A DNA stretch of 64,000 nt from Octopus sinensis (Eukaryota). The notes beneath the pieces were generated by a model. It was not told the origin of the DNA. It saw only the letters and a list, made by a program, of their open reading frames with translations, and ran no database searches. Shown here in pieces: positions 1 through 64,000 of this stretch. Position 1 is the first letter of the stretch; each line of letters begins with the position of its first letter. The translations under genes were made by a program, and so were the position numbers. Location: assembly GCF_006345805.1 (NCBI RefSeq), contig NC_043010.1, forward strand, positions 39,122,001-39,186,000, read 5' to 3'.

Positions 1-1016
1 GTAATTATCAAGCAAGCTGTCATCTTTATGATTCAAATTAGTTCGTTGTTAGTGACGATAAGTGCAAAATTATAGTATATTGTTTCGTCCCAGTTCTTTG
101 CGAATACTTTATTGTTAGTAATTGATCATCCATCATGTTGACAGCGGTAAGCTAGTTAAAGGTGACTAATTTTCGAAATACTGATGAATTCAAAGTAATA
201 CGTAGAATACGGTTTAATGAATTGGTACTTTGCATGCAGCAACGACCTGCTCTTCCCTCCTTCTCCAATCTCACTCTGTCACTTGCTTTTTTTTTTCAAT
301 TTTGCTTTAAACCTTGTAATAGTTAGATAGTGTGTGTTTTATTGTATTACGTTTGATATAACGTTTGTGCTATCATATCAACACTATCATATTTCTTCTC
401 TACCTATAGCACATATCGATGATTTCCGGAAGAAATCAATTACTAAAAGTTGTGCAGAGTTCGAAAAGTTGATTGATCTGTGAAGCAAATCCTACGGTGA
501 ATCGTAGCATCGACCGAGACTCTACATCACATAACTGGTTACAAGAAATTTCTATCAAACCGCTTGACAAATTACAACCTTTAGCACGAGAGCATAATCT
601 ACATATGATAAATGAGGTCAAACTTAACTAAGAACAACTTACTCTGTTGTGGTTGCTCACAGCTGATTAATTAATATATATATATATCTATAATAACCCG
701 ATTGTGGTTTCAAGAATTGCGTGTTCACGAATGAATTGTCCTTCCGTTTGGAAATATTGTGATTTGAAAGATATTCGACTGTTATGCTGTGTTGGTTCTT
801 CAATAAAATGTTGCGTTGGTAGTAGACCATCTATCAAGTCTCTTGAAAGCGACTACCTATACATTTAGCTTAGCAAGTAGGGTAGCAAATTTGAACAATC
901 AGAAACTGGGCTGCTTACCATTCTATGAGTCTCCTTATCAACTTTCGAAAGTACGAATCTTATATGTGCAACAGGAACCCATCCGACATTAGAAATAATT
1001 TATACGTATATACACA

Positions 1017-1062
1017 CATACATACATACATACATACATACATACATACATACATACATACA

Positions 1063-1098
<36 letters not shown>

Positions 1099-1106
1099 TA
1101 TATATA
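1017..1106. repeat. (CATA)n followed by (TA)n microsatellite
   Basis: Read directly from the sequence. Confidence 0.95.
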
Positions 1107-2332
1107 GCGTTGAGGAATAATTCATGAGCGTTTTTTTTAAATTTATTTTAAACAAAAAACTACAACAATCGAGACAATACACTTTCCATTGTTATTTACG
1201 ACTTCCTCCCATCGTTCAATATATTCTTCAATACTTTGGCGATAGAAATATTCCGGTCTTGACTCAAAGAATTCGTCCAACCAAGCCCTCAATACCATGT
1301 CATCATTGAACGATACACCGCGGAAAAAGCTCGAAAGCGGGGGCAGTACATTAAGATCTGACGGAACTCAACCTGGAGAGTGTGGATGATGAGGCAGCAT
1401 TACCATTTGAGACAGGTGTTGTCCTGTTGCAGAAGAACGTCATTTCGCCTATTCCGTCTTATTTGCTGAATTGCTTCGTTGAGTCAGTGTAGTTGTTGAA
1501 CGTAGAGCTCTGCATTGAGTATCTAGTTGCGCTCAAGCAGTTCGTAGAGAATTAGTCTTCCCGGTCCCACCATACACACAACATGGTCTTTCGAAGATGA
1601 AGGTCTTGTTTTGTCCTCGGAGTTTCTTGTTTATCGAGGCTGAGCCATTATTTTCGCTGCTTCATATTGACGTAAAGGCACCATTTTTCATTGCTAGTGG
1701 CAATGCGGTGAATAAAACGCTGTTTTGGCGATGTGTTGAACTATGTCGAGCGAGTAAATTGGTGGCGATTGTGGAGCGTTGATTTTTGTTATTCCCGATC
1801 AAAGTGTGTTGCACCCAAGCAATGAATCTATGAACCTTGCCCATAGAGTGAAGTTGGTTCACCACAGTTTTATTTTTTTATCACAATCCGTCTTCTCTGC
1901 CTGTTCTCTGGTCATTTGAGGTGTCTTTTCGTGAAGAATTTGATTCAATCGCTTTTCATCCAACTCAGGATGATCCGTACTTGAGGTTAAAATTTCCGTT
2001 TCTGAAGCGCGAACACCAACGGCGGGCGGTACTTTGAGGAATTGCTCCTTCTCTACACACAGCATAACTTTTACGAGCAGCTTCGGCAACCTTAATGCTT
2101 CGATTAATTGGAAAAAAAGAAACAAATGGTGTTGTAAATGCTCAGTTTTGTCCTCTTGAGATTAGATTTCAATGATTTGAAAATACAGAAAAATCAATAA
2201 AATTAAAAAATCAAAACGCACTATCTTGTAGAGCAAACCATTCTCTATTAAAAAACATTTTGCCAATGCGTTTTATTTCTGCGAGCAATTAAAAATATTA
2301 AAAAACGGTCATGAATTATTCCTACACCCATA
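1105..2332 (-). mobile_element. Near full-length decayed mariner (Tc1/mariner) DNA transposon
   Basis: Imperfect TIRs: left ..gaggaataattcatgagcgtttttt, right aaaaaacggtcatgaattattccta.. Minus-strand frames give mariner-like motifs WVQHTL (WVPHEL), IATSNEKWCLYVN (IVTGDEKW), KTMLCVWWD, LLQQDN (LLHDNA) and HHPHSPG*VPSD (HPPYSPDLAPSD), broken by frameshifts and stops. Length is about 1.23 kb. Confidence 0.9.
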
Positions 2333-2854
2333 CATACATACATGCATATATACATACATATGTATATATGCACATTATACATATGTATATATATATATAT
2401 ATTATATATATATATATATATTATATATATATATACTCTAAATAATATTTAAATATTGAGTTGAATATTTGTAGCTTAAATTTGAATATTCAAATTACAT
2501 AACGCTACATCCCATGATACCGACGAATGCGTTTAACCAAGTTAGGTTACTCCCTTGAATAATCTCATCTCCATTATTCACTAGTCTCCGATAACAATAC
2601 TACCTACTGTCAACATTCTCTATGCTGATTCAAGGTTATCGGCGAGATATTACATAATTAATTTCCATGACTGTCCCCTATGAGATGAGAAACCTTATGT
2701 AATGTAACAATTTTGAATACATAATGATTTACGTCTCGATATGTCATATTGTGTTATAAAACTAGTGGATTAAAATATGTCAATTAATAATTTAATTAAT
2801 AAAAGTACTGAAAGAATTTTGCATCTTTCCCTTTAATATATACATCCATCCATG

Positions 2855-2864
2855 CATATATATA

Positions 2865-2905
<41 letters not shown>

Positions 2906-3028
2906 CATATATATATATACATAAATATATTTATATATCTATCTATCTATCTATCTATCTATCATCTATCTATCTATCTATCTATCTATCTATATATCTA
3001 TCTATCTATCTATCTATATATATATATA

Positions 3029-3075
<47 letters not shown>
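2855..3075. repeat. Compound (TA)n/(ATCT)n microsatellite
   Basis: Read directly from the sequence. Confidence 0.9.
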
Positions 3076-3078
<3 letters not shown>

Positions 3079-3710
3079 CACAAACACTAGCGCATACAGC
3101 ATACATTTATATAGCAATATATACGTTTGTGTGTGTGTGCGTGTATGTGCGTGTGTGGAAAATTAAACTATACTGAATGTGACTGACACATGAAAACTCA
3201 ATACTATATTAGACAATAGCATACATAATGAAGCATGCTATGGAAAAATGAAAAATAGTTCTGAAGCAAGAAGTATAAGTTAAGCTAGAAGAACTATGCG
3301 TAGCAAAATATTTAATTGCGTGTTTGATCGATAAGAAAATGAAGAATGCTTCGTGTGTTTCAGTTTTATCAACTCTCATTATATGCGTAATATTTTTATA
3401 GGTTTGTGAAATGTATAGGATTTCTTTGAAAGTATGTTCATAGCTTTAAATATATGACAGGATAAAATACCCAGGGATAGTTTCTGTACAAAGAAAAAAA
3501 AAACAGGAACAAATATGACGAATATGGAAGTCTGATGGTATGCCATGAACTTTTAATTATGCGAAGGTTTGTAGCTTACAATATCAGCAGTCAATTTATT
3601 ATATACATACATACATAGTACATACATACATATATACACATATATGACGTAGTTGTTAATAACGCGGGCTAATAATCCCAAGATTCCGAGTTCGATTCTA
3701 GGTAGTGACT

Positions 3711-4369
3711 TAAGACATGACAGAGTTGGCCAATATCTCCACTGGCTAATAAGTCGGCATTACAATATCAAAACTGCCGACAAGTGGTATAATCACCACC
3801 CTGAGGCTGTAACTGAAGGAGAAAATGTAACCATTCTGTGGGACTTTCCAGTACATACAGACTGAACCATCAAGGCCAATAAACCAGATATTGTTGTGAA
3901 AGACCAAAACAATAAAGTTTGCTTATTGATCGACATGAGCATCCCCTGTGATCATAATATCTCAGCGAAAGAGTTTGACAAGCTCAGAAAATATAAAGAC
4001 CTACTCATTGAAATTGAGAAAATGTGGCATCTCAAGGCGGTTACAATACCAGTGATCGTAGGAGCACTAGGAATGATCAAGAAGGGAACCGAAAATTATA
4101 TGAGAATGATCCCTGGCTTACCATCCCTGCAAGAAGTGCAAAAGATTGTCTTAACTGGTACATCACACGTATTGAGAAGAGCATTGTCGATGTGAGAACT
4201 GTTGCTGCTCATGTATTTTAATTTAACTTTAAAAAAAAAAAAAAAAAAATGAACGAACTACTGAGTTTGGGTTAATGGCCTACCATTGTATACTATGAGT
4301 TTCTTTGCCCTAGGAGTCGGGAAGACACTCGGCAAGAAATGGAAGCAAATTTGAAAGAAGAAAAAAAAA

Positions 4370-4370
<1 letters not shown>
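3711..4370 (+). mobile_element. 5'-truncated R4/Dong-clade non-LTR retrotransposon (restriction-like endonuclease domain plus 3' UTR)
   Basis: One frame reads RHDRVGQYLHW...ILWDFPVHTD*TIKANKPDIVVKD...LLIDMSIP...KEFDKLRKYKDL...VIVGALG, the RHD / PD..D / K..KY signature of RLE-type LINEs. There is a single internal TGA at 3863-3865 and the ORF ends at 4195. The element ends in an A-rich tail running into (TAA)n. Confidence 0.88.

Positions 4371-4458
<88 letters not shown>
4371..4458. repeat. (TAA)n microsatellite at the 3' end of the R4/Dong insertion
   Basis: Read directly from the sequence. Confidence 0.95.
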
Positions 4459-4460
<2 letters not shown>

Positions 4461-4479
4461 TGGTTCGAAATTTGCCCAA

Positions 4480-4525
4480 GACACCTGATGAATGCTGGAG
4501 GTTGTATCAGCCGAAACGTTGTGTT
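4480..4525 (+). ncRNA. Minimal (helix III-less) type I hammerhead motif
   Basis: gacac-CTGATGA-a-tgctg..cagcc-GAAAC-GTT-gtgtt. Stem I is gacac/gtgtt, stem II has one mismatch, and palindromic ACGT replaces helix III. Confidence 0.6.
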
Positions 4526-5054
4526 AACAACAAACAAGATTAGGACAAATATCCGTCGAATGTAAATAATGTAAATAATGTACATAATTCCTCATCTCTT
4601 AAACATAGAACTTTATATATACATATATATATATGTATGCATTCATACATACCTAAAAGCTGATTCGAGGATCTCAGATCCAAGCCATCACTGGAAACGT
4701 AAGAATCGGTAAAAGTTTCCAGAAGTTTATCATTTAAGTATACATAAGCATGTCTAGATATGCAAATATCAGATGAGAATACGTACATGAAACAAAACAT
4801 AGCATCTGCACATACACATACATACATACGCACACATATATATATACATATATACATACAAACAAACAAACAGAAATACCCAGTTGTTGATATTGAAATT
4901 CCAGTGAAGGAGCCTTGGATCTAGGTTAGAGACCGGTTCTTCTCTATTGGCCAGAATTAAACTGAATTATGACATACATACATACACACGCATATACACA
5001 CACATACGTATACGCTGTGCGTGTCTTGCGAGAATGTCACTGTTATGTACTGAC

Positions 5055-5373
5055 ACTCCGTCAGACGTCGAGTGTTCCATTGATCCGATCTACGGAACAA
5101 TCCGCTCGTGAAATTAATGTGGAAGGGGTGACTGCACACTCAACAAAGGCGCATAGCCTTAACGTGGTTCTCAGGAAGATTCAGCATAACACTTTCAATC
5201 CGACAAGGCGGGCCTTTTGAAATACAATCATGACTCATTTTTGCCAGCGGAATGAACTGAGATAACGTGAAATAAGATGTCTTGTTCATAAGAGACAACA
5301 CGCCGCAAGGAATCGAACTCATGACATCACGATCGTGAACCAAATATCCTAACAATTATACCACGCGACTCCA
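5055..5373 (-). mobile_element. Diverged tRNA-derived SINE (head type D with tail type X)
   Basis: Segment 5230-5373 matches the head of 47696-47942. Segment 5055-5225 matches the tail of 6861-7227 and 58769-59135. Confidence 0.7.
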
Positions 5374-6659
5374 CGCTTGCTATCTGTTTTTGACGATAAC
5401 ATACACGCATACACAAAGCGGCATGTGTGTATGTGTGTGTACATTTACTTCCGTCCCTCCACGTTGTTTTAAAATGATGTGACAGTTCTGTGCACACACA
5501 CACACACACACACACACCACACACACACATGGACGCATATATAAAGCAACCATGTATGTATGCGTGTGTGTATATTCTTTCTGTTTGTATATTCCTAACA
5601 ACACACCACAGGCTGCCGAATAAAAGAAAAAAGAAGAAATGTTTATGCTCTGAATAACATCACTTAGCGACCAATCGAAGAAAAATCGATAAAATACCTA
5701 CACAGAAATGCTTAGCGGAGTCGATGTGATTGACTAAAATCTTTTGAAGGTATTGTCCTAGCCTGGCTGGAGTCCAGTGACTAGAAACCGTAAAAGAATA
5801 AAATAATTAACTCCAGCTTTGATGTATGTTACTCAATTTCGAATTGTGATATGTTCATTTGTTTTAGATTTGATGCAGTGTAATTGTACAACGTTACATA
5901 TTGATTAAATAATTACATAATACATAATTCAATTCTTCAGTCTAGCTATAAAATTCTCCAACAACAAGCAATCTATTCGTGAGATTTATCATATATTTTT
6001 CACATTTCTATGCATAGCTTTCTCAAATACAATACATATATACGTACAAACATAGAGCCTTGTATCTTTGTTGGAAACCAGCTCCCTCCTTAGTGGAAGA
6101 TTTATGATAATAAAAAAAAGAAGAGACATATACATACATATATACATGTAGAAATACATGTAGAAAACAGTTACCTTCTGGACACCAATATTGTTAGGGA
6201 AATACAGAGTAAGTGAAGGTCAACAGACCATTATTAAAAAGTTTGCTACTCCAGTAGACGTTCAGTGCTCTATCTATTAATATTAGAGCTACTGGGTACA
6301 TACCAACCCATATGGGGCAAAGTATGGCTGAACATAGGATCTTATGGAGAGGACGCAAGTCCTTAATTCATACGCTACAAATGATCACGATGTGATCTAG
6401 GACTATTAAATTCTGAAAGACCTTCTTAAGATTTAAATGAGAATGAACACGAGATGCTTTCCTTCAGATCTTTGCTATCAAGTAGGTGGGCGGTAAAACT
6501 TATTCTTAATTAAAAAAGGAAGAAAAGCCTACACATACACAGGCGCATGATATACATACACCTCTACCCCTGCACACAAACGTATACATGTATATACATA
6601 CACATACATATATACATACATATACATACATACATATACATACATACATACATATACAT

Positions 6660-6700
<41 letters not shown>

Positions 6701-6860
6701 GGTCCCGGGTTGAGTCGGGGTTAACCACAGTCTATAAAATAAAATATATATATATATATATATATATACATACACATACATATACATACACACACACACA
6801 TATATATATGTATATATACATACACATACATATACATACATATATATATATATATGTATA

Positions 6861-7227
6861 TCGGTTACGACGAAGAGGGTTCCAGTTGATCCGATCTACG
6901 GAACGGTCTGCTCGTGAAATTAACGTGTGTCTGAGTACTCCGCAAACACGTGTAACCTTAAAGTAGTTCTCGGAGAGATTCAACGTCATACAGTGTGTGA
7001 TAAGGCTGAAAATACATGTAAATACATGTACAACAGAAACAAGAAGAAAGAGTGAAAGTTAATGGTGAAAAAGTACAGCAGGGTTCGCCACCACACCCTG
7101 TCGGAGCCTCGTGGAGTTTTTAGGTGTTTTCGTTCAATAAACACTCACAACGCCTGGTCTGGGAATAGAACCCGCTATCCCAGGGCCGGAAATCCGCTGC
7201 CTTAATCACCGGGTCATTGCGCCTCCA
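6861..7227 (-). mobile_element. tRNA-derived SINE (head type C with tail type X)
   Basis: Minus strand begins ggaggcgcaatgacccggtgattaaggcagcgg (A box) followed by a B-box-like motif. Colinear with 58769-59135. Confidence 0.85.
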
Positions 7228-8070
7228 CTGTATTATGTATACTCATACACAGAAACATATATACGACTGTGAAATTCTGTAGGTGTACGGAAGTAAATGA
7301 GTATATGTCAATGCTAAGTACATTGGTATATATCAACGTTATATCAGTAACATTATGTAACCCCTTTCTTTTACAGATTTTACAACGAATCTTTGTTCCT
7401 CTGTCTTGTTTGTAGCTGTGGATATCGTCGGAATTTAAATGTCAGGCGCAGAGAACCAAAGGAAAGTCTATAATCCAGTTTATTCAGCTGACCTAATATG
7501 TTTCAATGATGTCTGATGAAACACTATGGCGTTCATCAATTATCTTTAAAAATTCTACAATTTATTGTATCAATTAAATTTGATAATTATCAATGAACTT
7601 CTTTGCAGCGAACGGATCCCAAGTAGAAGTATTCAACTGTTTTTAATAAACTTTGTTTGTCTGCCAATATTTTCCATTAAACTCTGCAAAGTTTTTCTTA
7701 TATTTCATTTCTTTTGAATTTGTCAAATCGGAAAAGTAATTTATGACCATTCTGTATACTGCTACACACACACGCACACACACATGTGTGTATGTGTGCG
7801 CATGCTTGTGTTTGTGTATGTACGTCTATGTGTATCTTCTTTGTCCATAACTCTTCTCCCGCTCTTAGGTTTCTACACATGCATTCACACACACACACAC
7901 TCACGAAATTCACTGAGTACTTCCAACAGGTTAGACCTTCACACGTTTCTCCTTTGGCCATTACCATAAGACTTTCAGTAGATGAAATGTCAAATGACGT
8001 CCCCATAAAGGAACAAACGTACGTCATTGGATTTCAATGATAAACACTTGTAAAATATGAATAAGATTAT

Positions 8071-8464
8071 AGGCGTAGGAGTGGCTGAGTAGCAAGTAGC
8101 TTGCATACAAACCACATGGTTCCGGATTCAATCCCACTGCGTAGCAACTTGGGCAAGTGTCTTCTACTATAACCTCGGGCCGACCAAAGCCTTGTGAGTA
8201 GATTTGGTAGACGGAAACTGAAAGAAGCTCGTCGTATATGTGTGTGTGTGTTTGTGTGTCTGTGTTTGCCCCCACGCACCCAACATCGCTTGACAACAGA
8301 TGCTGGTGTGTTTACGTCCCCGTAACAAGCGGTTCGGCAGAAGAGGCCGATAGAATAAGTACTAGCCTTACAAAAACTAAGTCCTGGGATCGAGCTTCTC
8401 GACTAAAGGCAGTGCTCCAGCATGGCCACAGTCAAATGACTGAAACAGGTAAAAGAGTAAAAGA
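8071..8464 (+). mobile_element. tRNA-derived SINE family A with internal (TA)/(TG) microsatellite
   Basis: aggcgtaggagtggctg...ccactgcg...ttgggcaagtgtcttctactat...gactgaaaca.gtaaaagag. Six similar copies occur in the window. Confidence 0.9.
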
Positions 8465-8839
8465 CTAAGATTCTGAGAATCTAACTTATTAAAACTAGTG
8501 ACAGGCGTCCCTCTTCTAAAATGACAATTATCTCCCTCTTCTAGTCATTTTACTGTGCGCCCTGACATTTACGAAAGGTAAACCTGTGTATCTACGCTCA
8601 GACTGATTCTCATTCCATGTGCTACATGGACCCCGAAAGCTGCTACTACCTCGGGTCAAAGTACATCTCGGAACAAACAATGGTTATTAAGACGTGGCTC
8701 CGTCCTCTTCAAGACCCCGGAATTCTCGAAGCAGAGACCCGCTACAGCATGGAGTTTAGCGTTATACCCGGAACATTATAGATGTATTTGTGTGTGTATG
8801 CATACATGCAAATATACAATAATATTATATCATATCATA

Positions 8840-8889
8840 TTATGCATATATGTATACATATATATATATATATTATATATATATATATA

Positions 8890-8941
<52 letters not shown>

Positions 8942-9095
8942 AAGAGAGAGAGAGTGAGAGGGATGAGAGAGAGTGAAGAGAGAGGTAAAGATATATAAAT
9001 ATATAAAGACATACATATATATTTATATATTGATATATATATATATATATAATATATATATATATACACATATATTTAAATATATATATATATAA
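8840..9095. repeat. (TA)n/(GA)n compound microsatellite
   Basis: Read directly from the sequence. Confidence 0.9.
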
Positions 9096-9427
9096 ACACG
9101 CATACACACACACACCTTCTCTCTCTCTTCTGTGACCTTCTGTCGCACATAGATGTACATATATAGAAACAGAATGACCTGCTTCAAATTGTTATTGAGA
9201 AGCCGAGTAAATGTTTATGACAAATTATCCATAATAAAACTTAATTATGTTACTTATCTTTACAGTTTCTAACAGAAAACGATTTAGTCTAACTCGAAAC
9301 TAGAAATTATATATGATTTCCATAAATAAATAAATGTTATACATGCATGCATCCATGCATCCATGGATACATACATACATATAAAATATATACATGTATA
9401 TATGTATAGATATATGTAATTATATAT

Positions 9428-9687
<260 letters not shown>

Positions 9688-9960
9688 ATAATTGATTTCG
9701 TTTAGCTGGCGATAAACATTGTATCTATACATATACGTATAACCCTCGATATTTGCGTCATGAAATAATTGCCATGTTTCTCAACGATTGTTTTCTAAAA
9801 TGTGAACACATACACAATGCCAAATCACATTAATGTATGCATGACAAAAGAAAAATCCGTATCTGCGTTCTCTGAGGAGCAAATCATAAAGAAGAGATGG
9901 TGAAACGTTGTGTTTTAATGGAGTGTTAAGCTGACTTAATCTAAATCTGCCTCTCACTAA

Positions 9961-10640
9961 TACAGTGTGGTCCAAACGTTACGAAAGAGTTTGAATGTCT
10001 AAATTTACAATACTTATAGAAAATAAATTTACACTAAATACGAAAAATCACGCCTTGCAAATGGCGTCCAGTTCCTGCTTCGCTCGAATGTGCCGCCCTT
10101 TATATGGCGTGTTCCATGACATCCTTTACTCTTTCGCGTTTCATTGCTCTGACTTTGGCTCAAATATTGTTTAAGATTAACATAAAAGTTTCCCTTGAGA
10201 TAGCTCTATGGATGCAGTCATGTGCCGTCAGAACCGGAGAATGCAGTGGCCTGCATTTCTTGCATCCGCGGGAAATTATTGCTCCTTCAAATATATGACG
10301 AAACAGTTGAATTTTGTTCCTGGCTTTGTAAGTATAGCTCTGTCCTGTTGAAGCCACGTGTCAGGTTTATCCCGAACCGTTGGAAGTAAGAAAGTTTCAA
10401 TCATTGACTGATATTCATCTCTTGTAACAGCGACGCTTCTGCCGTCATTCCACACAACAGGCCATAAACTTAAAGGGACGCAATTCCCTTTATTAAGTCG
10501 CACTAGGATTTTCCATTTTTTTCCTTTTTGTTACCGACGCCATTCAAATGAAAATGTGTTTCATCTGACATTATCACCTTTCGGATGAATTCGAAGTCTT
10601 TTCTTGTTAATTCTTGAAGAAATTAAAAAAAAAAAGAATA
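9961..10640 (-). mobile_element. Decayed Tc1/mariner-superfamily transposase remnant
   Basis: Minus strand reads FIRKVIMSDETHFHLNGVGNK (SDEAHFHLNG motif), WLQQDRA (WFQQDGA), IISR..RPLHSPVLTAHD (WPPRSPDLTPxD) and a C-terminal GRHLQGVIF. Frameshifted. Confidence 0.8.
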
Positions 10641-11181
10641 ATTCGCAAGAAAAAGGTGGGAGTGGCGGAGGAAGTCTTTCCGAAAATAGTAGCTGAAAAA
10701 CAGGAAAAAAAGCATAAAATCAGTAGAAACGCACGAACAATTAGTCTGGTGTCATGAAGTAAAGGTGCTTCAGATGCACTCGATTATTCATACGAATATG
10801 TCATAAATAACAGAGACAAACGAAATATACACCGCCGGAAGTTGTTATTGACAAACAACAGCAGTAATTATATTCAGCTAAATACGCGTCATTGATTGGT
10901 TGAAATTACCGAAATACCACAACTTTAACACGAAATAACTTCGAAAATAGAAGCAACGCTAAGAGTAAAAAATGTTCTATATGACACATTCTACCAGTAT
11001 AGGAATTTTCAAAGTGTCTAGTTAAAGAAAATTAATTAATCGCGTTGTCCATGAAAAGGAAAAAATCCGAAAATTATTCATATTTGCAAAATATGTGAGT
11101 ACCGTGAGCTATAAAACATAATATTTTGGTATATACGTGTGTGTATAGAAATATATAAAATATAAATATATTTATATTTAT

Positions 11182-11344
11182 AGGCGCAGGAGTGGCTGTG
11201 TGGTAAGTAGCTTGTTTACCAACCACATGGTTCCGGGTTCAGTCCCACTGCGTGGCACCTTGGGCAAGTGTCTTCTACTATAGCCTCGGGCCGACCAGAG
11301 CCTTGTGAGTGGATTTGGTAGACGGAAACTGAAAGAAGCTCGTC

Positions 11345-11381
<37 letters not shown>

Positions 11382-11568
11382 TGTGTGTGTTTGTGTATCT
11401 GTGTTTGTCCCCCCTAGCATTGCTTGACAACCGATGCTGGTTTGTTTATGTCCCCGTTACTTAGCGGTTCGGCAAAAGAGACCGATAGAATAAGTACTGG
11501 GCTTACAAAAGAATAAGTCCCGGGGACGAGTTGCTCGATTAAAGGCGGTGCTCCAGCAAGTAAAAGAG

Positions 11569-11570
<2 letters not shown>
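11182..11570 (+). mobile_element. tRNA-derived SINE family A
   Basis: Colinear with 8071-8464. Confidence 0.9.
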
Positions 11571-11645
<75 letters not shown>

Positions 11646-12129
11646 TTATATATGCATACACACATATTTGTGTATATGTGTGTATGGATGTATTTCTATA
11701 TTTTATGTAAGGTAACTGAGGAGAAAAAGTTTCTTAGGGATGGAGTTTCAGGTATCATAGGGAAAGGTGAAAGTTTAAATTACCTCATCATCAGTGTTTT
11801 TCAAAGAGATTTTAGAAGAAATTGGATGGTAATTTTATTTGTTGTCGTTATCCATAATACATTTGTTTCACTAAATTCGGCCTGGTGTTCTTCATCGAGA
11901 AATACTGACATTTCAGATCAAATAGAATTGTTATTAATTAGATGTAACTTGAAGGTGAAAAAAAAAAACGAAATACAGAAATCAGTGGTTTACCGCTGTA
12001 GAGTGACATAGACCATAGCAGATATTTTTGATGTTGTTCACAACGACACTCATACAACACTCATGAAGCTGAGGGCGGAATTAAAGAAGCTATGTATTCG
12101 AGTATATATGTATATAGCTTGTACATCTT

Positions 12130-12193
12130 CTATACATGTGTCTGTATATATTTATGTGAGTGTATATAGATACACACGCATATTATATATATA

Positions 12194-12224
<31 letters not shown>

Positions 12225-12627
12225 GATATATATTATATATATATATTATATAGTATGTATATATATATATATATATATACATAATATATATGTATGTGTA
12301 TAATGTGTATATAGGGACTAGTGTGATGTGTGTGCATATGTGTGTGTGGATATGTGTGTGTATGCGTGTATGTGAGTATGTGTGTGTATGTGTATATATA
12401 TTTTTCTGTGCGTATATGTATGTGAGGTCGTGTGTGTATATATACATGTGTGTATACGTGTATGCATGTGAGTGTGTGTGTGTATACATATATGTGTATG
12501 TGTAGATATGTATATGCATGTGTATTTGTATGTGTATATATATGTATATATATGTGTGTGTATGTATGTGTGTATGTATGTGTATATATGTTTGCATGTG
12601 TGTGTATGTATGTATACATGTGTGCAT
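12130..12627. repeat. Degenerate (TA)n/(TG)n/(TATG)n low-complexity tract
   Basis: Read directly from the sequence. Confidence 0.9.
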
Positions 12628-12903
12628 AGGTATAAGTGAGAACCTCCTTATTTACCTAAAACTGTATCCCCCCTTTTTTTATATATAGGTTTTTTTTTTT
12701 TTATATATAGGTTTTTTTATTTTATTTTTTTATTTTTTATTTTTTTAATTTTTTTATTTATTCTTCTATCTAATTTAACACTGACTCCTTGACCACTCCC
12801 CCAAGTATGATATTTTGTGCTATGCCTACCCCCAAAAAAGTCCCCCACCACACCCCGTTAAACCTGCCTAAATGTATAAATGCCAATACAATTCTTGTTA
12901 ACT

Positions 12904-12954
12904 AGCTTCCTGAAGATTTCTCTTGAATGAAACAGTTCTAGTCCTGTAGAAGCT
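12904..12954 (+). ncRNA. Type I hammerhead ribozyme motif
   Basis: agcttc-CTGAAGA-t-ttc[tctt]gaa-t-GAAA-cag[ttctagtc]ctGTA-gaagct. Stem I is 6 bp, stem II 3 bp and stem III ACAG/CTGT, with a GUA triplet. Confidence 0.72.
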
Positions 12955-14221
12955 CCTTCTATATAATAAATAGATATATATATATATATTTGAGCGTGTG
13001 TATTGACGTTATACAAATGTATCTATGTGTCTAAAGTCTAGCTTAATATTACAGTTTAATATTATAGCTGCTATCGAAATAATTATATGAGGCGATCATG
13101 AATAGAGATATAAGAAAGAAGGTTATACATCTTATCATCATCACAGTTATATTATGGAAGTCAAAGCAAAAGAATATGTTGCTAATAATTAACATCCTAT
13201 CATGGACACATCGCAGTAATAAGTGGTGTTTTTACGACTAGAAGACTCTATTACTTATGGATATATTACAGAGAAGGGCGGGCTATTGTTGTTTCACCCC
13301 AAGTTACCCCTAGTTAGGTGGACATATCAAGTGCCCATGTATTTTTTGTTGCTTTATGGATTTTGTAAATGCACTGCAGTTTAGTGACTACGAAGCGAAC
13401 AGGTCAGCGAAGCATGTGTATGTGGTCTTTTCATCTACTATATATGTCCCACAAACAAGACGCTCCAGTCTTAAATAGGAAATGATATGTTGTTTCATCT
13501 ATTCCCACATACCTATTAATATTGACCGGCTGATCACGGTATTAATCTCTTTGATATCCACGACAGTCAGAAATATCATTAAAGTGCAGGAAACCTTGGT
13601 CATTGTCTACCTCTTTCGCCGATAGACTAGCCTCAATAAGTAATAATTATTTAACTGGCAAAAAGGCGGTGGATTAACTGAATGCTTCTGTCAGATTTTG
13701 TAATTATTTTCTAAATCCCTCAATACATTATTAATCAAAGCCTTCGGCTGTTCGATAATAGATATTGATTCAAGTCCTTTTATGCGTTCCCACAATAAAC
13801 TACTTATCATGGTAATGTAATTTCAAGACGTCTTTTACATTAAGAAACTCTATTCAACTTCATATTTGAACCATTGGTCAAATAAACAAGGCATTAAATC
13901 ACGCGAATTGTAAATGCGTAAAATATTTTTTTTAAATGTCATACAATAAGAAGGAATGTTATACGGCATTCATTCATATTCTATTACACTTTGCTTTTCG
14001 CCTGTGAAGCGTTTCATGTTCACTTAATGGTCGACGTTGCATTTCATGTATCTGTATTCAAAATAAAACTAAAATGCTAATTAAAACCTGGGATCTATAC
14101 AATGGCATTCCGTTCAGCTCTACGTCCTGAGTTCAAATTCCGTTGAGGGTGACATTGACTTTCATCCTTTTGGGACTCGATAAAATAAGTAACTGTCGAT
14201 TCTTTTTTCTTCTTTTTTTCT

Positions 14222-14524
14222 ACGCCCTTTTCAAGCCTAGCCAGGCTCATGGTTCCGGTTTCCCGGTTTCTATGGCTTATGTGTTCACCCACCCCCAGCT
14301 GGACGGGTCGCCAGTCCATCGCAGCCTTACTCAAGAAACAGGAAGAGTGAGAGAAAGTTGGGGCGAAAGAGTACAATAGGGGTCGCTACCACCTCCTGCC
14401 GGAGCCAAGTGGGGCATTAGGTGTTTTCGCTCAATAAACTCACCCAACACCCGGTCTGGGAATAGAAACCGCGATCCACCCACCGCATGTCCACTGCCCT
14501 ATCCAGTGGGCCATTGCGCCTCCA
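14222..14524 (-). mobile_element. tRNA-derived SINE (head type C with V-domain-like tail), inserted into a family B SINE fragment
   Basis: Head matches 7080-7227. Tail contains ctgcgatggactggcgacccgtccag (V-SINE-like) and matches 47696-47800. Confidence 0.8.
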
Positions 14525-15832
14525 GTAACTGTCGATTACATCAACATTATACTCGCTTGAAAAGCCAAACTTTGAAGCCATTATTAAACAGAAACAAAGG
14601 CGGAGAGCTTTTCGGGTTTGATAAAATAAAGTGTCAGTCAGATATTGAGGTTGATATAATGAACATGCCCATTGTTCCCAAAACTAATGGCCTTGTGGCA
14701 AAATTAAAAAGATTACAAAGATTCATTAAGAACTGGCAGAATCGTTAAGATATCGGAGAAAGAAACCTTATTCGGTGTATGTTCCGAGTCTTCATGTTCT
14801 GCACCCATATCCCGCCGATGTCAACTTTTCATTTTATCGCTTCGGGCTGGATAAAATAAAGTACGGTCCAAGTACTGGCGTCCATGGTAACGACTTAAAC
14901 CCCTCCCTATTAAGATGAAATATCTGGCCTTGTTCTTAATTTAGAACGCATCATTAAGAGTAAAAACAAGAAAAGATATCAAAGGTGACAAAAATACCCA
15001 ACGTAATTTTCAAAATTACATAAAATTGCTACCAGAGTAACATGTCGGTCTTATTTTATTTCGCTGGTTTATTTTTATGTAAAGTTCAATTTTAAAATTT
15101 ATTCTATTTTTTATTGGCAGTTTCTCCGCTATTTATCGATTATTTGTATTTTTATTTTCTAGTTTACATTTTATGGCTTCTCACGATCGTTCTCAGATCA
15201 CATTTTGGAGATTAAAAAGTAATTAGCTTGTTATTAGAGAAGATTATGTTGCAATTGCAGCGGACACATCTTAAATAGAATAACAATTTAGCAGAGGACA
15301 TGCGTAAGTAGAACGAGATTTAAAATTTCTTCGACAGTCAAATAGGGTTCGCAGTTTCGATCCCTTGTAGAAAATGTTTCATGATATTTCAGGCACCAAA
15401 TAGACTTTACAATGTAGTGAAATGATTTGAACAAGAAAGCTTGAATGTGATCATTCTGTCATTTAAGAATAATCGCCACATCTCCTTCCTATCATAGTCA
15501 ACCGTTTGAGAAAAGGTTAAAGACACTTATTAGGTATTATTGTTCCAGATCTCTTATAAAAAACAACAAAAACAACAACAAAGAAACAAATGAAATAGAG
15601 AAACAAAGAAACAAAAAAATAACTGACCAGACTAAAATAAAACACTTTGAACATATCTTTTGCGGGGAGGGATGACTCGCAAATAATTATGAAAATCACA
15701 AACGCCGCAACATCGTATAATAAATAGGTTGTCAAGATTTGGATAAAAACAATTTATTTAGTGCTCTCATCTCTGTTAAGAAATTCCTCATAAATTATGT
15801 ATTTGTAGAAAATTCATACCATTTATATATAT

Positions 15833-16066
15833 GTATTTCTTTATGGCCCACAAAGGGCTAAACATAGAGAGGACAAACAAGGACAGACAAAGGGATTACG
15901 TTGATTACATCAACACCAGTGCGAAACTGGTACTTTTATTTATCGACCCCGAAAGGATGGAAGGCAAAGTCGACCTCGGCGGAATTTGAACTCAGAACGT
16001 AACGACAGACGAAATACCGCTAAACATTCCGCCCGGCGCGCTAACGTGTCTGCCAGCTCGCCGCCT
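15833..16066 (-). mobile_element. tRNA-derived SINE family B (Meta/MESC-like central domain)
   Basis: Minus strand reads ggcggcgagctggcaga...gagttcaaattccgccgaggtcgactttgccttccatcctttcggggtcgataaa. Colinear with 41628-41862. Confidence 0.88.
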
Positions 16067-16363
16067 TTTATATATATGTGTGAGTTAGCTGAAAAAAATT
16101 TGGAATTGAATTTGTTTCTTGGGTTCTGGGAAGATAATATTTTGGGAGTAATTGGGATGTTTTTTTATTATTTTCAATCTATATGTGTCTATTTATATAT
16201 GAGCGTGTGCGTGTGTGTATGTGCATTTATGAATATATATAATCTGAATATTCTACTAAAGTAGCTGCAATCGCTATAATATGATTTATAAAATCATGTG
16301 ACATATTACTAAAAATCTGTAAATGTTAACCATCCAGATTTCTGGGTATCTTATTTTATTCTA

Positions 16364-16432
<69 letters not shown>

Positions 16433-16595
16433 CACGAAACCCATACGTATATAAAGTTGTTTCTAGTTTAAAGTTTTACCGTTCACAAAAAGAATCTGCA
16501 GGCGCAGTATGTATTACATAATAGTAAAAACGAACGAAATCGATAATTTGTGTTGTACAATATATGTTCCTGTTGCAAATTCCTTATAGATGTTG

Positions 16596-16653
<58 letters not shown>

Positions 16654-16716
16654 GAACATATATATATGAATATATATATATATGAACATATATATATGAA
16701 TATATATATATATATA

Positions 16717-16754
<38 letters not shown>

Positions 16755-17559
16755 GGTGCCCCAGCATGGCCACAGCTTGTGAGCTGAAGCTAGATAAAAA
16801 AAAATGTATATATATAAACTTAATTGCCTATATATCGTTCTATATAGGCATATATATATATATATATATATAAATTTTAAAGCGTATTTTCGAGTAAAAT
16901 GTTTAGTGAATTCGCTTTTATTATCCACAGAATCGGAATATCCAATTGTGGTTCGGTGCTCCTCAGTTTATCTATGAACAGAACTAACACCCCATTAGTT
17001 TACTGTCTAAATTGCAACAATCTGAAAATTTGAATGTTTATTGGGATTCCCGTATCAGCCATGTATAAATATAACATCCAATAGGAACTGATGCGCTATA
17101 TAAAAGAAAATAAAACATATATACGCAGTTATTACTTGACATAATATAATAACACACATTTTCACTTACACAAACACACACATATATAATAGCCATAAAG
17201 TTATGTATGCACACCTCTGCATCCACTCGTTTGTGTGTGTGCGCGGGAGCGTGTTGATGTCTATGTGTATGCAGCTCATCTGGTGATTTTTATTCATTGG
17301 AGTATTGACTAGAAAATATGTGCATCTGTCCTCCAGTTATATTTTAAAACGATTCCAATTGAAATATAATTTCTTTATATATATATGTATATATATATAT
17401 GCTTGCTGTATATTATAATTATTCAGAATACAAACAAACAAGTATTCCCAAGAATGTCTTAAAGAGAAGAGTCTACAATTCCATTTTTTTTCTGAAAACT
17501 ACAATGTCAAGCTGTGCTTACAAAGATGGCTTTGGAGCATTAGAGTGTTATTGAATTAT

Positions 17560-17588
17560 ATATATATATATATATAATATATATATAT

Positions 17589-17625
<37 letters not shown>

Positions 17626-17835
17626 AACATACACATATATATATATATATAAACATACACACATATATATATATATATATATATAAACATACACATATAT
17701 ATATATATATAACATACACACATATATATATATATATATAAACATACACATATATATATATATATAAACATACACACATATATATATATATATATTATAT
17801 ATATATATTATATATATATATATATATAAATATAT
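17560..17835. repeat. Minisatellite of ~26-34 bp units, (AT)n-AAACATACAC, derived from a microsatellite
   Basis: Six recurrences of (a)aacatacac separated by (AT) runs. Confidence 0.8.
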
Positions 17836-18654
17836 AACATAAATAAAGCGAGGCTCGCTAATATACATATAGGTATATATATATATATGTATATGTATAT
17901 ATATATATGTATGCATATATGTATGTGTATGTATATATGCATGTATATATGTGTTTGTATCTGCGTATGTGCTCTCCCGAGCTTTGCTTTCATTTATGTG
18001 CAGTTTATGTTACATTTTGATCAATAGAATTTCCAAAGAGGTGATTGAATATTCTGCGTTATAGCTTTGCAGTAAATGCATTTAAAAGTTTTGTTTGGGA
18101 GATCAAATCCCAGCGTATCGTAAAAAAAAATTGTAACCGATCACGAATCTTCTCGCCGTGAATCTTTAATAAGAATAACTAAAGTCCCTGGCTCGAAGTG
18201 ATATCCAACTCCAAGGTACGGCATGATTTACGTTGAAAAAAAAAAAAAGTACAAACATAGTAGCCCTAATCTTCTCTCTTTGTTCGGTTGATGCAAATGA
18301 TTTTCATCTCAGAAATGTTACTCATGTTCAGTTCCAGTGAGAACAATGATCCCTTAGTTAGAATTATATGGACAAGAGTAAAAATAGCAGCGTGTAACCT
18401 CCTAGTGTGGGAAAACCTGCAAATATGAACTACATTCTTCCGTTGATATGAAGAATTACATTTTGAAGGGATCGAACAAACATTCCAAATGGTCACTTTG
18501 CGTGATTGGAACTGATGTTGTCTTCATATCAGCAATGTGTATATTTTAAAAATTATCTTTAATGAGACAGCACTGCCAATTAATCGCCACTAATTAAATA
18601 CTAATAGTTACTTTATAATAGTTACAATGCCTGAAAGTTTTCGGGAAATGGATT

Positions 18655-19440
18655 GTCGATTACTTCTACTCCAGTGTTCAACTGGTACTTATTTCATTGG
18701 CCCCGAAAGAACGAAAGGTTAAGTCGACCTCTGCAGAAAGTGAACTCAGAATGAAAAGCCGGAAAACTACCGCTAGGCACTTTCTCCAAGGTGAAAACGA
18801 TATCAGCACGCCACCCAAGAGTAATCTCTAATAATGATTTCAAATTTTGTCGCAAAGCCAGCAGTTTCGGGGCAGTGGGCAAGTCAGTTACATCTACCAC
18901 AGTTTTCGACTGGTAACTATTATCTTATCGACCCCGAAAGAATGAAAGCAAAGTCGGTCTCGGTGGAATTTGAACTCAAAACGTAAGGACGGTCGAAATG
19001 ACACTAAACCTTTTTGGCCCGGTGTGCTAAAGATTCTGCCAGCTCGTCACCCGAAATTAAACACTAATATTTAATTCTTTATTGCCCACATGGGGCTAAA
19101 CATAGAGAGCATAAACAAGGACAGTGCGTAACTGGTACATATTTAATTGATCCCGAAAGGATGAAAGGCAATGTCGACATCGGCGGAATTTGAACTCAGA
19201 ACGTAGCGGCAGACGAAATACCTATTTCTTTACTTCCCACACAGAAAGGACAGACAAGGATAGACAAACGGATTAAGTCGATTATATCGACCCCAGTGCG
19301 TAACTGGTACTTCATTTATCGACCCCGAAAGGATGAAAGGCAAAGTCGACCTCGGTGGAATTTGAACTCAGAACGTAACGGCAGACGAAATATGGCTACG
19401 CATTTCGCCCGGCGTGTTAACGATTCTGCCAGTTCACGGC
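18655..19440 (-). mobile_element. Cluster of four family B SINE copies or fragments, including a dimeric copy at 19073-19440
   Basis: Repeated gaccccgaaaggatgaaaggcaaagtcgacctcgg.ggaatttgaactcagaacgt motif. Confidence 0.85.
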
Positions 19441-21270
19441 AGGCAGAGTGAGGTGGATAGACAAAATTTCTAGATTTTCCTGTATTTAATAAATTAAGAA
19501 CAAGGCCAGAAATGTTAGTTTGATAGGGAGGGGTTTAAGTCGATACCACCGACGCCAGTCCTTAGCTCGTACTTCGTGTATGACAGTGCGCTGGCAAAAA
19601 TGTTGATAAAATAAGTACCAATTGAACCCTAGGGTAGATTCACTTGACTTATTCCCGCTCCAAATATTGCTGCTCATATGCCAAAGTTTGAAACCAATAT
19701 ATTTAATACATACAAATATAATACAATTCAAGACTGAAAATATTTTAGAAGTAAACCAATATTCCAAACTTTCAATACACCATTTCCGTCTTAAAAGATG
19801 AAAGAAAAACATAATAGATATTCTAGTATATGGTGGTATAGATATACCATCATATCTGAGATCGTGTATCTTAGTATTCTAATGCGGTAGTTAGAGATCG
19901 AATTACATGGTTTATAGTTTCTGTTTGATCCGAGCAAAACTAAGACTCGTTTTCCTCCTCTTTCCCTCCACATCATCATAATCAGCGTCATCTTTATCAT
20001 AGTTCGTCCTCCTCATGAGAAAACCAATGTGAAAGCCAATGAAAGACTGTGTAACGCATTCTATCCAGCTCGTAAAAATTGTAAATAAATATTGGAGAAT
20101 AAAGTCCTAGTTACAATATCACCGTAATAAGACGTAACAGTGTTGGGGCACTTTTATCATAGATATGGTCAATCAATGTTAGTCGGGCCCAAATCACCAA
20201 CAGAAATATTCGCAGCAATTCTAAAGAATAAAAGTCGACATTCTAATAGAGTGTCTCGAACACAACCGTTGGTATTTCCTGTAAACACTTTCAGATGATT
20301 TCGAGGTTATCCATAATCATGATCATGATCATCCTGATCATCATCATCATTAACACAACCATCTCCACCACCACCACCACCACAGTCACAGTAACCAACA
20401 CCACCACCATTACAATAATCAACAGTAGCATCACAGACCAATGAATGAGAGAGAGAATGTGAGAAAGAGGAAGTGAGAGAAAGTGGGTGTGAGAGAGATA
20501 GATCGTAAGGGAGAGAGAGAGGTGTGTGTAAGAGAGAGATTCAGAGAGATATTGAGAAGCAGAGAAAGTGAGGAAAAGATAGTGAGAGAGCTCCTTCATT
20601 CGGAAACGATCATTTATAATGAAGAACCAAATGTTCTTCAAATCACACCCCACAGACTTGAGAAAGATAAAAGGAAATACGAATTACTGTCTTTTGCAGC
20701 ATGCCTTAACATTTGGCAGGTGTTATATGTTATGAAATAGAACATCAACCTTAATTAGTTGAATGATAACCATTTTGTCTACTTGCAGAATTTGATTTCG
20801 TAACGTTAAAGGTTTGCGATAATACAAGGCATGTCATTTTGTCCGTAACCCTTTCATCTGAAGAATCGAGATGAAAGCACACACACTTCATTCAATGAAA
20901 TATTATTGGAAATCAGATATAATATAACAAATAAAACTTCTTTACACTCTAGGTATCCGAGACTTACTGCTTATCTATAAACGACATTTTACAAGCGCTT
21001 TCAATTTCCCTATTCCCCGATAATAGTTTCAAATTTTCTATATTTACCTTAATTTTATAGGAAACCTGCAGGATGCATTATTATATGAAAGATTATCAAA
21101 TAAAGCCTGCTTGACGCATTTCAACTGACACTGCTTCAACATCATAACAGAGTCTCTCCATTCAAAGTGACGTATAATGTCTTGTTATCTCGTAAAGCAC
21201 CATTTTGGTACAGCATATAGTGTGCTGGAGGAATTTTACGTGATTCACAGCCATTACACGTTATATATAT

Positions 21271-22052
<782 letters not shown>

Positions 22053-22054
<2 letters not shown>

Positions 22055-25000
22055 ATTTGGCGCGAGTGCGATGATTTGAAAATTTTAGGTCAGATATTGC
22101 CGAGGCAGGGACGGGAATGCCTCGTGAAAAATATATGTTCCGACTTGGCTATTTCTTACGATGAATCTAAGGGCTATGGTAGATTGGCTTGATTTAATTT
22201 AATCAGGTAGTTTACCATTAAACAGTAGATTAAACGGTGCATCGTATAAGAAATTACAGGGTAAATGTTTTTTAATTTTCTCCTGGTTTACGGAATTGAT
22301 GTTATTTTGCGGTTGAAGCTTTTGGCTGTTATTTCTAGTGGGTGAATGGCCTATTATGGCCGTTCCTTGATTGTGATGTTGAACTTAAAAATGGTCTATG
22401 ACTATTTAATTTTTTCCCACTAGGCCGCTGGTGGCAAAAAAATTCTACAAAATTTTTTGCCACCCTATATTGGATTAATTATGAATTTTCTGGTTAATTC
22501 CGTAATGGAATCGGCGGCTTATATTTATTTGCTGCCGATAAATTTGGCGCGCGTGCGATGATTTGAAAATTTTAGGTCAGATATTGCCGAGGCAGGGACG
22601 GGAATGCCTCGTGAAAAATATATGTTCCGACTTGGCTATTTCTTACTGATGAATCTAAGGCCTATGGTAGATTGGCTTGATTTAATTTAATCAGGTTAGT
22701 TTACCATTAAACAGTAGATGAAACGGTGCATCGTATAAGAAATTACGGGTAAATGTTTTTTAATTTTCTCCTGGTTTACGGAATTGATGTTATTTTGCGG
22801 TTGAAGCTTTTGGCTGTTATTTCTAGTGGGTCAATGGCCTATTATGGCCGTTCCTTGATTGTGATGTTGAACTTAAAAATGGTCTATGTCTATTTAATTT
22901 TTTCCCACTAGGCCGCTGGTGGCAAAAAAATCTACAAAATTTTTTGCCACCCTATATGATTACTTATGAATTTTCTGGTTAATTCCGTAATGGAATCGGC
23001 GGATTATATTTATTTGCTGCCGATAAATTTGGCGCGCGTGCGATGATTTGAAAATTTTAGGTCAGATATTGCCGAGGCAGGTACGGGAATGCCTCGTGAA
23101 AAATATCTGTTCCGACTTGGCTATTTCTTACTGATGAATCTAAGGGCCTATGGTAGATTGGCTTGATTTATTTAATCAGGTTAGTTACCATTAAACAGTA
23201 GATGAAACGGTGCATCGTATAGAAATTACAGGGTAAATGTTTTTTAATTTTCTCCTGGTTTACGAATTGATGTTATTTTGCGGTTGAAGCTTTTGGCTGT
23301 TATTTCTAGTGGGTGAATGGCCTATTATGGCCGTTCCTTGATTGTGATGTTGAACTTAAAAATGGTCTATGACTATTTAATTTTTTCCCACTAGGCCGCT
23401 GGTGGCAAAAAAATTCTACAAAATTTTTTGCCACCCTATATTGATTAATTATGAATTTTCTGGTTAATTCCGTAATGGAATCGGCGGCTTATATTTATTT
23501 GCTGCCGATAAATTTGGCGCGCGTGCGATGATTTGAAAATTTTAGGTCAGATATTGCCGAGGCAGGGACGGGAATGCCTCGTGAAAAATATATGTTCCGA
23601 CTTGGCTATTTCTTACTGATGAATCTAAGGGCCTATGGTAGATTGGCTTGATTTAATTTAATCAGGTTAGTTTACCATTAAACAGTAGATGAAACGGTGC
23701 ATCGTATAAGAAATTACAGGGTAAATGTTTTTTAATTTTCTCCTGGTTTACGGAATTGATGTTATTTTGCGGTTGAAGCTTTTGGCTGTTATTTCTAGTG
23801 GGTGAATGGCCTATTATGGCGTTCCTTGATTGTGATGTTGAACTTAAAAATGGTCTATGACTATTTACTTTTTTCCCACTAGGCCGCTGGTGGCAAAAAA
23901 ATTCTACAAAATTTTTTGCCACCCTATATTGATTACTTATGAATTTTCTGGTTATTCCGTAATGGAATCGGCGGATTATATTTATTTGCTGCCGATAAAT
24001 TTGGCGCGCGTGCGATGATTTGAAAATTTTAGGTCAGATTTGCCGAGGCAGGTACGGGAATGCCTCGTGAAAAATATCTGTTCCGACTTGGCTATTTCTT
24101 ACTGATGAATCTAAGGGCCTATGGTAGATTGGCTTGATTTAATTTAATCAGGTTAGTTTACCATTAAACAGTAGATGAAACGGTGCATCGTATAAGAAAT
24201 TACAGGGTAAATGTTTTTTAATTTTCTCCTGGTTTACGGAATTGATGTTATTTTGCGGTTGAAGCTTTTGGCTGTTATTTCTAGTGGGTGAATGGCCTAT
24301 TATGGCCGTTCCTTGATTGTGATGTTGAACTTAAAAATGGTCTATGACTATTTAATTTTTTCCCACTAGGCCGCTGGTGGCAAAAAAATTCTACAAAATT
24401 TTTTGCCACCCTATATTGATTAATTATGAATTTTCTGGTTAATTCCGTAATGGAATCGGCGGCTTATATTTATTTGCTGCCGATAAATTTGGCGCGCGTG
24501 CGATGATTTGAAAATTTTAGGTCAGATATTGCCGAGGCAGGGACGGGAATGCCTCGTGAAAAATATATGTTCCGACTTGGCTATTTCTTACTGATGAATC
24601 TAAGGGCCTATGGTAGATTGGCTTGATTTAATTTAATCAGGTTAGTTTACCATTAAACAGTAGATGAACGGTGCATCGTATAAGAAATTACAGGGTAAAT
24701 GTTTTTTAATTTTCTCCTGGTTTACGGAATTGATGTTATTTTGCGGTTGAAGCTTTTGGCTGTTATTTCTAGTGGGTGAATGGCCTATTATGGCCGTTCC
24801 TTGATTGTGATGTTGAACTTAAAAATGGTCTATGACTATTTACTTTTTTCCCACTAGGCCGCTGGTGGCAAAAAAAATTCTACAAAATTTTTTGGCACCC
24901 TATATTGATTAATTATGAATTTTCTGGTTAATTCCGTAATGGAATCGGCGGCTTATATTTATTTGCTGCCGATAAATTTGGCGCGCGTGCGATGATTTGA

Positions 25001-25781
25001 AAATTTTAGGTCAGATATTGCCGAGGCAGGGACGGGAATGCCTTGTGAAAAATATCTGTTCCGACTTGGCTATTTCTTACTGATGAATCTAAAGGCCTAT
25101 GGTAGATTGGCTTGATTTATTTAATCAGGTTAGTTTACCATTAAACAGTAGATGAAACGGTGCATCGTATAAGAAATTACAGGGTAAATGTTTTTTAATT
25201 TTCTCCTGGTTTACGGAATTGATGTTATTTTGCGGTTGAAGCTTTTGGCTGTTATTTCTAGTGGGTGAATGGCCTATTATGGCGTTCCTTGATTGTGATG
25301 TTGAACTTAAAAATGGTCTATGACTATTTACTTTTTTCCCACTAGGCCGCTGGTGGCAAAAAAATTCTACAAAATTTTTTGGCACCCTATATTGATTAAT
25401 TATGAATTTTCTGGTTAATTCCGTATGGAATCGGCGGCTTATATTTATTTGCTGCCGATAAATTTGGCGCGCGTGCGATGATTTGAAAATTTTAGGTCAG
25501 ATATTGCCGAGGCAGGGACGGGAATGCCTTGTGAAAAATATCTGTTCCGACTTGGCTATTTCTTACTGATGAATCTAAAGGCCTATGGTAGATTGGCTTG
25601 ATTTAATTAATCAGGTTAGTTTACCATTAAACAGTAGATGAAACGGTGCATCGTATAAGAAATTACAGGGTAAATGTTTTTTAATTTTCTCCTGGTTTAC
25701 GGAATTGATGTTATTTTGCGGTTGAAGCTTTTGGCTGTTATTTCTAGGGGGTGAATGGCCTATTATGGCCGTTCCTTGATT

Positions 25782-25786
<5 letters not shown>
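22053..25786 (+). repeat. Tandem array of ~485-489 bp units (~7.6 copies), each with a hammerhead motif; retrozyme-like
   Basis: CTGATGA cores at 22159 (T deleted), 22646, 23131, 23616, 24102, 24591, 25080 and 25566, spaced 485-489 bp apart. Units differ mostly by 1-nt indels and a few substitutions. (TA)n flanks the composite array on both sides. Confidence 0.97.
24094..24200 (+). ncRNA. Type I hammerhead ribozyme (representative intact array copy), predicted cleavage after A24192
   Basis: Stem I ATTTCTTA 24094-24101 pairs with TAAGAAAT 24193-24200. CTGATGA is at 24102-24108. Stem II ATCTA 24109-24113 pairs with TAGAT 24172-24176 and encloses a 19-bp hairpin. GAAA is at 24177-24180, stem III is ACGG[TGCA]TCGT, and the GTA triplet is at 24190-24192. 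Confidence 0.9.
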
Positions 25787-25834
<48 letters not shown>

Positions 25835-25846
25835 TATATTATATAT

Positions 25847-25895
<49 letters not shown>

Positions 25896-25900
25896 TATTG

Positions 25901-26323
25901 TTGTATATAGGAATGGTCATTTTGCCAGTTTAGCCAATAAACACACACTCACTATATATTTGGTGTTACTTTGCTTCAGCTTTATTTATTGTTTACATTA
26001 ATCTTAATCTTATTCCGTTTAGAGTTTTTTCGCCATACTCCTGTGACCGCATCAATGGTCCTTTGCTTTCTTCTTTCTTATTTGTGTGTCTCTCCTTACT
26101 AACCGCCAGCCATTTTGTATTTCTATTGTATGTGTCTTCATTTGCGCATGCGCATATCTCTATGTGCGTCTATGTATGTGTGACGAAAGAACTCTGGCCG
26201 AAATAAGATTAAGATTAATGTAAAAAATAAAAAAATAAATAACGCTGAAGCAAAGTAACACCAAATATATAGTGCCTGTGTTTTTATTGACTAAACTGGC
26301 AAAATGACCATTCCTAAATACAA
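25901..26323. repeat. Inverted repeat (fold-back) with ~135-145 bp arms and ~145 bp spacer
   Basis: taggaatggtcattttgccagtttag..actatatatttggtgttactttgcttcagc..ttacattaatcttaatcttatt recurs as its reverse complement at 26180-26323. Confidence 0.9.
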
Positions 26324-27557
26324 TATCTGTTTCAACACACGATTTCACATAAAAAATCTTGCAAAACAAATATGTGTGTATATATATATATATATATAAT
26401 GTAAACAGAGTTAGCGATTATTAGTAACCGACAAAGGGATAAAATATCCCTATATACAATCGGTATCCGTTTGTATATATTATCTTCGAGCATTGGTGTG
26501 CAGGAATACATACACGTAGAGTGCAGATAACAACAGGCTAAACAAGAGCTTACCAGGAACCAATGCAAATAATTAGAAACTGGGAAAAATAACAGATTAA
26601 CAAACACATCGAATAGACCACATTTATAGCTTATTTTTTAATACAAAGCATGGCATAACAAAAATAGGTTACGTAACGTATCTTACTGCCGTTACAAATC
26701 GGTTACCAAAATGCAGTTTATAAATAAATGCGAGAATAAAGTTCTTCATCTTTATAGGGCATTCGAATTAAAGCAAAGGAGCTTCATCAAAGTAAACAAA
26801 AACAATAAAAAGATAAAACCACTGTCTACAATATAAACAACGGTAAGAAGAAAATAGAAAGAAAATATGTAGGATTTACTACATCCTACGATGAGCTCCA
26901 ATATCTACTGCTCTTTATGAATGGTGAAGATGGTTACCATTTCTGCATAATACCAACAAACCCGAAGACTGCATCAATAAAGCAGTTTCCTGCATGGACT
27001 TCAGTATCAACGCATATTCTTCAATTACTCCCACTAACCACACAGTAAGCTATTACGCCTTATTTTTCAAGTAATTCATTACTACATATTCTCATGTGAC
27101 TGCATAGGTTCAGTTTAGGTTTGTTCTTCTACAGCCACACCAGCAATCCAATGCCAACAATTTGCCTTCTGCAGCATTTCAACAGTTCACTTCTCCGTTG
27201 CCGTCTTCCACTGTAGCCCTTTTGTGGAAAGAAACCGTTTATGGACAATATTTCCATTACACCTACATTCATTCCACTGTCATCCAGACAATGGGTCATG
27301 TTAGACGTAGCGCCGTCGGCCCAAAAGAGACTATATTCCCTGGCAGATTTTCAGTGCATTCAAAAATCACATACATCCCATCCCCAATTTTCCATGACAG
27401 GTTAGGGCCTAGAAACCTCCAAATAGACGCATGACATGTCTCTTAGTCGAATTAGCCCGTCATCTACTCCACAAATGTTTTGTGGTCAATGCTGCACTTT
27501 CCCGTATCACAGGTTTCAACATAACTGTTATATATATACACACTATGTCATTTTAAT

Positions 27558-27587
27558 CCCGAGCAATGCTGGGTGTCTCTACTAATA
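27558..27587 (+). mobile_element. Possible Helitron 3' terminus (hairpin plus CTRR-like end)
   Basis: cccgagcaatgctggg followed ~10 nt later by ctaa|t resembles Helitron 3' ends. No other support. Confidence 0.35.
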
Positions 27588-29354
27588 AACTCTAAAAGGT
27601 ACAAATTATACTATTGACAACCAAATCGTTCAGTAATAGAATTAAGGGACTTTAATATATGAAGGACATAAAATATATTTTATAATAGTTAAACATCTAG
27701 TTTAATTATTGTTCTAATACGCTTCCTCTAAACTTAAGGACCTCACAGTACTGTCTCTACTACTTGACAAATTAATGATCACAAGTCATTGATAATATCT
27801 TTTGAATGTATACATTTCCTGTTAAAATAATTACAAGGCCATAATGCTTTAAATGAAGAAGTTCTTAAGCTATTAATGGAGAGAAAATAGCCATGTGAGG
27901 TTGTCTTCATCCTTTTGCGGTCAATAAAATAAGTACCAAGCAATTACTGGGATCATTGTTAAAGCTAATCCTTTTTTATTTCAAACTTGATGGCCTTCTG
28001 CCAAATTTTGAAACAGTCCCATTCTTGAAAAATTCCTTTTACTTTTGAGACAGGGCTGTATTTGATTTCCACGTATTTAATTTGCTGTATTATTAGGTCA
28101 GCTACATATTGTGTTATATATCCAATATTCATATAATGGTATTCTGGGAACTGTAAAAGATTTAATCAATTGGATGCGCACAATTTTCTTATCTATTTTG
28201 CTGTCTTCCCTAAATTCTCAGTTGTTCAATAACTATTCATTACACACATAACAACTTCTTTCCATACACCCTCTGATTATTCGCTATGAAGTTATCATTT
28301 TTCAGGCGAACAACTAACCTCTTAGGCAGGATCATACACGCTTGTATATATTTTGTGTTAAATTGGTCAAACAGAGATTGCACTAGTTTCAAAGAATTAA
28401 ACCGAAATAACCAATTAGATATTTATTGTTGTTTATTTTGTAAGCATTGTCTGTAATATCTACATCTTCATCTATACTGTTTCAGTATATTAATTAGAAT
28501 TTGATGATATTTATCACTTATGAATTATTAGCCCTGATGTACCGCATAGTTCGCCTCTGTTTATCCTGACCGATGCTTATGCTTTTAGCTATGTATCTCC
28601 CCTGCTTTATATCTCTCATGTACTTAGAACCTTTGATGTGCAGCATATAATTATTCAATACGTTATGCAATATCAGTGGATTTATGCTAATACCAATATT
28701 CACTTATCGATGTTGTGTTAGTATTTGTTTCAAATACATACTATGATCTAATGAGAGGCCACCGTTTTTATAGTAACTTGTTTTCATGCCAACACTAGTA
28801 TATATTGTTTCAAGCCTTCATTTCCTTCCAAATTTCTTTCGCTTTTTCATGTTTTTCTATATTCTTAATTTACATACCTTCTTTCTTTCTCTTCAGTATA
28901 ATATTACACTTTATCCTCTATATTTTTTCACAATAGAATAATTATTTTCTCTTCTCATTAGTGTTCCATATATTCTGTCGATTGTATTTCGATGGCGCTG
29001 TATAAGAAGAAGCTCAGTTCTCATAAATATTGCTACGACTAATCATTATATAAGCTTGTATAACATATTGATGTTCGTGTCTGCTTTTATGGAATAGTTT
29101 TCTTTAAGAAGATACGATGGTACATATGCTAGACATGTTTGTTTATTCGAAAGTCAAAGTTGCCTTCCCGTGGGTCCATGCTTGCTGATTAATTATTTTT
29201 TAAAGCAATTTCTGAATCATTTCTTTTTCATGTTCCTTTTAATTTGGTTAGCATATTCGCTTTTGTAACGCGTGTTTATATTATATGTAATACCATGCGA
29301 ATAGAGAATATCTTTTTTCCGTAGTGTATTTTATAATCAAATTTCTCTTCGAAT

Positions 29355-30043
29355 TTTCTTCTTCTTCTTCTTCTTCTTCTTCTTCTTCTTCTTCTTCTCT
29401 TCTTCTTCTCTTTTCTTCTTCTTCTTCTTCTTCTTCTTTCTTCTTCTTCCTCTTCTTCTTTTTCTTTTCTTCTTCTCTTCTTCTTCTTTTTTCTTCTTTT
29501 CTTCTTGTTCTGTTTTTTTCTTCTTTTTCTTCTTTTTCTTCTTCTTCTTCTTCTTCTTCTTCTTTTTCTTCTTTTTCTTCTTGTTCTTGTTTTTTCTTCT
29601 TTTTCTTCTTTTTCTTCTTCTTCTTTTTCTTTTTTCTTCTTTTTTTCTTCATCTTTTTTCTTCTTCTTCTTTTTTCTTCTTCTTCTTCTTCTTTTTTCTT
29701 CTTCTTCTACTTCTTCTTCTTCTTCTTTTTTCTTCTTCTTCTTCTTCTTCTTTTTCTTCTTCTTTTTTCTTCTTCTTCTTCTTCTTCTTCTTCTTATCTT
29801 CTTTTTTCTTCTTTTTTTTCTTCTTCTCTTTTTTCTTTTTCTTCTTCTTCTTCTTCTTTTTTTCTTTCTTCTTCTTCTTCTTCTTCTTTTTTTCTTCTTC
29901 TTCTTTTCTTCTTCTTCTTCTTCTTCTTTTTTTCTTCTTTTTTTCTTCTTTTTTCTTCTTCTTTTTTTCTTCTTCTTCTTCTTCTTCTTCTTCTTCTTTT
30001 TCTTCTTCTTCTTCTTCCTCTTCTTCTTTTTCTTCTTCTTCTT
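29355..30043. repeat. ~690 bp imperfect (CTT)n/(GAA)n polypyrimidine-polypurine tract
   Basis: Read directly from the sequence. It explains the five overlapping K/R/E or F/L/S-rich ORFs. Confidence 0.97.
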
Positions 30044-30244
30044 GCTGGTGGTGGTAATCGTGCTGCTATTGCTTGAGTTGCTGTTTTCGCTGCTTTCTCT
30101 TTTGCTGTGAACGGTCACATTTAACAAGAGCCTTGCTTAGAAGATAGTTCCTTTCTCAATTACATAATTACAAAGTATTTATTGAACATTTTACCAACAT
30201 AGATCTTCAATATGTTTGATCACCTACTGACGTTTTTACTGGAC

Positions 30245-30300
<56 letters not shown>

Positions 30301-30303
<3 letters not shown>

Positions 30304-30720
30304 AAAAAAAACACCTTATATCAATTCAACAATGAAATAATTAAATTATACCATATAGAAAAAATTGAATATAAGATAAAAACATATACCAATGATTAAG
30401 TAATGTACAAAATAATAAATAAAAAGTATAAAATATATAATTGGTAAATATAATATTATGATTATTATTATTTTTATTGTTATTATTATTATTTTATATA
30501 TATATATATATCATAAATATCTACTTTGCTCCAGTGTATTCATGGAGTTATATGACGTCCGGAATGGTAGAGCAGGGTTTCTCCCCCAAAAGTTATTAAC
30601 TGCCCAAATTCTCTCATCGAATCTCCGAATTTCTGAAATGTATGCAAGCAGAAAAATAGATTTAAATACACACAATAAAACATTAAAGAAACATACATCT
30701 AGAAAACAGAGTGTCAAAAA
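30301..30720. repeat. Interspersed repeat abutting (TA)n, with a second copy of its first ~110 bp at 42745-42870
   Basis: aaaaaaacacctt.tatcaattcaacaatga..aattataccatatagaaaaaa..aatataagataaaaacatataccaatga is shared between the two loci. Confidence 0.65.
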
Positions 30721-30911
30721 TTAACATGAAATGAAAACTTCAATGAGAATAAAAGCAGTCCCGACAACAACAGCGATCGATTCACCATGTACCTGCGGTG
30801 CAAGTAAAAATGTAACACTAGCAATGAGTAAAAACTATGTAACAATAAAACTTTGTACAATATATTTTACAAAAGACAATGATACCTTTTGTGAAGAATG
30901 TATTCACAAGT

Positions 30912-31089
30912 AGGCGTAGGAGTGGCTGTGTGGTAAGCAGCTTGCTTACGAACCACATGGTTCCGGGTTCAGTCCCACTGCGTGGCACCTTGGGCAAGTG
31001 TCTTCTACTATATCGTGGGCTGACCAGAGCCTTATCAGTGGATTTTAATAGACGGAAACTGAAAGAAGGCCGTCGTATATATGTATATA

Positions 31090-31151
<62 letters not shown>

Positions 31152-31355
31152 TTGTGCGTCTGTGTTTGTCCCGCCCAACATCTCTTGACAACCGATGGTG
31201 GTGTGTTTATGTTCCCGTAACTTAGTGGTTCGGCAAAAGACTCCAATAGAATAAGTACTAGGCTTACAAAGAATATGTTCTGGGGTCGATTTTCTCGACT
31301 AAAGGCGATGCTCCAGCATGGCCACAGTCAAATAATTGAAACAAGTAAAAGAGTA
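30912..31355 (+). mobile_element. tRNA-derived SINE family A
   Basis: Colinear with 8071-8464. Confidence 0.9.
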
Positions 31356-33229
31356 AGCAGACGATGAGAAAAGGGGATACTTCAATATGTTCCTTTTTAT
31401 TTTTAAAGAAAGAAACAGCTTTAAAAACCTGAGTTGGCCTAATATCTGACCGAGCTGCTACTCTATCAACCGCTGAATGGTATATGGAAATCCTAGAACA
31501 ATATGAGGCACCATACGCCTGCTCTCATACTTTTGCCTTCTGTAATTGGATGACTATATTACGAGGCTAGATTTATCGTAACTAACTTGGTATCTAGATT
31601 TTCGCCTTCCCCAACAAAGAACTCTAAAGTTAGTGAGTACGGAAGTGATCTGCAACAAGTAGGGATGAACGCGTATTTGCATGGACAGTCAGGTTGTGAT
31701 GACATTTGAAAGTTACTGGGCAAGTATGACCTATAAGATACGGCATCGGTGGAGTGGAGTGGAGGGTAATTTGGCTGTTGATAGAAAGACAGCAGAAAGA
31801 TATTTGATACATGTGAGGTAGTAAGGTAGTAACAGTCGCTTGAGGCTCTTCCGTCCGGAAGTAGAAACAAGATCTCATAAACAGTAAGCAATTAGGAAAA
31901 GAATAAAAGACAGTCCGTGAGTTGAGGATCGTAGATTTTTGGTTGTATTTATTCCACAACACAACACTTTGCGGCCCGGACGATAGCGAGTGTGGAAAGC
32001 GACGATATCAGCTCAGCCTTATTGTAAAGGTCACGAAACACCGATGATGAGGTCGAACAAGGAATAGGTGAAAGGTTTTCAAATCTTGTCTAACAGACGA
32101 CTTCCCCACTTCCCGGAAATTGTTGGCCTTGCGTAAAAATCTTAAACCAATATTTCTTCAAGCGATTTGAATTCTGAGAACACATTTGATCTCGCTGCCT
32201 TTGCAGAAATACATATCAGTCATACATTGGGATTCGTTTCTGTACACAATATTCCGCATCTTGAATTCAATGGCCATATACAAAATTAATTCCATCTCCC
32301 TCTATCTATTATGTTCCGGCCACACCGCGTTATGAATTACTTTTAGTATGTTCTGTTTCAATAAAATAATCGCAAGTTTTATATTGTGACAATTCAAGCG
32401 AATGTCAGTCCTTATTTACAAAATGTTGGTATTGTTACTGAGATAAAAGCGAATAATACTAGTAAATGTCGTAAAATTAATTTCATTTCATTTCAGATAA
32501 CGTTACAGGGAATTGGTGAAATCACATAGTAACGTTCTAAATACGACGTAGGTAGATGTTGTAAAAGTTATTAGAGCAGCTACAATATCTAGTATTGTTG
32601 AAATTAATTAATTAATTTTCTGGTCAAATTTCCCTATGAAAAGTGACGAAGTCAGCCATATATATATATAAAGAAAGATAGAGTAAGCGTTACCACGCTT
32701 GTTCTATCAAAATCATATATTTACATACTTCTGTGTGTGTGTGTATGTTTGTGTGAGTGTCTGTGTTTGTATGTGTGCTTGTATTTGTGCGTTTCGTTTT
32801 GTTGGAACAAAGTAAACGAGTATGTACTTTAAATAATATTTAATCGTCAGAAGCTGAAACTGACTCAAGGGACGGGAGTTTCGTGTGTAACACTTATATA
32901 TATATATAAGATAAAAGAGAAAACAAGTAGATTGGTCGTGAATTGTGTCGACAAGATTTGTATTGTAACATTTGGAGACAGAAACAGAAAGTGCATTGAT
33001 TAATTACCATCGAATGTATGGGTAACCCATATGTTGGCCAGATTACTGCTTCAGCTTTAAGAAGACATGTGGAAAACAAGAAGGGCAAACATTTTATTTC
33101 GTTTATATTTGAGTCACCTGCGCTAACAAAACACGATAATAGCTGGCGTAGGCGGGCGGGAAGTAGCGGAGGAGAGAAACTAGATAAGTAAGGGTGAAAG
33201 AAAGAAACGAAACACTAATTTTGAATGCA

Positions 33230-33860
33230 AAGCCTATTTCCTTTCTTTTCTTTAAACTTGTGGGTCTATGTTCAACAGATGTTTGTTTACATCGGAAAAT
33301 GAGTAATGCAATCGGCAATGTTATTGGAGCTCTTGGCGAATTGTGGGCCCGTAGCAGTATGTTTCGAACTTGTTTATAAAAGAAAGCGGTAAAGTGTCGG
33401 ACTGTATCCACAATGTAATGTGTGCTGCAAAATTTTAATATGATGTAATATATGAAGTTATACGACATGCGGCTGAAATTTGGTGAGATGGGTACTGTTC
33501 GTTAGGCCTGGTCATGGTTGTAATGTTACTGATGTAGGAACTGCTGTTGCGAGCGCACTTATTTGTGTCAGGTTGTGTATGGCTTGTCGCTGTGGATATT
33601 CTAACAAGAAGATTAACGAGCTTCCTATATTTCTTGAAGGCAAGGAAGAGTAGCGCATACAATATAGGGGTAGATGCGGAGTGAGGGCGTTGGACATGGA
33701 AGTTTCAAATGCATTTATTATGAGAACTGACAGCAAGTAGGATCCGATTTAGAGAGAAATGTCGCATTCTCTCACATTCGGATTAATAATCCAAATAAAT
33801 GCCTCACTGGTAACTAAGCCTGAAGAATTGAGAGAGCATCCACCAATCATAGCCGACCAC
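33230..33860 (-). pseudogene. Possible highly decayed APE-type LINE (L2/CR1-like) endonuclease region
   Basis: Minus strand VLIINAF-(frameshift)-NFHV resembles the LIxGDFNFHV APE motif. GC is higher than in the flanks. Weak evidence. Confidence 0.25.
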
Positions 33861-34097
33861 ATACGCCAACTTGTTATCTATTCATATCTTCGCTACAAAA
33901 ACTGTTTTTGTGAATTTGTTGTTGCTTTTTAATAAAGTATATACATATATAAACATATATGTATATCAACACACACACACACATACACACACACAGACAC
34001 ACACACACACATAAACACACACATACTAACACGCACACGCACACACATGTTATCTCCCCTACTTTCCCTCTCGTGTGTGACCCTTCTGTCCGAAGTC

Positions 34098-34284
34098 AGT
34101 CGCCATTATAGATCGTTAGCCATTACCCACATGTTTCTCTCCTTGTTTTTTCTGTGTCCTTTGTAGAAGAGCGTAGGCTCGAAACGTAAAGACATTTTTC
34201 TATTCCTGAGCGTTATACTAATACATCTGTTTGCTTTGTACACACTGTATTCGTCTTTTGTTTTTTTCGTAAACTCTCCCTATA
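34098..34284 (+). mobile_element. Short Penelope-like repeat with degenerate hammerhead (same family as 55481-55697 and 61771-61978)
   Basis: ..ctttgtagaaGAGCgtagGCTC-GAAAC-GTA-aagac.. with colinear flanks, ending at a TA/CATA microsatellite. Confidence 0.7.
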
Positions 34285-34492
34285 CATACATACATATATA
34301 TATAATATATATATATATATATTATATATATACTATATATATAATATATATATATATATATACATACATATACGTTTATAATTGTGTTGCAAGAGTCCTT
34401 TGATTCGAAACGTGTGTCGAAATAGATGTAATTCGGGATAGACATATTTCGTTTTTGAAAATTAACACACCTGTCCCCAAAAAAGTGAACAT

Positions 34493-34877
34493 GGGCGCAG
34501 GAGTGGCTATGTAGTAAGTAGCTTACTTCCTAACTACATGGTTCTGGGTTCAGTCCCACTATGTGGCAACTAGGGTAGGTACCTTCTACTATAGCCTCGG
34601 GGTGACCAATCACTTGTGAGTGGATCTGTTAGACGGAAACTGGTAGAAGACCGTCGTATATCTATGTATGCATATCTATGTGTGTGTATGTATGTATATA
34701 TGTATGTATTTGTGTGTCTTTGAGTCTGCTTTTGTCCCCCACCATGGCTTGACAACCGATGTTGGGGGTGTCTACGTCCCCGCACTTTGGCGATTCGACA
34801 AAAGATTCTGATAGAATAAGTACTAGGCTTACAAAAAATAAGTCCTTGGTTCGATTTGTTCGACTGTAGGCGGTGCC
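34493..34877 (+). mobile_element. tRNA-derived SINE family A (diverged)
   Basis: Colinear with 8071-8464. Confidence 0.85.
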
Positions 34878-34981
34878 TACATTTTATTATATATACTATT
34901 TATACTATATAGTCTATATTCTACATTAATATTATAAAGGATATAAATAAAGCATAAAAACAGACAGAGTTGGAATTCTTT

Positions 34982-35027
<46 letters not shown>

Positions 35028-35583
35028 ATATATATACATATATCCTATATGTATTTATATAACATGATGTATATATATATATATATATAATATATATTAT
35101 ATATATATATATATATATATTCTTATATTTACAGATGCATATATTCATTCATGAGTTTTTCTAGATTAATACGTTAACTTGTAAGCACTAGCTTCTAATT
35201 CTAACTATACTTTCTGCCTACGCATATATTCTGTAGAAGAGCTTCTTACTTCAACAAAACAGCATGCGTTTTACAATATACAAAAAGAAAAAATGCAAGT
35301 GAGTCTTAAAGGGTAAGTAAGATAGCATCATAGATGCAGCTGCATATAGTTTCGTGCAATTGGGAGCAGATATGTTTATGAAACCACTATATATTGATTT
35401 GCACTCAGAAACACCGCAGATGCATATTTAGACATATGAATACATACTACCATAGTTGAAGTGAATAATGTTATACTAACAATCAAACCTACCCCACATA
35501 TATGTGTATGGATGTACATATGTATGGATATATCTAAATTAGAGTTATGCGTCTACCTAAAGATATATGCAAACACAGATGTC

Positions 35584-35745
35584 TCTCTCTATATAAACGG
35601 CAGTTTGTCTGTGCGTGTTTCTGTGTGTCTGTTTGCTTGTACCTCACCCTGACCACGGCTTTCAACCGAAACGATTCTGATGAAACTGACACACACATAG
35701 CCCAATGTCATAATTCAAAACTAACGAAGCGGAAAATTTTGAAAA
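35584..35745 (+). mobile_element. Probable non-autonomous Helitron-like 5' end running into the gap
   Basis: Starts tctctctatataaacggcag followed by (ctgt)-rich repeats and ..ccga..ttctgatgaaact.., a layout typical of invertebrate non-autonomous Helitron 5' ends. Cut off by Ns. Confidence 0.4.
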
Positions 35746-35845
35746 NNNNNNNNNNNNNNNNNNNNNNNNNNNNNNNNNNNNNNNNNNNNNNNNNNNNNNN
35801 NNNNNNNNNNNNNNNNNNNNNNNNNNNNNNNNNNNNNNNNNNNNN
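35746..35845. other. Assembly gap (100 N)
   Basis: 100 consecutive N. The true size and adjacency are unknown. Confidence 1.
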
Positions 35846-35991
35846 TACTTTCTCTATATGTATGTATGTATGTGTATGTATGTATGTATGTATGTATGTA
35901 TGTATGTATGTATGTATGCATGCATGCATGCATGTATGTATGTATGTGTGTATGCATGTGTGCTTTATACATACATACATACATACATACA

Positions 35992-36023
<32 letters not shown>

Positions 36024-36029
<6 letters not shown>

Positions 36030-36334
36030 CGTGATCACCGTAACCGACCAGACTATCAGATGCTGCTGCACATCGCTGGTCACAATGCGCTTTGCATTGT
36101 TTTTAGACTTCAAAGGACGCCATCCCGCTGGCTAAGCGAGCAGGCCAACAGAAGAATGAGAGAAAGTTGTGGCGAAAGAGAACACCAAAGATCGCCCCCA
36201 CCCCACTGCCGGAGCATCGTGGAGCTTCGGGTGTTTTCGCTCAATAAACCCTCACAAGGCCCGGTCTGGCAATCGAAACCACGATCCTACGACCGCGAGT
36301 CCGCTGCCCTAACCACAGGGCCAATGCACCTCCA
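36024..36334 (-). mobile_element. tRNA-derived SINE (head type C with tail type Y ending in a cacggtgat repeat)
   Basis: Head matches 7080-7227. Tail matches 44100-44187. Confidence 0.82.
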
Positions 36335-36363
36335 CACACATATATATAAAATATAATAAATAT

Positions 36364-36408
<45 letters not shown>

Positions 36409-36426
36409 CATATATATATATCTACA

Positions 36427-36460
<34 letters not shown>

Positions 36461-36729
36461 ATAAATATATATACATACATACATATATAAGTATGTGTGT
36501 GTATGTATAGATGTGTGCCTGTGCATATGTAACCTCTTACTACGTTCATTCAGTGGGTCATAAGGCGCATAGAATATTAATGGTGTACCATGTGATAGGT
36601 TGATACTCTTCCCTAAAACTGGCAGCCAGAATACTTTCGTTTGTCCGTAAGTGGAAATTAAGGATACTTATTATATATATTTTACGATAAACTTTTATAA
36701 TTGCAAATCCTCTCTTTAGGATGATTTGT

Positions 36730-37100
36730 TGATCCAAGTATATATTTATTTTCCATTAAATGCATTTTTCTTGTTTTGTGACGGTAACAGACAGAGATAG
36801 CCCAGTGATATATCTGATAGGTATTTAATCTCTGTTTTTTTTTATACCAATTACCTGTAATATTTATGTACCAGCCTCCAGGAATGTGTTCTATATACCT
36901 AAAAGTGGTTCATCCAATAACGTTACACCGCTTATATTTAATGGTTTTTTAAAGCAATGAGTTCATAGATGGTTAATGGTTTGGATGTGTGTTGATGAAG
37001 GAGCAAAGACGCCTTGAATATGTCATATACGTTCGTTCCCCATTTTCTATCTATCTCCTTGTTGTTTGCATAAATCTTTCGGCTCCGAAAGGCCTTAACA
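36730..37100 (-). pseudogene. Possible decayed Penelope-like reverse transcriptase fragment
   Basis: With frameshifts, the minus strand gives FMQT..MGTN..FAPS and then FRYIEHIPGGW (36871-36903). This resembles the PLE RT motifs YxQxxGxAMGTxxAPS and FRYIDDIFxxW in the expected order. Confidence 0.33.
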
Positions 37101-37728
37101 AACTCGGTGCTATAGAACATTTGTAGAGATAAAATTTACAAGTGATTTTTCTATACCATACATGCATAGATAATGGTATATAACTCTCATTGCACATATC
37201 TTTAAAATAACTTATTGTCGCCCATTTAGATGAATTTTCTAATTTTCCGATGTATGATACAAAATGGCGGTTAGTTTTATTTTATTTTCTATTATTTTAC
37301 TCTCTAGAAGTACAGCATTCATTCCTACATTAGTCGTTCAACGGCACAGCAATTTGACAGCAATAGTTACTTTGCTTTTGACATTAATTTACTCTGTAAG
37401 TAGGGTTCTTTTAAATGGGTTCCAATTTAACATCGCTATTACTGGCATATATGGCGTTTTGTGTAACTGATATTTCGAATATTATTATTGTTGGTTAATT
37501 TGCGAATTTTATACTCTTTGTTGACACGCTTGTTGTAGTAGAAGATAAATTGCTCCTATGCTGATCATTTCTCAAACACATTTCCAATAAAGATCGCCGT
37601 GCCAAAATAACGAAAGGAGATGTGATAAACCGTAATATATAAAAAAAAACGATATATTTTACGTAGACATCGTCATAAAGTATGCGCAGTGAGGACACAT
37701 ACAAAACAAGCAGCAATGTATATATATA

Positions 37729-37769
<41 letters not shown>

Positions 37770-38074
37770 TTACACACACACACACACCACACACACAGAC
37801 ACACACATATATATATATATAAGCATACAGATAACACATACAGTATACCTACACATGTAGATGTGTGCGTGTATGTGTAAATATGGCTATACCTAAATAT
37901 ACACACATATGTATATATGCATATATATGTATATATGCCTGTATATATACATTATACACACATATCTTTATATGTGTGTGTATTATGTATGTATGCATGT
38001 ATGCATGCATGCATGCATATATGTATGTATATATACATTTTTATAATTATGAGTATAATTATAATTAGTGTTCA

Positions 38075-38432
38075 GCAAAAATTTGCTTCACCACATACCG
38101 AAATTTAGAAATAGCAGTTAAAACTAACTATTTCACTACCACAAGAAAATCTCCCAGACAGCAATACTCAACAACTCACGCAGGTAAAGAGAGAAAATAA
38201 CGAATCTTCCCGGCTTTGATTAACTGTATACACGTTTCTGCGTTAGATGTGAAAAATGTAAAATCACATTTCCACTCTATCATTCTCCTCTTCAAAGCCG
38301 GGTGGATTCGATATTTTTTCTCTTTACCTGTGTAGTAAAGTATTGCTGTCTGGGAGATTTTCTTATGGTAGTGAAATAGTTAGTTTTAACTACTATTTCT
38401 AAATTTCGGTATGTGGTGATGCAAATATTTGC
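38075..38432. repeat. Inverted repeat (fold-back), arms 38075-38219 and 38292-38432
   Basis: caccacataccgaaatttagaaatag.agttaaaactaactatttcactacca.aagaaaatctcccagacagcaatact and its reverse complement. Confidence 0.93.
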
Positions 38433-39489
38433 ATGTTAGATATGGATTTGCAAGATCTGTAAAAATCTGTAAAACTTACCAGTGTTGGGAAGTAGTTCAT
38501 AAATCCCTATGTGAATCTGATAAACATAGACTTTAGAAGAGAGAGCGCAGATCCTGTTCAGATCTAAGGTCCCTAACTCTCTCTTGAACTCCAGGTGAGA
38601 GATCTTCAGTGGTTGCATGCATATGTATAAATATATTTTGAAGAATTTGAAAATTCTGCCTATTCCTGATTGACTTGATATCTTTCCAGCCTTATTATTT
38701 AAGTTCTAGGGAGAATAACTACTTTATCTTTTTAGTTCATATTTTTTACATTTTAGCTTCTGTTTTTCCTTCTCCGTTCGGTGTTTTTCGTTTTCGGTTG
38801 TTTACTGTCTGGGTTTTCTTTGCGCTACCATCTCATTTTTTCCGCATTACTTCGATTATTCAATTTCTTCAGTTCGTTATGATATGTGGTTTGCGCCTGA
38901 AGAATATGTTTGCCTTCTCAACATATGAAACTATTAGTAGCGCTTTAATACATATACTGTGACTTTTGAATAAATGATGTTTATCTCTCACCAATGGAGT
39001 ACTGTTTTTGTTGAATTTTCTCTCTCGGATCAGTTCCTACACACACACACACACACACACACACAACACACACCCCCACACACACACGTATTTGTGAATG
39101 AATCTATGTATAATATGCAATGGGATTAGTATTGGATTAAATAGCCATCTATGTATCATACTAAACGAAAATATCTCGTGAAAGTCAAATTTGCAATGAT
39201 CTCCATCTCAAGATAATATTTCGTATGTACGTGCTGTGGTTAAAACTCAAGATATAGATCGGAGATTTTTATCGTCGAAGCAGCGACCACCGTGGATGCC
39301 AGATGCCTTTCTGTCTCATTGAGCACTGTCAAAAGCGAGAACTCAGAGTTACCCACCCACTTGCATGAAATTTGTCATAAATACATAAATACACATATTG
39401 ATACACACACAGACACTCATTTATACATGTATATCTATATCTATATACATATATACGTTTGTATATGTGTGTGTGTGTGTGTGTGTTTG

Positions 39490-39659
39490 TGGAGGCGCTT
39501 GGCTTAATGGTTAGGGTGTCAGCCTCATGATCGTAAGATTGGGCTTCCGATTCTTGGAATGTTGAGATGAAATGGCGTCCCATCCAGCTGGGGAACATAT
39601 ATGCCATGGAAACCGGGAAAACTGGCCCATGAGCCTGGCTAGGCTTTAGAAGGGCGCAT
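39490..39659 (+). mobile_element. tRNA-derived SINE type D, internally deleted
   Basis: Head and tail match the reverse complement of 47696-47942. Confidence 0.8.
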
Positions 39660-39713
39660 TTATTTTTATACACACACACGCACAAACACACACACACACA
39701 CATATATATATGT

Positions 39714-39764
<51 letters not shown>

Positions 39765-40360
39765 TGTATAGGGATATAATTGGTGCATGTGTAATTTTGG
39801 CAGGAGTATGTTTAGTAACTTTGTCAATAGCAAACCGCGTTTCATGCTGCTATTTACGTACTTGGAAAGAACAATTTTTATAGGAATATTACCTAATGAA
39901 ACGACAGTTATTAGCTGCTTTTCGAAGCAATATTTCTTGCTAGTCATCAACATAACCAATAAGAATGATATAAATGTCAGTTACTCACAGCGCCATCTAT
40001 AGTAAAGAAAAATAATGGGAATACATCACCACACTCTATCATCCCCCTACTGGCAAACTGAATGAAATAGATGAAGATATAACTAGAATTGTCGAAAGAT
40101 TCGTACACTCGAGTGAATAATAAACAAATTATTATGGATCCAGGGTATTGAGACCTGGAAAACAACGGTTGTATTGTATTTTACCTCTCAAGAATTCTCG
40201 GACATGCGGGAATGTGTTCCGTTGTGACGGTAAAAACTTAAATTAGTCAGACCCTATAGATCAGAAAGCCTGTCTGTTATATTTCTGACAGAAGAAGTCT
40301 CTTGAGGGCTTTCTGACTCGAAATGCTGGAAAGGCAGAGAAAGAGAAATAGAGGGAAAAG

Positions 40361-40405
<45 letters not shown>

Positions 40406-40519
40406 AAGAGAGAGAGAGAGCCTGAAAGAGTGACTGTGATAGCTGAGTAGAAGGGTGAGAGAGAAAGAGAAACTTTAAGTGAGATTAGGGAAAGTTAGGT
40501 GGAGTTACCTTCTCGAGTC

Positions 40520-40723
40520 ATAAGGGCCGGTGTCCCGCTTTCATGACGTACAAATTCTGGACGCCGGTTCACTGCAGGAGTACTTATTTTTGCTAGCTGG
40601 AGCAACGTGAAATGTAGTGTTTTGCTTAATAAATAACACAACATGTCACCCGGTCCAGGAATCGAAACCACAATCTTACGATCATGAGTCCAACACCGCT
40701 AACCACTAAGCCATATGTCTCCA
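40520..40723 (-). mobile_element. tRNA-derived SINE type D (diverged)
   Basis: cccggtccaggaatcgaaaccacaatcttacgatcatga..aaccactaagcc matches 47870-47942. Confidence 0.78.
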
Positions 40724-40874
40724 TTATAGTGAGATTGCCTAGTCCTTGATCCTAGAAATGGATAATGCCAAACCCATCAATTTCTAGTAATGTTATACTA
40801 TCAACATGCGCTGATGGGGAGACTGCAGGATGTTGCGGAACCTGGGTTCTCATTCCTAATGTAGTTTTTGATGT

Positions 40875-41060
<186 letters not shown>

Positions 41061-41278
41061 ACCCCAAGATTCCGAGTTCGATTCCAGGCAGTGACTGAAT
41101 CATAATAATAATAATAATAATAACATCATCGAAAAAGATATACCTTAGGAATGAGAACTCAGATTCGCAATTTCCCCAAGACATCTGATGAAGGCTGGAG
41201 GGTGTATCAGCCGAAACGTTGTGTTAACAACAAACAAGATGAGGACAAATATTAGTCAAATGTAAATAACGTAAATAA
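41061..41278 (+). mobile_element. 5'-truncated copy of the tRNA-head / (TAA)n / hammerhead-tail repeat
   Basis: B-box-like gagttcgattcc at 41074-41085, then (TAA)n, then a tail colinear with 4461-4570. Confidence 0.8.
41180..41225 (+). ncRNA. Minimal type I hammerhead motif
   Basis: gacat-CTGATGA-a-GGCTG[gagggtgtat]CAGCC-GAAAC-GTT-gtgtt. Stem II is a perfect 5 bp and palindromic ACGT replaces helix III. Confidence 0.65.
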
Positions 41279-41627
41279 GAGAAATTATTATTGAAGATAT
41301 TGTGCTGTATGAGGCATGGTACTGTCGGTTGGCATACTGGAATGTATAAAACGGAAACATCAGTATGACTATGGATTTTTTTTTCTCATGGCGCCTATCA
41401 CCTAACATGCTTCCAGAAGGTTTTTAATATGCCCTTTTCAATACAACGAATGCAAGCAGGGAGAATTGTGAATATGATCTGACACGAATTTGATCTGACA
41501 CGAATGGCTTACCCGAATTTCGCATCATGTTTTGAAACCATCAAGAAAATAAAGCATTATTCAAATACTAGGGCACGCCGAACAGATCGAATTCTTCCTC
41601 CATCTTTCAGTCTCTTAGCTCGTATTA

Positions 41628-41862
41628 GGCGGCGAGCTGGCAGAAACGTTAGCACGCCGGGCGAAATACGTAGCCGTATTTCGTCTGCCGTTACGTTCTG
41701 GGTTCAAATTCCGCCGAGGTCGACTTTGCCTTTCATCCTTTCGGGGTCGATAAATTAAGTAGCAGTTACGCACTGGGGTCGATGTAATCGACTTAATACC
41801 TATGTCTGTCCTTGTTTGTCCCCTCTGTGTTTGGCCCCTTGTGGGTAATAAAGAAATACGTA
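41628..41862 (+). mobile_element. tRNA-derived SINE family B, full length
   Basis: ggcggcgagctggcagaaacgttagc..ggttcaaattcc..gcctttcatcctttcggggtcgataaattaagt..aaagaaatac. Confidence 0.9.
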
Positions 41863-42154
41863 TTAGCAACAATTACTATTGCTAATTTAGGACTTTCATT
41901 TAGTACAATTGTGAAAGTGTTACACAAAATACATCGCGGTACTTTGTTATGATGCAAAACATTATGAGTTCAAAACTAACCGATGTCAACATCGTCGTAT
42001 CCCACCCGGGATAGAAAAAATCATGCATCTTTCAAGAACTGTATTGATTTTAAACTTGTAATCTCCCGACCAAACTTCTCGAATCATACACTTTTGTATC
42101 ATATTTTCAATGCATATTCTCATCTTCCTTTAATATTTTGGCAGAAACGTTTGC

Positions 42155-42355
42155 TTGCCGGGCGAATTGCTTAGCGGTATTTCGTCTGTCTTTACTTTTT
42201 GAGTTCAAATTCTGCGGAGATCAACTTTGTCTTTCATCCTTTCGGAGTCGATTAAATAAGTAGCAGTTACGCACTGGGGTCGACATAATCGACTTAATCC
42301 GTTTGTCTGTCTTTGTTTGTATACTCTATGTTTAGCACCCCCTGCAGGCAATAAA
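42155..42355 (+). mobile_element. SINE family B, 5'-truncated
   Basis: Colinear with 41655-41855. Confidence 0.82.
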
Positions 42356-42379
42356 AAAAGAAAACCATTCTTATCTTTG

Positions 42380-42700
42380 CTTTTACTTGATTCATTCATT
42401 TGACTGAGGCCATGGTGGGGCACAACTTTGAAGAATTTTTGTCGAACGAATCGGCCCTCAGTATCATTTTTCTTTTTGGCTTGCTACTTATTCCATCGTT
42501 GTTGTTAGCCGAAACCATTACGCTACGGGGATATGTAAACCAGCATCGATGATGAGGAACAAACATAGACACAAAGGCACACACACACACACACACACAC
42601 GCATGCAATACATACAGGATGGCCATAAGTCACTTCACCCAATTCTTTATCAGTATTAGGAATGGGTAAATCGATCTTATTCATATTTATGTAGAAATTT

Positions 42701-42747
<47 letters not shown>

Positions 42748-42867
42748 TAGAAAAAAACACCTTTCATCAATTCAACAATGACAAAAATTTAATTATACCA
42801 TATAGAAAAAAATTACATCATATAGAAAATATTAAATATAAGATAAAAACATATACCAATGAGTAAG

Positions 42868-42905
<38 letters not shown>

Positions 42906-43055
42906 TACACGATGGGATTTTTAGTTTCCGCCTACAGAATCAACTTACAAAGCTTTGGACTGTCCGTGGCTACAGTAGAAAACAATTGTCCAAGGTACCG
43001 AGCAGTGGGACTGAACCAGGAAGCATGAGGTTAGGAAGCAAACTTCTTATCGCCT
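42380..43055 (-). mobile_element. Diverged family A SINE, split at its internal microsatellite by later insertions (about 42610-42900)
   Basis: 3' half at 42380-42600 and 5' half at 42910-43055, both on the minus strand. Confidence 0.7.
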
Positions 43056-43879
43056 ATACGTTTACATATTCACATAATTTCCTACCAATAATTTCCTAAC
43101 CATATGTGTATTAACGCATTTATATCAACATATCAACAATTGTTTCTTCGTTCGTTTGTTTTGTTCTTTTTTAATTAAAAGAAAAAACTCCGTTGCATTT
43201 ATAAATATTGACTGTCTTTCTACAGCTGTAATGCTTTGTTTATTCTCCTCACGACAAAATAACGCACGATAGGACGTTCCAACTGTTTTGCCAACTGTCA
43301 TATGCTTTTTTTGCAAATCCTTAACGATTAGTTACGATGACAGAATAATCTCAGCTGGCATTAAAAAACAGGATATGTCCACTCACACGCACACACGCAG
43401 AGGCACATACAGAGATACACAGGGACCACACTCGCTCACTTTTATATGTGTACACGTATGTATAAATATGTGCAAGGAGATAAGGAGGAGAGAGTCAGAA
43501 AGAGAAGGAGAGACCGAGGGGAATTGCCAAGGGATTGTCCAAGAACAGATAAAATATAGAAGCGACAAAATTGAAGAATATTTCTCATTTATGTTATACA
43601 CTGTCACTGTATCCCTACTTACACAAACACTCTCAGCCTACCACACACATATACAGACATTAACATACGTACATATGAATACATGTACATATATATATAT
43701 CCTTGATCCTGAAGGCAGAAGTCTTGATATATAATTATTTTGATTCCACGGCATGATACGCTTTCTAGCTCATATTTAAACACTGTATATATATATATAT
43801 ATAATATATATATTATATATATATATATATATATTATATATACATATATATATATACATATATATATATATTATATATA

Positions 43880-43920
<41 letters not shown>

Positions 43921-43923
<3 letters not shown>

Positions 43924-44187
43924 AACCGCAATGGCCCAATGCTTGGGGCAGCGGACTCGCAGTTGTGGGATCGCGGTTTCGATTCCCAAACCAGGCGTTG
44001 TGAGTGTTTATTGAGCGAAAACACCTAAAGCTCCACGAGACACCGGCAGGGTGTGGGGTGGGGCGATCCCTGCTGTACTCTATCACCACTGGCATCATTT
44101 GAAGGCTAAAACAATGTGAAGCGCATTGTGACTAGCGATGTGTAGCAACATCTAATAGCCTGGTCGGTCATGGTGATCACCGTGATA
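43921..44187 (+). mobile_element. tRNA-derived SINE (head type C with tail type Y)
   Basis: Reverse-complement match to 36024-36334. Confidence 0.83.
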
Positions 44188-44719
44188 TAGGAGCATCCGT
44201 CAATATAGACAACAAAATTCTCGTAATACCGACGAGAGGCAAGAGAGGACAGATCTAGTTAAAGCCCAGGCTTTAACCACAATACAGAAATAGCATTGCT
44301 CAATTTGCGGCCAGTATACCTCCAAGGTCGTGAAAATTACAGTATTTGGGCACAAGCAAACTTTAAGTTATTTGAAATATGCTTGTGACATATTTCAAGT
44401 GTTGAAGGCAAATTCATTGCAGTTATATCATAGAGACTGTATTGTATTTCACATGACTTTAATTAGGTCTGTCCAGAGTTACCTTACTTCGGTATTTCAC
44501 ACTAAAAACAGTTAAGAAGCTAGAAACATTGATATCTTGAAATCCAACAGGTGACAGTACTGGGCAGATATAGTGTTTTTACACCTATTTTTTAATCACA
44601 AGAGGGATCTTTTCTTTATGGTAACTGTAGGGAATTTGCCTTTTGCAGTTGAAGTGTCACAAGCATAACTTAATTCACCGAAAGTTCGCTTGTGCCTAAA
44701 CAATGCTGCTCATGTGATT

Positions 44720-45141
44720 ATTTCTTTCTTTATTACCCACATGAGGCTAATCATATAGGGGACAAATAAAGACAGACAAATGGATTAAGTCGATTACATC
44801 GACCCCAGTGCGTAACTTGTACTTATTTAATCAGCCCTGAAAGGATAAAAAGCAAAGTCGACCTCGGCGGAATTTGAACTCAGAACGTGCGGCAGACGAA
44901 ATACCTATTTCTTTACTACCCACAAGGGGCTAAACACGGAGGGGACGAACAAGGACAGACAAACGGATTAAGTCGATTACATCGACCCCAGTGCGTAACT
45001 GGTACTTAATTTATCCACCCCGAAACGATGAAAGGCAAAGTAGAGTAGACCTCGGCGGAATTTGAACTCAGAACATAACGGCAGACGAAATACGGCTAAG
45101 CATTACGCCCGGGGTCCTAACGTTTCTGCCAGCTCACCGCC
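44720..45141 (-). mobile_element. Dimeric family B SINE
   Basis: A full copy at 44904-45141 plus a head-less copy at 44720-44903, with the same junction as 19220/19221. Confidence 0.88.
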
Positions 45142-47146
45142 CTTGATCATGTGATTATTGGTATCTCTAAGTATTAATCATTTCAATTTCCTTTTCTTTT
45201 TTTCCCCTTTCTTTTTTTTTTCGTTCCTCCCTCTCTTCTGATATTTTGCGCCTTCGTTATTCTCTGCTATTTTTCTTAAATTATAACACACAGAATAATA
45301 ATTAGCTGTATCTCTTTTAATTAAAGCTAATACTCTATTAGTTCTGCAATAACTAATCACTGCTCATTAATCAATATGAAGTAAGTAAATGAATAAGCGA
45401 CGCTGGAATTTATTAACCATAACACTTCTTTGATGTACTAAACAATATGATACAATAAATGTTTTTGTTTTCTTTTTGATATCAACATTGGCAACAGATT
45501 CCAAAAATGTTTTCATAGGTTTAAAGGTCATTATTGGCTCCTGGTATCTCCTGGTATGTAACCCTATTGTGCCAGCACCAGATTTTATAAGTTATTTCAT
45601 TAATGATATACTTACGTTAAATATGACTCTTAAAACACCCTATAGGTTACATCCTGAATCTGTTATTCTCCCGTCGTCTTTCAGTTTCTTAAATTTTGGC
45701 AATTTAGATTCGAAATGTCACTTGCTGATGAACTGTTCTTTAATAAGTATATCATAGGTAGTTTGTATATTTGGTAAGACTGCATCGTTGGGAGTTGCGT
45801 AACATATATATATTTATAGATGGCGCGCATACTGCATACTTAATTGTACCGTGATTAAATAACTATAAAAACTCTTAACGAAGCAACTGTATCAGTACCA
45901 CATAATGCATTTGTCTGTTTTTATTATACTTACACACACATACACACACAGACACATACACACACACATGCATTTATATTTATATATATACGTACATACG
46001 TATGTATACATAGATACACACACACATATATGGACAAATATTCAGCAATTATATAGAAAATTTTCAGGCAAATAGTGAAATCAGCCAGATTTAGATATAC
46101 AATATACCCAATGTTATATAAATGTATCTAGTAGTAATAGGAGACAATTCAATATAATGTAAGGCTATCTTTTGAAATACATACAATTTCAATATAACCA
46201 ATTTCTGTCTTTAATTTGAAATGTCACTTTTATTAGCTTTGCATACATACAAACATACATACATACATATATACATACATACATACATACATGTACGCAC
46301 GTACATGCTAAAATATATATATGCAAACACACACACTTATTGTTTCTCATATACATGCATATACATGTGTATATACATATATTTATGTATGTGTGTGTGA
46401 GGGTACGTGTGTGACTGACTTCAGATATTGAGTTCTGTCTTACTTTGATCGTCGTTTAATCGAGTATGCAATATCGAATTCACGCTGCCACCAATGCCTG
46501 TATGTGTGTGTGTGTGTGTGTGTCTGTCTGTCTTTGTGTGTGAGTTTACAGAATTTTTCTGTATTATTCTCGATAGAAATACGATACCATTAATAGAAAT
46601 TTTATAAAATTTTCCATTAAACTGTCAGATTAATATCTTACATTTGGTTAGGTAAGTGTTGATACGTTTTCTGCCCACTGGTCCTCATCGAATGTAATTT
46701 TTAGAAAGTCTTCCCAATTGATCATAACATTATAAGCGACATGTTTGCATAGCCGTTGCGCCAGAAGTGCAAAGACCATTCTAGTCAACTAAACATGTCA
46801 TCTTTTTAAGGGTCGAGAAATTTAAGTTCCCGCCTAGAGCTGTGCATTGATTCTAGCTGTTGCCATTATGAACGCTTCTATGGTGGTATAAAATATATTT
46901 TCAACTAGATATTGATTAACTCTTGAGTAAACCTGAGCACGGGTATTATAGAAATAGATTAAAACCTTCATCATAAAATCCAGATTAACGTTATGCTGGA
47001 TACATGTGTATTCTCAAGTATTTAAAACGGTTAAGCTTCATTTGAATGTTATTAGGTCGGATAAGCTATTGAATAGCTGCCTTCACATAAGACTTGACGA
47101 GGTGCAATTAATATCGCTACTGCATTATTTTCTAATAACTCTATTT

Positions 47147-47395
47147 TAAAGTGATAGTATGTTGTCAACTTAATGTGATAGTCCCATGAAAGGGAAGAAT
47201 GCTACTGTTATTTAGCCCTAGGAAGCACCGTTTTCTGTTGGACTTGACACATTTGTGTCTGTATGTTTTCAAAGCACCTCCACCCACAAATGTGTCAAGT
47301 CCAACAGGAAACGGTGTTTCCTAGGGCTAAATAACAGTAGCATTCTTCCTTTTCATGGGACTGTCACATTAAGTTGACAATATACTATCACTTTA
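47147..47395 (+). repeat. 111-bp-arm hairpin (inverted repeat) with a 27-nt loop
   Basis: Arms 47147-47257 and 47285-47395 have no indels and 5 differences, all G-T pairs on the + strand. Confidence 0.95.
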
Positions 47396-47695
47396 TCGTG
47401 CTGCTACTGCATAAATCTCTCTGAGAGATTTAGAAATGTATTATTTCAACACTATTAAACTCTCTCAATATTAGACACTGGAAAATTTCGTTTAAAAAAT
47501 ATAAAACTATAACGTAGATGCAGAAACGTTAGCATGCTGAGTAAAATACTTCACGTTGTGAATTCAAGATGGACTTTGCCTTTGACCATTTCGGGGTCGA
47601 AATGCTGACGGCTGGAATCGATATGATCGACTTAACTACCAATCCCTGAATTTGCTGGCATTGTGCCAAAATTTGAAATCAGTATGAAAAATAAA

Positions 47696-47942
47696 TGCGC
47701 CCTTTTAAAGCCTAGCCAGGCTCATGGGCCCGGTTTCTCGGTTTCAATGGCGTATGTGTTCCCCAGCTGGATGAGACGACAGTCCATCGCAGCGTTACTC
47801 ATTTTTGCCAGCTGAGTGGACTGGAGCAACGTGAAACGAAGTGTTTTGCTCAAGAACACAACTCGTCGCCCGGTCCAGGATTCGAAACCACAATCGTACG
47901 ATCATGATGCTGACACCCTAACAAATAAGCCACACGCCTCCA
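47696..47942 (-). mobile_element. tRNA-derived SINE type D with CORE-like and V-domain-like segments, full length
   Basis: Minus strand reads tggaggcgtgtggcttatttgttagggtg..gtttcgaatcc..tgtgttcttgagcaaaacactt..ctgcgatggactgtcgtctcatccagctgggg.. Confidence 0.85.
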
Positions 47943-48642
47943 CTTGAAATCAGTATAGCCACATCTATATTTTCAAATAACTTAGTTTTACTTTTGTAAT
48001 ATCAGAAACTGGAAAATCGTTGTTTAAACAATCTGAAAACTGTATAATATATTCTAGATGCTTCATCGATTGAAACTGTTATTTGGGTGACAAATTCAAG
48101 CAAAGGCGAAAGAAGCGTTTGGTCATTTATCAAACATTATTTAATTATATGTTACTTATTGCCATACACTTGTTAAAACCTATATTTTTATATTGACTGA
48201 AAGTTTCCTTATAATTATTTTCAACATGCACGTAAGTACGTCTAGTCACCCTCCCTCCCTCCCCCTCTCTCTCTCACTCTCTCTCACACACACACACTTA
48301 GTCGGGTGTGCATGGTTGTAAGGACTCTTCACTGTGTGTAAGCATGTTTTGGGGGATAACCCCCGCCCCATATATTATTTTATTCTCTTACTTGTTTAAG
48401 CCAAGCTGGAACACTGCCTTCTAGTGGAAGAAATCGACCCTTGGTTGTAATCTTTATAAGCCTGGTACTTATATTGGGGGGACAAACAGACACAAACACA
48501 CAAGCATATATATATGTATACATAAATATATATATGTGTATATTTATATGTATATATATATACATAATATATACAAAATGGCGGTGCCCCAGCATGGCCA
48601 CAGCTCATTAGCTGAAACTGGAAAAATCAAAATCAAAATCAA

Positions 48643-48761
<119 letters not shown>

Positions 48762-48764
48762 GTA

Positions 48765-49350
48765 TTTTATCGATCCTGAAAGGATGAAAGTCAAAGTCAA
48801 TCTTGTTAGCATTTGAAATTAGAACGTAGAGACCGACGAAATATCGCAAAACTCACCACCTACACAAGCGGTAATATTGATTTTCAAATGTTGGCACAAG
48901 GCCAGAAGTTTCGTAAGGAGGGTGTAACTCGATTACATTGATTCCCTTTTTCAACTAGTTCTTCTTTTTGTCGACCCTGAGATACATAGGCAACCCCGGC
49001 GGAATTTGAACTTAGAATGTGAAGACGGCCGAAATGCTGCTAAGCATCACTTCTGGACTGCTAACGATTCTATCAGCTCACCACCTTTTCACTTGCTATA
49101 ATATCGGTTTAAGATTTTGGCACAGGACAGACAAATATGGTGAAGGCTGTAAGCCGATAAATCAACCTCAGTGTTCAACTTTTCCTCCTTTTTATCGACT
49201 CCTAAAGGATGAAAAACAAAGTCGACCTCGACGGAATTTGAGCTTGGAACCTAAAGACGGACGAAAATCGCCACTCTCACTTGCAGTGATGGCGGTTTTA
49301 AAATTTTGCCTGAGCAACAAAATTTGAACTCAGAACGTAGGGACGGATGA
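48765..49350 (-). mobile_element. Cluster of old family B SINE fragments
   Basis: Repeated aaggatgaaa..aaagtcga.ct..ggaatttgaact.agaa.gt remnants. Confidence 0.65.
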
Positions 49351-50189
49351 TTCACTTGCAGGAATACTAAATTAATTATTCAGCCTAAAGTAGTCTTCTA
49401 CCTGTAAATGTAAATGTTCTCGTCTTGATGCAAATCTTAAATTTTTATGTCAAGCGTAACTTTTTTACAATGTAACATTTTACAAACGTTTTTCTTTCAT
49501 TTTGTTAGTTTAATTTTCATTTTTGTTGCTTCAATTCTATAAAACACATTGAATTATTCCAAAGTAATATATTTTCCAACTTAATCAATTATTATGTAAT
49601 TCATTTAACTTAATCATTAACATTTCCGTGTATCTTTATGGGTATTTGCTCTTTCCCGTAATACATAATTACGAAATAGGATTAACGTGTTTTATTTTTT
49701 ACGTCGGAAAGATATTTCTCTTGTTTTTGTCTAGACTACCATAGTCTCCGAATGTTATCATTTAATGCAATAATATTGATATAGTAGAAATTATTTTTCG
49801 TAGTCTCTTAATAAAATTCGTTCACGATTGATAACCGATTTCGATGGCTTCCTTTTATAATTCACATTCACTTAATTCATGATTTATTTCTCTCCTTCAA
49901 ATAAATGTTGTCTTCTACTCTCTCTCTCTTTGTCTCTTTCTTCTTCGGTCACTTCATTTTTCCCTCGTTCAGTCATTCATTCTTTCTTTCCTTCTATGTG
50001 TGAGCGAGTTTCTGCGTGAGCGCAGGTGTGGTGCGCGCACGTATACACGTGCGCATATCACATTCATATTCATATATGTATGCATAAATCACTAGCATTA
50101 TGTAGATATCTGTACATAACGTGAAATTACGCGCGTATATATATATATATTGATCTCTACAATTTCCCTCTATTTGACCATCTCACATC

Positions 50190-50237
50190 GTCTCTGATGA
50201 AGGGATATCCCTAATATCACAGAAACAGCTGTAAGAC
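50190..50237 (+). ncRNA. Type I hammerhead motif with palindromic stem III
   Basis: gtct-CTGATGA-a-gggatat[cccta]atatcac-a-GAAAC-AGCT-GTA-agac. Stem I is gtct/agac, stem II has one mismatch, ACAGCTGT is a palindrome, and the triplet is GUA. Confidence 0.68.
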
Positions 50238-50644
50238 TTACTTTCTCTCTATAAATGTCCAGGAAATTCCACACGGTCTTGGCTTTGTTGTCTCATTTTA
50301 TTTAACACACATACACACACACACACATTATGTATAAGATCTAGATTTCCTCTGTGAAGTATATACATATATATATATATAATATATATATATATATATT
50401 ATATATATATATATGTGTGGGGGTGCATATTTTTGTTTTGGGGAAGGTCATTTTATCTTTGCGACATGAAAACACGCACTATAACTTCGTTTTTTATTTC
50501 GTTTAATACAATTCTTATTTTAACTGATGTCCATTGCCCGGAAATTTTCCCTCGCATTTCTTTGACCTATTCACCCACACTCTCTATCCTTGTGTGCGCT
50601 CTGTTCCACTTAGTCCATTCGCTTGCAACACAAATTTCACAAAC

Positions 50645-50677
<33 letters not shown>

Positions 50678-51692
50678 ATAATATATATATAAGCATATAT
50701 ATATATACATATATATATATTATAGGTGTGTGTGTATCACTTATATATGTATACACATATCTACATATAGCTCATAAATATTTAGGCATCATGCATATAA
50801 ATATTTGTGGGGACCATATGTGTGTGTGTGTGTGTGTGATTGAGGGAGAGAGTACATATTTCTATAAATTTGAGGCAGGGGACGAGTCGATTACATAGCC
50901 CCCAGTAAAATACACTGCTACATATTTCATCGACTTGGAAAAGATCAAAGCAAAGTCGACCTTGGTGACATTTTAACTCTGAATGTAAAAGAAATTACAT
51001 TAAACCAAACCGAAGAATTACTCTCAGTAGTATAATTTTCGTAGGACACACTTTTGTAAAGTACGTATATATTTGACTTTAACAAGGAAACTATAAATGA
51101 GATTTTTGCCGGAGCGAGCAAAACTATAAGCGCATATCATAGATACATCATCAATTATATCACTAACTCTTATAACAAAAATAATTACATGGAAAAAAAC
51201 CAGGCGACAGTAATTTACATGCTGTATATATGAGAGAGTAATGTAAAGAACTACGAGCCAAATCACTAAAATCTTAACTTTCAGACTTGTCATTTATCAA
51301 TTATAAACGTAATTTCCACACAGACTAAAAGTGATGAACCATAAAATTAATGGACAAGGGGTTCACCTGAGTATTTAACTGGTGTCAATAACAGCTATAA
51401 TGCCATGTTTGAAGAATATCGTTTGTGGATTCATGTTGTCACGAGGGGATATCGCTCAATTGTATCAATAAATCTTTTTCTCTTTACGTTGCCACGATAC
51501 AAGATCGTTCAGCTTTATTAATCTCTTTTTTCTTAGTCTATCTTTCTTCTATTGGAAATAACTTAAAACCAACTTGTTCCTGGTTTGTTATTTTGTTCTG
51601 TCAGTATATTAGATGGATGAATAAGAAAGTAACTGCGAACAGTACGTAGCGAAAACAATTGTAATTTGATAAAAAAAAAATCATGCACATAT

Positions 51693-51868
51693 AGGCGTAG
51701 GAGCTGCTGTGTGGTAAGTAGGTTGCTTACCAACCACATGGTCCCAGGTTCATTCCCACTGCGTGGCACCATGGGCAAGTGTCCTCTACTATAGCATCGG
51801 GCCGACCAAAGCCTTGTGAGTGGATTTGGTAGACAGAAACTGAAAGAAGCCCGCCTTATATATGTATA

Positions 51869-51904
<36 letters not shown>

Positions 51905-51927
51905 TATTATATATATATTATATATAT

Positions 51928-51978
<51 letters not shown>

Positions 51979-52215
51979 ATGTATGTATGTATGTATGTAT
52001 GTGTGTGTGTTTATGTGTTTGTGTTTGTTCCCCCAACATCGCTTGACAACTGATGCTGGTGTGTTTACGCCCCTATATCATAGCGGTTAGGCAATAGTGG
52101 CCAATAGAATAAGTACTAAGCTTACAAAAGAATAAGTCCTGGAGGTCGATTTGCTCGACTAAAGGTGATGCTCCAGCATGGCCACAGACAAATAACTGAA
52201 ACAAGTAAAAGAGTA
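51693..52215 (+). mobile_element. tRNA-derived SINE family A with expanded internal microsatellite
   Basis: Colinear with 8071-8464. Confidence 0.9.
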
Positions 52216-53419
52216 TATATTCAATAGGTTATTCTATGCGTTTAGCTTTGATGGCTGCTCCAATGGGGGACCAGAATCGTTAGGATGCCTTCACTAAATT
52301 CATGCTGCATATCAGCTATTTCATGACGCATATAAACTAAACCATAATGTAGTGAGTTTGTCGATTGTCAAGTATTCTCTGGCCAACCCAGACTAAGAGA
52401 AAATTTTCCATTGCTGTTTTACTAAACCGATAATAGCCATGGTCATCAAAATGGATGTCAAACATCCAAGAACTTATATATCGCTTGGCAGCGGAATGCA
52501 TATGGATTTTCTAGTACCAGACACCATCTTCATAAAACGGTTTATGTAAAATAAATAAAATGAAATAAAAGATGTTATGAGCGAATGATGTAGATATTTA
52601 TTTAGCGAAAAGTGCTGTATATATAAAGGTTTTATTGATGTTTCATAAGGTGTTAAACTTATATATATCTCAGGAAAATCTAAGAAATAAATTTTCGGAA
52701 TGAACAACAAAGATTACATAAATAGACGAAGACTTTTCTGAACCTTCCTCGATACGAGCAAAAATATAATTCAATTATTCATTCTATATGCATCTGCCCG
52801 CAAGAAAAAACAAATATGTTATATAAAACTAAACATGCATGTTCATCGTCTCTCTTAAGCTTTACGACCACTTACAAAAGCCTAATCAAATCAGCATACA
52901 TAAAACTTAACCAGCGAGGACAAATAATCAATTGAAGTCCAGGTAAGAATTGATTATGCAATATATTGGCATGTATAACCCATAAAGAATGCTGGTAGTT
53001 CATTAGCACAACCTTTATGCAGACCCGATGGATGTGGAAGCCAAATTAACTAAAACGTAAATAGGCATATTGAGAAAACTTTCTTGCTACCGTACAGGCA
53101 AATATGATAACAGTTTTATTGGAAATATTTTCAATGGGGAAAAGAGAAAAATGTCGTTAATTTTGACCACCACTACTACTAGCAATCCCTCACCGCCACC
53201 ATATGTATGTGTGTGTATACGTGTGTGTATGAGAGATTATATAATTCTGTTTACAACATATATGGTCCAAATACTAACTTTTTATCAATGATACCTGCTA
53301 TTATTTTCCTTTGTTATTTTCTTCTGATGAGGGAATTTTCCCCAGATATCCTTATCCAATGTGAGGTTGATTAATACGTACTTAAATGCTCTTCTTTTAC
53401 TGCACCCACACTAATATTC

Positions 53420-53968
53420 TATTAGGTTGTCCGGAAAGTTCTGAGCGTTCTTTGATATACAAAATGGGATATACTTCATGAACCGTTGTTTTAGAAACTT
53501 CCAACTCTCTCCAAGTTCTCTAGTTGTGATACTTGGGTTTTTCGTCGATCTTTACCGCCGTCAAAACATCTTCCTTTAAATTTGAATGTCTTCTCCTTCG
53601 ACTGTCATCTTCCAAGCTAAACTCTCCAGTTTTAAATTTTGCAAACTACCTTCGAACAGTTCCTTCACCTACAGCATCATCACCATAAACTTCACAAAGG
53701 TTTTTGCAAGTTTTTGCAGTATTTTCTCCTTTTTTAAAAAAGAAAAGCATTACAATGCGAACATGAAAATTTTGGTTATCCATTTCAAATGTCGGTAAAG
53801 AGTAATCAGAATGAAAGATAATTCTATTTTTAGTCAGGAACAAAGGAGAGATGCACTACCACTTCAAGCAAAGCTAAAGTTTTAATTGTCTTACGTTGCA
53901 AGGTATGTTTAAGGAAGAGGTAAAATATTTAGCTTAAATATGCGTAGTACTTTCCAGACAACCTACTA
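53420..53968 (-). mobile_element. Internally deleted mariner element retaining the N-terminal HTH region
   Basis: TIRs are tattaggttgtccggaaagt and actttccagacaacctacta. Minus frame reads FHVRIVMLFFFKKGENTAKTCKNLCEVYGDDAVGEGTVRR*FAKFKTGEFSLED. Confidence 0.88.
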
Positions 53969-54034
53969 TCATGTTCCACACTTTATTGCATGTGAGTGCC
54001 AGCCTCTTTCCGATATGCGACGCCGCATAATAAA

Positions 54035-54585
54035 TATTGGGTTGTCTGGAAAGTTCGTGACCATTTATAGTAGCTTACCTTTCGACTTATTTTAGAACAT
54101 AGCTGAGTTCATAAAATAGGATTTGATTGCACCTCCATTTAGAGCACATGTTATGATATCCTTTTGTGGAAGAAGGTTTATGTTTATATAACCTGTGTTA
54201 ATTTTGTAACCCTTTAAAATGGAAGATAACAAAATTCATTTTCGGCACTTGATGCTTGGGGAACTAGACAAAAATTGCTGCAGCTCGGCTGGGATGTGTT
54301 ACCCCACCCTCCATATTCACCGGATATTGCTCCTTCGGATTTCCACTTATTTAGCTCACTGCAGAGTAGTCTTAATGGTAACAATTTCAATTCCTTGGAT
54401 GACGTAAAAAGACACCTTCATCAATTCTTTGCCATGAAACCACCACAATTCTGGTATTTTCAAGTTAAAGGGAAGATGGAGACGAATTGTGCAACAAAAT
54501 GGTTCATATTTGGTTGATTAAGAAGTATTTATTGACCTTTGTCTTTCCTTTAAAAATCGGCACGAACTTTCCGGATAACCCAATA
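54035..54585 (+). mobile_element. Internally deleted mariner element (start of transposase fused to its C-terminus)
   Basis: TIRs are tattgggttgtctggaaagttcgtg and cacgaactttccggataacccaata. MEDNKIHFRHLML is joined to LLQLGWDVLPHPPYSPDIAPSDFHLFSSLQ. Confidence 0.92.
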
Positions 54586-55260
54586 TATTTCCGAAACTTT
54601 ACGGTTCTTATTCTTCATTTTCCATTTGTCCTTCTTTCCTTAATTTTTCAGTATATGCAAGGTGCTGGTTTTGAAGTTCTTGAGAAGCCTCAAGAAATAC
54701 GCATCATTACAATTATCTCATTTATTCTTTTTTTCTTTGTATTTTGTGTTACATATGTACTTTTACTGAAGGGCGAGTAATACAAATGAAATACTCTTCT
54801 CTTGGAAAATATTATCGAAAACCCGCTTTAAATATTTATACTGTTTATTCCGGCAGGTCGTAAAATATTTAATATGACAACTTTTACTGTTAGATTCTAA
54901 TATAGCAGCACGTAGACTATCGGCCTTGGTACATGATGGCCTGGTAAAGTGTAGAGACTGGCCTCAACAAAACCCCCGCATTAGACAAATTATCCTTCTT
55001 GGCTCTGTTGATTTGGTATAAATGACCAAATCAACAGGGACCAGCATGAAGTCTGTTACAGTGATACATCATACATTTGTATACATCTATAAGACACATT
55101 GTTTCACATTATATAAGATCTAAGGCTCTCGTTATTGAGGATTCAATGTCACGGAAACTGAACTTTAAGAATTCGGATCATTCTATAATTAAACGGAATG
55201 ACTGTTTACTCATTATCATATGTGTATGAATCGAAGTAACTATACATGTAAAGAATGGAT

Positions 55261-55359
<99 letters not shown>

Positions 55360-55360
55360 C

Positions 55361-55420
<60 letters not shown>

Positions 55421-55422
55421 AT
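55261..55422. repeat. (ATCT)n microsatellite
   Basis: Read directly from the sequence. Confidence 0.97.
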
Positions 55423-55480
55423 CTCCTTTCTCTCTCTCCCTCATTCGCTCTATCTCTGCATGTGTATATATATATATATA

Positions 55481-55693
55481 TATAACGGGAAGCTTTATGA
55501 ATATAACAAAAGACGAAGGCAGGTGGAATACAAACAAACAATTGTATAGTATGGCGCTTATGAATATAAATAAAACAAGTCTTTTACGTTTCGAGCCTAC
55601 GCTCTTCAACAGAAAGATACACAGAAAAGAAACACAGAAAGAAACAAGGAGAGAAAAAAAATGCGTGCAGAGGCTAGCGAATCAACACGGCGA

Positions 55694-55697
<4 letters not shown>
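55481..55697 (-). mobile_element. Short Penelope-like repeat in (TA)n with a variant hammerhead at 55580-55617
   Basis: Minus strand reads tcttt-CTGTTGA-a-GAGC[gtag]GCTC-GAAAC-GTA-aaaga. A near-identical copy lies at 61771-61978. Confidence 0.78.
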
Positions 55698-55724
<27 letters not shown>

Positions 55725-55837
55725 GTATATATATATATATATATGTATATATAATTAATTAAGGGTGGAAATTGATATTAGTCAATTAAAACCAGTGGTC
55801 TAGCATATTAAAAAGAATCCGAAGATTAAAATATTTT

Positions 55838-56010
55838 TATATACCAATTAGGACTGAACACGAAAAGTGGACAGTCAACATGCTAGATATAGACGTCAAA
55901 TCGCCATTCTCCACAAAGAGAACATACACTTTGTGGATCATGACGATTTGACGTCTATATCTAGCATGTTGACAGTCCACTTTACGTGTTCAGTCCTTAA
56001 TTGGTATATA
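55838..56010. repeat. Inverted repeat (fold-back) with ~82 bp arms and ~10 nt loop
   Basis: tatataccaatt..gtcaacatgctagatatagacgtcaaatcg..tccacaaag and its reverse complement. Confidence 0.93.
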
Positions 56011-56022
56011 TATATATAATAT

Positions 56023-56058
<36 letters not shown>

Positions 56059-56415
56059 ATATATATATATATATATATATCACAGCATCAATTGGACACA
56101 TACCCTGTAAAGGGAAATTCGATATTTAGGAACAGTATAACGTCTCATCATATTGACCGTGTTTTCAATTCAAATTCGAAATTCGATGAGGAACTGTATG
56201 AAGCGTCCATATTACGCTGGCTGATGATAAAGAGCATAAAAATTGCGCAACCCCTTACATGCAAATTTAATAAGCTGAACAATTCAGTTGATTAAACAAC
56301 TGAAAACTTAAAAAGAGAAATTTGAGGAAATCCGTCGATGTATATAACATAATCCAAAACAAACAGACACACACACACACACATGTATATATGTGTGTGT
56401 ATGTATATATATATC

Positions 56416-56456
<41 letters not shown>

Positions 56457-57723
56457 GTGTGTGTATGTATGTATATATATATCCCTTCACACAAAGGAAA
56501 ATATTACTCAGTAGTTTAATCGATATATACATGTATATATATAGATATATATGTCTATGTCTCTCTGTCTTTCTCTCTCCCTGTCTCTTTCTCTCTAGCT
56601 ATCTATCCCTATTTGCTATCTCACTATTATACTGTTATCAAAGGTATGTTTATAACTCTATCGATAGGCGTCTATTTACAAGTAAATCATACATATACAT
56701 ATACAATCATATAAACGGATATATAAATAAACACCCTTATATATATATATGTATATATTTATATATAGAAATATGTATATATATGTATATATTTATAGAT
56801 ACATATATGTTTCTATATATATATATATATATATAAACATAAATCTATTCATACATATATATATATATAAATGACTATATAAATCTATGTACATATATAT
56901 GTGTGTATATATATATATATGTATATATTTATAGATACATATATTTTTATATATATATACACACAGTCATATACACCGTTGTGTATATCTATATGTGCTA
57001 CTCTCTGCACAGACTAACATACCGACGCAGTGTCCCTTGTGTGTGTATGCCACGAGATGATGCTATGTTTGTAAACTCTATAAGTTTGTATCATGTCGCA
57101 TCGCCCGAACAATTCGATAACATCAATTGCTATACTATCTCATAGAAAACTCATTTGAAATGCTAATTCTTGATAGCTTCTAACGATTGTCAATGCTAAT
57201 CAAACCATTCAAACTTTAATCTGGGATTTCCATTTCTTTCCCCCTTCATATGTAGAATAGTCGTGTTTGTATTTACATTACTCACAAGATTAAGAGAAGG
57301 CGCTGTGATAATTGAGATACATGAGATTATAAAAGGAAGGCTTAGTGTCAGTGTTGTTCGTTATCTACTGGCGTTAGTGGTTAAGTGGGATTGTAATCTT
57401 TTGTGATTCGACGTTTTCAAATTTGCTTAAGATTTTGATATACGCAACTGTTATAGTTATTCACTCTTGATGTTAATGCAGTATTGATATCAATGATCTG
57501 GGACGCTGCTCTCAGTTATGTTGCACCATTGTTGGTGACGGTAATGCTGCTGGCTTCTCGTGGCACTTCTACTGTTAGCTTGTCTCATGTTATTAGTTTT
57601 GAACTATTATTTAAATACTTTGCATAAACGTATGTACTGTACACATAATTTCAACACATACGTTCACACACAATCACTCATCTACCGCATTGTGTTTGTG
57701 TGTGTGTATATATATATATATAT

Positions 57724-57768
<45 letters not shown>

Positions 57769-58427
57769 ATCTACGTATTCGTGCCTTTAATGTGGCATTC
57801 GAAATAAAGCAGGACAAAGAGCTATAAAGAATTCCTTTCTCGAGAAGTGTTAATGCGAAAACATCGATAGTTATATATTTGAGATATAGACACTGTAGTC
57901 AAATGTATTGACAAAGTTATAAATACTACACACAAACACGGACACACACATACACACAAACATGCATACATACACTCAAAATCACAAACCCGTATACGTA
58001 TATAATAGTAATTGTGTGTATGTGTGTTTAATCAGTCATTTGAAATAAACAAGGCGTGCAGATTTAAGGAATATATAGTAAAAAGCCTGTAATGAGATAC
58101 CATCGGCTTATATCTAAGATATAAACTTGTATTCATATATTTTGATGGAATAATGAATGTCATATACCTACGCATACACATACATACGCACGTATGAGTA
58201 TTTCATTGTTAGTGTCTGTGTGTGTGTGTGTATCTGAGTGTACTCCTGTTTAATGTATCATGTGAAATGAAGCAAGACAGAAAGATACAACAAATATATT
58301 AAAACAGGTGGGAATGTAATAACTTTGGTGTGCGTTAAATATGTAAACACGTTTGCCCCTCTAGAGCTGTATTCACATATTCCCGATTTTATATAACCCG
58401 ATTTTAGATGAAGTCACTCCAAAAGAC

Positions 58428-58476
<49 letters not shown>

Positions 58477-58768
58477 GGCAGGGCGCGTAGGATAATTGAC
58501 GACAGATTTATGTTTATAAAATAATATATATATATATATGTATATAACAACGTACTATTCAAATTGATGTGTAATTTGGACAAGCCCCTTACGAGCTACA
58601 TACTGACATGGTTTGTCTTCTCTTTGTGCACAACCGAAATATCCTATTTGATAGTTTCGAACCATAGGCCGGAACCACTGGTTTATCCAACCTTACATGG
58701 TGCATATCTTTTCAAGTACTTGGTTCTATCTGAATCTTTATTTTATATCTATATATCGTGGCCCTTTA

Positions 58769-59135
58769 TCCGTTACGACGACGAGGGTTCCAGTTGATCC
58801 GAGCAACGGAAAAGACTGCTTGTGAAATTAACGTGCAAATGGTGACTTCACAGTCACGTGTGCCCTTAACGTTTGTTCTCGGGGAGATTCAGCGTGACAC
58901 AGTGTGTAACAAGGCTGGCGCATTGGAATACAGGTACAACAGAAACAGGAAGAAATAGTGAGAGAAAGTTGTGGTGAAAGACTACAGCAGGGTTCGCCAA
59001 CCCCCCTGCCGGAACATCGTCGGAGCTTTTAGGTGTTTTCGCTTAATAAACACTCACAACGCCCGGTCTGTGAAACGAAACCACGATCCTACAACCGCGA
59101 GTTCAATGACCTTACCAGTGGGCCATTGCGCCACC
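58769..59135 (-). mobile_element. tRNA-derived SINE (head type C with tail type X)
   Basis: Colinear with 6861-7227. Confidence 0.85.
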
Positions 59136-61287
59136 ACATATCTATATATATATATATCTTTACACACACATATAATAAGCTTCCATTCAGTTTACGTCTA
59201 CCAAATTTTCTCTCGAGGCATTCATCCTAAATAGTAATATCCTAAAATAGCTGTCGCACAGTATCAAAATAGAGTCAGTGTTATAAATTGAAACACCTCC
59301 TGTAAAATTGCTGGCTTTGTGCTGAAATTCGAAACCCTTTTGCTTGTGGAATACAAGTTATTGTAGAAATACTTTTGAGTGTCATTGTTTCGATGCGTTG
59401 CTATTTTTACTGATTCACTTTGGTGGTTGTTGTATTAATTTTCTGCATTTTTTCTTAGGTCATTTCATTCGTTATTTTCTTTATGGTCTAAGCTTTATTC
59501 TAATAATGTAGCTTATCACTGTCATTCTGCCTCCTTGTAAACTTTCCGGAAGCCTCTAGCTAAATGATTCGCAAATATCTAATTCTGTCCTTTAGAAAAA
59601 TTTCTTTTAGATTATTTTTATTATCATCTGATTTCTTCTCAGCGTTTCATCGTATTCTTTTCGATGTTTAGAATATTTAGTTTAAGAATATCATTTTTCT
59701 TTGTACTTCATAATTTTGCGCCATTGTTTCGAATATTACTTGTTTGTTTGTTTTAAATTCTATCTTAAATAACTTTTCTGTTCTCTCTTTTGTCTGTTTT
59801 ATTGCTTTCTAATTATTCCAGTATTCTCTTCATGTTTTTCTTTGACGATAGTTTTGCTTTTATTTACCTTTTTTTTGTTTGCTGGGCATGATTCGCTGTT
59901 GTTGAAGTAGAATTTCGTATTGTTACAGTTACCTTATTTTTATGTTATTTCTGTTGTTCAAGTAATTGTACACGTTGAAGAACCCAGGTGCAGAAATAGC
60001 TAATAAGGAAACTAAAGAACAAAACAAGATCATGATGTTAATCTCAATCACCAAAAAATATAATTTATTCTAAAAAGTAGAAAATACTCAACCAAGTTTG
60101 TGGCTGACACGCTAGGTAACGTATTGGACAACCAGCCTAGGTTCATATTCTGTCATCGGTACACGATATCGTAAAATGGTTATCATATGCTGTCACATGT
60201 AAATGGATGATGCAGGTGTTACGACAGTTGTAAAATTATATGATATAAAATTAATGAAAACTGCGTTGACCAGAATATATCTCTTAATTGAAATCGATCT
60301 CAGATCAAATCTTACGATCTTAAACTACAGGACGGCACATTTCATGTTGTATAAATAATTGTATAGGGAGGTGACAGTCGGAATTCCTTCGATCTTAAGA
60401 TTACAAGATAAAAACCAAAGATATATTGATATTAACGCCACAGTCTGTAATAAGAAACCCCCTTAGCAATCCTCAACATGTCGGAAATAACAGTCAAAAC
60501 TTACTTAGGCCTCTTAAAAATTGTTAGCCAAGTAAACTTAATCTGCAAACCAGTAGCGATTTTTTTTCGAATAGAAAGTTTTGTCTCTCTTATCTAGCAA
60601 ATACTATAAAAAACAGATTCAGGGCAAAAAATTATTGAAATAAATATTAAAAGGTAATAAAAATTGATGTCTATAATATATACAGTGAAATTTAGGGATC
60701 TGGAAAAGGTCAATGTGAGCAACGGGTGAATTGGATTCATAATAAAAATCAATTATTCAGGATAATATATTGAAAGTTTGTTACATTTGATGGTATATTG
60801 TTCTCGTTGCAATCAGCGAACGATATACGATTGCTTCTTGAGTATATACAATGTCTTTAAATAAAGGAGATAAACGAAATATAATTCTATATTATATTGA
60901 TTGGTTTATTCTCTACCACCATTCTGAGAGTCGGAATAGATTTTTTTTATATATGAACCAAAGATAGATTACTTTACACGTCGAACGAATTCATGGATAT
61001 AACCTTCAATTTTTCCGCATATAGTATCTTACAACCTGATAAGATAATATTACATAAGACCATGTGGTCTTCTAATTCATTAGACCTATGATATAGTCTG
61101 GTGGTTGTAATCAGAGCGAATTATTCCGATTTAATGACAAAACAAAAGAAACTTCACTACGGAAGGACACATGAACGAAGGAAAGGTCACTTGGTTTCAA
61201 AGTTCTAGTTGACACGTATTTTAATGTGTGAATGACCTACCATATGTAGATGTCTCTTTTCGCATACACTCTCTCTTTTTATTTTCA

Positions 61288-61289
<2 letters not shown>

Positions 61290-61324
<35 letters not shown>

Positions 61325-61455
61325 CTCTGTCTCTCTCTGTCTCTCTCTGTGTCTCTCTCTCTCTCTCTCCTCTCTCTCTCTGACTCTCTGTCTCTCTCTG
61401 TCTCTCTGTCTCTCTCTGTCTCTCTCTGTGTCTCTCTCTCTCTCTCTCTCTCTCT
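61290..61455. repeat. (TC)n/(TCTCTG)n microsatellite
   Basis: Read directly from the sequence. Confidence 0.93.
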
Positions 61456-61669
61456 TTTCCTTTGTATATATATATATATATATATATATTGAGAAAAAAG
61501 TCGTCAGCATTTTGGAGAAAAAATTTATTACTCTCTTTCCTTTTCTTTTTTCTCTCTTTCCCTTTTCCTTTTTTCCTTTCTTCTTTCCTTCTTTCCTTTT
61601 TCCTCCTTTTTTTCTTTGTTGAGAATTTCAATTCTTTATTCCAAATGCCGCCCGTCTTTACAAATGTTC

Positions 61670-61700
<31 letters not shown>

Positions 61701-61770
61701 ATATAATATATATATATATACCTATGTGTAGCATTGGGATGTTCTAGCCTTAAATACATATATGTATATA

Positions 61771-61977
61771 TATAACGGGAAGCTTTATGAAAATAAACAA
61801 AAGACGAAGGCAGGTGGAATACAAACAAACAATTGTATTAGTATTGCTCTCAGGAATATAAATAAAACAAGTCTTTTACGTTTCGAGCCTACGCTCTTCA
61901 ACAGAAAGATACACAGAAAAGAAACACGGAGATAAACAAGGAGAGAAAAAAATGCGTGCAGAGGCTAGCGAATCAAC

Positions 61978-61978
<1 letters not shown>
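61771..61978 (-). mobile_element. Short Penelope-like repeat in (TA)n with a variant hammerhead at 61872-61909
   Basis: Same element and same CTGTTGA-core motif as 55481-55697. Confidence 0.78.
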
Positions 61979-62008
<30 letters not shown>

Positions 62009-62169
62009 TTCGTTTTATTTTATTTACTGATTGATTTAAAAAAAATTTAATTTGCAAATATTATACTAATGTATTTTCATGCAGAAATACATACATACAT
62101 ACATACATACATACTTATATACATACACAAACACACATATATATATATATATATATTTATATATGTATG

Positions 62170-62244
<75 letters not shown>

Positions 62245-62297
62245 GTGTATGTATATATATATATATATATTATATATATATATATACATATATACAT

Positions 62298-62356
<59 letters not shown>

Positions 62357-62930
62357 GAAAATCATGAGAATATTTTTGTTTCCTTATATTTTATTATGTG
62401 TGGCTATAACATTATGTCAGTTTCAGTGACTCTTTGCACGGTAGCTGAGATAATAGTATTGTTTCATTACATTGCGAGCAACTTTTAATAAAGTATATCT
62501 GAGCCGAAGTCCGTCGAATTCACAGCACCTCATCTTCTCTTGTACAGTTCGTGAGTGTCAGGATATAACAGAACCGTCAGTGGAAAGTATTTGAATCAAG
62601 TATTTCGGTATAGAAACAATTGTATCATGTGGAGCGGCGCAATGAGACTGAAGCAGCCAACGTATTGAGGTTTAGCTTTCTGATTTGCATAGCAGTCTTC
62701 TAGTTTTACAAAACATCGGTTTGAAATTTTGTCATAAGGCGAGTATTTCTGAGGAGTGCAAATTGATTACATCGAACCCAGTCCTGAACTGATAGACAGC
62801 AAAAGCATGAAAAGCATAAGTCGGCTTCGGTGAAATTTGAACTAATGCCCGACCAAATACCGCTAAGCTTTTTGCCCGATGTGCTAACAGTTTAGCCATG
62901 TCGCCTCCTTACGAAATACCAAGGCGGTCA

Positions 62931-63371
62931 GAAGCTTACTTACCAACCACATGGTTCTGGGTTCAGTCCCACTGCGCGGCACATTGGGCAAGTGCTTTCT
63001 ACTATAGACTCGGGCCGACCAAAGCCTTGTGAGTGGACTTGGTAGACGGAAACTGAAAGAAGCCTGGCGTATATATATATATATTATATATATATATATA
63101 TGTGTGTGTGTGTGGTGTGTGTGTGTGTGTGTGTGTGCGCGTGTGTGTGTGTGTGTGTATGTTTGTGTGGCTGTGTTTGTCCCCTCAACATCGCTTGACA
63201 ACCGATGCTGGTGTGTTTACGTCGCTGTAACTTAGCGGTTCGGCAAAAGAGACCGATAGAATAAGTACTAGGTTTACAAAGAATAAATCCTGGGGTCGAT
63301 TTGCGCAACTAAAGACGATGCTCCAGCATGGCCGCAGTCAAATGACTGAAACAAGTAAAAGAGTGAAGAGT
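62931..63371 (+). mobile_element. tRNA-derived SINE family A, slightly 5'-truncated
   Basis: Colinear with 8095-8464. Confidence 0.88.
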
Positions 63372-63384
63372 AAACGACATAGGG

Positions 63385-63995
63385 TTCAGCATGTATTTGT
63401 TGTAGTAAGGTGAGCGAAATGACAAAGCATATATTTTAAGGCAAAGTACACATGAAAACCCACAGGCATGAAGTAGCTATGCAGGCGCTGCAGCAGAATC
63501 AGACGCTTCAACCCCACCAAGTAGAAAACCATGCGATTGAAAATGCCGAACCTGAGGACAAGACTGATAATACATTAGTGACAAGTCAACCAGATGACAG
63601 TTGTATAACTGTTACACAACCAGCAACATTGACCACTGCTGCGACACTTCAGAATGGAACTGTCAGCTCTAGCCTTAGTGATATTAATCAAAACGATCTG
63701 ACTGCAACTAATGCAGCTGTTTTATCTCAAACAACTATTTCAGAAGCCTTTTTAGAACAGGTATTTAACGTTCAACAGAATCTATTAGGAAACCAGCAAA
63801 ATTTTATCTTTTAACCAAGGATCAATTACGTTACCCAGCTCGCAACAGTTAACAAATGTAATAGACGTAAGTCCTTTAAACACATCCTTTGCACCTACTT
63901 TGCCGACCACTTCTCTACAAAGCATACTCTAGAAACCCACAGTATGATGCCTTCCGCTCTCCAAAATATCCCTTGTAATTTATCGATGGTCTAAA
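63385..63995 (+). pseudogene. Coding-like segment: zinc-finger-like start plus Q/T/S/N-rich region, disrupted
   Basis: The frame of ORF 63452-63814 extends upstream through one stop as SACICCSKVSEMTKHIF*GKVHMKTHRH (CxxC..HxxxxxH). Removing one T near 63810 continues it as NQGSITLPSSQQLTNVIDVSPLNTSFAPTLPTTSLQSIL. The sequence is non-repetitive with higher GC. Confidence 0.35.
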
Positions 63996-64000
63996 TTAGA

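What the first reader, a model, noticed from the sequence alone, without database searches (positions are those of the whole stretch)
24094..24582. Array monomer is extensively self-complementary with G-U pairs on one strand only
Seen in one unit: a 19-bp hairpin 24121-24139/24146-24164 with 5 G-U and no mismatch, and a long-range 13-bp helix 24234-24246/24438-24450 with 2 G-U. Also ctagtggg 24281-24288 with cccactag 24362-24369, ggtggcaaaaaa..ttttttgccacc 24376-24410, atcggcggc 24455-24463 with gctgccgat 24476-24484 (1 G-U), gaggca/tgcctc 24534-24555, and smaller G-U-rich hairpins. On the opposite strand the G-U positions become A-C mismatches. Inference: selection acts on a branched RNA fold of the hammerhead-sense strand, as in retrozyme and viroid-like circles. 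Some helices are mutually exclusive (ccactag[gccg]ctggtgg competes with two others), suggesting switchable conformations.
Basis: partly seen in the sequence, partly recalled or inferred. Interest (0 to 1): 0.75.

Follow-up and report, generated by a model that had tools for sequence, protein, structure and literature searches.

The report
Structured retrozyme with two copying starts
This 488-base repeat is one copy of a widespread, protein-free jumping element whose RNA carries a hammerhead self-cutting motif and a fold kept by compensating mutations; its two fixed insertion ends each lie just behind one conserved hairpin, so the fold likely serves as a docking site for a borrowed Penelope-type copying enzyme.

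Summary
All six helices are present as described. The circular monomer folds far better than shuffles (z about -6). The strand argument as posed fails: the antisense strand has the same z, and the 41 kcal/mol gap is compositional (33 of 100 shuffles reach it). The fold is still under selection. Subfamilies down to about 70% identity show double-sided changes in 21 of 62 pairs, and wobbles favour sense G-U over A-C. The proposed ccactag switch is unsupported (P=0.00).

The array is one arm of a two-armed, head-to-head insertion in (TA)n. It belongs to a family with 3,962 long-stem-II type I hammerheads in the genome: a non-LTR retrozyme. Arms end at two fixed sites about 104 nt apart, each just behind a covarying hairpin. 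114 of 118 resolved insertions pair site A with site B; none pairs like with like. This is the Penelope 'tail' signature, so a Penelope-type enzyme most likely mobilises it; one chimera with a Penelope ORF was found. Cleavage, circularity and the partner are not shown. One genomic copy looks like a retro-copied, ADAR-edited hairpin transcript, but editing does not explain the G-U content.

The parts
21262..21395 (.). Left (TA)n microsatellite flank (target)
21396..22054 (-). Inverted arm, about 1.4 monomers; 3' end at fixed site B (q235), 5' end at q59; holds one intact hammerhead (core at about 21708)
22053..25786 (+). Main arm, 7.7 monomers of about 488 nt; 5' end at about q291, 3' end at fixed site A (q131); 6 of 8 hammerheads intact (first unit and the 24591 unit each lack a core base, possibly assembly error)
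25785..25898 (.). Right (TA)n microsatellite flank (target)
24096..24198 (+). Type I hammerhead: stem I 24096-24101/24193-24198, CUGAUGA 24102-24108, stem II 24109-24113/24172-24176, GAAA 24177-24180, palindromic stem III 24180-24191, predicted cut after A24192 (GUA); q1 = 24193
24121..24164 (+). 19-bp G-U-rich hairpin forming the long extension of hammerhead stem II; covaries (5 of 19 pairs change on both sides)
24234..24450 (+). Long-range 13-bp helix 24234-24246/24438-24450; predicted (P 0.89 at 37 C, 0.19 at 20 C), no double change, partly broken in other subfamilies
24255..24374 (+). GCGG/CCGC helix plus ctagtggg/cccactag helix (24281-24288/24362-24369) enclosing site A; 4 of 8 pairs of the latter change on both sides
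24290..24311 (+).
24312..24323 (+). Fixed insertion end A (q131 = 24323), after a C-C-T-n-n-A-T-Y-G-like stretch; inferred reverse-transcription start
   Evidence: (431 exact end-A/(TA)n junctions), 21, 61
24376..24410 (+). Hairpin directly before site B (ggtggc...gccacc; 2 of the 8 pairs counted change on both sides)
24411..24427 (+). Fixed insertion end B (q230-239, mostly q235 = 24427); inferred second reverse-transcription start
24455..24484 (+). atcggcggc/gctgccgat hairpin; varies by G-U wobbles at 4 pairs, one A-C singleton
24534..24555 (+). gaggca/tgcctc hairpin; low in the predicted ensemble (0.05) but its AGGC/GCCT core is paired in at least 20 of 21 aligned copies

Best explanation
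The repeat is a non-coding, hammerhead-bearing retroelement (non-LTR retrozyme) whose sense-strand RNA fold is conserved by compensating changes, and it is likely copied into (TA)n tracts by the reverse transcriptase-endonuclease of a Penelope-like element. Shown: tandem units, hammerhead motif, covariation, dispersal, (TA)n flanks, two head-to-head arms, and two fixed 3' ends about 104 nt apart, each behind a conserved hairpin, used one per arm. Inferred steps: (1) multimeric transcripts self-cleave, probably as double hammerheads through the palindromic stem III, and some monomers circularise. (2) A dimeric Penelope-type protein binds the hairpin domain and nicks both target strands; one subunit starts at site A and the other at site B. 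(3) Both cDNAs mostly run through the ribozyme site, on a circle or an uncleaved multimer. (4) The two cDNA ends are joined by short microhomology, giving the inversion. On this reading the fold's roles are ribozyme control and enzyme docking, not a conformational switch.
For: Hammerhead with all three stems; 3,962 genome matches vs 4 for the reversed control. Covariation (and stem II by sequence in 61). The stem III 12-mer is fully self-complementary in 477 of 488 copies; intermolecular duplex -17.5 vs monomer hairpin -0.1 kcal/mol, matching the dimer rule in PMC4209133. Ends: 114 of 118 resolved two-arm junctions pair A with B, 0 AA, 0 BB; 41 of 42 among loci not chosen by an end; the same in the 473-nt subfamily at about 71% identity. 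Two start sites, cleavage and extension of both target strands, AT-rich targets and a predicted dimer were reported for a Penelope-like protein in vitro (PMC11167929). Arms stop at the cut site in only 8 of 476 passages. Most junctions overlap or abut by a few bases. Young RT + C-terminal GIY-YIG elements that also end in (TA)n are present. In L055 the retrozyme arm ending at site A is paired with an arm that runs from retrozyme sequence straight into the 3' part of such an element.
Against: No autonomous element sharing the monomer's terminal sequence was found: 40 GIY-YIG loci gave no significant match, nor did 30 copies of the L093-family 3' end apart from one 20-nt piece. Only 150 of 5,029 GIY-YIG candidates were scored. 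The L055 chimera is a single case and could be a deletion between two neighbouring insertions. The spacing (about 104 nt) exceeds the published 30-40 nt tail. Exact stops at the cut site were enriched in the first set (7 vs 1.6) but not in the second (1 vs 1.8). Units inside the window array share private variants in an alternating pattern, which one-pass copying of one circle does not explain. In the predicted ensemble the hammerhead is mostly not formed (stem III P 0.01), though the active fold costs only 1.9 kcal/mol. In the diverged third family, site B is shared but site A is poorly defined. Rfam finds nothing. No raw reads were available.
Confidence: 0.8

Rival explanations
1. The fold and G-U richness are by-products of a G+U-skewed satellite DNA that spreads by DNA recombination; no RNA-level selection.
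For: The strand energy gap is compositional and both strands have z about -6. Some arrays show shared private variants that fit local amplification after insertion.
Against: Double-sided changes in 21 of 62 pairs; conserved catalytic core across subfamilies; hundreds of dispersed insertions with fixed 3' ends and variable 5' ends.
Confidence: 0.03
2. G-U pairs accumulate because ADAR edits the RNA (A-U to I-U) and reverse transcription fixes the edits; the asymmetry is mutational, not selected.
For: Contigs of four runs guessed to be RNA carry A>G clusters on the sense strand. One genomic copy (L301) differs from its nearest relatives by 10 substitutions, all A>G on one continuous strand.
Against: Changes fixed in single insertions show no sense A>G excess (A>G 9, T>C 15). 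Rare variants in 707 segments show none either (A>G 81 at 124 A positions, T>C 103 at 182 T positions). Only 1 of 4,943 copies of a test 21-mer is doubly A>G. The L301 edits lie only where the two arms pair with each other (4 of 10 A vs 0 of 32), not in the monomer's own helices as such.
Confidence: 0.07
3. The inverted arm is made by fold-back self-priming or by copying of whole hairpin transcripts, not by two subunits priming at two sites.
For: 29 of 114 junctions are symmetric (permutation mean 5.8, maximum 16). In 18 of the 22 rows outside the site-B palindrome the arms differ by 90-117 nt. L301 looks like a whole two-arm transcript copied at once. Self-priming was proposed for Penelope inversions (PMC3846280).
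Against: 85 of 114 junctions are asymmetric, and the A arm is the longer one in up to 43 of 114, which fold-back of the B arm cannot give. Junction coordinates are mostly unique. L055 has different RNAs in the two arms.
Confidence: 0.15
4. The monomer is a conformational switch toggling ccactag between two partners.
For: The alternative hairpin can be drawn in the window copy and in the third family (sequences).
Against: Ensemble probability 0.00 at 37 and 20 C; one of its pairs is a C-A mismatch in most 473-nt-type sequences. The competitor helices covary.
Confidence: 0.07
5. The RNA is a viroid-like circle that replicates RNA-to-RNA, with genomic copies as a side product.
For: Size, hammerhead, stable fold; both strands beat shuffles.
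Against: No antisense CUGAUGA core in the monomer; branched, 60% paired; thousands of young genomic copies with retrotransposon-type ends.
Confidence: 0.03

Closest known systems
Metazoan non-LTR retrozymes (PMC7229834: passages and Discussion read; bioRxiv 10.64898/2026.07.22.740005: parts 1-3 of 5 read)
   Same: Non-coding tandem units each with a type I hammerhead, GC under 50%, dispersed copies, stable predicted fold, co-occurring Penelope-like elements.
   Different: 488 nt is above the 150-450 bp of the 2020 paper, though inside the 51-972 bp of the 2026 preprint. Stem II is extended by a 19-bp hairpin. The 2020 main text has no 'inverted', 'octopus' or 'cephalopod'; the parts of the preprint read sample no mollusc and describe no paired ends. 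Cleavage and circles are shown there, not here.
EN+ Penelope-like elements and their 'tail' (PMC11167929: main text read; PMC3846280, PMC8557442: passages)
   Same: Head-to-head inverted 5'-truncated arm, partial tandems, AT-rich or (TA)n targets, an extension at one end only, explained by two internal reverse-transcription starts.
   Different: No ORF here. The two starts are about 104 nt apart (about 85 nt in the 473-nt subfamily) instead of 30-40 nt. Each follows its own covarying hairpin. The one-of-each rule is nearly strict (114 of 118), whereas the papers call the tail optional or often present and saw no strand difference in vitro.
Dimeric type I hammerheads with palindromic loop 3 (PMC4209133: passages)
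   Same: Palindromic stem III/loop able to pair between tandem copies.
   Different: Stem III is 4 bp rather than 1-2 bp; stem II closes a 60-nt insert; the G10.1-C11.1 pair is replaced by a variable A-N position.
Hammerhead viroids and satellite RNAs (recalled; not tested against sequences)
   Same: Small, self-complementary, ribozyme-bearing.
   Different: Genome-encoded, one ribozyme polarity, retrotransposon-type insertions.

Membership tests
Metazoan non-LTR retrozyme | Tandem units each with a type I hammerhead | tested here: met
   7 of 9 cores intact in the window insertion, at least two consecutive
Metazoan non-LTR retrozyme | No protein-coding ORF | tested here: met
   only two 123-aa antisense stop-to-stop frames at the 120-aa cut-off
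Metazoan non-LTR retrozyme | No LTRs; GC below 50% | tested here: met
   PBS and PPT were not searched for
Metazoan non-LTR retrozyme | Many dispersed copies | tested here: met
Metazoan non-LTR retrozyme | Stable self-paired monomer fold | tested here: met
Metazoan non-LTR retrozyme | Transcribed | tested here: inconclusive
   contigs only, RNA status guessed, no silent-stretch control; A>G clusters suggest RNA but may come from read-through transcripts
Metazoan non-LTR retrozyme | Self-cleavage of the RNA | not testable with these tools
   indirect: exact-site stops not replicated; excess of 5' ends in q484-30, 17 vs 9.8 and 21 vs 7.6, window chosen afterwards
Metazoan non-LTR retrozyme | Accumulates as circular RNA | not testable with these tools
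   no raw reads; a tandem array cannot distinguish circle from multimer
Penelope-type insertion | Inverted 5'-truncated arm, head-to-head | tested here: met
Penelope-type insertion | Tail at one end only (two start sites) | tested here: met
   length about 104 nt, longer than the published 30-40 nt
Penelope-type insertion | AT-rich or (TA)n target | tested here: met
Penelope-type insertion | Target-site duplication | not testable with these tools
   flanks are (TA)n, so a duplication cannot be read
Autonomous Penelope-like element | RT + GIY-YIG ORF | tested here: not met
   such ORFs exist elsewhere in the genome
Derivative of a named Penelope family | Sequence shared with a pLTR | tested here: inconclusive
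   none in 40 + 30 loci; 150 of 5,029 candidates scored; one chimera
Viroid-like replicon | Ribozyme in both polarities | tested here: not met
   exact CTGATGA core only, none antisense within the monomer

The most novel reading that the evidence does not exclude
The conserved fold is an asymmetric two-seat dock for a Penelope reverse-transcriptase dimer. Each seat is a hairpin followed by a CCTnnATYG-like unpaired stretch. Each subunit is tied to one target strand and one seat, which enforces the one-A-one-B rule, and the two seats can be filled by different RNA molecules (retrozyme in one arm, autonomous element in the other). This would explain how Penelope-like elements build their inverted ends and tails, and show that a ribozyme RNA has evolved a protein-free mimic of that dock.
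Probability: 0.35. Interest if true: 0.75.

Novelty: new member of a known kind. Interest (0 to 1): 0.5.

Why it matters
The class is known, and this scan has noted other families with the same anatomy in this genome. What this family adds is a test system. How Penelope-like elements form inverted ends, and whether they mobilise retrozymes, is stated as open in PMC8557442, PMC11167929 and the 2026 preprint. Here thousands of copies in several subfamilies give a covariation-supported RNA structure, two mapped start sites next to named hairpins, a near-strict pairing rule and a candidate enzyme family. These can go straight into the published in vitro assay. The edited genomic copy would, if real, be a direct trace of an RNA intermediate in the germ line.

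Tried and rejected
Strand energy gap as evidence: rejected, compositional. G-U count as evidence: below shuffles. ccactag switch: P 0.00. ADAR fixation as source of G-U: no strand bias. Exact 5' stops at the cut site: not replicated in 60 new loci. One search had two helices off register (stem II, GCGG), so its totals (29 vs 11) are superseded; stem II was judged per sequence because MAFFT misaligned it. One search miscalled some ends in the 473-nt subfamily (one false AA), corrected. Partner search: the short-stem hammerhead pattern with the same stem III gave 0; a looser one gave 86 older, unrelated hammerheads (control 10); no similarity to GIY-YIG loci. A read-derived motif was absent from the genome. 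Rfam: no hit. Dropped before counting: L044 and L045 (same flanks as L043), overlapping fetches of one array, L154, L164, L165 (repeats of earlier loci). L194 contributes two near-identical junctions. Literature searches. None listed a paper on this family or on the pairing rule in retrozymes. The library lacks most subscription journals, and no supplements were read (the 2020 paper's tables could list cephalopod hits; the preprint's are closed). Earlier-findings look-ups near the place and by sequence returned nothing.

Full report
Observation. As a circle, 24094-24582 folds at -146.0 kcal/mol against -111.8+-5.6 for 100 dinucleotide shuffles (z -6.1). The antisense strand has z -5.8, and the 41.5 kcal/mol gap is matched by shuffles (38.7+-6.1; 33 of 100), because the strand is U- and G-rich. 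In the neighbouring unit the MFE has 23 G-U pairs against 31 in shuffles. The proposed alternative hairpin has probability 0.00. The gaggca/tgcctc helix has 0.05, being outcompeted in the prediction, although its core is kept across subfamilies.

What it is. The unit is one of 7.7 copies of a 488-nt repeat at 22053-25786. An inverted arm at 21396-22054 precedes it, and (TA)n flanks both sides. Each unit carries a type I hammerhead with a long stem II, of which the 19-bp hairpin is the extension. Rfam misses it, and there is no ORF. The family is large: 952 candidate places at first look, 4,943 copies of one 21-mer, 3,962 long-stem-II hammerheads vs 4 for the control. Subfamilies reach about 70% identity. 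It is present in runs of four organism labels (laid). An earlier AI note calls the host an octopus; I did not test that.

Selection on the fold. With 22 diverse hammerhead domains, 11 of 29 pairs change on both sides (shuffles 4.8; slid controls 0-4). Stem II was left out of that count and covaries when read per sequence (TCTA/TAGA to GTGT/ACAC). With 12 diverse end domains, 10 of 33 pairs change on both sides (shuffles 4.5). RNAalifold alone recovers most helices. The controls ignore relatedness and the structure came from one member, so this is strong but not phylogeny-corrected support. Wobble types favour the hammerhead strand: 35 G-U vs 14 A-C overall, 25 vs 14 (p=0.11) for pairs that are Watson-Crick in the window copy, and 14 vs 3 (p=0.013) without singletons. 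The 13-bp long-range helix has no double change in its 9 outer pairs and is partly broken elsewhere. Stem III plus loop is self-complementary in 477 of 488 copies, the signature of hammerheads that work as dimers in multimers and stay quiet as monomers (PMC4209133, passages). That, not the ccactag toggle, is the likely regulatory alternative.

Insertion anatomy. Arms end at two fixed sites, q131 (A, 24323) and about q235 (B, 24427), counting from the predicted cut. There are 431 exact A/(TA)n junctions. In 161 loci, 114 of 118 fully resolved two-arm junctions pair A with B, none AA or BB. The split is 73 of 76 among loci chosen by end A and 41 of 42 among loci not chosen by an end. 5' ends are variable and mostly joined with a few bases of overlap. 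29 of 114 junctions are symmetric (permutation mean 5.8), 7 of them in the site-B palindrome where the mapping is ambiguous. Arms stop at the cut site in 8 of 476 passages; an exact-site excess in the first set did not replicate. A wider window chosen afterwards (q484-30) is enriched in both sets but coincides with a hairpin and a T-run.

Mechanism. Inverted arms, (TA)n targets and a one-sided tail are Penelope hallmarks (PMC3846280, PMC8557442, passages). The tail was traced to two internal reverse-transcription starts by a protein that extends both target strands and is predicted to be a dimer (PMC11167929, main text). I therefore infer mobilisation by a Penelope-type enzyme with one start per target strand (confidence 0.8 for Penelope mobilisation of a retrozyme; 0.35 for the strict two-seat dock). 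RT + GIY-YIG families are abundant here. None examined shares sequence with the monomer, but L055 joins a retrozyme arm and the 3' part of an L093-type element in one (TA)n site. Circle versus uncleaved multimer cannot be told apart, and alternating private variants in the window array point to some amplification after insertion.

Editing. Contigs of four runs guessed to be RNA show A>G clusters (contigs only, no control stretch, not the same individual as the genome). One genomic copy carries 10 of 10 substitutions as A>G on one strand, confined to the inter-arm duplex. Overall spectra show no A>G bias, so editing is real but likely minor for the G-U content.

Known and new. This fits metazoan non-LTR retrozymes (PMC7229834, passages and Discussion; bioRxiv 10.64898/2026.07.22.740005, parts 1-3 of 5) on every feature testable here; cleavage and circles were not testable. 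My searches listed no description of this family or of the pairing rule in retrozymes; supplements were not read. Earlier notes of this scan describe other families in the same genome with the same two-site anatomy (seen after my own counts); they are unchecked AI notes, not independent support, and they lower the uniqueness of this locus.

Verdict. Observation partly confirmed; interpretation partly supported; new member of a known kind; interest 0.5, mainly because the mapped hairpins, start sites and candidate enzymes make an open mechanistic question directly testable.

Noticed in passing
L301:2613-2872 (G000:C7, about 61.83 Mb): A small two-arm copy differing from its nearest relatives by 10 substitutions, all A>G on one continuous strand, none preceded by G, and confined to the inter-arm duplex (4 of 10 vs 0 of 32 A in the B arm). 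It was found by searching for two of the ten changes. It likely is a retro-copied ADAR-edited hairpin transcript; an assembly artefact is not excluded.
   Followed up: partly
L055:3630-6766: Chimeric insertion in (TA)n: one arm is retrozyme ending at site A; the other runs from retrozyme q217-321 into the C-terminal ORF part and 3' end of an L093-type Penelope-like element, with 2-nt microhomology.
   Followed up: partly
L093, L271-L300: Young (99%) RT + C-terminal GIY-YIG family (775 aa, CxxC linker) in partial tandems ending in (TA)n, with what reads by eye as a minimal palindromic hammerhead about 170 nt before its end.
   Followed up: partly
L095, L097, L099, L100: Second high-copy 781-aa RT-GIY-YIG family with CCAAT- and CRE-like repeats (motif names recalled) in a long 3' region.
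   Followed up: no
L111-L125; L126, L226-L250: Sister families: 473 nt (about 71% identity, 634 motif hits) and about 496 nt (older, about 69-75% in local matches, 1,600 candidates) with the same architecture.
   Followed up: yes
L251-L270: At least three older families of short-stem-II type I hammerheads in the same genome, several ending in (TA)n.
   Followed up: no
window 22053-25786: Units share private variants in an alternating pattern, then a second pattern in the last two units, suggesting dimer-scale duplication after insertion or a mixed template.
   Followed up: partly
window 24488-24497: TTTGGCGCG, resembling an E2F site (recalled), is kept in the 488- and 473-nt subfamilies; a possible internal promoter element.
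   Followed up: no
window 24166-24209 and 23783-23830: Clusters of A>G in contigs of four runs guessed to be RNA, not listed in the DNA runs; consistent with hyper-editing.
   Followed up: partly
window 63440-63814 (+): A 124-aa frame that looks like a real exon, possibly after a zinc-finger end (by eye).
   Followed up: no
window 29356-30043: A 690-bp (TTC)n tract.
   Followed up: no
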